From assembly GCA_041659405.1 (NCBI GenBank), contig JBAZYK010000001.1:180001-212000 (forward strand): 32,000 nt of DNA, given 5' to 3'. This DNA comes from Candidatus Altimarinota bacterium. GTDB lineage: Bacteria; Patescibacteriota; Gracilibacteria; UBA1369. How positions within the stretch are numbered: position 1 is the first letter of the stretch; each line of letters begins with the position of its first letter. The notes below the pieces were generated by a model. That model was not told the origin of the DNA. It searched no databases and saw only the letters and a list, made by a program, of their open reading frames with translations. This document shows positions 1-32,000 of the stretch, one piece after another. The position numbers and the translations under genes were made by a program.

Positions 1-1449
1 CCGATTGAGGATAAGAATTTCTTGAAGTTTTTGGGAAAGCCCTTGTTGCTTCATCAGTTAGAGCAGCTTTCAGTTTTTTTTGATGATTTTATTGTCATTG
101 GTGGAGCACATAATCTGGAAAAAATTCGGGAGCTTTTGAATGGCTGGAAGGCGAATAAAACTGGAGGGAAGGCAAAATCCGGCAAATCTAAATTAAAATC
201 CACAGGTCCAAAATTCCAATTTGTTGAACAAAAAAATCTGGATGAGGGCATGGCCGGGGCTTTATTAAGCGCTGAAAGCTTAATCGGGAAAGAGCCGATT
301 TTGGTTGTGAGTGCGAACGATGTCGTTGAAAGTCAGGCTTATAAACTTATGCTGGAAGCGATTAAGTCTGTTGATGGCGCAAACGGCCAGGCCAAGAGTG
401 CCGCTAAAAAAAGCCAAAAAAAGCTCGTTCTGCTCGCGAAAGGAGTAGGCACTTCGGGCCAACTTGAGAGCTTTCTCATCGGCAAAAAAGTTGAAAGTTA
501 TTTCCCTGGTGGATATTTAAAAACGGCAAAAGATGGCTCCATTCAGGGCATTGTAGAAAAACCGGGCGCGGGGAATGAACCAAGTGACATGATCAATCTG
601 GTTATCCATTATCATAAAAACAGTGAAGCGTTATTAAAGGCTTTGCATAGCGTTAATTCGACTAAAGATGATAGATATGAAGTTGCGATGGACCACCTGA
701 TTAAAGCAGGTCACAAGATGAAGTCAGTGCCATATAATGGCTTCTGGCAAAGCATTAAATACCCATGGCACGTTTTAAGTTTGATGGAATATTTTTTGAG
801 AACGATTGAAGGAAACGGAGAGCGCAAGGCTCGTGGTAAAAATAAGCCCTTCATACTTGAAGGCAAAAACGTTGAAATTGCAAAAACAGCAATCATTAAA
901 GGCCCGGTTTTTCTGGATGATGGTGTAAAAGTTTTTGAAAATGCGGTGATTTCAGGTCCGGCCTATATCGGTAAAAATAGTATTGTGGCCACAAATGCTT
1001 TGGTTCGCGGATCAATGACCGGCGAAAATTGTATTATTGGGTTTAGTACAGAAGTTGCCCGCAGCTATCTTGGTGACATGGTTTGGACTCACAGTAATTA
1101 TATTGGTGATAGTGTAATTGGTAATAATGTTTCTTTTGGAGCCGGCACGGTAACTGGCAATTTACGGCTTGATGAAGGCAATATCAAGGTTAATATTACA
1201 GATGTAAGAATCGATAGTGGCCGTAATAAATTCGGTTTAATTACAGGTAATAATGTTCGCTGTGGAATCAATACAAGCTTTATGCCAGGCGTAAAAATCG
1301 GTAATAATTCCATGATTGGTGCGGGAATAATTGTGGCGGAGGATATTCCGGACAATAAATTGGTTTATGGAAAAACTGAACTTGTAATTAAAAATTATAC
1401 AGCAAAAATCGACGAAAAAAAGCGGGCAGAGATGAAGGGGAAGTTATAA
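1..1449 (+). CDS. Sugar-phosphate nucleotidyltransferase fused to a left-handed beta-helix (hexapeptide repeat) domain, GlmU-like architecture; 5' partial
   Basis: The frame is open from base 1 (PIEDKNFLKFLGKPLL...), so the listed TTG at 22 is probably internal. The N-terminal half has nucleotidyltransferase-like blocks (GKPLL.HQLE, DEGMAGALL, ILVVSANDVV, IVEKPG). The C-terminal half is rich in hexapeptide repeats (IGKNSIV, IGFSTEV, IGDSVIGNNVSFGAGT, IGNNSMIGAG). Two Lys-rich low-complexity inserts are present. Confidence 0.75.
   Translation, partial: PIEDKNFLKFLGKPLLLHQLEQLSVFFDDFIVIGGAHNLEKIRELLNGWKANKTGGKAKSGKSKLKSTGPKFQFVEQKNLDEGMAGALLSAESLIGKEPILVVSANDVVESQAYKLMLEAIKSVDGANGQAKSAAKKSQKKLVLLAKGVGTSGQLESFLIGKKVESYFPGGYLKTAKDGSIQGIVEKPGAGNEPSDMINLVIHYHKNSEALLKALHSVNSTKDDRYEVAMDHLIKAGHKMKSVPYNGFWQSIKYPWHVLSLMEYFLRTIEGNGERKARGKNKPFILEGKNVEIAKTAIIKGPVFLDDGVKVFENAVISGPAYIGKNSIVATNALVRGSMTGENCIIGFSTEVARSYLGDMVWTHSNYIGDSVIGNNVSFGAGTVTGNLRLDEGNIKVNITDVRIDSGRNKFGLITGNNVRCGINTSFMPGVKIGNNSMIGAGIIVAEDIPDNKLVYGKTELVIKNYTAKIDEKKRAEMKGKL
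420..463 (+). repeat. 44-nt GC-rich interspersed repeat, copy A (inside the nucleotidyltransferase CDS)
   Basis: AAAGCTCGTTCTGCTCGCGAAAGGAGTAGGCACTTCGGGCCAAC matches copy B at 30 of 44 positions without gaps (hand count). The invariant blocks AGCTCG, GCT and ACTTCG are retained. Confidence 0.6.
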
Positions 1450-1459
1450 ATGTGGTCGT

Positions 1460-1506
1460 TTTATCGCTCATGATGAGCTATAAAACTGGGGGTTTTGAGC
1501 GATAAA
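1460..1506. terminator. Inverted repeat between convergent genes, possible bidirectional terminator
   Basis: TTTATCGCTCA (1460-1470) is perfectly complementary to TGAGCGATAAA (1496-1506). A nested alternative hairpin is GCTCA-TGA-TGAGC. It lies between the stop at 1449 (+) and the stop at 1531 (-). Confidence 0.4.
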
Positions 1507-1530
1507 TTCAAAGAGCCTTAATCGTGGCTT

Positions 1531-2724
1531 CTACGTATATTTCCAAAAATTCTCTTTATTGACGGAGTGCTGCGATTCAATTTTATCTTCATAAAGCTTT
1601 ATAAAAGCGATTGATGGTTTTTCAGCATGGCCATATTTAATTTCCATTGGAACCAGTTTTCCAGTCAGGTTGTTTAATAAAACAAGATCCACTTCGGCCA
1701 TATTTTTTGATCTCCAGAAAAATAGCTTGTATGGATTGCCGAAATATTGCATGTCCCAACTTAAAGTATTTACTACTAAATTTTCAAACATTGCGCCGAT
1801 ATCCGTGCGGTTTTCAGGCAGCACAAAATTGTCGATAAGTGCGTTTCTAATGCCAAGATCAGTAAAGTATATTTTAAAATTTCTGGTTACTTCTTTCCGT
1901 GGATTGCCTGAAAAAGCTTTTAAAATATGGATAATTTTAAATTTTTCACAAAGGCCCAAATATTCAACTACTGTTTTCCTGTTGATCTCCAGTTTAAGCG
2001 CAAGTTCATTTGGATTCACTTCCGATCCAATCTGCAAAGCAATCATATGCAAAAGTCGCTTGAAGACTTCAGGCATTCGTATGCCTTCCAATTCAAAAAT
2101 GTCTTTGTAAAGAAAACTGTTTATATAGTTTTTTAAAAGCTCAATTTTGGCCTCTCTGCCTTCTGTTAAAAAAACTCCCGGCATACTCCCATAAAGTAAA
2201 AAATCGTTTATTGAAGCTTCAATTTTGCCTTTATTAACAAGTTTATTGTATTTTCCAAGATTGAAATCCGCATTTAAATCCTGATTGATTTCGCGAAAAG
2301 TCAGCGGGAACATGTCCAGTTGAATGTTTCTGCCGTACAAACTGTCTCCGATATTTTTTAGCATCAAAAATGAGGCTGATCCTGTGGCAATAACTTTTAT
2401 ATTTTGGAAGTGATCGTGAATTAATTTTAAAATAGATCCGGATTTTTGCAGATGTTGGATTTCATCCAAAAGAAGCAATTTTTGTTTATTGGCTGATTGT
2501 TTTTCAGGAGATCCTAAAATATTTTCTAAAGTCGCAAGATCGGGCTTGAAAATATTCCTTGCCCCAATTTCTTCAAAATCAAAATAGATTGAATTGAAAT
2601 TTGCGCCCTGTACTCTTTTAATCTCAAAAGTCTTTCCAACCTGCCTCTGCCCGACTAAAAGTATTACTTTATTGTCTTTGGAAGCCAATAAATCGTTGAT
2701 TCTTGCCGTGATATGTCTTTGCAT
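1531..2724 (-). CDS. AAA+ ATPase of the COG1373 / DUF4143-containing type
   Basis: Walker A-like GQRQVGKT and Walker B-like LLLLDEIQ. The length and C-terminal region (FFWRS....EVDLVL) are typical of the AAA_14 + DUF4143 architecture. Confidence 0.8.
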   Translation of the reverse strand: MQRHITARINDLLASKDNKVILLVGQRQVGKTFEIKRVQGANFNSIYFDFEEIGARNIFKPDLATLENILGSPEKQSANKQKLLLLDEIQHLQKSGSILKLIHDHFQNIKVIATGSASFLMLKNIGDSLYGRNIQLDMFPLTFREINQDLNADFNLGKYNKLVNKGKIEASINDFLLYGSMPGVFLTEGREAKIELLKNYINSFLYKDIFELEGIRMPEVFKRLLHMIALQIGSEVNPNELALKLEINRKTVVEYLGLCEKFKIIHILKAFSGNPRKEVTRNFKIYFTDLGIRNALIDNFVLPENRTDIGAMFENLVVNTLSWDMQYFGNPYKLFFWRSKNMAEVDLVLLNNLTGKLVPMEIKYGHAEKPSIAFIKLYEDKIESQHSVNKENFWKYT

Positions 2725-2774
2725 ATTGGTACTATAATACTAAATAAACCATCTATATTGGTATTATAATACCA
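2723..2774 (-). promoter_or_regulatory. Two 18-nt direct repeats with embedded -10-like hexamers and a perfect 16-bp palindrome, abutting the ATPase start codon
   Basis: ATATTGGTACTATAATAC (2723-2740) and ATATTGGTATTATAATAC (2755-2772) differ at one position and are 32 nt apart. TGGTATTATAATACCA (2759-2774) is a perfect palindrome. On the coding strand the proximal copy reads GTATTATAGTACCAAT directly followed by ATG, which suggests a leaderless or near-leaderless mRNA. Confidence 0.45.
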
Positions 2775-2811
2775 CTTTCAGGCTTTTTCAAGTGAAGAAA
2801 TTGCTGGCGAT

Positions 2812-2850
2812 AAAAAAATCCCACAATATAAATTCATCATGGGATTTTTA
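2812..2850 (-). terminator. Intrinsic terminator downstream of the 2866..3462 gene
   Basis: On the minus strand the stem is AAATCCCA ... TGGGATTT, followed by a U7 run (plus-strand A run 2812-2818). Confidence 0.6.
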
Positions 2851-2865
2851 ATTAACGGAAATTTG

Positions 2866-3462
2866 TTATTTTAAACCTTTATTGAAAACTGGTGATAATC
2901 TTGAATCCACGATTTTGAAATTTTTTCTTTGAGCTACTAAATAATTTGGTCCCCCGGTTTTTACGTGAACTTCAAAAGAGTAATCTCCAGGTTCAACAGA
3001 TTTCCCACTTCCATCTTTGCCTAACCAAGTGCATGTAACTCTCCCATTGGATCTTGTTAATTTTCCTTGTGGTTTAAAGTAACTATCATAAAAAGTTTCA
3101 CTATCTGCGCAGGCATAGGCTGTAACCTTATTCAGGTTGTAGTTGTAAACCAAAAAGACTACATTATTAGTATCATTTTTAACATTCGCACTGAACGTAA
3201 CACTGCCATTTTTTAAATCAAACGGGTCTTGACTTACGATCATGTTAGTAATTACAGGTGGCGTCACCTGTAAATTACCGGCAGGTGCAACTTGATTGCT
3301 GTCAGCAGGTGCTGGCGCAGGTATCTGCACTCTGTTACTGGCAGTAATTCCGCCCAAATTACCCGTTAAATTGGAACCTTTTCCGGAAAGCATGGCTACC
3401 GCCACTAATCCCACAACAGCGATTCCGGCAACCGCAGCAAGGATAATTTTTTTGTTTTGCAT
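2866..3462 (-). CDS. N-terminally anchored or secreted protein with a C-terminal Ig-like (FlgD-Ig-like) beta-sandwich region; function unknown
   Basis: N-terminal hydrophobic helix (IILAAVAGIAVVGLVAVAML), a Pro/Ala-rich linker, and a C-terminal GDYSFEVHV-type motif reminiscent of FlgD-Ig-like domains. Confidence 0.55.
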   Translation of the reverse strand: MQNKKIILAAVAGIAVVGLVAVAMLSGKGSNLTGNLGGITASNRVQIPAPAPADSNQVAPAGNLQVTPPVITNMIVSQDPFDLKNGSVTFSANVKNDTNNVVFLVYNYNLNKVTAYACADSETFYDSYFKPQGKLTRSNGRVTCTWLGKDGSGKSVEPGDYSFEVHVKTGGPNYLVAQRKNFKIVDSRLSPVFNKGLK

Positions 3463-3605
3463 TTTTGTATTGGGTTTAAAGAATAAAAAATGCTATCTTT
3501 TAATTCTACATCAAAAAAAAAAAATGTCAAGTCAAGCGAGGTAATAAAAATTGCACAAGGCCGGAATTGTTCGTAGACTGAAAAAGGTTTTTTTATTCGT
3601 AGCTT

Positions 3606-4400
3606 ATGAAGCTTTCTGTAATCATCGTAAATTTTAATCATAAATACTTTCCAAAAATGGCGGTGGAGGCTTTGGAAAAGAGCAAAGTGAATTTTCCTTT
3701 TGAAATTATTGTGGTTGATAATCATTCCAATGATGATGAAAGTTTGATGTTTTTGGAAAAAGCGCATGCCGAAAAGCGCATTACTTTGATAAAATCCCCT
3801 GTTAATCTTGGTTTTGGGCGCGGCAATAATTTAGGGGCGGATTATGCCACGGGCAAATATGTTTTCTTCCATAATCCGGACGTAACTGTGAAGGAAGATA
3901 GTTTGCAGAAGATGATTGATTACATGGAAAGACATCCGGATATCGGCGTTCTGGGGCCAAAACTGGTCTATGCCAGCGGACGTATTCAGGCTTCCTGCAG
4001 ACGTTTGATGAGATTTTCCGATTTGGTTTTAAATCGTACTGTTTTGGGCAAATTGCCATTTTTTAAAGCCCGTGTAAAAAATTATTTGATGGAAGATTAT
4101 GATCATGGAAAAACCCAGGATGTGGATCTGGTAACCGGGGCCGCTATTGTTATGCCACGAACTTTATTTGATAAAATCGGTGGATTTGATAAGCGTTATT
4201 TTTTGTTCATGGAAGATTTTGATCTTTGCCGAATGGCTAAAAAGGCCGGCTTTCGTGTTGTTTATTATGCCGATGCCGAACTGCAACATTATCACAAACG
4301 TTTAAGTCAGGGGTCGATTTTCAAACTCATAACCAGAAAAGTTTTCTGGCTTCATGTGGCCAGCGCTATTAAATATTTCTGGAAGTGGAGAAAGGCTTAA
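3606..4400 (+). CDS. Family 2 glycosyltransferase
   Basis: LSVIIVNFN ... IIVVDNHSNDD ... GFGRGNN ... FHNPDV ... FFLFMEDFDLC are the classic GT2 (GT-A fold) blocks, including the DxD-like and ED motifs. Confidence 0.85.
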   Translation: MKLSVIIVNFNHKYFPKMAVEALEKSKVNFPFEIIVVDNHSNDDESLMFLEKAHAEKRITLIKSPVNLGFGRGNNLGADYATGKYVFFHNPDVTVKEDSLQKMIDYMERHPDIGVLGPKLVYASGRIQASCRRLMRFSDLVLNRTVLGKLPFFKARVKNYLMEDYDHGKTQDVDLVTGAAIVMPRTLFDKIGGFDKRYFLFMEDFDLCRMAKKAGFRVVYYADAELQHYHKRLSQGSIFKLITRKVFWLHVASAIKYFWKWRKA

Positions 4401-4460
4401 AGCAAAAAGCGCATGCGAAAGTACGGGTAAAAAATACGCGAGAAAAGCGTGACGCAGTTT

Positions 4461-5327
4461 TTACCTCTTTTCAGCCACGACAATATCCTGATAAGAAAGC
4501 CCATTTTTTGGATCTTTCCATTTTCCGGTGTGAATTTTTTGGATATGTAGTCCGTTTTGGGCGAAGAGATTTTTGACCCAACTTTCTTTGTAACCGGTCT
4601 CAGCCTCTACGCAGTCTTTATGTGAATAATAAGCCACATTTTCAAATAAATATTGGAAGTTTATGCAGTGAGTTTCGAAGCTGGATTTTTTAAAATTGGC
4701 TTCTTCGTAGGTGATTTCGCTGTCCGGTATCAGGAAGAAAGTAAAAAATACCTTTCCGCCTTTTTTTAAAACACGCGCACTTTCTTTTATGTATTGTTCG
4801 ATTTCCGCAGGAAGCATATGCGTAAAAACCGATGTCGCAAAAGCAAAGGTACATTGCTCGTTTTTGGCCGGGAATTCATATTTTTCGGAATGAATTATTC
4901 CCTTTGGATTATAAAATTGATTCTTGACGTTGGCATGCACAAAATTAAAATTGGGATGTTTTGGAGTGATATTTTCCCTGCACCAATCGATGCCTTTTTT
5001 AACAATATCGAAACCAAGATATGAACCGTTTTGGTTAATTACTTCCGTAAGAGGTAAGGCCATTCTTCCAACGCCACAGCCAATATCCAGCACATTATCA
5101 GTCGGTTTTAATCCGCCGGTTTTGACAAAAAGTTGCTTAAATTCCTGGCCAACATTTTCAAAATCCGCCGATCCTACAAAATTTAATTTTCGTGGAGGAA
5201 GACCTTTTTTCTTTTTGCCGGTGAGAGAATCGACAACATCAAGAACTGAATAATAAGCCGTTTTTAGGCTTTGCTTGAGTTTTGTTGGCAAAACATATTT
5301 TATAATTTTCTTGAAAAAGTTTTTCAT
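4461..5327 (-). CDS. Class I SAM-dependent methyltransferase
   Basis: Motif I VLDIGCGVGRMALPL, and post-I/II blocks (YLGFDI, FAFATSVFTHM, LKKGGKVFFTFF). Confidence 0.8.
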   Translation of the reverse strand: MKNFFKKIIKYVLPTKLKQSLKTAYYSVLDVVDSLTGKKKKGLPPRKLNFVGSADFENVGQEFKQLFVKTGGLKPTDNVLDIGCGVGRMALPLTEVINQNGSYLGFDIVKKGIDWCRENITPKHPNFNFVHANVKNQFYNPKGIIHSEKYEFPAKNEQCTFAFATSVFTHMLPAEIEQYIKESARVLKKGGKVFFTFFLIPDSEITYEEANFKKSSFETHCINFQYLFENVAYYSHKDCVEAETGYKESWVKNLFAQNGLHIQKIHTGKWKDPKNGLSYQDIVVAEKR

Positions 5328-5408
5328 TTGAAATTAGTTTGAGACTAAAAACCAAGATGGTACTGAACGGCAACTGCCTGATTATGGTTATTGTGAAGCG
5401 CTTTGCAT

Positions 5409-6023
5409 CTATTTTATTTTTCCGGCGGCAAACCAACGGATGACTTCCGGATACCATAATTTTTCCAGGAATTGGACTTTTTCTTTGAGCTTTTCGGCAG
5501 TGTCACTTGGATCAATGGCAATTTTTTTCTGAACGATGATTTCGCCTGTATCTACGCCTTCATCTACAAAATGAATAGTGCAGCCCGTTTCTTTTTCGCC
5601 GGCCTTTAAGACTTCTTCATGGACATTAGCCCCAAAATGCCCGGGCCCGGAAAACTTTGGCATAAGAGCAGGGTGAACATTTATAATGCGGCGCGGGAAT
5701 TGACGCACAAAAGCAGGCGTTAGAATGCGCATGTAGCCGACCAAAACCACTAAATCAACTTCATGCTCTTTTAAAATGCGGGCAAGTTCTTCATCGTATT
5801 CTTCACGTGTTTTTAAAGCCCCATCAGACTTTTTGGGATCAATAAAAAGCGTTTTAAATCCCTGCGCCTGTGCACGTTCAAGTGCGTAAGCATTTTTTTT
5901 ATTACTAACAACAATCGTCAATTCAATGCCGGGCATTTTTCCATTTTTAATCTGCTCGATAATGGCTTGCAGATCTGTCCCTTTGGTTGAGGCTAAAACG
6001 CCGATTTTAAAATTTTTCATCAT
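5409..6023 (-). CDS. purN: Phosphoribosylglycinamide formyltransferase (PurN-type formyltransferase)
   Basis: IGVLASTKGTDLQAII, DLVVLVGYMRIL, INVHPALMPKFSG and GCTIHFVDEGVDTGEII are the PurN catalytic N/H/D blocks. The length of about 200 aa fits. Confidence 0.8.
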   Translation of the reverse strand: MMKNFKIGVLASTKGTDLQAIIEQIKNGKMPGIELTIVVSNKKNAYALERAQAQGFKTLFIDPKKSDGALKTREEYDEELARILKEHEVDLVVLVGYMRILTPAFVRQFPRRIINVHPALMPKFSGPGHFGANVHEEVLKAGEKETGCTIHFVDEGVDTGEIIVQKKIAIDPSDTAEKLKEKVQFLEKLWYPEVIRWFAAGKIK

Positions 6024-6066
6024 GAATCGATATTACGCTTTTCTATTTGAAAGTTCTATTTCTTCT

Positions 6067-6972
6067 TTAATCGATCTCATTTTTCTTCAATGGTGGTAAA
6101 CCCAATTTTTTGCGAATGGTTAAGCCTGTTGGCGTAACTGCAAGTCCACCAAGTGCGGTTTCACGCAATTTTGGTGACATAATTTTGGCAATGTTATTCA
6201 TGGCCATAATAACATCATCCAAGGGAATGAAACTTTCTATTCCGGCAATGGAAGCATCGGATGCAGCGCAAGCCGCAGATGCGCCAAGCATGTTTCGCTT
6301 AATGCAAGGCACTGCCACCAAACCACCGAGTGGGTCGCAAACCAGTGCCAAATAGCTTTTTAAGGCCATTGCTGCTGCATTACAAGCCTGCTGCGGTGTT
6401 CCTCCACGTAATTCGGTTAAAGCGGCCGTGGCCATTGTAACAGCGGCTCCAACCTCGGCCTGGCATCCTCCGGCCGCCGCAGAAAGTGTGGCATTTTCAG
6501 CAATCAAAATACCAATTGCCGATGCGGTAAAAAGGGCTTTAATTACTTTTTCTTCAGAGTATTTACATTCTTCTTCCGCCGCCAATAAAACTCCAGGAAC
6601 TACACCTGCGCCTCCGGCTGTTGGGAAAGCCACAATTCTACCCATGGCGGAATTGGTTTCGCCAGTGGCTGTGGCATAGGCCATCGCTTTAATTACAAGT
6701 GGCGGCATAATCAGCTTCTTTTTGTCTTTCAAAGCTTTCATAAGCTTTGCAGCGCTTCCACCAGCCATATTAAACGCAGACATTTCGGGCTTTTTGATGG
6801 CTTTGGAAACGGCATCCCACATCACAGTGTGTGTTTTTTTCATTTTGGCGATAACCTCTTCCCTCTTTTTTCCGGAAAAACTCATTTCATAATGAATTGC
6901 CACTTCACCAATGCTCATTTTGTGCTTTTTGCAGAGGTTTAATAGTTGTTTAGCCGTTTGGAATGAATACAT
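6067..6972 (-). CDS. sdaAA: L-serine ammonia-lyase (iron-sulfur dependent), alpha subunit
   Basis: Gly/Ala-rich core (FPTAGGAGVVPG, AAGGCQAEVG, CDPLGGLV.VPCI.RN) typical of SdaAA. It lies directly downstream of the beta subunit. Confidence 0.9.
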   Translation of the reverse strand: MYSFQTAKQLLNLCKKHKMSIGEVAIHYEMSFSGKKREEVIAKMKKTHTVMWDAVSKAIKKPEMSAFNMAGGSAAKLMKALKDKKKLIMPPLVIKAMAYATATGETNSAMGRIVAFPTAGGAGVVPGVLLAAEEECKYSEEKVIKALFTASAIGILIAENATLSAAAGGCQAEVGAAVTMATAALTELRGGTPQQACNAAAMALKSYLALVCDPLGGLVAVPCIKRNMLGASAACAASDASIAGIESFIPLDDVIMAMNNIAKIMSPKLRETALGGLAVTPTGLTIRKKLGLPPLKKNEID

Positions 6973-7009
6973 TTTTTTAAATTAATGATTAGTAATGAGT
7001 AATTTGAGA

Positions 7010-7720
7010 TTATTTCTCCGGGCTGGTTAATGACCTTACATCAGCGATTCCTGGCAAATCTTCCAATTTAAAAATTTCGGTTAATTTTAAATCACGACCT
7101 TCCATGTTAATGATCGACAAAGCGTGATGATCAACGGTGGCAGTTTGAATATCGTGAATGCGGAATCCATATTTCTTGATTGCGGCACAAAGATTATCAA
7201 GATCTTTCTGGGCGTTTTTATGCCAAACAACCAGAGTTTTAAATTGTCCGGCAACACCGTGAAGATTCACTTTAAACTGGTCAATTTTTACAACCTTGAT
7301 CATTCCTCCACCTAATGAAGAACCAATTATCACCATTGGTTTGCGATCCCATTTTTCCAGAATAACTTTCACGGTATTTGGATGATACTCCGGCCCTAAA
7401 TCGGCAGTTTTAAATTCATATTCGATTCCGGCGTTTTTGGCCAAATCAAAAGAATTTTTAATGCGAGGATCGGATGTTTTGAATTTCATAATTCCCGCGA
7501 CCAAAGCCCGATCTGTGGCATGTCCCTTATAAACTGTGGCAAAAGATCCATGCAAAATAAAAGTAACTTTTTCGGGCGTGCCATGAAAAAGTGCACGGGA
7601 GATTTGGCCAATTTTGCAGGCACCGGCAGTATGTGAACTGGATGGACCGACCATAATCGGCCCGGCGATATCAAAAACGGAATAACGATGCGGAGCTGAT
7701 GAAGTCTTGATTTCGGACAC
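7010..7720 (-). CDS. sdaAB: L-serine ammonia-lyase, beta subunit (GTG start)
   Basis: SVFDIAGPIMVGPSSSHTAGA signature and a C-terminal ACT-like region. The beta-then-alpha order is the usual sdaAB-sdaAA arrangement. Confidence 0.9.
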   Translation of the reverse strand: MSEIKTSSAPHRYSVFDIAGPIMVGPSSSHTAGACKIGQISRALFHGTPEKVTFILHGSFATVYKGHATDRALVAGIMKFKTSDPRIKNSFDLAKNAGIEYEFKTADLGPEYHPNTVKVILEKWDRKPMVIIGSSLGGGMIKVVKIDQFKVNLHGVAGQFKTLVVWHKNAQKDLDNLCAAIKKYGFRIHDIQTATVDHHALSIINMEGRDLKLTEIFKLEDLPGIADVRSLTSPEK

Positions 7721-7857
7721 TTTTTAGTTGGTAATTAAAAAGTAGTAATTAGTAGGTTTGAAGAGCTTTGGCTTTTAGTTTACGAATAAACGGGCTATTG
7801 AGCAAGTAATTTTTCGTAAACCTGCCAATTAAATTGTTTTTATTTGCCTTTACCACC

Positions 7858-7891
7858 AAGTAATACTAAAATGTAGTTAAGTAATACTAAA
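7858..7891 (+). promoter_or_regulatory. Two identical 13-nt direct repeats, 21 bp apart, upstream of the antitoxin gene (candidate operator/promoter)
   Basis: AAGTAATACTAAA occurs at 7858-7870 and 7879-7891, with the ATG at 7902. Each copy contains a -10-like TAATAC. A third partial AAGTAAT is at 7804-7810. Confidence 0.5.
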
Positions 7892-7901
7892 TATATTAAA
7901 A

Positions 7902-8156
7902 ATGACTACTATTTCATTTAAAGCGGACGAAAAACTCAAAAATAAGCTGGAAACAGTTGCTAAAGACAAAGGGATCAATACCTCGGCTTATATTAAGCTG
8001 ATTCTTACCAAAGAAGTGAACAATGAACTTGCGACTTTAACTTCAAATGGGCTAACTGTTGCTGAAGAAATGGAAATCCTCAAGTCTGCCGAAAGTGATA
8101 AAAAATATGGACCTTTTGATAACGTTAAAGATTTGCTCAAAAGCTTAAAAAAATAA
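7902..8156 (+). CDS. Type II antitoxin, ribbon-helix-helix / RelB-DinJ-like
   Basis: It is small (84 aa). The N-terminus ISFKADEKLKNKLETVAKDKGINTSAYIKLIL fits a beta-strand plus two helices (RHH). It ends 9 nt before a RelE/ParE-type toxin gene. Confidence 0.65.
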   Translation: MTTISFKADEKLKNKLETVAKDKGINTSAYIKLILTKEVNNELATLTSNGLTVAEEMEILKSAESDKKYGPFDNVKDLLKSLKK

Positions 8157-8165
8157 GCTTCAAAA

Positions 8166-8423
8166 ATGAAAATAACTTACACTGAAAGATTCAAGAAAAA
8201 CTTTAATAAATTGCCTGTAGAAATCCAGAATCGTTTTAGTGAACGTCTTGAAATTTTCATTCAAAATCCCGATTATCCTTTACTCAGGGTTCATCCACTA
8301 AAAGGTAACCTGGCTGGGCTTAGAGCATTTTCAATTACCGGTGATTACCGGGCCATCTACTTTAAAATACATAAAGAAGCCATTGAATTTGTTGATATCG
8401 GCACCCACAATCAGGTTTACTGA
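8166..8423 (+). CDS. RelE/ParE superfamily toxin (RelE/StbE/YafQ-like mRNA interferase)
   Basis: 85 aa. The pattern HPLKGNLAGLRAFSITGDYRAIY....EAIEFVDIGTHNQVY is the typical RelE/ParE core and C-terminus. Confidence 0.8.
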   Translation: MKITYTERFKKNFNKLPVEIQNRFSERLEIFIQNPDYPLLRVHPLKGNLAGLRAFSITGDYRAIYFKIHKEAIEFVDIGTHNQVY

Positions 8424-8572
8424 TGCTCCCTTTTAGCAAGCCGCATAAGTTTCGGTTGTGATCCTATCAAATCAATAAAATAACAATATCGATGGAGTAT
8501 GATCGAAACTTTTAAAGCATTTGCCGGCTTAGCTGTTGAGGAAGAAATGAAAATACTTGCCGCAATCGTTTC

Positions 8573-8609
8573 AAAATGATACAATTATCTTATAAAATGA
8601 TACAATTAT
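8573..8609 (+). promoter_or_regulatory. Two identical 16-nt direct repeats, 21 bp apart, immediately upstream of the Fic gene
   Basis: AAAATGATACAATTAT occurs at 8573-8588 and 8594-8609, with the ATG at 8613. Each copy carries a -10-like TACAAT. The proximal TACAAT ends 6 nt before the ATG. Confidence 0.5.
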
Positions 8610-8612
8610 AAA

Positions 8613-9668
8613 ATGCAGATAAAACCTCTCACAAAGCGGCAAAGGGCTATCATCACCATTATTCAAAGGCTTGATCACGCCCAAACTAAGAATATTACCC
8701 AAGAAATTCAAGTCCATTTTGATCAGGCGACGCGCATTACGATCATAAGGGATTTAAATTCACTTGTTCGTCAAAAACTGATCCAAAAGCATGGAGAGGG
8801 CAGGGGTGTCTGGTACCAGTCTTTAACTCCGGACTTGTTAACTCCGTTTGACCCCGAGGAATATTTCAAAATTGAGCCCGATCGTAGAATTATCAAGAAA
8901 GATACTGCAAATTTTGCTGATTATAAAAACTGGGCGAAAATTTTCGATGATGGAGAATTAGTCCAACTGGCCAAGTTAACTGGAAAATATTTAGCCCATT
9001 TCAAATCCTATAAGGACAATAAACTTGCCCGTGAACTGGAGAGAATCATGATTGAGTTTTCATGGAAATCATCTCATATTGAGGGAAATACCTATTCGTT
9101 GCTGGATACGGAACAGCTTATCAAATCCACAATTGAAGCCAAAGACCATCCTCATGAAGAAGCCGTAATGATTTTAAACCACAAAACCGCGTTAGATTAT
9201 ATTTGGAAAAATTCTGCAGATTTTAAAACTATTAATTTGCGCAAAATTGAAGAAATTCACTCTTTGGTTGTTAAAAATATGGGTGTAAAAACGGGGTTGC
9301 GTCATGGACCGGTAGGTATTATTGGCACAACGTATAGGCCGTTTGATAATATTTACCAGATTCGGGAAGCAATAGAACAATTATGTGGGCTTATTAACAG
9401 GCAAAAAAATCCTTTCATCAAAGCTTTCATTGTAACGGTTGGACTTGCATATATTCAACCCTTTGAAGACGGAAATAAAAGGACTTCTCGCCTTATTGGT
9501 AATGCTATTTTACTGGCATTCCACTGCTGTCCGTTATCGTATCGCAGTATTAATGAAATTGAATATAAAAAAGCTATCATACTTTTTTACGAACAACATA
9601 GCCTGGTTCTATTAAAAAAGCTCTTTGTGGAACAGTATGAATTTGCTGTGAATAATTATTTTTTGTAA
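8613..9668 (+). CDS. Fic/Doc family protein with N-terminal winged-helix domain; active-site motif degenerate (QPFEDGNKRTSR)
   Basis: HTH-like N-terminus (KRQRAIITIIQRL...TRITIIRDLNSLVRQKLI). Inhibitory-helix motif SSHIEG, matching (S/T)xxxE(G/N), at residues 153-158. The Fic core has IQPFEDGNKRTSRL in place of HxFx(D/E)GNGRxxR. Confidence 0.85.
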   Translation: MQIKPLTKRQRAIITIIQRLDHAQTKNITQEIQVHFDQATRITIIRDLNSLVRQKLIQKHGEGRGVWYQSLTPDLLTPFDPEEYFKIEPDRRIIKKDTANFADYKNWAKIFDDGELVQLAKLTGKYLAHFKSYKDNKLARELERIMIEFSWKSSHIEGNTYSLLDTEQLIKSTIEAKDHPHEEAVMILNHKTALDYIWKNSADFKTINLRKIEEIHSLVVKNMGVKTGLRHGPVGIIGTTYRPFDNIYQIREAIEQLCGLINRQKNPFIKAFIVTVGLAYIQPFEDGNKRTSRLIGNAILLAFHCCPLSYRSINEIEYKKAIILFYEQHSLVLLKKLFVEQYEFAVNNYFL

Positions 9669-9711
9669 GGATGTGCAATTTGAAATTCTGAATATATGGA
9701 AAATACCCAAA

Positions 9712-10548
9712 CTACAATAAACTTCCGTACAAAGGGGAAAACAGGCAATCTTTTGGATCGATGAGTAAATCTTTTGGGTTAATTTTCGCGTCGGTAAAGG
9801 TTACCGGGGCGTTACTGATAATCGTAAACGGAGTGCATTCATCGGCTTCGCCCATCACCAGGTGCGCCGCAGTGGCCAGGTTATCGGCAACTGCCTGTTG
9901 GGTAACTTTTAATTTGTTGTTATAAAGGTCCTTGTGTCCACGCAAATCGTTTACGCCTTTAAAGCCGGCGTATCCAAGGGCAATACCGCTAACTCCTCTG
10001 CGCAGTGGTCGGCAGGTGGAATCACTGATTATAATGCCGAGTTTTTTAAGCTTGTAGATTTTTTTGAGTTCTTTTTGAAGCTGAGCTGCAACTTTGAAAG
10101 AATCTTTTGGCCAAAGCACGGCAAAGCCCTTTTCTGTATTTGATCTATCTATCCCCGCCCATGGGATGAGGATGCCGTTTTTTAATGTGAGTGGCACTTC
10201 GTCAATTATTGCCTGCTGGAAGAATTCCCTCCCCGGGGAGGAATTTGCTGAACTTTTGTTCGCATAAGCCGCATGAATGGAAGTTTGCGGTGATCGTGTC
10301 GAGCTTATTATTTGGTCTGCTTCGCTTGCCACCAACCTGTCAAATTCTTGCGGATTATTTATTTTCACAACTTGCCCTTGAGTCACCGCTACTACTTTTG
10401 ATGAAATTACCAAAATGTCACCATTACAAAGGCGGCCCTGATTTAATTTGGATTTACTCTTTCTTAGTGACTTTATTATCACCTCTAAAAGATCATCTTT
10501 GGGTGTAATTATCTTCGACTTTACCGCTTCTATTTCTAGTTTATTCAT
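9712..10548 (-). CDS. CofE-like (F420-0:gamma-glutamyl ligase family, COG1478) protein with an internal low-complexity insertion
   Basis: ILVISSKVVAVTQG, IIISDSTCRPLRRGVSGIALGYAGF and ADNLATAAHLVMGEADE blocks match the CofE fold family. A Ser-rich segment of about 35 aa (SSTRSPQTSIHAAYANKSSANSSPGREFF) interrupts it. Confidence 0.7.
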   Translation of the reverse strand: MNKLEIEAVKSKIITPKDDLLEVIIKSLRKSKSKLNQGRLCNGDILVISSKVVAVTQGQVVKINNPQEFDRLVASEADQIISSTRSPQTSIHAAYANKSSANSSPGREFFQQAIIDEVPLTLKNGILIPWAGIDRSNTEKGFAVLWPKDSFKVAAQLQKELKKIYKLKKLGIIISDSTCRPLRRGVSGIALGYAGFKGVNDLRGHKDLYNNKLKVTQQAVADNLATAAHLVMGEADECTPFTIISNAPVTFTDAKINPKDLLIDPKDCLFSPLYGSLL

Positions 10549-10586
10549 ATTTTTGCATTTATCCTTGTAATATTGTTTTATAATAA

Positions 10587-10611
10587 TCCATTACACTCGT
10601 CCATTACACTC
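10587..10611 (-). promoter_or_regulatory. Adjacent tandem duplication (period 13) upstream of the CofE-like gene
   Basis: TCCATTACACTC occurs at 10587-10598 and 10600-10611. On the gene strand this reads GAGTGTAATGGA twice, 39-63 nt upstream of the ATG at 10548, followed by a TATTATAAA -10-like stretch. Confidence 0.4.
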
Positions 10612-10859
10612 TATTGACTTGGTTATTTCAATTTGCTACAATGATCTGAACATTAAGAATAAGTATAGATGATGTCCGAGTCGAATCTGGTTTTGGACAA
10701 AATCCCAACTAGACTTAAAAAGTTCATTCCGCTCTTTCACAATCAGCATAACACACCCGCAGAAAACGTTGAATGGTTAACTGCCAACGCTACCCCCGAA
10801 TCTTTTTTCGGAAAAACAAAAACAAAACGCCCTAGAAAAGCACTCAAAATAAGCGCTTT

Positions 10860-11163
10860 TAACCCTTCTACGTTCTCTGCTCTGTGATGGCCCTCACTGA
10901 CCAACCGGGCCGACCCTACCGCTGCCCTGGTGATTTCTGTTCATCTAACGGTGCTTAAATCACGCCAACAGGCGGTCCCTGGCCGGACTGTAAACTTTAG
11001 CCGAAGCAAGGCAGAACACATGAACTTTCTGGTCAATTGTTTCAAAACAAAAATAAATTCCACCAAAACAAAAATATTCTCAGCCGTGACTTATTTTCTT
11101 ATCTCTACGGCCGATAGGATACCGGAATTTTCCCCCCGCCCTTAAAAGCGGGGTTTTTATTTG
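10860..11163 (+). ncRNA. Candidate structured non-coding RNA of unassigned family, ending in an intrinsic terminator
   Basis: The local GC-rich patch is free of credible ORFs. Nested helices are GGCCC/GGGCC (10889-10893 / 10907-10911), CCGCTG/CA(G)GCGG (10919-10924 / 10969-10975), GTGATTT/AAATCAC (10930-10936 / 10957-10963) and CTGT/ACGG with a U-G pair that works only on the plus strand. A terminator lies at 11134-11163. The 5' boundary is a guess. Confidence 0.3.
11134..11163 (+). terminator. Rho-independent terminator (plus strand)
   Basis: CCCCGC (11134-11139), an 8-nt loop, GCGGGG (11148-11153), then TTTTTATTT. Confidence 0.7.
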
Positions 11164-11239
11164 TGTACGGCATGTTCAAAACGTGGATACATCAAAAAAA
11201 ATGCCGAAACCAATTTGGATCCGATAAAACTGTAATTAA

Positions 11240-12379
11240 CTAAATAGAATCTTGAGCGATCTGCTCCGGTAATGGCAAGATAGTAGATGATACCTCTTTA
11301 GCCTGTGGCTGAATTTCAGGAACAATAACCGGCGCTACAGAAGGGCTTGCGCTGCTTGCCTGTAAATTAACGGTTTGAACTTCCGGCACCGCTATGGCTG
11401 ATATTGGAGCGGCTGTTTTTTCTTCAACCTTGGCCAAAATCTTTTCCTGTGCTTGAACCAATTTTTCTTCCTGCTTGATAGCTGCGGTCAGGTTGTTATC
11501 CAAAATAATATTTTGCGTTGGATATGGCCATGACCAGCCACGAGCATAAAAGTCTTTATGGAGCTGCTTAATAAGGTCGCTTTGAGGGGTCAAAATGCCT
11601 TTTTTGGAATCGACCCAACATCTGATTCTAAGAGTATTGTGGGAATTACCCGGAGGCAAAACCACAACACTTGGCTTAGGCTCCAGCAAAATCTTATTTA
11701 CTTTCTTGATTGAAGTCTTGATTAAATCAATAACTTCATGCAGGTCATAATCAAGATGAACCGAAAGCTCAAATTGAAATCTGCGCAATGGCGCATAGGT
11801 CATTGATGTAACCTGTTTACTAAAGAGATCGGCATTTGGAATGATAACTCTGGTGCCATCAAAATTTTTGACTACCGTGTAGCGGGATTGGATTTTTTCA
11901 ATGATGCCCATGGTTCCGCCAATTTTAATCCAATCACCAATGGTAAATTGTTTTTGCAAAAGGATCACAATTCCGGCAAAGAAGTTCATCAAGAAATCTC
12001 GCATGGCAAAGCCAATACCAAAGGCAGCCGCTGCAACAACACCGGTTAAATCAATTCCGGCAATTTTCAAGCCAATAGTAATACCAATGCCTAAAACTCC
12101 GGCATAAACGGAACGCGCAATAACGATTTGCACCTCCTGATGGCTTTCTTCAAGGCCCTGTTCGGTCATTTTGTTTTCGACCAGATTTTTTACCAGTTTG
12201 GCAACAATGAATGAAGCCAAAACAACGATAATACCGGTAATCCAAAGCGGAATTGCTTTGAAAAAGCTATCAAATAAACTCTGAAAATTATTGGCTGTAT
12301 CGGTAGCAAGATTGGTGGTCTTGTCTGCAGTTTGAGCCAACGCTCTGGAAATGCCGAAAATGTTTTGTGAAAAGTTCAT
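11240..12379 (-). CDS. Mechanosensitive ion channel family protein (MscS-like)
   Basis: GIGFAMRDFLMNFFAGIVILLQKQFTIGDWIKIGGTMGIIEKIQSRYTVVKNFDGTRVIIPNADL is the MscS TM3 plus beta-domain signature. I prefer the ATG at 12379 (MNFSQ...), 1 nt after the upstream stop, over the listed start at 12409. Confidence 0.85.
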   Translation of the reverse strand: MNFSQNIFGISRALAQTADKTTNLATDTANNFQSLFDSFFKAIPLWITGIIVVLASFIVAKLVKNLVENKMTEQGLEESHQEVQIVIARSVYAGVLGIGITIGLKIAGIDLTGVVAAAAFGIGFAMRDFLMNFFAGIVILLQKQFTIGDWIKIGGTMGIIEKIQSRYTVVKNFDGTRVIIPNADLFSKQVTSMTYAPLRRFQFELSVHLDYDLHEVIDLIKTSIKKVNKILLEPKPSVVVLPPGNSHNTLRIRCWVDSKKGILTPQSDLIKQLHKDFYARGWSWPYPTQNIILDNNLTAAIKQEEKLVQAQEKILAKVEEKTAAPISAIAVPEVQTVNLQASSASPSVAPVIVPEIQPQAKEVSSTILPLPEQIAQDSI

Positions 12380-12380
12380 A

Positions 12381-13538
12381 TTAATTTGAGGTAGGGGCCG
12401 GGGCAGCATCTTCCGATCCGTTTTGAGTTTTTAAAAAGGCTCCGCCGCTTTGGTCAGCCGTTACTGTTGGCTGCACAACCGCTTCATTCTGTAAAAGCTT
12501 TTCACGATTTTTGGCTAACTGCTCTTCTTCTTTCATTCGTTCATTGATCATTTGGGAAAATTCATTTGGATCCATGGCTTTGCTTTTTAGCGCAACGGAT
12601 TCCAAATCTTTTTCAAAACTGAGTGAAGTAACAGCATACGGAGCATCAAATCCGGCATCTTCCAATTTGTTCTGAATACCGATAAAAATTTTGGATTCAA
12701 TGCGGCGCCATAAACTCTTGGAATCAACCCAAAAGCGGACCTCTAAAACAATGTAACTTTCATCCAAATCGGTAATTACAACATTTGCTTTTGGTTCCAA
12801 AAAAATGCGGGCATCTTGCTTAACTTCATTTAAACAAATTTTGATCACGTCCTGAACACTTACGCCATAACGACAATAAACCGGCACTTTTAAACGGCGC
12901 ATCGGATTGCTGGTATAACTTAAAACCTGGCTTTTATAAAGCTCGGCATTTGGCACAATCAAGCGTAATCCATCATAAGTTGTAAGATAAGTGGCACGAG
13001 TGCGAATTTCAACAACTTTGCCCTTGGTTCCATTTACTTTGATCCAATCGCCAATCGTAAAAGGGCGTGAAGCCAAAATGGCAAGTCCGGCCACAAAATT
13101 GGATATTGTATCCTGTAATCCAAAAGAAATTCCAAATCCAACTGCTGCCAATAATGTTGTGATGTTGATGCCGGCAATGGCGAGAGAAATGGTTGTTCCA
13201 ATCACCGCGACTCCAACAAAGGCGACTCTTCCGGCAATAATCATAACCTCCTGATGCTCATTTTCCACCTTGGCCGCAAGGCGACTTTCGACTATGTTTT
13301 TGACCATAAGGCCTATCCCGAGAGATACAACAAAGATAACAATTGCCGTAATCCACAAAGGCAAACTTTGCAGTACAAAAGCCAAAATATTCCAGGATGA
13401 GCCTGTGTCTTTTGATGTAGCGGTTGAGCCCACTTGAGCAAAAGCCGCCGGAATACCTAAGGCATTTATCAGCACAAAAAGAAGCATGCTGAATTTAAGT
13501 GTTTTTTTCATTAATTTGTTTTGGGTGTTTTTTGTCAT
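12381..13538 (-). CDS. Mechanosensitive ion channel family protein (MscS-like), paralog of the downstream gene
   Basis: Signal-peptide-like N-terminus (LLFVLINALGIPAAFAQ). MscS core GFGISFGLQDTISNFVAGLAILASRPFTIGDWIKVNGTKGKVVEIRTRATYLTTYDGLRLIVPNAEL. Confidence 0.85.
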   Translation of the reverse strand: MTKNTQNKLMKKTLKFSMLLFVLINALGIPAAFAQVGSTATSKDTGSSWNILAFVLQSLPLWITAIVIFVVSLGIGLMVKNIVESRLAAKVENEHQEVMIIAGRVAFVGVAVIGTTISLAIAGINITTLLAAVGFGISFGLQDTISNFVAGLAILASRPFTIGDWIKVNGTKGKVVEIRTRATYLTTYDGLRLIVPNAELYKSQVLSYTSNPMRRLKVPVYCRYGVSVQDVIKICLNEVKQDARIFLEPKANVVITDLDESYIVLEVRFWVDSKSLWRRIESKIFIGIQNKLEDAGFDAPYAVTSLSFEKDLESVALKSKAMDPNEFSQMINERMKEEEQLAKNREKLLQNEAVVQPTVTADQSGGAFLKTQNGSEDAAPAPTSN

Positions 13539-13668
13539 GTTTTTGTTTTAATTTTTCTCTACATTATACCAAAAAAAGCGGTTTTGTTCAATGGGGAAAG
13601 AGCCGCTTTGCTTTTTAGTCCAAAAGGCATAGAATTCAGCCAAATCTCATTTTTTAATTTCTAAATAT

Positions 13669-14442
13669 ATGGAAATTTTAGGATACCCGGTCTTTGTTAT
13701 AGTTGCAGTGCTGCTTTTATCCAGCATTCGCCAAATTGACCAGTATGAACGCGGGGTAATGTTTCTGTTGGGGAAATTTCATGGAATAAAAGAACCGGGT
13801 TGGAGACTGGTGATTCCCGTTTTTCAATCAATGAGAAAAGTGGATATTCGCACCAAAACAGTTGATGTTCCGGAGCAGGAAACTATCACCAAAGATAACA
13901 TTCCAATTCGTATGAATGCGGTTATTTATTATAAAATTGTGGATGCGGCGAAATCCATTTTGGAAGTGGAAAATTTTTATTATGCCGTTTCGCAATTGGC
14001 GCAAGTGGCTATGCGCAATGTGGTTGGGCAGGTTACGCTTGATGAACTTTTAAAAAACCGTGAAGATATTTCCAAACGCATTGAAGAGCATGTAGATCAG
14101 GCAACCGCTCCATGGGGTATTGATGTTGCCAGTGTGGAATTAAAAGATATTTCTTTACCTGATAATTTGAAACGAGTGTTAGCCAAAGAAGCTGAAGCAG
14201 AACGCGAAAAACGAGCGGTGATTATCCAAGCGGCAGGTGAAGTTGCGGCTGCGGAAAATATTGCAAAGGCTGCAAAAATGCTATCAGATTCACCCGGAGC
14301 ATTACACCTTAGAACTTTGCAATCTATCAACGATATGTCTTCAGATGCTTCAAATACAACGGTTTGGATGGTTCCGGTAGAGGTTTTAAAGGCAGTTGAA
14401 GGACTTGGTAAAATGTTTGATAAAATGAATCAGCAAAAATAA
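13669..14442 (+). CDS. SPFH / band-7 (stomatin-like, slipin) domain protein
   Basis: N-terminal TM segment, then QYERGV.F.LGK, TKDNIPIRMNAVIYYKI and a coiled-coil AEAEREKRA segment, all typical of prokaryotic stomatins. Confidence 0.9.
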   Translation: MEILGYPVFVIVAVLLLSSIRQIDQYERGVMFLLGKFHGIKEPGWRLVIPVFQSMRKVDIRTKTVDVPEQETITKDNIPIRMNAVIYYKIVDAAKSILEVENFYYAVSQLAQVAMRNVVGQVTLDELLKNREDISKRIEEHVDQATAPWGIDVASVELKDISLPDNLKRVLAKEAEAEREKRAVIIQAAGEVAAAENIAKAAKMLSDSPGALHLRTLQSINDMSSDASNTTVWMVPVEVLKAVEGLGKMFDKMNQQK

Positions 14443-14458
14443 TTAACGTTTATGCAAA

Positions 14459-14490
14459 AGAAGAGCTCTTGAATTAGGGCTCTTTTTTAT
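14459..14490. terminator. Hairpin plus T-run between convergent genes (A-run upstream, so possibly bidirectional)
   Basis: AAGAGC (14461-14466) pairs with GCTCTT (14479-14484), followed by a T run extending to 14488 and preceded by AAAAG. Confidence 0.6.
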
Positions 14491-14501
14491 GTCCCTGTTT
14501 T

Positions 14502-15359
14502 CTACTGTTTTAAAAATGTTCCGCCTTCCACGTCTTCTCTGACCGGTTCTTCTTCCGTGTCATCCGGAATACCATAATCTGCGCCGTAGCTTGTGGCTGT
14601 AGCCAAAAAGTCGATGCCGTAATTTTGATATAACCAGAAATAAAACATAGAAAGAGCGCCTTGGCTGAAGCCAATCATGGTCCAAATTACCGGAAGTGAA
14701 GCAAAAAGTAGAATTGTAGCTCCGGCCGGGCCGCTCAAAGAATAAAGGAAAAAGCTAAAAGCTGTTGCCACCAATACACCCAAAATGGTGGTGTAAACGG
14801 AAAGCAATGTATAGCGAGAATCGTGGATTAGTTCAAAAATAAGAGCACTGGCGGTGGCACTTAAAATAATCTGCAAACCTGCCGCATAAGCCGTTAATTC
14901 CAAATGAGTCGTGGATGTTGTCAGATAAATCGGCATTACAAAGGCAAAAATCACCAAATTCATAATGAAAATTTGGGATAAAGCCGTAGCGACGCGGGTA
15001 TAACGATCACGCTCGGAATAAGACATTAAAAATGGCCCAACCATGCTGGAAATCATCGAAGTCGAGAAAATCATTGCCATTAAGACAAAGATAAATAATG
15101 GGCTTACTTCATTGGCAACGGCTTCCGCAGGAGAAAGCACCGGTTGCAAAATCGAGGAAGTTAAAAGAAAAATCAGCAAAAGCACCAAAGTTCCCGCAAC
15201 TCCTCCGGCAAGTCCGGAAAAAGTTTTAATAACCATTGTTAAAAAGGTGATGCGGCGTGGTCCGAATTCAGGATTTACAGCCTGTGCTGCATCAACCGAA
15301 GCGGCTGTCTGGATGCCATTTTCTTGATTTACCGTTGTTTGGTTTTGTGGTGTTTCCAT
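14502..15359 (-). CDS. Polytopic integral membrane protein, function unknown
   Basis: Several long hydrophobic segments, a polar N-terminus and an acidic C-terminal tail (PDDTEEEPVREDVEGG). No motif that I recognise. Confidence 0.55.
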   Translation of the reverse strand: METPQNQTTVNQENGIQTAASVDAAQAVNPEFGPRRITFLTMVIKTFSGLAGGVAGTLVLLLIFLLTSSILQPVLSPAEAVANEVSPLFIFVLMAMIFSTSMISSMVGPFLMSYSERDRYTRVATALSQIFIMNLVIFAFVMPIYLTTSTTHLELTAYAAGLQIILSATASALIFELIHDSRYTLLSVYTTILGVLVATAFSFFLYSLSGPAGATILLFASLPVIWTMIGFSQGALSMFYFWLYQNYGIDFLATATSYGADYGIPDDTEEEPVREDVEGGTFLKQ

Positions 15360-15424
15360 AGTTGATTTTTATTTGGTATCGCTACGCGATGTTTTATTTG
15401 TGCCCCGCCATGGCGGGACTGAGC

Positions 15425-15982
15425 TCACTTTGTTTGCTCAACTCTCTTTATTCTATCATAAAAAACCAAAATTAGGAAGATGCTTATGGTTAAAAGGCTA
15501 TCGGCAAGATTAAAAACAGGAAAAGAGCCCACCGAAATATAATCAATCACATATCCTCTAAAAAGGCGGTCGATAATATTTCCGAATGCTCCGGCCATAA
15601 TCATACTCATGATTATTTGGGCTTTAGGAAGCCGTAAATTAAAGTAATTCGCAATAAAAAAAGGTAGAATTACAATTAAAACCAAGTTTAAAATGATTAA
15701 AATCGTGTATGGCAGTGGGATACTCCAGGCAATACCCGTATTTTGCTCATAGCGCAGAGAAATCCCTGGCAGCAAAAAAAACGGTTTCTGCCAATACATT
15801 TGGGCGGTCCATTTCAAGAATTGGTCCAATATGACCAAAAATCCGCCGGAGACACCTATTTTTAGCAAGATTTTCCCGCCATGCACGAAGTTCTTATTTC
15901 TACCGTAAGCGGAGCGAGCTCCATGGATTTCTTTAAGATTGAACATTCTTAACATTTTCAATAATCTATTATCATTCTGCAT
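15425..15982 (-). CDS. lspA: Lipoprotein signal peptidase (signal peptidase II); start codon uncertain
   Basis: ILDQFLKW, GNIIDRL and FPVFNLADSLLTI match the LspA conserved Asp-containing blocks. In-frame alternative starts are ATG 15946 and GTG 15886; the latter gives a typical protein of about 153 aa. Confidence 0.8.
   Translation of the reverse strand: MQNDNRLLKMLRMFNLKEIHGARSAYGRNKNFVHGGKILLKIGVSGGFLVILDQFLKWTAQMYWQKPFFLLPGISLRYEQNTGIAWSIPLPYTILIILNLVLIVILPFFIANYFNLRLPKAQIIMSMIMAGAFGNIIDRLFRGYVIDYISVGSFPVFNLADSLLTISIFLILVFYDRIKRVEQTK
15879..15922 (-). repeat. 44-nt GC-rich interspersed repeat, copy D
   Basis: The minus strand reads GGAGCTCGCTCCGCTTACGGTAGAAATAAGAACTTCGTGCATGG, matching copy B at 34 of 44 positions without gaps (hand count). 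Confidence 0.7.
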
Positions 15983-16075
15983 GAAGGACTTAATTTAGTC
16001 CATGGATCTGTGAAAAATCGCCGGTCCATTATCTTGTTTTTAAAGCCTGAATTTGTTAGTATCCATGGGTATTTA

Positions 16076-17299
16076 ATGAAGATTATGGCCATCCTGAAAA
16101 AATCAAAAACCGATCATGTTTTGTTTGCGCTGGTTTTGGTTTTGATGATTTTTGGGCTGGTGATGATTACGAGTATTGGAGTTTCGAAATCCGTGGATCT
16201 TTCGGCTCATGATGTTCTTTACCCCAGCTGCAGCGATGCGAATGTTGATTGCTATCTGCTGTTTAAGAACCATTTCATTCGTTTGATTTTTGGCTCTCTT
16301 GCACTGTTTATTGCGTCAAAAATTTCTTTTAGATTTTGGAAGAAAATTTCCGTGGTGCTGTTTGGGCTAACTGTCATTATTCTTTTTCTGGTTTTGATTT
16401 TTGGTTCAAGCTCAAATACTTTTGCTAAAAGCTGGCTGGTTTTGTTTAACACATCATTCCAGCCTATTGAATTTGCAAAACTGGCCATGATTTTTTATTT
16501 GGCCAATTGGATGGAAAAAAAGAGTGGTGAAATTGAAACCTTTCAATATGGATTTTTGCCTTTCTGCATTGTTACGGGCGTGATGATTCTGCCAATTCTT
16601 CTTCAACCCGATATGGGAGGAACTTTGGTGGTTGGCATAATTGCAGTTGCGATGTTTTTTGCGGCCGGGGCCAAAATAAGGCACTTGGCGGTTGGAGCTT
16701 TTGTGGTTTTGCTGATGGGAATAATTGTGGTTACAAGTGTTGGTCACGTTAGAGACCGTTTCCAGGCCTATTTTAGCGGCGATAAAAACTGTAAAGAAGA
16801 CTACTGTTGGCAATCCGAACAAGCCAATATTGCGGTGGGCAGTGGCGGTTTTTGGGGGAAAGGGTTAACCCAGGGAGTGCAAAAGGCTGAATGGTTACCA
16901 CAGGCTTCCGATGATTTTATTTTTGCAGCTTCGGCTGAAGAATTGGGATTTCTGCTGATTTTGGGTGTAGTTATGCTGTACACAGCGATAGGTTACCGGG
17001 GGCTTAAAATTGCCCGCCATGCTCCTAACCGCTTTACAATGTTAACCGCCGTTGGAATTACAACCTGGATCGTGGCTCAGGCGTTTGTAAACATTGCCGT
17101 AAACCTTGCATTGATGCCGGTTACGGGCATTACTCTTCCTTTTGTAAGTTATGGTGGATCTTCACTTATGTCTGTTTTAATTGCGATGGGTATTCTTTTA
17201 AATATTTCTAAAAACACAACTGCCTATGCGTCTAGTTTTGAGCGGGGGGGGAACGGGAGGGCACATAATCCCAAATATCGCTCTTATTCACGAACTTAA
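16076..17299 (+). CDS. ftsW: SEDS family protein FtsW/RodA (peptidoglycan polymerase / lipid II flippase family)
   Basis: About ten TM segments. Conserved blocks are QPIEFAKLAMIFYLA, LQPDMGG, SDDFIFAA..EELGF and LPFVSYGGSSL. The ATG at 16076 is preferred over the listed GTG at 16010, which would leave only 27 nt to the divergent lspA ORF. Confidence 0.85.
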   Translation: MKIMAILKKSKTDHVLFALVLVLMIFGLVMITSIGVSKSVDLSAHDVLYPSCSDANVDCYLLFKNHFIRLIFGSLALFIASKISFRFWKKISVVLFGLTVIILFLVLIFGSSSNTFAKSWLVLFNTSFQPIEFAKLAMIFYLANWMEKKSGEIETFQYGFLPFCIVTGVMILPILLQPDMGGTLVVGIIAVAMFFAAGAKIRHLAVGAFVVLLMGIIVVTSVGHVRDRFQAYFSGDKNCKEDYCWQSEQANIAVGSGGFWGKGLTQGVQKAEWLPQASDDFIFAASAEELGFLLILGVVMLYTAIGYRGLKIARHAPNRFTMLTAVGITTWIVAQAFVNIAVNLALMPVTGITLPFVSYGGSSLMSVLIAMGILLNISKNTTAYASSFERGGNGRAHNPKYRSYSRT

Positions 17300-18386
17300 A
17301 GAACGCTCCAGCCAAAGGCCGGATGCGCAACTTGAACTGCTTTATATTGGCAGTAGAAATGGCATGGAAAAAAAGATGATCGAAGATCTGCATGTGCCTT
17401 ATTATGGCATATCTACGGGCAAACTTCGTCGTTATTTTTCTTTGCAGAATTTTATTGATGTTTTTAAAATTCCAATTGGTTTTGTGCAGGCATTGATTAA
17501 ATTGATTGGATTCAAGCCAAAGGTGGTTTTTTGTAAAGGTGGTTATGTTTGTTTTCCGCTGGTGATGGCCGCCCGTCTTTTAAAAATTCCGGTAATTCTT
17601 CATGAATCCGATGTTACGCCGGGGCTTGCCAATAAGCTTTCCGCCCGCTTTGCCACTACGATCTGTATTTCTTTTGAAGAAAGTCGTAAATTTTTTCATG
17701 GTAATAAAAAGATTGTTCTTACCGGAAATCCCGTTAGAAAAGAATTGATGTTTGGCAATAAAGAAGATGGTTTGCGTTTTGTGGATTTCAATGAAGATAA
17801 GCCGATATTACTGTTTATGGGTGGAAGCCTTGGTGCTGAATTTATCAATGAATTTGTTTGGAAAAATCTGGATCGGTTGCTGATTCATTATCAGGTTGTG
17901 CATATTTGCGGCCAGGGGAAGAGCAAATCTCCGGAAGAACTTTTAAAACTACTGGACGAAAAACGTAAAAAAAATCTTTCACGTTATCGCATTTTTAATT
18001 TTGTTCAGCAGGAATTAAAAGATCTATATGCGCTTGCTAATGTGATTATTACGCGCGCCGGAGCCATCACGCTTTCCGAGATTGATTTCTTTGATAAACC
18101 GGCCATATTGATTCCTCTTCCCGCAAAAAATGTTAGCAGAGGTGATCAAATTGAAAATGCTAAAATATTCGCTAAACATCATCTTTGCGCGATTTTACAG
18201 CAGGACGAATTTACGGATGAACAATTCTTTGATGAACTTAAACATTTGCTTCAACCCGGGCTAAAAGATAGTATTCCGGCGAAGAGAAAGGAGCTCGCTT
18301 CGCTCGCGGCAGAAGCAGGCACTTCGCGCGTGGTTCCGAAAACCACCGCACTGCAAAAGATCGCAAACTTAATCGAAAATATATGA
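17226..18386 (+). CDS. murG: Undecaprenyldiphospho-muramoylpentapeptide beta-N-acetylglucosaminyltransferase
   Basis: N-terminal LSGGGTGGHIIP signature and a GT28 C-terminal block (FMGGSLGA ... ITRAGAITLSE). It lies directly after ftsW, as in dcw clusters. Confidence 0.9.
   Translation: MRLVLSGGGTGGHIIPNIALIHELKERSSQRPDAQLELLYIGSRNGMEKKMIEDLHVPYYGISTGKLRRYFSLQNFIDVFKIPIGFVQALIKLIGFKPKVVFCKGGYVCFPLVMAARLLKIPVILHESDVTPGLANKLSARFATTICISFEESRKFFHGNKKIVLTGNPVRKELMFGNKEDGLRFVDFNEDKPILLFMGGSLGAEFINEFVWKNLDRLLIHYQVVHICGQGKSKSPEELLKLLDEKRKKNLSRYRIFNFVQQELKDLYALANVIITRAGAITLSEIDFFDKPAILIPLPAKNVSRGDQIENAKIFAKHHLCAILQQDEFTDEQFFDELKHLLQPGLKDSIPAKRKELASLAAEAGTSRVVPKTTALQKIANLIENI
18290..18333 (+). repeat. 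44-nt GC-rich interspersed repeat, copy B (inside the murG 3' region)
   Basis: GGAGCTCGCTTCGCTCGCGGCAGAAGCAGGCACTTCGCGCGTGG, with ungapped similarity to copies A, C and D. Confidence 0.7.
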
Positions 18387-19534
18387 AAATAGGTGTTAAT
18401 GGCCGCTTTTTAACGAAACTTTATACCGGAATAGGTCAGCATACCTATCACCTTTTTAAGACTTTGGCGGAAAAAAATCCGCTTGACCTATTTGTGATTG
18501 TTGTTCCTGAAAGAGTTAATCTTAAATTTGGAAATAATGTGGAAATTTTCCTGGTTCCGGAAAGTTTTCCCGGAACCGATGGGATGAAAAAAACTTATTG
18601 GGAACAGCGACAAGTGCCCCGTTTTCTGCTGCAGCAAAAAGTCGATCTTTTGCATTTTCCTTATCCTGGTAATCCGTGGAGAAGGTTTAAAAAACCGGTT
18701 TGTGTAACGGTGCACGACACGATTCCATGGACTTTAAGCGCTTATCGTAATTCCGTTTTAACACGTCTTTATCAGGATAAAGCGCGTAAGGCCGTTAAAA
18801 GGGCGCGACATGTTTTTACGGTTTCCAAAACTTCACAGGAAGAAATTATTGAAATTTGCAAAGTTAATCCGGAAAAAATCAGTATCAGTTACAATGCTCC
18901 GGCTCCGGAATTTTTTAAAACGGCCACGCAGGAGCAAAAAGATTCGGTTTTAAGGCATTACAATCTGGAAAAGAATCGTCCGTTTTTCCTGTACATTGGC
19001 GGATACGACGAACGCAAAAATGTTTCAACTTTGGTGCGGGTATTTTTGGAAAAAATTGCGCCTTTTTATGAAGTTGACCTGGTGCTTGCGGGCGGCAAAC
19101 TGCATCAGTCTCCGCTTTACGAGAGTTATGACAAATTGACAAATCCAAACCAGAAGGGTAGCGTGAAATTGAAAGGAAAGCTTGTAAGGACCGGTTTTGT
19201 TGATCAGGAAGACCTGCCCGCTCTTTACCAATCATCGTTTGCCTTCGTTCATCTTTCCGAAAAAGAAGGATGCAATTTGCCGGTTTTAGAGGCGGCAGTG
19301 AGCAAAACGCCTTTAATTATTTCCGATATTGCAGTCCACAAAGAAATGATGGGCGAATCCGCGCTTTATTTGAATCCACATGACGAAGATCGCTTGGCTC
19401 ATATTATGGCTTCAATCCTGATTGATCCTTACAATTATCAAAAACAGAAACAAAGAATTCAAAATTATGTTTGCCCTTTCTCCTGGGAAAAAACAGCGGA
19501 AGATGTAATGGCGGTTTATAAAAAGTTGGTTTAA
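18383..19534 (+). CDS. Family 4 (GT-B, group 1) glycosyltransferase
   Basis: C-terminal EGCNLPVLEA...P.I.SD block (the E-x7-E type region) and overall GT4 layout. Its ATG overlaps the murG stop (ATGA). Confidence 0.85.
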   Translation: MKIGVNGRFLTKLYTGIGQHTYHLFKTLAEKNPLDLFVIVVPERVNLKFGNNVEIFLVPESFPGTDGMKKTYWEQRQVPRFLLQQKVDLLHFPYPGNPWRRFKKPVCVTVHDTIPWTLSAYRNSVLTRLYQDKARKAVKRARHVFTVSKTSQEEIIEICKVNPEKISISYNAPAPEFFKTATQEQKDSVLRHYNLEKNRPFFLYIGGYDERKNVSTLVRVFLEKIAPFYEVDLVLAGGKLHQSPLYESYDKLTNPNQKGSVKLKGKLVRTGFVDQEDLPALYQSSFAFVHLSEKEGCNLPVLEAAVSKTPLIISDIAVHKEMMGESALYLNPHDEDRLAHIMASILIDPYNYQKQKQRIQNYVCPFSWEKTAEDVMAVYKKLV

Positions 19535-19598
19535 TCAGGTTGGCAAAATAAATGGTGTTCTCCGCATTCTGTGGCGGAAATTTGTAACCCATTTGCCC

Positions 19599-19823
19599 AT
19601 GACTCTCTTCTGGATAATTATTTTCGTTCATCTTGGTTCGATTCTTTTTCTGATTTTCTGCATGCAGCGTGCTTTGCATTATCTTAAAAGATACAAGCTC
19701 GAAGAAAACAAATACACCAAGCTTTTTTGGGTTATAACACTCAAACATATTATTATTATTTATGTTATCGTTGTGCTTTTATTTGCAGCTATAAGCAGTT
19801 TTTATATGTATACTTTGCTTTAA
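19599..19823 (+). CDS. Small two-helix membrane protein (hypothetical)
   Basis: Two clear hydrophobic helices (LFWIIIFVHLGSILFLIF and IIIIYVIVVLLFAAISSF) separated by a basic loop. There is no homology call, and it could be spurious in AT-rich DNA. Confidence 0.35.
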   Translation: MTLFWIIIFVHLGSILFLIFCMQRALHYLKRYKLEENKYTKLFWVITLKHIIIIYVIVVLLFAAISSFYMYTLL

Positions 19824-19837
19824 TTTTTTTTAAATGT

Positions 19838-20446
19838 ATGGACGAAAATATTAATCTCAATAAGGATTTACACTTCAAAGGGCAATACAAAAATGAGCAT
19901 GTTATTACCTTTTTTAGACGTCACTGGATTACGCTTTTGCCGGAAATTATCATGGTCGTGCTCTTTATTTTTGTGGTTATTTTTTTAGTAATAATGTTTG
20001 GACCTATCGTCTATAACCCGACCTTCAAGCCATTTTTCCTGGTAGCAATTGTTATTGGAGTGCCGCTTGCAACCTATTTTATGCATATTGTTTTTCTGGA
20101 ATTTATTAAACATTTTATGCAAATGGTGATCATTACCAATTATCGCATTGTTGAAGTAAAGAAAACTATTTTTATTAAAGATAACGAGGACACTCTTTTT
20201 TTGGAAAACATTCAGGATGTAAAAAAACAGCAAAATGGCCTTTGGAAAAACATTTTTGGTTTTGGCGAACTGGTAATTGTGATGTCCTCAAGCGATTTAA
20301 AGACGATCAGCTTTGTACCAAATCCGAATTATCATTTTAGGCTGATAAGCAGAATTAAACAGGAATTTAATCAGCAGCATCGAATGGAACCGCAGCAAAA
20401 CAGAGTAGATTTCAGTAAGAATATTCGGGAAAATGATGTGCTATAA
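19838..20446 (+). CDS. Membrane protein with bacterial PH-like (bPH/YdbT-like) organisation
   Basis: FRRHWITLLPEII, two TM helices, then a beta-rich domain (ITNYRIVEVKKTIF ... GELVIVMSS) as in bPH_2-type proteins. The start is moved to ATG 19838. The listed N-terminal extension from 19727 is Tyr/Cys-rich junk that overlaps the previous ORF. Confidence 0.6.
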   Translation: MDENINLNKDLHFKGQYKNEHVITFFRRHWITLLPEIIMVVLFIFVVIFLVIMFGPIVYNPTFKPFFLVAIVIGVPLATYFMHIVFLEFIKHFMQMVIITNYRIVEVKKTIFIKDNEDTLFLENIQDVKKQQNGLWKNIFGFGELVIVMSSSDLKTISFVPNPNYHFRLISRIKQEFNQQHRMEPQQNRVDFSKNIRENDVL

Positions 20447-20488
20447 TGGACGACGGTTGATTAGGTTTTTGTTATTTTTAGACTGCTT

Positions 20489-21037
20489 ATGAATTTTAAT
20501 TTTGAGAATTTTTTCGGCACAGACATTCTAATTCCAGCCGCTTCCGCAGCGATTCTTTTGATAATTGCTTTTACCTTTTTGTTCTTATATTTTAAAGGTT
20601 TGAAGGAAAATGTTCACGCTTTTTGGGTCTTGATGCAGGCAAAAATCGGCCTTCGTCTGGACAAATTACCCAATCTGATTGAAACGATTCGTGGAAATTC
20701 AAAAGGGCAGGAGCCGATTATTGCGGAAATTATTAAATTGAGAAATGAAGCCTGGAAGGTCACAGATCCTTCACCTAAAAAAGTGCAACTGGAGCTTAAT
20801 TTAAGTTCTGATTTACATGGAATTTGGGATACTCTTGCCAAAAATGGCGACCTGCAAAATAATGTAAACTTTCTGGCTATTCGTAAAGAGATCATTGATT
20901 TGGGCCAAGAAATCGATCGCATGGCTGACGAATACAATGATAAAGTTCTTCACTACAACAAAAGAGTTGGCTGGTTTTTGCCATTCGCTTTTGTTTTTGG
21001 ATATAGAAAATTACCTGTTTTTGAGTTTGAGGCGTAA
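20489..21037 (+). CDS. lemA: LemA family protein
   Basis: N-terminal TM segment. LDKLPNLIETIRG ... IIAEIIKLRNEA ... YNDKVLHYNKRVGWFLPFAFVFGY match the LemA helical-bundle blocks. Confidence 0.85.
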   Translation: MNFNFENFFGTDILIPAASAAILLIIAFTFLFLYFKGLKENVHAFWVLMQAKIGLRLDKLPNLIETIRGNSKGQEPIIAEIIKLRNEAWKVTDPSPKKVQLELNLSSDLHGIWDTLAKNGDLQNNVNFLAIRKEIIDLGQEIDRMADEYNDKVLHYNKRVGWFLPFAFVFGYRKLPVFEFEA

Positions 21038-21039
21038 TC

Positions 21040-21114
21040 TGGAGCCGGAGGCGGGATTCGAACCCGCGACTTACTGTTTACGAAACAGTTACTCTACCCC
21101 TGAGTTACTCCGGC
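21040..21114 (-). tRNA. tRNA-Thr (anticodon CGU), with encoded CCA
   Basis: The minus strand reads GCCGGAG TA ACTC AGGGGTA GAGT A ACTGT TTCGTAA ACAGT AAGTC GCGGG TTCGAAT CCCGC CTCCGGC T CCA. The cloverleaf is complete and the anticodon loop TT-CGT-AA gives the anticodon. Confidence 0.95.
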
Positions 21115-21186
21115 TAGCCTAGCTAGTAAGCGCCCCCTTGGCTCTCTTACTTAAAACGCGTGCCCATTATAGGCAAGTTAGGCTTT

Positions 21187-21216
21187 AAAAAAAAGTTTAT
21201 TAACGAATTCTTCGTT
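21187..21216 (-). terminator. Possible terminator ahead of the tRNA promoter
   Basis: The minus strand reads AACGAA-GAA-TTCGTT (6-bp stem, 21202-21216), then AATAAAC and a U8 run (plus-strand A8 at 21187-21194). Downstream, TTGCCTATAATG looks like the tRNA promoter -10. The gap between stem and U-run is suboptimal. Confidence 0.35.
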
Positions 21217-21500
21217 CGCTTCTTGAAAAATTAAGCTGGGTGAACTCAATAATATTTTTGCCTACACGGATTTTGCCTGAATTACGGGAGCGATTGCCTC
21301 TAGGTAAAGGCATTGGATCAAACAGGCGAGCTACACTAACCGGGGCGAAAAGACGAGAAATCATACGAGATGAGGTTATGAATTAAAAATGATATTAGTT
21401 TTTTGAGTCTGATTTTTGAGACGAGTAAAGAATGAGGAAAAATTCCTTTGTTAAAGATTATTTCCAATGGTTGTTTGAGCTGCTAAATTTTAACGAACTT

Positions 21501-22121
21501 TTACCGCTTGTAGTAGCGCAATAATCCGGTTACAACACCCTGGACGCACAGTTCGCCTTCGGGATAAATGTTGTCGTATTTGGGATTTTCCGGCTTAAGA
21601 TAAACCTTTCCGCCATCTTTCATATAGCGCTTAACGGTGTTCTGATTATCGACCAGAGCCACGACAATATCGTAAGGTTTTGGCTCCAATTCGCCACAAA
21701 CGACCAAGATATCGTCTTCAAAAATTCCGACATCGACCATGCTGTCCCCTTTTACCCGCAACAGATAAGAATCTTTGCCTTTATAAATAACGTCTTCACC
21801 AACATTAATCCATTTTTCAATGTATTCTTCAGATAAAACCGGTCCACCAGCCGGAATCATGCCCAACAAAGGTAACTTCACTTCCAAAGTTTCCAGACGT
21901 TTTTTAACGTTGGATAAAAGTTTAATGCCACGAGGAGTATTATCTTTTTTAATGTACCCTTTCTCTTCCAGAGCTTTTAGATGTTTTAAAATACTGTTAT
22001 CGGAAGTAACTCCAAAATATTCACGCATTTCACGCAAAGTTGGAGAAGATCCGTTTTTAATTTGGTATTCTTCAATGTAATGAAGAACCGCTTCTTGCTT
22101 TTCTGTAAGGGTTTCTGACAT
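21501..22121 (-). CDS. lexA: LexA repressor (S24 self-cleaving)
   Basis: N-terminal wHTH (LTEKQEAVLHYIEEY...GSSPTLREM). Cleavage-site region LLGMIPAGGP. Catalytic Ser in VKGDSM and Lys in NTVKRY. Confidence 0.9.
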   Translation of the reverse strand: MSETLTEKQEAVLHYIEEYQIKNGSSPTLREMREYFGVTSDNSILKHLKALEEKGYIKKDNTPRGIKLLSNVKKRLETLEVKLPLLGMIPAGGPVLSEEYIEKWINVGEDVIYKGKDSYLLRVKGDSMVDVGIFEDDILVVCGELEPKPYDIVVALVDNQNTVKRYMKDGGKVYLKPENPKYDNIYPEGELCVQGVVTGLLRYYKR

Positions 22122-22150
22122 AGGGAGAAGTTAAATTCGTTTCCATTATA

Positions 22151-22168
22151 GGTGAGTATACGCTCACC
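22151..22168. promoter_or_regulatory. Palindrome abutting the lexA -10 box (operator candidate)
   Basis: GGTGAG-TATACG-CTCACC (6-bp arms). On the lexA strand it is immediately followed by TATAAT (plus 22145-22150), 23 nt before the ATG. Confidence 0.35.
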
Positions 22169-22186
22169 GTCAAATCTTTTTTTTAA

Positions 22187-22202
22187 AAACAGCGTTTGCT
22201 GT
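22187..22202. promoter_or_regulatory. Palindromic motif AAACAGCGTTTGCTGT (SOS-box candidate 1)
   Basis: ACAGC-GTTT-GCTGT has perfect 5-bp arms. It shares the 12-mer AAACAGCGTT(T/C)G with the inverted copy at 22282-22294. Confidence 0.3.
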
Positions 22203-22281
22203 CTGTTTATGCCAAAAAAAGATCATTGTAAGTTTGAACAATGGTCCCCATAAAACATTTATTTCAATAAAACTTCCCTTT

Positions 22282-22297
22282 CGAACGCTGTTTGACT
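22282..22297. promoter_or_regulatory. CGAACGCTGTTTG motif overlapping a TTGACT -35-like hexamer (SOS-box candidate 2)
   Basis: The reverse complement CAAACAGCGTTCG matches 22187-22198 at 11 of 12 positions. The half-site GAAC resembles the GAAC-N4-GTTC type of LexA box. TTGACT (22292-22297), a 17-nt spacer and TACTTA (22315-22320) sit 7 nt before the ATG at 22328. Confidence 0.3.
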
Positions 22298-22327
22298 ATG
22301 ATGCATCTGCTTTGTACTTAAGATGCT

Positions 22328-22651
22328 ATGGATTTTAAATTTGTAAAAATTGTGGTTTTTACCCCTTTAACTCATGCTGATCAAATTCGTGAAGCCTTAG
22401 CCAAGGCTTGGGCTGGCCAGATTGGTAATTATGACAGTTGTTCATTTTCCAGTCGTGGGATTGGGCGATTTCGTCCACTTAAAGGCGCTAAACCTTTTAT
22501 TGGAGAAATGGAAAAATTAGAAGAAGTTGAAGAAGAGCGCATTGAAGTCATCTGCTCAAAAGAAAATCTGGAAGCGACTTTAGCAGCTGTAAAAGAGGCT
22601 CATCCGTATGAAGAACCGGCCATCGACATTATTCCACTGCTGAATAAGTAA
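22328..22651 (+). CDS. Small PII-like / NIF3-insert-like protein (COG3323-type), function unknown
   Basis: VKIVVFTP..HADQIREAL..AGAG.IGNY..CSF...G.G.F.P..GA.PFIG ... EE.RIEV is the pattern I associate with the stand-alone YqfO/NIF3 insert domain family. Confidence 0.6.
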   Translation: MDFKFVKIVVFTPLTHADQIREALAKAWAGQIGNYDSCSFSSRGIGRFRPLKGAKPFIGEMEKLEEVEEERIEVICSKENLEATLAAVKEAHPYEEPAIDIIPLLNK

Positions 22652-22687
22652 ACAGCTATTTAAAAATCCTATAATTCGCAATTGAAC

Positions 22688-25321
22688 ATGACGCCAATGA
22701 TGGCTCAATACAAAGAGATTAAAGCCAAATATCCGGATGCGATTCTGTTTTATCGTTTGGGGGATTTTTATGAAATGTTTTTTGACGATGCGATTGAGGC
22801 TTCCAGGCTTTTGCAAATTACGCTGACTTCACGCAATAAGGGTGATCACAAAGCTCCGATGTGCGGAATTCCTTATCATGCTGCGCAAAACTATATTGCA
22901 AAATTAACACGCCAGGGTAAAAAAGTAGCGATTTGTGAACAACTTTCGGATCCAAATGAACCAGGGATTGTGAAGCGTGATGTTGTACGTGTGATTACTC
23001 CGGGCACGACGCTCGATGATCAAATCCTTGATCAGAAAACCAATAATTTTCTTTTGGCGCTAACTTTTGAGCCGCCATCATCAACAAATAAAAATAATGG
23101 CGAGGGCACTTTTGGCCTTGCCTATGCCGATATTTCAACCGGAGAATTGCGTGTAACCGAGCTTCATAATCTGCAGGATGTTCAGACTGAACTGGAAAGA
23201 ATTCATCCAAAAGAAGCTCTGATTCCTGCCGATCTTTTGAATGAATCTTTCTTTAAATCAATCAATCAGTCACAACTGCAAACTTTCTTTTTTACGACTG
23301 AATGCCCACCGGATAGTGAACAATTTTTGAAAAACTTTTTGGAGGTTAAAGATTTGAATGGCTTTGGTTTGGAAGGTCAAATTGTGGCTATTAAAGCCGC
23401 TGCGCTGATTTTGAATTATCTTCAGGAAACGCAAAAAACGAGCTTGAAACATATTCAAGGACTGCAAACTTATCAGCTTTCGGAGTTTATGCCGATTGAT
23501 GAGAGCACTTTAAAGAATTTGGAAATTACTTCTACGCTGCGTGAAAATAAATTGGAAGGATCACTGTTATGGGTTTTGGACAGGACAATAACCTCTATGG
23601 GAGGCCGTGCTTTGCGGTATGCCCTGACTCACCCGCTGCTGGATGCGGAAAAAATTCAGGAACGGCTGGATGCGGTTGATGATCTTTTCCAAAATGCTTC
23701 GATCCTGGACGATTTAAGAGAGGTTTTAAAGCAGGTTTTGGACTTTGAACGACTACTGGCCCGTTTAAGTTTGGGCCACGGTAATGCGCGCGATTTATTG
23801 GGTTTAAAAGTGTCGCTTAAAAGTATTCCGTATGTTCAGAGCATTTTAATGGGTTTGCATGCTCCACTTTTAAAACAAATTTTGGGTAATCTGGATGCGC
23901 TGCCCGATTTGGTTGAGCTTATTGAGAAAGCCATTATTGATGAACCACCATTGGCGATTCGTGAAGGTGGCATGATTAAAGATGGCTATAATGCTGAACT
24001 TGATAAGATCAAAAAAATCAGCCGCGATGGCAAGGGTTTTATTCAGGCTCTTCAGGAAAAAGAAATCGAACGCACCGGAATAAATTCGCTAAAAATTCGT
24101 TATAACAGTGTTTTTGGATATTATATTGAAATCAGTAAAACCAATCTGCATGCGGTTCCCACCGATTATACCCGCAAACAGACTTTGGTTAATGCTGAAC
24201 GTTTTATCACTCCGGAATTGAAAGAATATGAAGAAAAAGTTTTAGGGGCCGAAGAAAAGATTGTGGCGATGGAGTATGAAATTTTTAATGCGCTGCGAAT
24301 GCGTGTGGTAGAGGAAATTGGACGAATTCAAAAGTTGGCTAAAGGAATTGCGGCCTTGGATATGCTGGGTTCTTTTGCCAGAGTTGCAGTTGATAATTGT
24401 TATTGCAAGCCGGTGATTACCCGGTTGACTAGTCAATTGAATATCCATATTCAATCCGGTCGGCATCCGGTAGTGGAAAAAATGACTTTTGCTTCACGTT
24501 TTGTGCCAAATGATGTGCTGCTTGATTCAGGAGAAAATCAACTTTTGCTGATTACCGGCCCGAATATGGGCGGTAAATCGACCTATTTACGTCAGGTTGC
24601 GCTTATTACTTTGATGGCTCACATAGGCAGTTTTGTGCCTGCGGCAAAGGCTGAAATCGGATTGGTTGATCGTATTTTCACTCGCGTTGGGGCTTCCGAT
24701 AATTTGATGCGAGGACAAAGTACATTTATGGTGGAAATGCAGGAAACGGCTTACATTCTGCATAATGCCACTGCTAAAAGTTTGATTATTTTGGATGAAA
24801 TCGGACGTGGAACTTCAACTTATGATGGCATGAGTATCGCCTGGGCAATTACGGAATTTATTCATGATAAAATTGGTGCGAAAACTTTATTTGCTACGCA
24901 TTATCATGAGCTGATTGCGCTGGCGGAAAAGCTGCCACATGCGGAAAACTATTGTGTAGCCGTTAAAGAAAATGAAGAAGATGGTGTGGTCTTTTTGTAT
25001 AAAATTGTTAAAGGTGGAGTGGATAGAAGTTATGGAATTGAAGTGGCAAAATTGGCCGGATTACCTGCTGAAGTGGTTGGCAAAGCACGTCAAATTTTGG
25101 CAGATTTGGAAGAAGGAGTTTTAGAAGCTGGAATTCAAAAAGAGCTTACGGATGCGAGCAAACGAGTTGCCCCGGGACAAACTGAAATTTTTGAACAGGG
25201 GCGAATTCATCAGGAAATCAAACCAAATCCGGCCATTGAAGAACTCAAAAAACTGGACCTTAATTCAATGACGCCGATTGAGGCGTTGAATGCATTGGCA
25301 GCCCTAAAAAAGAATTTCTAA
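22688..25321 (+). CDS. mutS: DNA mismatch repair protein MutS
   Basis: TPMMAQYKEIK, the mismatch-binding GDFYEMF, Walker A GPNMGGKST, DEIGRGTSTYDG and the ATHYHEL blocks. The ATG at 22688 is preferred over the TTG at 22682. Confidence 0.95.
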   Translation: MTPMMAQYKEIKAKYPDAILFYRLGDFYEMFFDDAIEASRLLQITLTSRNKGDHKAPMCGIPYHAAQNYIAKLTRQGKKVAICEQLSDPNEPGIVKRDVVRVITPGTTLDDQILDQKTNNFLLALTFEPPSSTNKNNGEGTFGLAYADISTGELRVTELHNLQDVQTELERIHPKEALIPADLLNESFFKSINQSQLQTFFFTTECPPDSEQFLKNFLEVKDLNGFGLEGQIVAIKAAALILNYLQETQKTSLKHIQGLQTYQLSEFMPIDESTLKNLEITSTLRENKLEGSLLWVLDRTITSMGGRALRYALTHPLLDAEKIQERLDAVDDLFQNASILDDLREVLKQVLDFERLLARLSLGHGNARDLLGLKVSLKSIPYVQSILMGLHAPLLKQILGNLDALPDLVELIEKAIIDEPPLAIREGGMIKDGYNAELDKIKKISRDGKGFIQALQEKEIERTGINSLKIRYNSVFGYYIEISKTNLHAVPTDYTRKQTLVNAERFITPELKEYEEKVLGAEEKIVAMEYEIFNALRMRVVEEIGRIQKLAKGIAALDMLGSFARVAVDNCYCKPVITRLTSQLNIHIQSGRHPVVEKMTFASRFVPNDVLLDSGENQLLLITGPNMGGKSTYLRQVALITLMAHIGSFVPAAKAEIGLVDRIFTRVGASDNLMRGQSTFMVEMQETAYILHNATAKSLIILDEIGRGTSTYDGMSIAWAITEFIHDKIGAKTLFATHYHELIALAEKLPHAENYCVAVKENEEDGVVFLYKIVKGGVDRSYGIEVAKLAGLPAEVVGKARQILADLEEGVLEAGIQKELTDASKRVAPGQTEIFEQGRIHQEIKPNPAIEELKKLDLNSMTPIEALNALAALKKNF

Positions 25322-25331
25322 ATTTTATTTT

Positions 25332-27233
25332 ATGTCTAAAATCCAAGTCCTTCCAGATTTTTTGATTAACCAGATCGCTGCGGGTGAAGTTGTGGAGCGG
25401 CCTGCTTCGGTTGTGAAGGAGCTTGTGGAAAACTCTTTGGATGCCGGTGCGACTTCCGTTACTGTTGAAGTTGATGGCGGTGGAGATACTCTGCTACGCA
25501 TTACAGATAATGGCTATGGCATGGATCAGGATGATGCACTTTTGGCTTTTGAAAGGCATGCGACCAGCAAAATTTCCACTCAAGATGACTTGGTGAATAT
25601 TCATACACTTGGTTTTAGAGGTGAAGCTTTGGCTTCAATTGCTTCTGTTTCTTCGATGACTTTGCAGACCAAAAAAAAGGGTGCCATGGAAGGAACTATC
25701 GTAATTTGCGAAGGTGGCGAAATGAAAAAATTGAAACCGGCGGGAATGCCTGAGGGAACCCAAATTGAAATCAAACAACTTTTTTTTAATACTCCTGCGC
25801 GCAAGAAATATTTAAAAAATACGGTCACGGAATACAATCATATTTTTAATACGATTACCGGATTGGCTTTGGCTTTTCCGCAAGTCGCTTTTAAACTGAT
25901 TCATGATGAAAAGATCGTGCTTGATTTGCCGGCTACGGAAGACCATTTTTCAAGGATCAGAAATTTAATGGGACGAACGATTGCCGATGAATTGATTCCG
26001 GTTTTTTATGGTCATTCGCAGCTTCATCTGGAAGGTTTTATTGGCAAACCGCTGATTGCCCGCGCGAATCGCAATGCCCAATATTTATTTGTGAATAATC
26101 GCGAAGTAAAATCGCATGTTTTGTCTTATTCCGTAAAGGAAAGTTATTATTCGCTTCTGCCAAAGGAAAAATATCCGGTGTTCTTTTTGTTTTATCATTT
26201 GGATCCGGAATTGGTTGATGTAAACGTTCATCCACGCAAAAGTGAAGTGCGTTTCCGTGATGAAAGAGAGATTTTTCGCATTACTTCTCAGGCCTGCCAT
26301 AAGTCTTTGGAAACGCATATCTTGGCACCACAAATCAATTCCAATGGACCGGTAAATTATTACCAGGAACGTTCTCCGCAGCCATTAAAAATGATGGATA
26401 GTGGTAATTCCGTTGTTGGTTCCGGAAATGGTTTAGGGCTTAGATCTCCGCAACTTGTGCAGGTCGCACTGGATTTTACAAAAGATTTCAGTGCCGGATT
26501 GAACAATAAAACTGGTTTTCAAAATGGAACAGGCGTGCTGCAAAACGATAATGCTCAAGAAAATCTGCCTGGTTCGGAAATGCGCAAAGGCGCTGTAAAT
26601 GAACAAAATTCTACTGTCGGCGAACATAATGAACTGGAAAGAGCACACAGTGAAGAGCTGATTCCGCTGGGGCAATTGGCTTTATCATATATTCTTTGCC
26701 AACAGGGAAAAGCTTTGGTGATTGTTGATCAACATGCCGCTCATGAACGCATCAGGTACACGGAAATTCTGGAAGATTTTGCAAAGCAGATTAGGGCTTC
26801 GCAGCCGCTTTTAACGCCACTTACTTTTGAGCTTTCGCAAAAAGAATGCGCCATTATTCAAGAAAATAATGAAATTTTAGAAGGCCTTGGTTTTGAAATA
26901 GAGCCATTTGGAGGAAACACTTTTGTGCTCCATTCTGTCCCGAATTTTATGGTTCAGGAAGATATTCAAAAAACACTTTTGGGACTGATTGATGATCTGG
27001 GTAGTCAAAGTCAAAAAGGTGACTTCCTTAAGCGCAAAGAAAAGTCTTTGATTTATATGGCTTGTCGTTCCGCCAGAAAATTTGGAGACGTATTGTCTGC
27101 ATCGGAACAAAAAGAACTGGTGAAAAAGCTGATGACTTTGGCGTTTCCATACACTTGCCCACACGGAAGACCAACCATGGTAATCATGAGCGAAGGAGAG
27201 CTTCTAAAGCGCTTTGGCAGGGATTACAGCTAA
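25332..27233 (+). CDS. mutL: DNA mismatch repair endonuclease MutL
   Basis: GHKL ATPase blocks (IAAGEVVERPASVVKELVENSLDAG, DNGYGM, GFRGEAL). The C-terminal endonuclease motifs DQHAAHERIRYTE, ACRSA and CPHGRPT are present. Confidence 0.95.
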   Translation: MSKIQVLPDFLINQIAAGEVVERPASVVKELVENSLDAGATSVTVEVDGGGDTLLRITDNGYGMDQDDALLAFERHATSKISTQDDLVNIHTLGFRGEALASIASVSSMTLQTKKKGAMEGTIVICEGGEMKKLKPAGMPEGTQIEIKQLFFNTPARKKYLKNTVTEYNHIFNTITGLALAFPQVAFKLIHDEKIVLDLPATEDHFSRIRNLMGRTIADELIPVFYGHSQLHLEGFIGKPLIARANRNAQYLFVNNREVKSHVLSYSVKESYYSLLPKEKYPVFFLFYHLDPELVDVNVHPRKSEVRFRDEREIFRITSQACHKSLETHILAPQINSNGPVNYYQERSPQPLKMMDSGNSVVGSGNGLGLRSPQLVQVALDFTKDFSAGLNNKTGFQNGTGVLQNDNAQENLPGSEMRKGAVNEQNSTVGEHNELERAHSEELIPLGQLALSYILCQQGKALVIVDQHAAHERIRYTEILEDFAKQIRASQPLLTPLTFELSQKECAIIQENNEILEGLGFEIEPFGGNTFVLHSVPNFMVQEDIQKTLLGLIDDLGSQSQKGDFLKRKEKSLIYMACRSARKFGDVLSASEQKELVKKLMTLAFPYTCPHGRPTMVIMSEGELLKRFGRDYS

Positions 27234-27235
27234 TA

Positions 27236-29404
27236 CTACTTTCCAATTAAAGCCGCAAAATAAAGATCTTGGTTTAGATCGCCGGTGAATTGGAGTTGTC
27301 CACTTTCATCTTTTGGTAAATTTTCCGGATATTTTTTATAAATACTTATTCCCGGTTTAAATATGACTCTTTTTTTAAGGCTGCTAATAACTATGCCTGG
27401 TTGTTTTTGAATAAAAATGCGATATGCGTCAGCCGTAGCCAACTTTAAACGATTGGGCAATTTGTAGCTTAAACTAAAGGTTTTAGGATACTCAGCATTA
27501 ACATTCATTTCAAACATGAAATAAGTTTTTTGAATTTCCTCGTCAAATTTGGTTTCGATTTTGCTTTGATCTATGCCATCGGCGCTTAATAAAACGCTAT
27601 CTTTTGGAACATAAACTTTGATGAACGATTTATTTTTTCCTCCGCCAAGAATGAATTTTAATGTTGGAGAAAGATCATTATCAAAACCAAAGGATTTAAT
27701 GGTTTTCTTGATCTTCTGAAGCGCTTCCAGATTCCAGGTATCGGTGCGGGAAATCGTTAGATTATCAACAATATTGCCGTCCAGATCCACAAAAGTATCG
27801 TGCTGAAGATTTTGTTTAATATAAAGATCGCTCTTATTTCCACCAATAGAAGTTGTGATTACATTCAGATAATCATCGGTTGGTTGAATTTGGGTAACAC
27901 GACCGCTTAAATATAAATCATCAAATAATTTTTGAATTTCACTATCACGTGAATACAGCAAAATGCTTTTCTCTTTAAGGCCTTTCACGAAGGCTGCAAG
28001 TGTTTTTCCGAAGGTTTCATTTTTGAAAAGTTTATCTTTAAATGCGGGAATAAATTCACGAAGGATTTTTTTTGGATCCTGCGCGCCACTTAATTTTGAC
28101 TCAATCATGTAAGAAAGAATGGTCTGATAATTGTCTTTGGTTAGCGCTGCATTCAGGCCATCAAGCGTGATCGGGCCGGTGATATCAAAAAGATCAGCCA
28201 AAAAATGTTGGTTGATTGCTATGACGGAATCCACACTTGGCCCTTTTTCTTTCTGTAAAAACCAGGCCGCTTTCTCGGCTGAAATCGCAAAATCAGGGGA
28301 ATAATTGGAATCACGCAAGCGCCAGTTTTTGCTTATCCTGGCTATATCTTCCGGCGCGGGAATGTCTTCCTGAAGCTGTCCATCGGATTCATAGACATCA
28401 TGAAAATCCATTTTTGTCAGATAGCCATCATTAAAATCGGCGATTATATAACTGCCGATAAATCCGCCGGTTGGACGAGATTCGGTATCATTCTGCAACA
28501 AAATTAAATAACGATGAGGATAACGGTCTCCTAAAAGTTTTAGGAATACCGGAATTCTTTCCTGAAAAGATTGAACAATTTGGAGAAGCGCAGCCACTTT
28601 ATTTTTGCCATCCTGGAATTTAGCTTCATACTGCGGTGGCAAAACTTTTGGGTCAACCAGCACAAGATTATCGTTGGCTATTTCAAGCTCCTGACTGGCT
28701 TTATCAAGAAAACTTAAATCCTGACGAAGCTTGGTGGTAAGCAGAATTTTAGGTTGAGCCGAATCTTGAGCGACACTCGTGGTGGTTTGATTTTCCTTAA
28801 GAATAAGCTCCGGTAACTGTTTAATATTTTCAATACCTTTGGCAAAATCTTTTCCCGCTTCGGATACATTTTTGCCTGCCTGCAATATTCCCTCAACCGT
28901 TTGCACCGTTTTTTCCTGGGAGAAAAACAGGTTTTGATTTGAACTTAAAAAATTGATGTTTTTAAGAGCGGCCTGAAAATTGGTACTCGCTTTATCAAAG
29001 TTATCATTGGCGGCGTTAAAATTAACGTTTTTGGCGTCTACGCCGGCATTTTGAATCTGCTGATAACCCGCAGCAGCCGAAGCAATAATATTATCTTTTA
29101 TAACAAGTCCACGTTGATAAATATTAATTCCATTTAGCGCAAACAGGATTAAAATTCCGCAGGCAACCAAACGGGTAAGTTCGGAAACTTTGTCGTAAAT
29201 TTGATTTTTTCCGTTATCAACTTTGTAGGAAAAACTTTTTTTAGATTTGGATTCACAAGTCTGTGTAATAACCGATTTTCCTTTATTTGAAGCCGAAAGG
29301 TCCAGTACGTTCTTTTGTTCTTGAGGCACATGAAGATCATGATCTTTGATTGTGATCAAAAAAGAACCTTTGCTTTGAATGTCGCGCAGTATTTTGTTCT
29401 TCAT
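27236..29404 (-). CDS. DUF4012 domain-containing single-pass membrane protein
   Basis: Cytoplasmic N-terminus, one TM segment (LVACGILILFALNGINI), then a large external region containing LILLQNDTESRPTGGFIGSY, which I recognise as the DUF4012 signature block. Confidence 0.75.
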   Translation of the reverse strand: MKNKILRDIQSKGSFLITIKDHDLHVPQEQKNVLDLSASNKGKSVITQTCESKSKKSFSYKVDNGKNQIYDKVSELTRLVACGILILFALNGINIYQRGLVIKDNIIASAAAGYQQIQNAGVDAKNVNFNAANDNFDKASTNFQAALKNINFLSSNQNLFFSQEKTVQTVEGILQAGKNVSEAGKDFAKGIENIKQLPELILKENQTTTSVAQDSAQPKILLTTKLRQDLSFLDKASQELEIANDNLVLVDPKVLPPQYEAKFQDGKNKVAALLQIVQSFQERIPVFLKLLGDRYPHRYLILLQNDTESRPTGGFIGSYIIADFNDGYLTKMDFHDVYESDGQLQEDIPAPEDIARISKNWRLRDSNYSPDFAISAEKAAWFLQKEKGPSVDSVIAINQHFLADLFDITGPITLDGLNAALTKDNYQTILSYMIESKLSGAQDPKKILREFIPAFKDKLFKNETFGKTLAAFVKGLKEKSILLYSRDSEIQKLFDDLYLSGRVTQIQPTDDYLNVITTSIGGNKSDLYIKQNLQHDTFVDLDGNIVDNLTISRTDTWNLEALQKIKKTIKSFGFDNDLSPTLKFILGGGKNKSFIKVYVPKDSVLLSADGIDQSKIETKFDEEIQKTYFMFEMNVNAEYPKTFSLSYKLPNRLKLATADAYRIFIQKQPGIVISSLKKRVIFKPGISIYKKYPENLPKDESGQLQFTGDLNQDLYFAALIGK

Positions 29405-29416
29405 GGTTGATTTGCC

Positions 29417-31321
29417 TTACAACACCTTTATCAGGTAAAGATCCGCTATTCCATCATCAAAGAAATTTTTGGCAGAACTAATGGTGCCAAATGGCGCCAA
29501 ATAAGTGCTAAGAACTTTGTTATTGTTCAATCCAAATGCCGCAAAAATCGCACCTAAATTAAGTTCATTAATTTGATCAGCGGTACGCGCAATCGGCTGG
29601 ATTGTGTCTTTATAAAGCGCGCTGTTTTTAAGGTTGGTCTTTTTGCTACCAAGACTGCGATCAATACTTTGCTGTAAAGATTCAAGGCTTGTACTAACCG
29701 CTAAAACATTTCCCAAAGCCGTGTAATGAATCCCGAAGCCTTTATCGCCAATGGCCAAAGAACTTATATTAACGCCGTTATAAACACTATCTGAACGGGT
29801 AATTTGTTCCGGGCTGGCTACGATTTCTTGGCCTTTTGTGCCATCTGGCAGCGTTACATCCTGTATTTTTGGTTCAAAAATAGCGCTCATCTTTACAAAC
29901 GCATTGACGATTTTTTCAACACGAAGTAAATCGGAATTCTTATCGTTTAATTCCAGGTAAAAATTAACTTCCGGTTGCTCAAAACTCTTTTGAGCGGTAA
30001 CAAGATATTCACCTTTTAATAATGGGAAAATATCATCCGTAAGTGAAATATCTTTACCCAAATATTTTTCTTTCTGGTATTCAAGCAGGCCCTGAACGAT
30101 CACTGCATTTGCCTTTGTACCGGCCTTAAACAGGTCTTCCATGCGGCTGAGTTCTTTGTTTATATCATGGCCTCCCATAATCATTATTGGATTTTCGGCA
30201 GCGAGTTCCAAAAGTTTTCCCGCGTATTTATCGCTGTAAGTTAGGTAGGTATTTCCGTTCAATTCGGCGCGATTAATACTGCTGAAAGTCTGGATATGGA
30301 ATTCTTTATTTTCCGCGAAGACGGTCATTCCGGCAGCGGAGAAAATCTTTAGAAATGGCTGCAGATTGTTAAAATCCTGAATCTTTCTACTCATGAAAAC
30401 CGGATTTTTAAGAAGTACCTCGAAAAATTTAGGAATGTTTACGTATCCAAAAGCAAGCCCATTGGATGGAAGATTGTTTGCCACTTTTCGATAATTAACC
30501 TCATCGGCAAGGTTCAAATTTGAATTACTTTTTTCATTAATAAAATCTTTAAGAAGGTCGTAACCGGAAGTCAGGACCAGATATTTATTAAAGAAAGTAA
30601 AGCTGATGGTTTGGCTGTTTTTGTAATGATAAAGCGTATAACCGCGAAGATTTTCCTGAAGAAGTTCGTCTCCGGATTGCTGCATTAAGCGAGTTTTGAA
30701 AAAACCAATAGCTGCATTTGCGTCCTTAACTTCCACCATTAAAACCGGATTTAATTTGCCGTCCGGAGTGCTGGATTTAACCATAACAAAGCCGGCTTTG
30801 CGGCCAATCCATGGCGAAATATTTTGGTAAGTTGCCGGCAAAACTACATTTAAAAGTCCAATCAGTTCCGCCTTCCGGTACAGAGGATAATTTGCGAGTG
30901 CCTTATAAAATTGCTGAACCTGACTTGAGTCGCCATCAATATTGACCTCCAACAAGCCAACTGTCGCATCTGCAGGTAATAATTCGGCTAAGGGTTGAGC
31001 TCTAAATATTTTTTGAAAAATCAGAACACTTACAAAAACCAGCCCGCAAATTGAAATCACCAACAAAACCGCACCTTTTATTTTTCGACTATTCTCGGGG
31101 GTAAGCTTTGCTTTTTTTTCAGGGGTGGCGGTAGCTTCAAGCTGTGATACAAGCTCGCTCATTGTGGTTGTCTCTTCCGCTTTTTGATCCAGCTCTTTCT
31201 TCTTTGGCTTAATTTTCTTAAGCAGTTTTTTAAATTTCCCATTTTTTGGCTTCTCCTGTTCAATCATTGTTTCATTTTTTTTGGTTGAAGCTACGGTCTT
31301 TTTTTTGCTTTTTTTTCCCAT
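29417..31321 (-). CDS. Large N-terminally anchored extracytoplasmic protein, function unknown (possibly DUF3352-like; unverified)
   Basis: Extremely Lys-rich cytoplasmic N-terminus, a single TM segment (AVLLVISICGLVFVSVLIF) and an external domain of about 530 aa. It has the same topology as the adjacent DUF4012 gene and lies 12 nt from it. Confidence 0.55.
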   Translation of the reverse strand: MGKKSKKKTVASTKKNETMIEQEKPKNGKFKKLLKKIKPKKKELDQKAEETTTMSELVSQLEATATPEKKAKLTPENSRKIKGAVLLVISICGLVFVSVLIFQKIFRAQPLAELLPADATVGLLEVNIDGDSSQVQQFYKALANYPLYRKAELIGLLNVVLPATYQNISPWIGRKAGFVMVKSSTPDGKLNPVLMVEVKDANAAIGFFKTRLMQQSGDELLQENLRGYTLYHYKNSQTISFTFFNKYLVLTSGYDLLKDFINEKSNSNLNLADEVNYRKVANNLPSNGLAFGYVNIPKFFEVLLKNPVFMSRKIQDFNNLQPFLKIFSAAGMTVFAENKEFHIQTFSSINRAELNGNTYLTYSDKYAGKLLELAAENPIMIMGGHDINKELSRMEDLFKAGTKANAVIVQGLLEYQKEKYLGKDISLTDDIFPLLKGEYLVTAQKSFEQPEVNFYLELNDKNSDLLRVEKIVNAFVKMSAIFEPKIQDVTLPDGTKGQEIVASPEQITRSDSVYNGVNISSLAIGDKGFGIHYTALGNVLAVSTSLESLQQSIDRSLGSKKTNLKNSALYKDTIQPIARTADQINELNLGAIFAAFGLNNNKVLSTYLAPFGTISSAKNFFDDGIADLYLIKVL

Positions 31322-31340
31322 ACTAGAAAATTAAATTAAA

Positions 31341-31384
31341 TGAGCTCGCGTCGCTTGCGATAGTAAAACGCACTTCGCGCGCGA
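31341..31384 (+). repeat. 44-nt GC-rich interspersed repeat, copy C (intergenic)
   Basis: TGAGCTCGCGTCGCTTGCGATAGTAAAACGCACTTCGCGCGCGA matches copy B at 33 of 44 positions without gaps (hand count). Confidence 0.7.
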
Positions 31385-31499
31385 TAGAAAATTAGTCCAG
31401 ATTAGTATCGCAGAATTCATTTTAAAGTTCAATTAAAATCTATTGGCGATATAAAGGAATCTGCTATAATTCAACACCGAAAACCCATTACATTTTTTT

Positions 31500-32000
31500 A
31501 TGCTTGCAAAAGACCTTCGAAGACGATTTATAGACTTCTTTGTCCAGAAACACGGACATGCGGAAATCAAGAGTGCCTCGGTCATTCCGGAAAATGATCC
31601 AACGGTTTTGTTTACCACTGCCGGGATGCATCCACTTGTGCCTTATTTAATGGGCGAACCTCATCCGGCCGGAAAACGTCTGGTTGATGTACAAAAATCC
31701 ATTCGCACTGATGATATTGATGAAGTGGGAGATGCCACACATTGCACGTTTTTTGAGATGCTTGGGAACTGGTCATTGGGTGATTATTTCAAGAAAGAAG
31801 CAATTAAATGGAGTTATGAACTTTTGACATCGGCTTTGAATGAAGGCGGCCTGGGGCTCGATCCAAAGCGCTTAATGGTGACATGTTTTGCCGGTGACAA
31901 TGACGCGCCAATAGATAATGAAGCCGCTGATGTTTGGAAAAGTTTGGGTTTTAAAAGCTTTGAAGATGCTACCAAGGATGATCACCAATTGATTTTCTTT
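31500..32000 (+). CDS. alaS: Alanine--tRNA ligase, 3' partial (runs off the window)
   Basis: This is my own translation from ATG 31500; the ORF is absent from the supplied track because it has no stop in the window. It reads [102 protein letters not shown]. These are the AlaRS class II N-terminal blocks (FTTAGM, Q.(C/S)IRT.DI..VG, [10 protein letters not shown](F/W)S.GDYFK). A TATAAT lies at 31465-31470. Confidence 0.9.

What the first reader, a model, noticed from the sequence alone, without database searches (positions are those of the whole stretch)
10549..11239. ORF-free 690-bp region with GC-rich nested helices and a strong terminator: unassigned structured RNA locus
This is the longest non-coding stretch in the window. 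All six frames are broken by stops, and the two listed ORFs of about 70 aa look like noise.

Plus-strand features:
- GGCCC/GGGCC hairpin (10889-10911)
- a three-tier nested hairpin at 10919-10975: CCGCTG/CA(G)GCGG, GTGATTT/AAATCAC, and CTGT/ACGG with a U-G pair valid only on the plus strand
- a possible pseudoknot GTTCAT (10939-10944) with ATGAAC (11020-11025)
- two CAAAACAAAAATA repeats 21 nt apart (11043-11055 and 11064-11076)
- a canonical terminator at 11134-11163, with no plus-strand gene downstream

Separately, the hairpin at 10765-10791 has a G-U pair that works only on the minus strand (AGCGUUG/CAACGUU). That suggests a structured leader for the CofE-like gene.

I could not match the locus to tmRNA, RNase P, SRP or 6S RNA by eye.
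Basis: seen in the sequence. Interest (0 to 1): 0.6.

Follow-up and report, generated by a model that had tools for sequence, protein, structure and literature searches.

The report
New large folded RNA gene (Peribacteria)
The gene-free gap holds a separately transcribed gene for a roughly 515-base, intricately folded RNA that matches no catalogued RNA family, is kept in one or two copies by most relatives searched among ultra-small Peribacteria/Peregrinibacteria bacteria, and has an unknown job.

Summary
The locus is real. Window 10649-11163 (+) is a stand-alone non-coding RNA gene, with a near-consensus extended -10 promoter at 10614-10642 and an intrinsic terminator at 11134-11163.

- **No known family.** Rfam 15 (4227 families) gives no credible match to it or to 18 homologues.
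- **Distribution.** A covariance model of the 145-nt core (10872-11016) finds full-length matches in 35/36 genomes of the family, 80/151 of the order and 27/151 of the class. It finds none in about 143 other Patescibacteria. Named hits are Candidatus Peribacteria/Peregrinibacteria/Gracilibacteria MAGs.
- **Structure.** On 57 distinct copies, 94.9% of cells pair (78.8% shuffled, about 36% slid), and 29 of 41 pairs show compensatory changes. Covariation also supports a pseudoknot (UGGC 10980-10983 with GCCG 11000-11003) and a loop-loop contact (UGACC 10898-10902 with GGUCA 11031-11035).
- **Excluded.** It is not tmRNA, RNase P or 6S, which lie elsewhere. It is not SRP RNA: Ffh/FtsY were not found in any relative searched. 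It is not coding.
- **Paralogue.** A second copy lies on contig C3.
- **Function.** Unknown. My best guess is a protein-binding scaffold or sponge that displays A/C-rich single strands.
Several proposed helices, the pseudoknot and the CofE-leader hairpin are not supported.

The scan had already flagged the C3 paralogue (e1-2551019) and a similar RNA in another genome (e1-2552869).

The parts
10588..10611 (+). Upstream box. Two direct copies of CCATTACACTC (10588-10598, 10601-10611), containing the GTCCATTACA motif just upstream of the -35 hexamer.
   Evidence: GTCCATTACA or TGTCCAT-like sequence lies about 10 nt upstream of -35 in homologous loci of several families and in both paralogue types. 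That it is a regulator site is inference.
10614..10642 (+). Promoter: TTGACT, 17 nt, TACAAT with a TG extension (TTTGCTACAAT).
   Evidence: It is the only promoter-like site in 10300-11500. TTGAC[CT]-N-TTTGnTAynAT is present at the same relative place in all 19 type-A homologues examined. Only 5 such sites exist in the 1.5-Mb genome.
10649..11163 (+). Predicted primary transcript, about 515 nt here and 418-543 nt in homologues.
   Evidence: This is the span from promoter to terminator. The ends are inferred, not measured.
10674..10698 (+). 5'-domain hairpin, GUCC...GGAC around CGAAUCUGGUUUUGG.
   Evidence: The homologous stem covaries: UGACAU:AUGUCA, AUGCCCUC:GAGGCAU, GUCACCCC:GGGGUGAC (read by eye). 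The apparent AUG start lies in or next to this stem.
10715..10830 (+). Genus-specific 5' insert.
   Evidence: It is present only in G000 and G001 in the full-length alignment.
10827..10870 (+). ACGCCCUAGAA motif (10827-10837) and hairpin P0 (10833-10870) directly before the core.
   Evidence: The motif is conserved at about 90% in paralogue loci of other genomes. A helix at this place is kept with different sequences in every genus.
10872..11016 (+). Conserved 145-nt core. P1 is 10876-10885 with 11006-11015. P2 is 10888-10912. P3 is 10925-10972. P4 is 10974-10989.
   Evidence: Covariance-model match of 151.6 bits for R1 and 133.1 bits for R2. On 57 copies, 94.9% of cells pair and 29/41 pairs have changes on both sides.
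10980..11003 (+). Pseudoknot: P4 loop UGGC (10980-10983) pairs with GCCG (11000-11003).
   Evidence: 99.1% paired. The fourth pair is C-G in 51, U-A in 3 and A-U in 2 copies. The first pair is U-A or U-G.
11022..11042 (+). Hairpin P5. Its loop GGUCA (11031-11035) pairs with the P2 loop UGACC (10898-10902).
   Evidence: Partner variants include UGACC:GGUCA, UGACU:AGUCA, UAACC:GGUUA, AGACC:GGUCU and GACGA:UCGUC. 54% of copies have at least 6 contiguous Watson-Crick pairs, against 30% with swapped partners and 9% shuffled.
11043..11076 (+). A/C-rich single-stranded tracts (CAAAACAAAAAUA twice) flanking the 5' strand of P6 (AAAUUCC, 11055-11061).
   Evidence: AAA[CT]AAAA occurs at 4.5 per kb in family members, against 0.35 per kb in the genome and about 0.08 per sequence after shuffling. 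The tracts are conserved in all homologues.
11055..11130 (+). Long-range helix P6 (AAAUUCC 11055-11061 with GGAAUUU 11124-11130) enclosing hairpin P7 (11076-11120), which has a conserved internal loop (..CAG.. / ..GAUAG..).
   Evidence: P6 covaries: AAAUUCC:GGAAUUU, AAAAUCC:GGAUUUU, and AAAUCUC:GAGAUUU in type B. P7 pairs have compensatory changes.
11134..11163 (+). Intrinsic terminator: CCCCGC..GCGGGG followed by a U run.
   Evidence: Found by the terminator scan. A stem plus T-run is present in every complete homologue, with different stem sequences.

Best explanation
Window 10649-11163 (+) is a stand-alone gene for a large, highly structured non-coding RNA of a family not in Rfam. It is one of two old paralogues in this genome; the other is on contig C3. 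The family is restricted to the Peribacteria/Peregrinibacteria part of the CPR.

Shown:
- Its own strong promoter and terminator.
- A multi-helix core locked by a pseudoknot and a loop-loop contact.
- Conserved A/C-rich single strands.
- No conserved ORF.
- The gene downstream usually converges on it.

Inferred: the folded core acts as a scaffold that displays several AAACAAAAACAAA tracts to an RNA-binding protein. The RNA would then work as a ribonucleoprotein component or a protein sponge, as CrcZ, RsmZ/CsrB or 6S do for their partners. Paralogous copies and a conserved box upstream of the promoter would allow regulated dosage.

I put about 0.95 on 'real ncRNA gene of a new family' and about 0.35-0.4 on the scaffold/sponge mechanism. 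The confidence figure below blends the two.
For: - **Transcription unit.** Promoter and terminator are present, and the same promoter type occurs in all 19 type-A homologues.
- **No known family.** No Rfam family reaches threshold on the window. Relaxed scans of the window and of 18 homologous loci give only terminator-like hits.
- **Conservation.** The region is 70-88% identical across genera while its flanks diverge.
- **Covariation.** RNAalifold finds 25/48 pairs with compensatory changes. On 57 copies, 94.9% of cells pair against 78.8% shuffled, with 0/500 shuffles reaching any measure, and slid controls give about 36%.
- **Tertiary contacts.** The pseudoknot and the kissing loop both covary.
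- **Strand.** G-U pairs fix the plus strand, for example a G-U at one P4 pair in 53/57 copies.
- **Distribution.** 35/36 genomes of the family, 80/151 of the order, 27/151 of the class, and 0 outside the class.
- **A/C-rich motif.** It is enriched 13-fold over the genome.
- **Stand-alone.** In 9 of 12 loci inspected, the nearest ORF downstream of the RNA is on the opposite strand.
- **Paralogues.** Two paralogue groups appear in a FastTree of the core; support values were not examined.
Against: - No expression data exist, so the ends and the abundance are inferred.
- No partner protein is identified. Hfq was not found in this genome, and no neighbouring gene is consistently linked.
- The many invariant junction nucleotides and the intricate tertiary fold go beyond what known sponge RNAs need. 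They would fit a ribozyme, a ligand-binding RNA or a self-assembling RNA equally well.
- The A/C-rich tracts could be flexible linkers only.
Confidence: 0.55

Rival explanations
1. It is an 'ornate' RNA that works largely on its own. It could be a ribozyme, a ligand-sensing RNA, or a self-assembling RNA whose UGACC/GGUCA loops pair between molecules, as reported for ROOL, GOLLD, OLE and raiA (from my own knowledge of recent cryo-EM work, not checked here).
For: - The RNA is 418-543 nt long.
- It has a pseudoknot plus a loop-loop contact of 5-7 bp.
- Many junction nucleotides are invariant.
- In many lineages an upstream strand (AGCAGAGA, AGCAGAA, AAGUAUA, AGCAAAG) can pair with the same bases as the 5' strand of P1. 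This suggests two exclusive folds.
Against: - There is no cleavage-site or ligand-pocket signature that I can name.
- The alternative pairing is not universal: it is absent in genus g20, and own partners beat swapped partners only modestly (30% against 14% with at least 8 bp).
- Sequence alone cannot tell an intramolecular loop contact from an intermolecular one.
Confidence: 0.22
2. It is a trans-acting base-pairing small RNA. Its unstructured A/C-rich tracts would pair with U/G-rich stretches of mRNAs.
For: Single-stranded conserved tracts sit next to a terminator hairpin, a common small-RNA layout. Weak sub-threshold Rfam hits to sRNA families occur at the 3' end.
Against: Those Rfam hits cover only the terminator. 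The RNA is 3-5 times longer than typical base-pairing sRNAs, and most of the conservation is in the folded core. The tracts are low-complexity and vary in length. No Hfq was found.
Confidence: 0.08
3. It is a very divergent copy of a universal RNA (SRP RNA, 6S, tmRNA or RNase P RNA) that Rfam models fail to recognise.
For: It is near-universal within its own family at 1-2 copies per genome. No SRP RNA was found in this genome or in five relatives. No tmRNA was found in this assembly.
Against: - RNase P RNA (143.7 bits) and 6S (50 bits) lie elsewhere in this genome.
- Five relatives have normal tmRNA (106-147 bits) at loci other than their copies of this RNA.
- The SRP proteins that an SRP RNA would bind gave no credible match in the genomes searched. 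The SRP54-type GTPase domain was found in 0/36 family genomes and 0/61 class genomes, and once, marginally (25.9 bits), in 101 phylum genomes. The Ffh M domain was not found in this genome.
- PMC8080830 states that SRP subunits are missing in many CPR bacteria.
Confidence: 0.03
4. The region is protein-coding, a pseudogene, or a cis-regulatory leader (for the CofE-like gene or for a small ORF starting at 10669).
For: A 72-aa ORF (10669-10887) and a 71-aa ORF (10930-11145) exist. Several genera share an AUG followed by a P-P-N-x-F-S-like reading.
Against: - Neither ORF has a Pfam hit.
- In G001 of the same genus, reading from the homologous AUG AUG stops after 11 codons (read by eye), and the longest ORF there is 31 aa.
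- Two genera have UAG at codon 4 and one has no AUG (read by eye).
- The longest ORFs are 31-76 aa at differing positions.
- The AUG lies in or next to a covarying helix.
- The terminator is followed by a convergent gene.
- The CofE-like gene and the RNA do not co-occur (f25 14/15 against 0/15; f17 0/5 against 5/5).
Confidence: 0.02

Closest known systems
Large 'ornate' bacterial ncRNAs of unknown or partly known function: OLE (RF01071), ROOL, GOLLD, raiA
   Same: It is several hundred nucleotides long, with many covarying helices plus pseudoknot and loop-loop contacts. It is restricted to one lineage, is a stand-alone gene, and has no assigned biochemical job.
   Different: It shows no sequence or structure match to any of them in cmscan at gathering or relaxed thresholds. 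Its host range is CPR Peribacteria/Peregrinibacteria. Its helix layout and conserved motifs differ (UGAUGG, UGACY/RGUCA, UGGC/GCCA, ACGCCCUAGAA).
Protein-sponge RNAs with repeated single-stranded motifs: CrcZ/CrcY (A-rich AANAANAA, Hfq/Crc), RsmX/Y/Z and CsrB/C (GGA, CsrA)
   Same: It has its own promoter and terminator, several copies of a short A-rich motif in unpaired regions, paralogous copies in one genome, and a conserved box upstream of the promoter.
   Different: The only CrcZ match is 10 bits against a cut-off of 95. No Hfq was found in the genome. The RNA has a far more elaborate and conserved tertiary core than sponges need. The partner is unknown.
6S RNA (RF00013)
   Same: Both are abundant-looking housekeeping-type RNAs that would act by binding a protein, and some bacteria carry two paralogues.
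   Different: 6S is a roughly 180-nt rod with a central bubble. This RNA is a branched multi-domain fold. A separate 6S match lies on contig C11.

Membership tests
tmRNA (RF00023 and permuted forms) | tRNA-like domain (acceptor stem, T arm, CCA end) plus a tag reading frame, recognised by ARAGORN or the Rfam models | tested here: not met
   ARAGORN finds only tRNA-Thr in the window. No tmRNA-family match appears in the window at any threshold. Relatives carry standard tmRNAs of 106-147 bits at other loci.
SRP RNA (RF00169, RF01854) | Domain IV / helix 8 motif that binds the Ffh M domain, with Ffh present in the genome | tested here: not met
   Neither SRP model matches the window or the whole genome, and RF00169 finds nothing in five relatives. 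PF02978 and PF00448 were not found in the genome. PF00448 was found in 0/36 family genomes and 0/61 class genomes.
6S RNA (RF00013) | A roughly 180-nt extended helix with a large central bubble, matching the Rfam model | tested here: not met
   There is no RF00013 match in 10400-11400 at E up to 10. The consensus fold is branched. A 50-bit 6S match lies at G000:C11:55396-55551.
RNase P RNA (RF00010/RF00011) | Conserved P4 core and catalytic-domain motifs, matching the Rfam model | tested here: not met
   There is no match in the window. RNase P RNA lies at G000:C6:80282-80714 at 143.7 bits.
Any other Rfam 15 family (including OLE, GOLLD, ROOL, HEARO, raiA, CrcZ) | Score at or above the family's gathering threshold | tested here: not met
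   The best match is Arrc14 at 33.6 bits against a cut-off of 99, driven by the terminator. CrcZ scores 10 against 95. On 18 homologous loci only NsiR1 and anti-hemB hits at the terminator appear, all below threshold.
Stand-alone structured ncRNA gene (generic) | Own promoter and terminator, conservation above the flanks, significant covariation, no conserved ORF | tested here: met
Protein-sponge RNA (CsrB/RsmZ/CrcZ type) | Multiple copies of the partner's binding motif, and a demonstrated partner protein that it titrates | tested here: inconclusive
   The repeated A/C-rich motif is enriched, but no partner is known and Hfq was not found. Binding cannot be tested with these tools.

The most novel reading that the evidence does not exclude
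This is a previously undescribed class of large RNA that is core to Peribacteria/Peregrinibacteria. Its pseudoknotted, kissing-loop core and competing P0x/P1 pairings would make it a catalytic, ligand-sensing or self-assembling machine, or the RNA subunit of an unknown ribonucleoprotein, rather than a simple regulator. It would then be a new housekeeping RNA function specific to a CPR lineage.
Probability: 0.3. Interest if true: 0.85.

Novelty: new member of a known kind. Interest (0 to 1): 0.7.

Why it matters
Large, intricately folded bacterial RNAs with no assigned function are rare, and each has been a lead to new RNA biology. This one lies in the CPR, organisms with tiny genomes that keep very little non-coding DNA. 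Even so, most genomes searched in the order keep one or two copies of a gene of about 0.45-0.5 kb behind one of the strongest-looking promoters in the genome. That argues for an important role.

The alignment, covariance model and tertiary contacts defined here make the RNA directly testable by synthesis, structure probing, cryo-EM, protein pull-down and metatranscriptome mapping. They would also let it be annotated in hundreds of MAGs where the locus is currently blank.

Tried and rejected
- **tmRNA.** This was attractive because SmpB is present and no tmRNA is found in the assembly. I rejected it because relatives have normal tmRNA elsewhere.
- **SRP RNA.** This was attractive because no SRP RNA is detectable. 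I rejected it because Ffh/FtsY were not found across the family, the class, or a 101-genome phylum sample, apart from one marginal 25.9-bit hit. PMC8080830 states that SRP subunits are absent in many CPR bacteria.
- **Functional link to the adjacent CofE-like gene.** The adjacency recurs in families f1 and f9, but the two do not co-occur across the class. Other families have sdaAB or purN as the neighbour, which is the same synteny block as window 5409-10548.
- **Small ORF or leader peptide (M-P-P-P-N-x-F-S).** Rejected on premature stops, a missing AUG, and the AUG lying in or next to a covarying helix.
No Hfq was found.
- **K-turn / C-D-box-like reading of GUGAUGG...CUGA.** Dropped because UGAC covaries with the P5 loop instead.
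- **Literature.** Six searches and two papers read turned up no description of this RNA. The Peribacteria genome paper PMC4736985 mentions Rfam only for rRNA genes, and none of my other search terms (non-coding, ncRNA, tmRNA, RNase P, signal recognition) occur in it.
- **Technical.** Single-sequence folding to locate P5 was unreliable. I replaced it with a partner-swap test.

Full report
**What is at the site.** The 691-nt gap lies between a CofE-like gene (9712-10548, minus; PF01996) and an MscS gene (11240-12409, minus). It contains only two ORFs of about 70 aa, neither with a Pfam match. The promoter scan finds one site in 10300-11500: TTGACT-17-TACAAT with a TG extension at 10614-10642 on the plus strand. 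It also finds a plus-strand intrinsic terminator at 11134-11163. Rfam 15 at gathering thresholds finds only a tRNA-Thr elsewhere in the window. At E up to 10 the region gives only a 33.6-bit Arrc14 hit (cut-off 99) that rests on the terminator, and other chance-level hits.

**Conservation.** BLASTN of the gap against 60 relatives showed that window 10864-11165 is 70-88% identical in 20 genomes of many genera. It also showed a 69%-identical second copy in this genome on contig C3. The alignment begins sharply at UCUCUGCUCUGUGAUGG and ends at a terminator whose stem differs between genera but always pairs.

The upstream part is conserved too. Every type-A homologue has TTGAC[CT]-N-TTTGnTAynAT 418-543 nt upstream of the terminator end, followed by conserved blocks and helices. 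The transcript is therefore about 515 nt here (10649-11163). An insert of about 115 nt (10715-10830) is found only in this genus.

**Structure.**
- RNAalifold on 20 copies predicts 48 pairs, 25 of them with compensatory changes.
- I built a covariance model of the 145-nt core (R1) and aligned 57 distinct copies to it.
- On my structure, 94.9% of cells pair, against 78.8% in shuffles (0/500 shuffles reach any measure) and about 36% when partners are slid. 29 of 41 pairs change on both sides. This alignment was fitted to the model, which favours the structure. The independent MAFFT alignment shows the same helices.
- G-U pairs fix the strand, for example a G-U at one P4 pair in 53 of 57 copies.

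Two tertiary contacts are supported.
- **Pseudoknot.** The P4 loop UGGC (10980-10983) pairs with GCCG (11000-11003). The fourth pair is C-G in 51 copies, U-A in 3 and A-U in 2.
- **Loop-loop contact.** The P2 loop UGACC (10898-10902) pairs with the P5 loop GGUCA (11031-11035). Partner sets include UGACU:AGUCA, UAACC:GGUUA, AGACC:GGUCU and GACGA:UCGUC. At least 6 contiguous Watson-Crick pairs occur in 54% of copies, against 30% with swapped partners and 9% shuffled.

Further 3' lie A/C-rich tracts, a covarying long-range helix P6 (AAAUUCC:GGAAUUU, and AAAUCUC:GAGAUUU in the paralogue type), hairpin P7 with a conserved internal loop, and the terminator.

In many lineages an upstream strand can pair with the same bases as the 5' strand of P1. 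It shows matching changes (AGCAGAGA, AGCAGAA, AAGUAUA, AGCAAAG), which hints at two exclusive folds. The statistics are modest and the feature is not universal.

**Not coding.** The longest ORFs in 19 homologues are 31-76 aa at different places. In G001 of the same genus, reading from the homologous AUG AUG stops after 11 codons. Two genera have UAG at codon 4 and one has no AUG (all read by eye). The AUG lies in or next to a helix that covaries.

**Not a known housekeeping RNA.**
- RNase P RNA (143.7 bits) and 6S RNA (50 bits) lie on other contigs.
- The assembly lacks a detectable tmRNA although SmpB is present. Five relatives have ordinary tmRNAs at loci different from their copies of this RNA.
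- No SRP RNA is found in this genome or in five relatives. The SRP proteins were also not found: the Ffh M domain is missing in this genome, and the SRP54-type GTPase domain was found in 0/36 family genomes and 0/61 class genomes. In a 101-genome phylum sample it was found once, marginally.
- This agrees with the remark in PMC8080830 that SRP subunits are missing in many CPR bacteria.

**Distribution and organism.**
- R1 finds full-length matches in 35/36 genomes and 25/25 genera of the family, and in 80/151 genomes of the order, with one or two copies each.
- A broader model (R2) finds it in 27/151 genomes of the class, including other orders, and in none of about 143 genomes from other classes of the phylum.
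- A pattern scan of named genomes gave 55 hits. The model confirms 41 of them. Nearly all are titled Candidatus Peribacteria, Peregrinibacteria, Gracilibacteria or Patescibacteria group. The 14 hits in other phyla fail the model, as chance predicts.
- Copies fall into two types. Type A includes the window copy, scores 125-165 bits, and lies next to a CofE-like gene or sdaAB/purN. Type B includes the C3 copy and carries ACGCCCUAGAAC before the core. A FastTree of the core groups type A across families apart from type B, which suggests an old duplication. I did not examine support values.
- Adjacency to the CofE-like gene is synteny, not a functional link: f25 has CofE in 14/15 genomes and the RNA in 0/15, while f17 has CofE in 0/5 and the RNA in 5/5.

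**How it may work.**
- Shown: a strongly promoted, terminated, intricately folded RNA with conserved unpaired AAACAAAAACAAA-type tracts. These are 13-fold enriched over the genome and about 30-fold over shuffles. In 9 of 12 loci the nearest downstream ORF is on the opposite strand. Paralogues exist, and a conserved box sits upstream of the promoter.
- Inferred: a ribonucleoprotein scaffold or protein sponge. No partner is known and Hfq was not found.
- The elaborate core would fit a ribozyme, a ligand-sensing RNA or a self-assembling RNA equally well. I rank that second.

**Prior work.** I found no paper describing this RNA. Within this scan, the C3 paralogue (e1-2551019) and a similar RNA in another Peribacteria genome (e1-2552869) were already reported as new structured RNAs. 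I reached the paralogue and the distribution independently. I did not test whether e1-2552869 belongs to the same family.

Noticed in passing
whole genome G000 (SmpB at C10:50272-50748): SmpB is present, but neither ARAGORN nor RF00023 finds a tmRNA in the 98.5%-complete assembly. Five relatives each have a normal tmRNA of about 420 nt. This is probably an assembly gap rather than a loss.
   Followed up: partly
whole genomes of the family, class and phylum samples: The SRP54-type GTPase domain (Ffh, FtsY) gave no credible match: 0/36 family genomes, 0/61 class genomes, and one marginal 25.9-bit hit in 101 Patescibacteria. No SRP RNA was found in this genome or in five relatives. This fits a remark in PMC8080830 that SRP subunits are absent in many CPR bacteria.
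   Followed up: partly
window 10565-10611: The block GTAATATTGTTTTATAA next to the CofE-like start is conserved across genera. It is followed by two direct copies of CCATTACACTC (10588-10598, 10601-10611). These may be a shared control region of the divergent CofE-like and RNA promoters.
   Followed up: partly
G000:C7:88961-88989 (-): This is one of only five near-consensus TTGAC-N-TTGnTAyAAT promoters in the genome. It is followed by AAAACTCTAAAAACTCTAAAAAACAAAC, so another A-rich RNA gene may lie there.
   Followed up: no
L083 (JAJRSV010000182.1, titled Bacteroidetes bacterium MAG), 2655-2811 (-): A 67-bit full-length match to the RNA core lies on a contig binned as Bacteroidetes. The contig is probably a mis-binned Peribacteria contig.
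   Followed up: no
window 9712-10548 and class-wide: A CofE-like (F420-0:gamma-glutamyl ligase family) gene is present in 70/151 genomes of this CPR class. Among the 14 control genomes it was found only in three archaea. Its role in these reduced bacteria is unclear.
   Followed up: no
window 10674-10698 and 10793-10815: The 5' domain of this genus carries two copies of the CGAAUC..UUUUGG/CGG hairpin motif where other genera have one. This looks like an internal duplication within the RNA gene.
   Followed up: partly

Follow-up and report, generated by a model that had tools for sequence, protein, structure and literature searches.

The stretch of DNA analysed here, termed the window, is 32,000 nt in length and includes murG, lspA, alaS and a gene for a sugar-phosphate nucleotidyltransferase. 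A short GC-rich repeat is interspersed among these genes and is found both within open reading frames and intergenically (Table 1). The genome that hosts the window copies is AT-rich and belongs to an uncultured member of the CPR, labelled Candidatus Gracilibacteria. The mobile DNA of CPR bacteria, whose genomes are tiny and packed with genes, has so far been charted poorly.

Table 1. Copies of the repeat in the window and the flanks that adjoin them on the target side
Feature	Position	Strand	Context	Peptide encoded (copies) or DNA sequence (flanks)	Match to consensus
Copy B	18288..18332	+	murG, C-terminal linker, in frame	KELASLAAEAGTSRV	41/45
Copy D	15880..15924	-	N-terminal tail ORF of lspA, divergent lspA/ftsW region, in frame	(H)GARSAYGRNKNFVH	38/45
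Copy C	31339..31383	+	intergenic, between a 634-aa gene (29417-31321, -) and alaS (start 31501, +); upstream of a promoter-like site of alaS (31443-31470)		34/45
Copy A	418..462	+	sugar-phosphate nucleotidyltransferase gene, in frame	KKLVLLAKGVGTSGQ	33/45
Copy E (degenerate)	814..860 (right-hand boundary uncertain)	+	same nucleotidyltransferase gene as copy A	NGERKARGKNKPF	
Target-side flank of copy B	18333..18347	+	empty site in relative: gcgaagaaa^gtggaaaaattaac	gttccgaaaaccacc	
Target-side flank of copy D	15865..15879	-	empty site in relative: aaagaaatca^gcggaaaaattttgc	gcgggaaaatcttgc	
Target-side flank of copy C	31384..31396	+		atagaaaattagt	

A first-pass annotation had described a 44-nt unit with four copies, at 420-463(+), 18290-18333(+), 31341-31384(+) and 15879-15922(-). 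These coordinates and the sequences quoted with them are exact, as are the gene contexts and reading frames given for the four copies, and the family stands; its boundaries do not, as the unit is 45 nt, or 15 codons, and starts 2 nt earlier and stops 1 nt earlier than first drawn. The consensus is A(A/T)GGAGCTCGCTTCGCTCGCGGTAGAAGTAGGCACTTCGTGC(A/G)TG. With a GC content of 58% compared with 39.5% for the window, it bears out the earlier description of GC-rich copies on an AT-rich background.

In a repeat search of the window, this family ranks top among the long direct and inverted families (D2, I1, I2). Ungapped identities over 44 positions are 30 (A/B), 27 (A/C), 27 (A/D), 33 (B/C), 34 (B/D) and 31 (C/D), and the values counted by hand in the annotation (B/D 34, B/C 33 and A/B 30 of 44) are reproduced by recomputation. 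A single pair of copies is not significant, since the best 44-nt pair in simulated windows (first-order Markov, n=14) reaches 30-34 matches. The set of four mutually consistent copies, unlike any one pair, is significant: when each copy was omitted in turn, nhmmer recovered it from the other three with E = 2.4e-6, 6.5e-9, 7.2e-8 and 7.5e-8. The next match below these is a degenerate fifth copy, E. It scored E = 0.05-0.6 with early models, and 2e-8 with an extended model that already contained it; its peptide is in the same frame as GARSAYGRNKNF of copy D.

Copies beyond the original four are thus present, not only E in the window but also F, G, H and I in the flanking DNA, which gives the source genome about nine copies in 60 kb, four of which (E, F, H and I) are degenerate calls. 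Copy G has a length of 48 nt, still a multiple of three. A different metagenome contributes three further near-consensus copies (42-45 of 45 positions), which are spread over two of its contigs and have unrelated flanks; one of the three lies within ispE. Scanning metagenomes with a 19-base degenerate pattern yielded 12 loci. Just two of these, L006 and L008, carry convincing copies; L010 and L004/L015, ascertained by the pattern itself, were left out of the counts. At least seven of 12 copies lie inside open reading frames.

Searches of wider scope gave no further members. Among 185,579 reference genomes, the 19-base degenerate pattern detected no true copy and only three chance matches, all in high-GC organisms; the same pattern and two exact half-elements found none in viral contigs; and known plasmids and phages show only chance partial matches (E = 0.2-0.9). 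A search of 5.8 billion proteins returned no candidate with a profile of two consensus peptides encoded by the element, set in random flanks and validated locally, a profile that leaves out the frames used in ispE (ARSAYFYRERS) and lspA (GARFARG...). From the empty protein, reference-genome and viral scans the family looks rare or narrowly distributed. At the gathering threshold, Rfam identified only a tRNA in the window, and a permissive Rfam search around a consensus copy gave chance-level matches only (E>4). A text search of the literature for a 15-nt core of the element found no paper. Within these resources, therefore, the family can be called previously unrecognized, as was first proposed.

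Of the six frames of the 45-nt unit, five contain no stop codon. Between them the copies are read in every one of these five, and in both orientations, and conservation is therefore not at the protein level. In-frame copies are found in murG, lspA, the nucleotidyltransferase gene (two copies), alaS and ispE, with inserted peptides such as KELASLAAEAGTSR in MurG and ARSAYFYRERSR in IspE. In the structure model of MurG, the residues of copy B fall in the sole segment with pLDDT<50 (359-371), and in that of the nucleotidyltransferase copies A and E fall in low-pLDDT segments (141-168 and 283-297, respectively). The in-frame inserts are thus predicted to occupy structurally permissive positions, in loops with pLDDT<50. 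Given a length that is a multiple of three and five open frames, insertion in a linker, tail or surface loop would add only a disordered peptide of 15 residues, which is probably why the element is tolerated in genes. Eight of the nine copies lie on one strand of the 60-kb region, where GC skew is uniformly positive (two-sided binomial ~0.04, with four of the calls degenerate). Two copies in L025 have opposed orientations. A bias of genic copies toward the sense orientation, seen at first in five of five, did not survive the addition of copy H and of the copy in ispE.

Comparison with a relative, which shares about 91% nucleotide identity with the source genome (0.906-0.921), reveals both empty and filled sites. 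At the site of copy B, the relative (locus L019) displays a clean 45-nt gap, and its MurG is 94% identical but for the lack of exactly 15 residues; MurG of L016 (74% identical) also does not have copy B. The site of copy D in L019 is likewise a clean 45-nt gap, and the lspA open reading frame reads ...NLKEISGKILL... in the relative compared with ...NLKEI[HGARSAYGRNKNFVHG]GKILL... in the window. The B and D insertions, each of exactly 45 nt, are the two largest window-specific indels in the 8.5 kb aligned with L019. The segment of copy A is absent from the relative (L020/P0127) and from all ten other aligned homologues; at this site the window carries 78 extra nt, consisting of the element and an adjoining A-rich stretch of 31 nt. 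At copy E the relative is gapped by 36 nt (812-847). The alignment of orthologues that the annotation had proposed for murG and the nucleotidyltransferase gene accordingly shows clean indels, with the segment missing in the close relative from the murG site and from both nucleotidyltransferase sites, and lspA behaves in the same way.

In all, the relative is without the element at four of six comparable sites (A, B, D and E), whereas copies C (intergenic) and G (alaS) are common to both genomes. The shared copies differ by eight substitutions in ~92 nt compared with 8-9% genome-wide; copies diverge at about the genome-average rate, with no extra conservation. For A and B, the absence of both from outgroup homologues gives the polarity as insertion. 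Copies A and E, which are absent from the relative, are further from the consensus than the shared copies C and G. Their greater divergence is easier to reconcile with precise loss in the relative, or with source copies that had themselves diverged, than with a single master that inserted recently.

The sites themselves have a feature in common. The motif RYRR-(C)-A4-6, as a rule with T or C as the next base, lies directly 3′ of the insertion point and at the same offset in five of seven sites, B among them. RYRR(C)AAAA has a frequency of 0.0015 per position, which gives P ~2e-13 for five of seven with a motif chosen post hoc. Terminal inverted repeats were not found: AAGGAGCTC and CATGCACGA, the reverse complement of the right end, share at most the CATG-type tetramer of copy D. 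Filled and empty sites of B and D differ by a plain gain of 45 nt, with no target-site duplication and with a microhomology of at most 3 nt (GGA) between the start of the element and the two targets. A one-sided specific target, no target duplication and seamless insertion or excision are expected of an IS200/IS605-type single-strand mechanism, and the sites compared here show all three. Target-site duplications of CATGG or AGCT, assessed by eye, suit one or two copies and fail on the others.

The annotation had found no hairpin or inverted ends, and folding analyses concur, with z-scores of -0.24 to +0.38 relative to shuffled sequences. The unit has only two stems, of 5 bp and 4 bp, and shuffled sequence yields equally good ones. 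Consensus folding on both strands and single-sequence folding as RNA and as DNA gave no structure above chance, and neither a consensus structure nor covariation was detected across copies. Other candidate assignments were judged by eye and rejected. Diversity-generating (DGR) template/variable repeats, CRISPR repeats, DNA uptake sequences and parS or Ter sites each suit one or two copies and fail on others. In a sigma-54 promoter the canonical GG-GC spacing is 10 nt; GGCAC...TGCAT has 8 nt between GG and GC.

Functionally, the element is closest to the Rickettsia palindromic elements, although it belongs to neither that class nor the REP or MITE classes. Rickettsia palindromic elements are described, in the account given in PMC10969869, as palindromic, ~100-150 bp in size and restricted to Rickettsia (Ogata et al., 2000). 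As far as that account goes, both are short interspersed selfish repeats of small genomes that are found in frame in unrelated and often essential genes, at permissive surface positions; the present element differs in being 45 nt in length, non-palindromic (folding z ~0), located in CPR bacteria and associated with a one-sided target motif, and in its use of five frames rather than one conserved open reading frame. A second comparison is with REP/REPIN sequences, which are associated with RAYT (TnpA-REP), and with IS200/IS605-derived elements (PMC3733652, PMC6006769, PMC8266576). REP sequences display a strong GC-rich palindrome, imperfect but stable, that makes up most of a unit of 20-40 nt and bears a GTAG or CGTC tag at one end; they are extragenic and often form inverted pairs. 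The element resembles them in its size range (20-45 nt) and in having neither terminal inverted repeats nor target duplication. A GTAG beside a small stem-loop, right before the 5-bp stem, occurs in the consensus and in D, but at this position B reads GCAG, C reads ATAG and A reads AAAG, and the tetramer is absent from G. In contrast to REP sequences, the unit has no palindrome beyond its 5-bp and 4-bp stems, its copies lie for the most part inside genes and none were seen as inverted pairs; nor is a RAYT or Y1 gene present among Pfam matches in ~82 kb of loci.

Terminal inverted repeats, target-site duplications and a usual size of 100-400 bp characterize bacterial MITEs such as Correia, ERIC, BOX and QMITEs (PMC10969869). 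The 45-nt element is similarly non-autonomous, multi-copy and sometimes intragenic with in-frame fusions, but all three of those properties are absent. The mobile GC clusters of yeast mitochondrial DNA, which are palindromic, organellar and eukaryotic (PMC4478555), are also GC-rich units of ~30-50 nt that move in an AT-rich genome, enter genes and show presence/absence polymorphism; the present repeat is bacterial, non-palindromic and without sequence relationship to them. The first-pass view of a non-palindromic family conserved at the nucleotide level, with some copies in frame in genes, and analogous to yet distinct from REP, BOX, ERIC and Rickettsia palindromic elements, is supported by these comparisons.

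The best explanation, to which we assign a probability of about 0.8, is a family of non-autonomous, site-specific mobile insertions of 45 nt and ~58% GC that are tolerated in genes of AT-rich CPR bacteria. The copies are discrete, polymorphic for presence or absence, selective in their sites, read in several frames, devoid of structure and present in a second metagenome. On this view each copy joins the chromosome as a discrete unit at a preferred site, just 5′ of RYRR-(C)-A4-6, with neither target duplication nor terminal inverted repeats, and a copy that lands in a gene persists and thereafter accumulates changes about as fast as the genome average. Points counted against this explanation are the small stem-loops at chance level, the opposed copies in L025, the divergence of A and E, the apparently rare or narrow distribution and the degenerate calls.

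Such an element would be selfish and would depend for its movement on an enzyme supplied in trans by a gene at another place in the genome. As Pfam matches in the ~82 kb of loci examined include no transposase of any kind, the enzyme is purely one that we infer. Our preferred guess is an HUH/Y1-type transposase that acts on single strands by 'peel and paste', like those of the IS200/IS605-RAYT group, and it is a tentative one, rather more apt to be wrong than right. Enzymes of the HUH/Y1 type need no inverted ends, make no target duplication, recognize a one-sided target, insert and excise seamlessly and show a bias with replication direction. The one-sided target recognition and the seamless gain and loss observed here are expected of single-strand HUH transposition, as is a strand bias such as these copies may show. 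A point against an HUH enzyme is the side on which the target lies: 5′ of the left end in IS608, but 3′ of the favoured strand for the motif conserved here.

A templated 'filler' is an improbable alternative to transposition. In this scheme breaks or replication forks near A-tracts would repeatedly take up the same defined, short nucleic acid, for example a retron-like single-stranded DNA or a small RNA that a reverse transcriptase has copied. The fixed length and ends of the insert, without inverted repeats or target duplication, are consistent with capture, as is the GGA microhomology with the B and D targets, and the identical consensus on different contigs is what one conserved master molecule would produce. 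But neither a master gene nor a reverse transcriptase was seen in about 82 kb, and no Rfam family or stable fold matches the unit. The variant copy G, and possibly also I, keeps both ends of the element while the middle differs, which is typical of enzymatic end recognition and not of copying from a single template.

Still less probable is a functional cis element, for instance a site bound by protein, or a regulatory or leader motif in mRNA, that selection maintains close to genes for the cell envelope and translation. Divergently transcribed genes flank every intergenic copy (C, F, I, L006 and L008), and two copies (C, and L008 upstream of infC) are within ~20-30 nt of a start codon; the consensus, identical in two organisms, holds direct repeats (GCTCGC-N3-GCTCGC, and two CNCTTCG at an interval of 24 nt) of a kind that might suit such a role. 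Most copies, however, are in open reading frames in varying frames and orientations, their orientation is inconsistent relative to the nearby transcript, and neither structure nor covariation is present. Moreover, copy C diverges faster than its own flanks, with five substitutions and one indel inside the element in the relative (L022) compared with ~3 differences in ~195 nt of flank, and the close relative has no replacement at the four comparable sites where it does not carry the element.

Ordinary lineage-specific linker indels, alike by chance or through convergent peptide coding, are barely credible and effectively refuted by the leave-one-out E values, the gaps in the relative and the near-consensus copies elsewhere: one 44-nt pair at 33-34 matches may arise by chance in such a window, and the murG, nucleotidyltransferase and alaS sites do vary in length among homologues, but four-way and nine-way consistency is far beyond chance, five frames are translated and some copies are non-coding, near-identical 45-mers lie in unrelated flanks on other contigs, and both L019 indels are exactly 45 nt with the same ends.

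The mobile insertion family has several implications. Its exact length of 15 codons and near absence of stop codons suggest how selfish DNA can colonize genomes where intergenic space is scarce, and it may account for some of the unexplained short insertions that set CPR proteins apart from their homologues (MurG, LspA, AlaRS and IspE). A concrete starting point for finding the mobilizing enzyme is provided by the one-sided motif and by sites that exist in cleanly filled and empty form. Should this be an HUH/Y1 protein, REP/RAYT-like biology would extend into genes and into the CPR; if not, a new mechanism would be at hand. The copies could serve as strain markers, and both the annotation of CPR proteins and phylogenies built from their alignments need to allow for them. 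It is possible, but on balance doubtful, that the family is an active, ultra-small (45 nt) and site-specific element, which moves without inverted ends or target duplication by a single-strand or otherwise undescribed mechanism and keeps generating 15-residue inserts in essential proteins of reduced genomes; if so, it would rank with the smallest transposable units on record.

The four stretches singled out in the first-pass annotation (copies A to D in the table) are exactly right in coordinates and sequence, and so are its hand-counted identities (A/B 30, B/C 33 and B/D 34 of 44); the remaining pairs give A/C 27, A/D 27 and C/D 31 of 44. A single pair at 30-34 of 44 is unremarkable, since the best 44-nt pair in 14 Markov-simulated windows also reaches 30-34 matches. 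Support for the family is the mutual consistency of the copies, not any one pair. Profiles built from three copies recover the fourth with E = 2.4e-6 to 7.5e-8, and the sole other above-noise match of these leave-one-out profiles is a degenerate fifth copy, E. The family also tops the direct and inverted lists (D2, I1, I2) of an unbiased repeat search. The unit, bounded with empty sites as guide, is 45 nt, A(A/T)GGAGCTCGCTTCGCTCGCGGTAGAAGTAGGCACTTCGTGC(A/G)TG. Its GC-richness is confirmed, the consensus having 58% GC against 39.5% in the window.

Copies of the element, with reading frame and 3′ target flank where these were read (positions in window coordinates)
Copy	Position	Strand	Context	Grade	Match to consensus	Frame	3′ target flank
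A	420-463	+	inside sugar-phosphate nucleotidyltransferase	clear	33/45	KELASLAVEVGTS-type	
E	814-860		nucleotidyltransferase	degenerate		GARFARGRSRHF-type	
D	15879-15922	-	N-terminal tail ORF of lspA, divergent lspA/ftsW region	clear	38/45	GARFARGRSRHF-type	gcggaaaaatt (empty site)
B	18290-18333	+	last linker of murG	clear	41/45	KELASLAVEVGTS-type	gtggaaaaatt (empty site)
C	31341-31384	+	intergenic, 634-aa gene/alaS	clear	34/45		atagaaaatt
G	32154-32206 (window-equivalent, just past window end)		48-nt variant within alaS	fairly clear		GARFARGRSRHF-type	
F			intergenic rpsF/LysM	degenerate			
H			within methyltransferase/GT2 gene	degenerate		HEVPTSTASEASS-type	
I			intergenic enolase/lactamase_B	degenerate; both ends kept, middle different			
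L006 copy			start of L006 gene			HEVPTSTASEASS-type	
L008 copy			extended infC ORF			TKCLLLPRAKRAP	atagcaaaaaacc
L025 copy			ispE			ARSAYFYRERS (opposite strand)	ataaaaaatttt

The source genome was covered over 60 kb by walking outward from the window proteins; searched with a profile of all the copies, this DNA yields nine. An assembly artefact is ruled out, since the window DNA recurs in independent JGI, NCBI, ENA and Logan assemblies. UGA is recoded in some lineages with which the name Gracilibacteria is associated. Despite the NCBI label 'Candidatus Gracilibacteria bacterium' on its MAG, the organism uses the standard code with TGA as stop, because the murG stop TGA overlaps the start of the next gene as ATGA (18383-18386) and long open reading frames are found under table 11. 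The sole Rfam/ARAGORN match in the window is a tRNA-Thr (CGT) gene at 21040-21114 on the minus strand.

A related genome, represented by 31 kb from sample SRR22388055 (loci L019, L020 and L022), is 0.906-0.921 identical to the source over aligned DNA. The alignment of murG and nucleotidyltransferase orthologues that the first-pass annotation had called for finds the relative without the segment at murG and at both nucleotidyltransferase sites, and the segment is absent from lspA of the relative as well. The relative's MurG, with 94% identity, is missing exactly the 15 residues KELASLAAEAGTSRV. In the 8.5-kb alignment to L019, every other window-specific indel is smaller than the murG and lspA copies, which measure exactly 45 nt each. 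Copy E corresponds to a 36-nt gap. At copy A the gap comprises the element and an adjoining 31-nt A-rich stretch (386-417), also absent from the relative; this stretch includes a tandem duplication of AAAAAAAGC overlapping the first bases of the copy, and the gap is therefore 78 nt, not 45. Copies A and B are absent from more distant homologues as well, and insertion is therefore the derived state at both sites.

Copies C and G are common to the two genomes. Copy C differs at 5 positions and by one indel in 45 nt, and its flanks by ∼3 changes in some 195 nt; the two shared copies taken together differ by ∼9%, which is the genome-wide level. Decay is further advanced in copies A and E, absent from the relative, than in C and G. 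Precise excision in the relative, source copies that were already diverse, or selection reshaping intragenic copies are possible explanations.

The nucleotidyltransferase also carries a 42-nt in-frame Lys-rich insertion, NKTGGKAKSGKSKL (154-195), that L020 lacks. It forms a low-pLDDT loop, does not match the 45-nt element and appears to result from slippage or local duplication of GGAAGGCGAAATCC. A 2.1-kb segment (1450-3580) with genes for an AAA_14/DUF4143 ATPase (1531-2724, minus strand) and a 198-aa FlgD_ig-like protein is absent from L020, where the GT2 gene directly follows the nucleotidyltransferase; the difference probably arose by an insertion or deletion of its own. At the 3′ end of mutS (window-equivalent 25196), L022 has a 36-nt insertion, AAAGCCCCAAGTCGCGAACAAGGACTTGGCAATAAT, in which CCAAGTC...GACTTGG forms a 7-bp hairpin; the insertion may be a member of a second, palindromic family of small elements. 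At L019 10011-10040 (window-equivalent ∼19564, just past the GT4 gene) a 23-nt insertion adjoins GGCACTTCACACGTGG, whose sequence is similar to the right half of the 45-nt element; the site may carry a truncated copy unique to the relative.

Further copies were found outside the source genome. A degenerate-pattern scan of public metagenome contigs detected near-perfect copies with unrelated flanks in two contigs of another assembly, L006 (43% GC) and L008 (48% GC). The L008 contig, extended as L025, carries another near-perfect copy at a distance of 5 kb, within ispE. In all three, 42-45 of 45 positions agree with the consensus. The element was not found in the reference genomes, viral contigs, plasmids or phages scanned, and the family therefore occurs outside the source genome but looks narrowly distributed. 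In L008, a consensus copy lies ∼20 nt upstream of infC and downstream of a promoter-like site. Near the N-terminus expected for infC (L008 9425-10006, L025 9226-9504) a canonical start codon is missing, and gene calling assigns this gene just the IF3 C-terminal domain (92 aa).

Seven sites, five filled and two empty, can be read with confidence. In five of the seven, the sequence immediately 3′ of the insertion point (first-pass orientation) is RYRR, an optional C and A4-6, usually with T or C next. The motif has a frequency of 0.0015 per position in the source genome (P ∼2e-13, for a motif defined post hoc). An A is directly 5′ of the insertion point in six of seven. Target-site duplications were not found at the element sites, nor terminal inverted repeats in the copies. 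The G variant, and possibly copy I, retains both ends around a different middle, which suggests that the ends are the recognised part.

Gene contexts and reading frames of A to D are as first described. Five of the six frames of the 45-mer are free of stop codons, and each of the five is in use; a protein motif is rejected on this ground, and the proposal that conservation is at the nucleotide rather than the protein level stands. The MurG model (mean pLDDT 87.6) has a sole low-confidence segment, with pLDDT <50 at residues 359-371, and this holds the inserted peptide. In the nucleotidyltransferase the inserted peptides are within low-confidence loops of the model, and in LspA the peptide is in the cytoplasmic tail, ahead of the first membrane helix. 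The copy G peptide of AlaRS is within a length-variable stretch of 45 residues (195-239); this stretch has 11 in human AlaRS (4xem), the best match among solved homologues. Placement in loops and tails is what survivorship among random or semi-random insertions would leave.

No Rfam family matches the element, and no consensus secondary structure was found on either strand. Folding as RNA or DNA is no better than that of shuffled sequence (z -0.24 to +0.38), and a structured element is rejected; the original reading of no hairpin and no terminal inverted repeats is borne out. The element is not obviously regulatory, because the copies are not consistently oriented with respect to neighbouring transcripts and show no extra conservation. 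Eight of nine source-genome copies are on the plus strand, with four of the nine calls weak. Almost all 5-kb bins of the 60-kb merged region (-10044 to 49962) have positive GC skew, and the whole region appears to be on one replichore. The two L025 copies have opposite orientations. The strand bias hints at a link to replication.

The element is gained or lost as a discrete 45-nt unit, with a one-sided site preference and neither duplication nor inverted ends. It is tolerated in frame and diverges at about the genome-average rate. Such a combination of features is an outcome of single-strand HUH/Y1 transposition of the IS200/IS605 and REP-RAYT kind (PMC6006769, PMC8266576). The element itself is probably selfish and non-autonomous, moved in trans. 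As in REP sequences (PMC3733652), GTAG abuts a small stem-loop in the consensus; most copies in the window have lost the tetranucleotide. The probability of single-strand mobilisation is kept at roughly 25-30%, because no HUH/Y1 gene was seen in ∼82 kb (∼60 kb of source genome and 22 kb of the L008/L025 contig), the stems fall short of significance and the target is on the opposite side to that of IS608. The main alternative, considered improbable, is templated insertion or retro-copying of a small master molecule.

Membership of the RPE, REP/REPIN or MITE classes is rejected on palindromy, inverted ends, target duplication, extragenic location and size, in agreement with the earlier view of an element analogous to REP and RPE but distinct from them. 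Closest in what they do are the RPEs, which also insert in frame into unrelated genes (PMC10969869); the mobile GC clusters of AT-rich yeast mitochondria (PMC4478555) are also close in behaviour. The element is rated as a small interspersed selfish repeat that persists within genes, a kind already known. Noteworthy are its length of 45 nt, its specificity for a target on one side and the fact that its host is a CPR bacterium.
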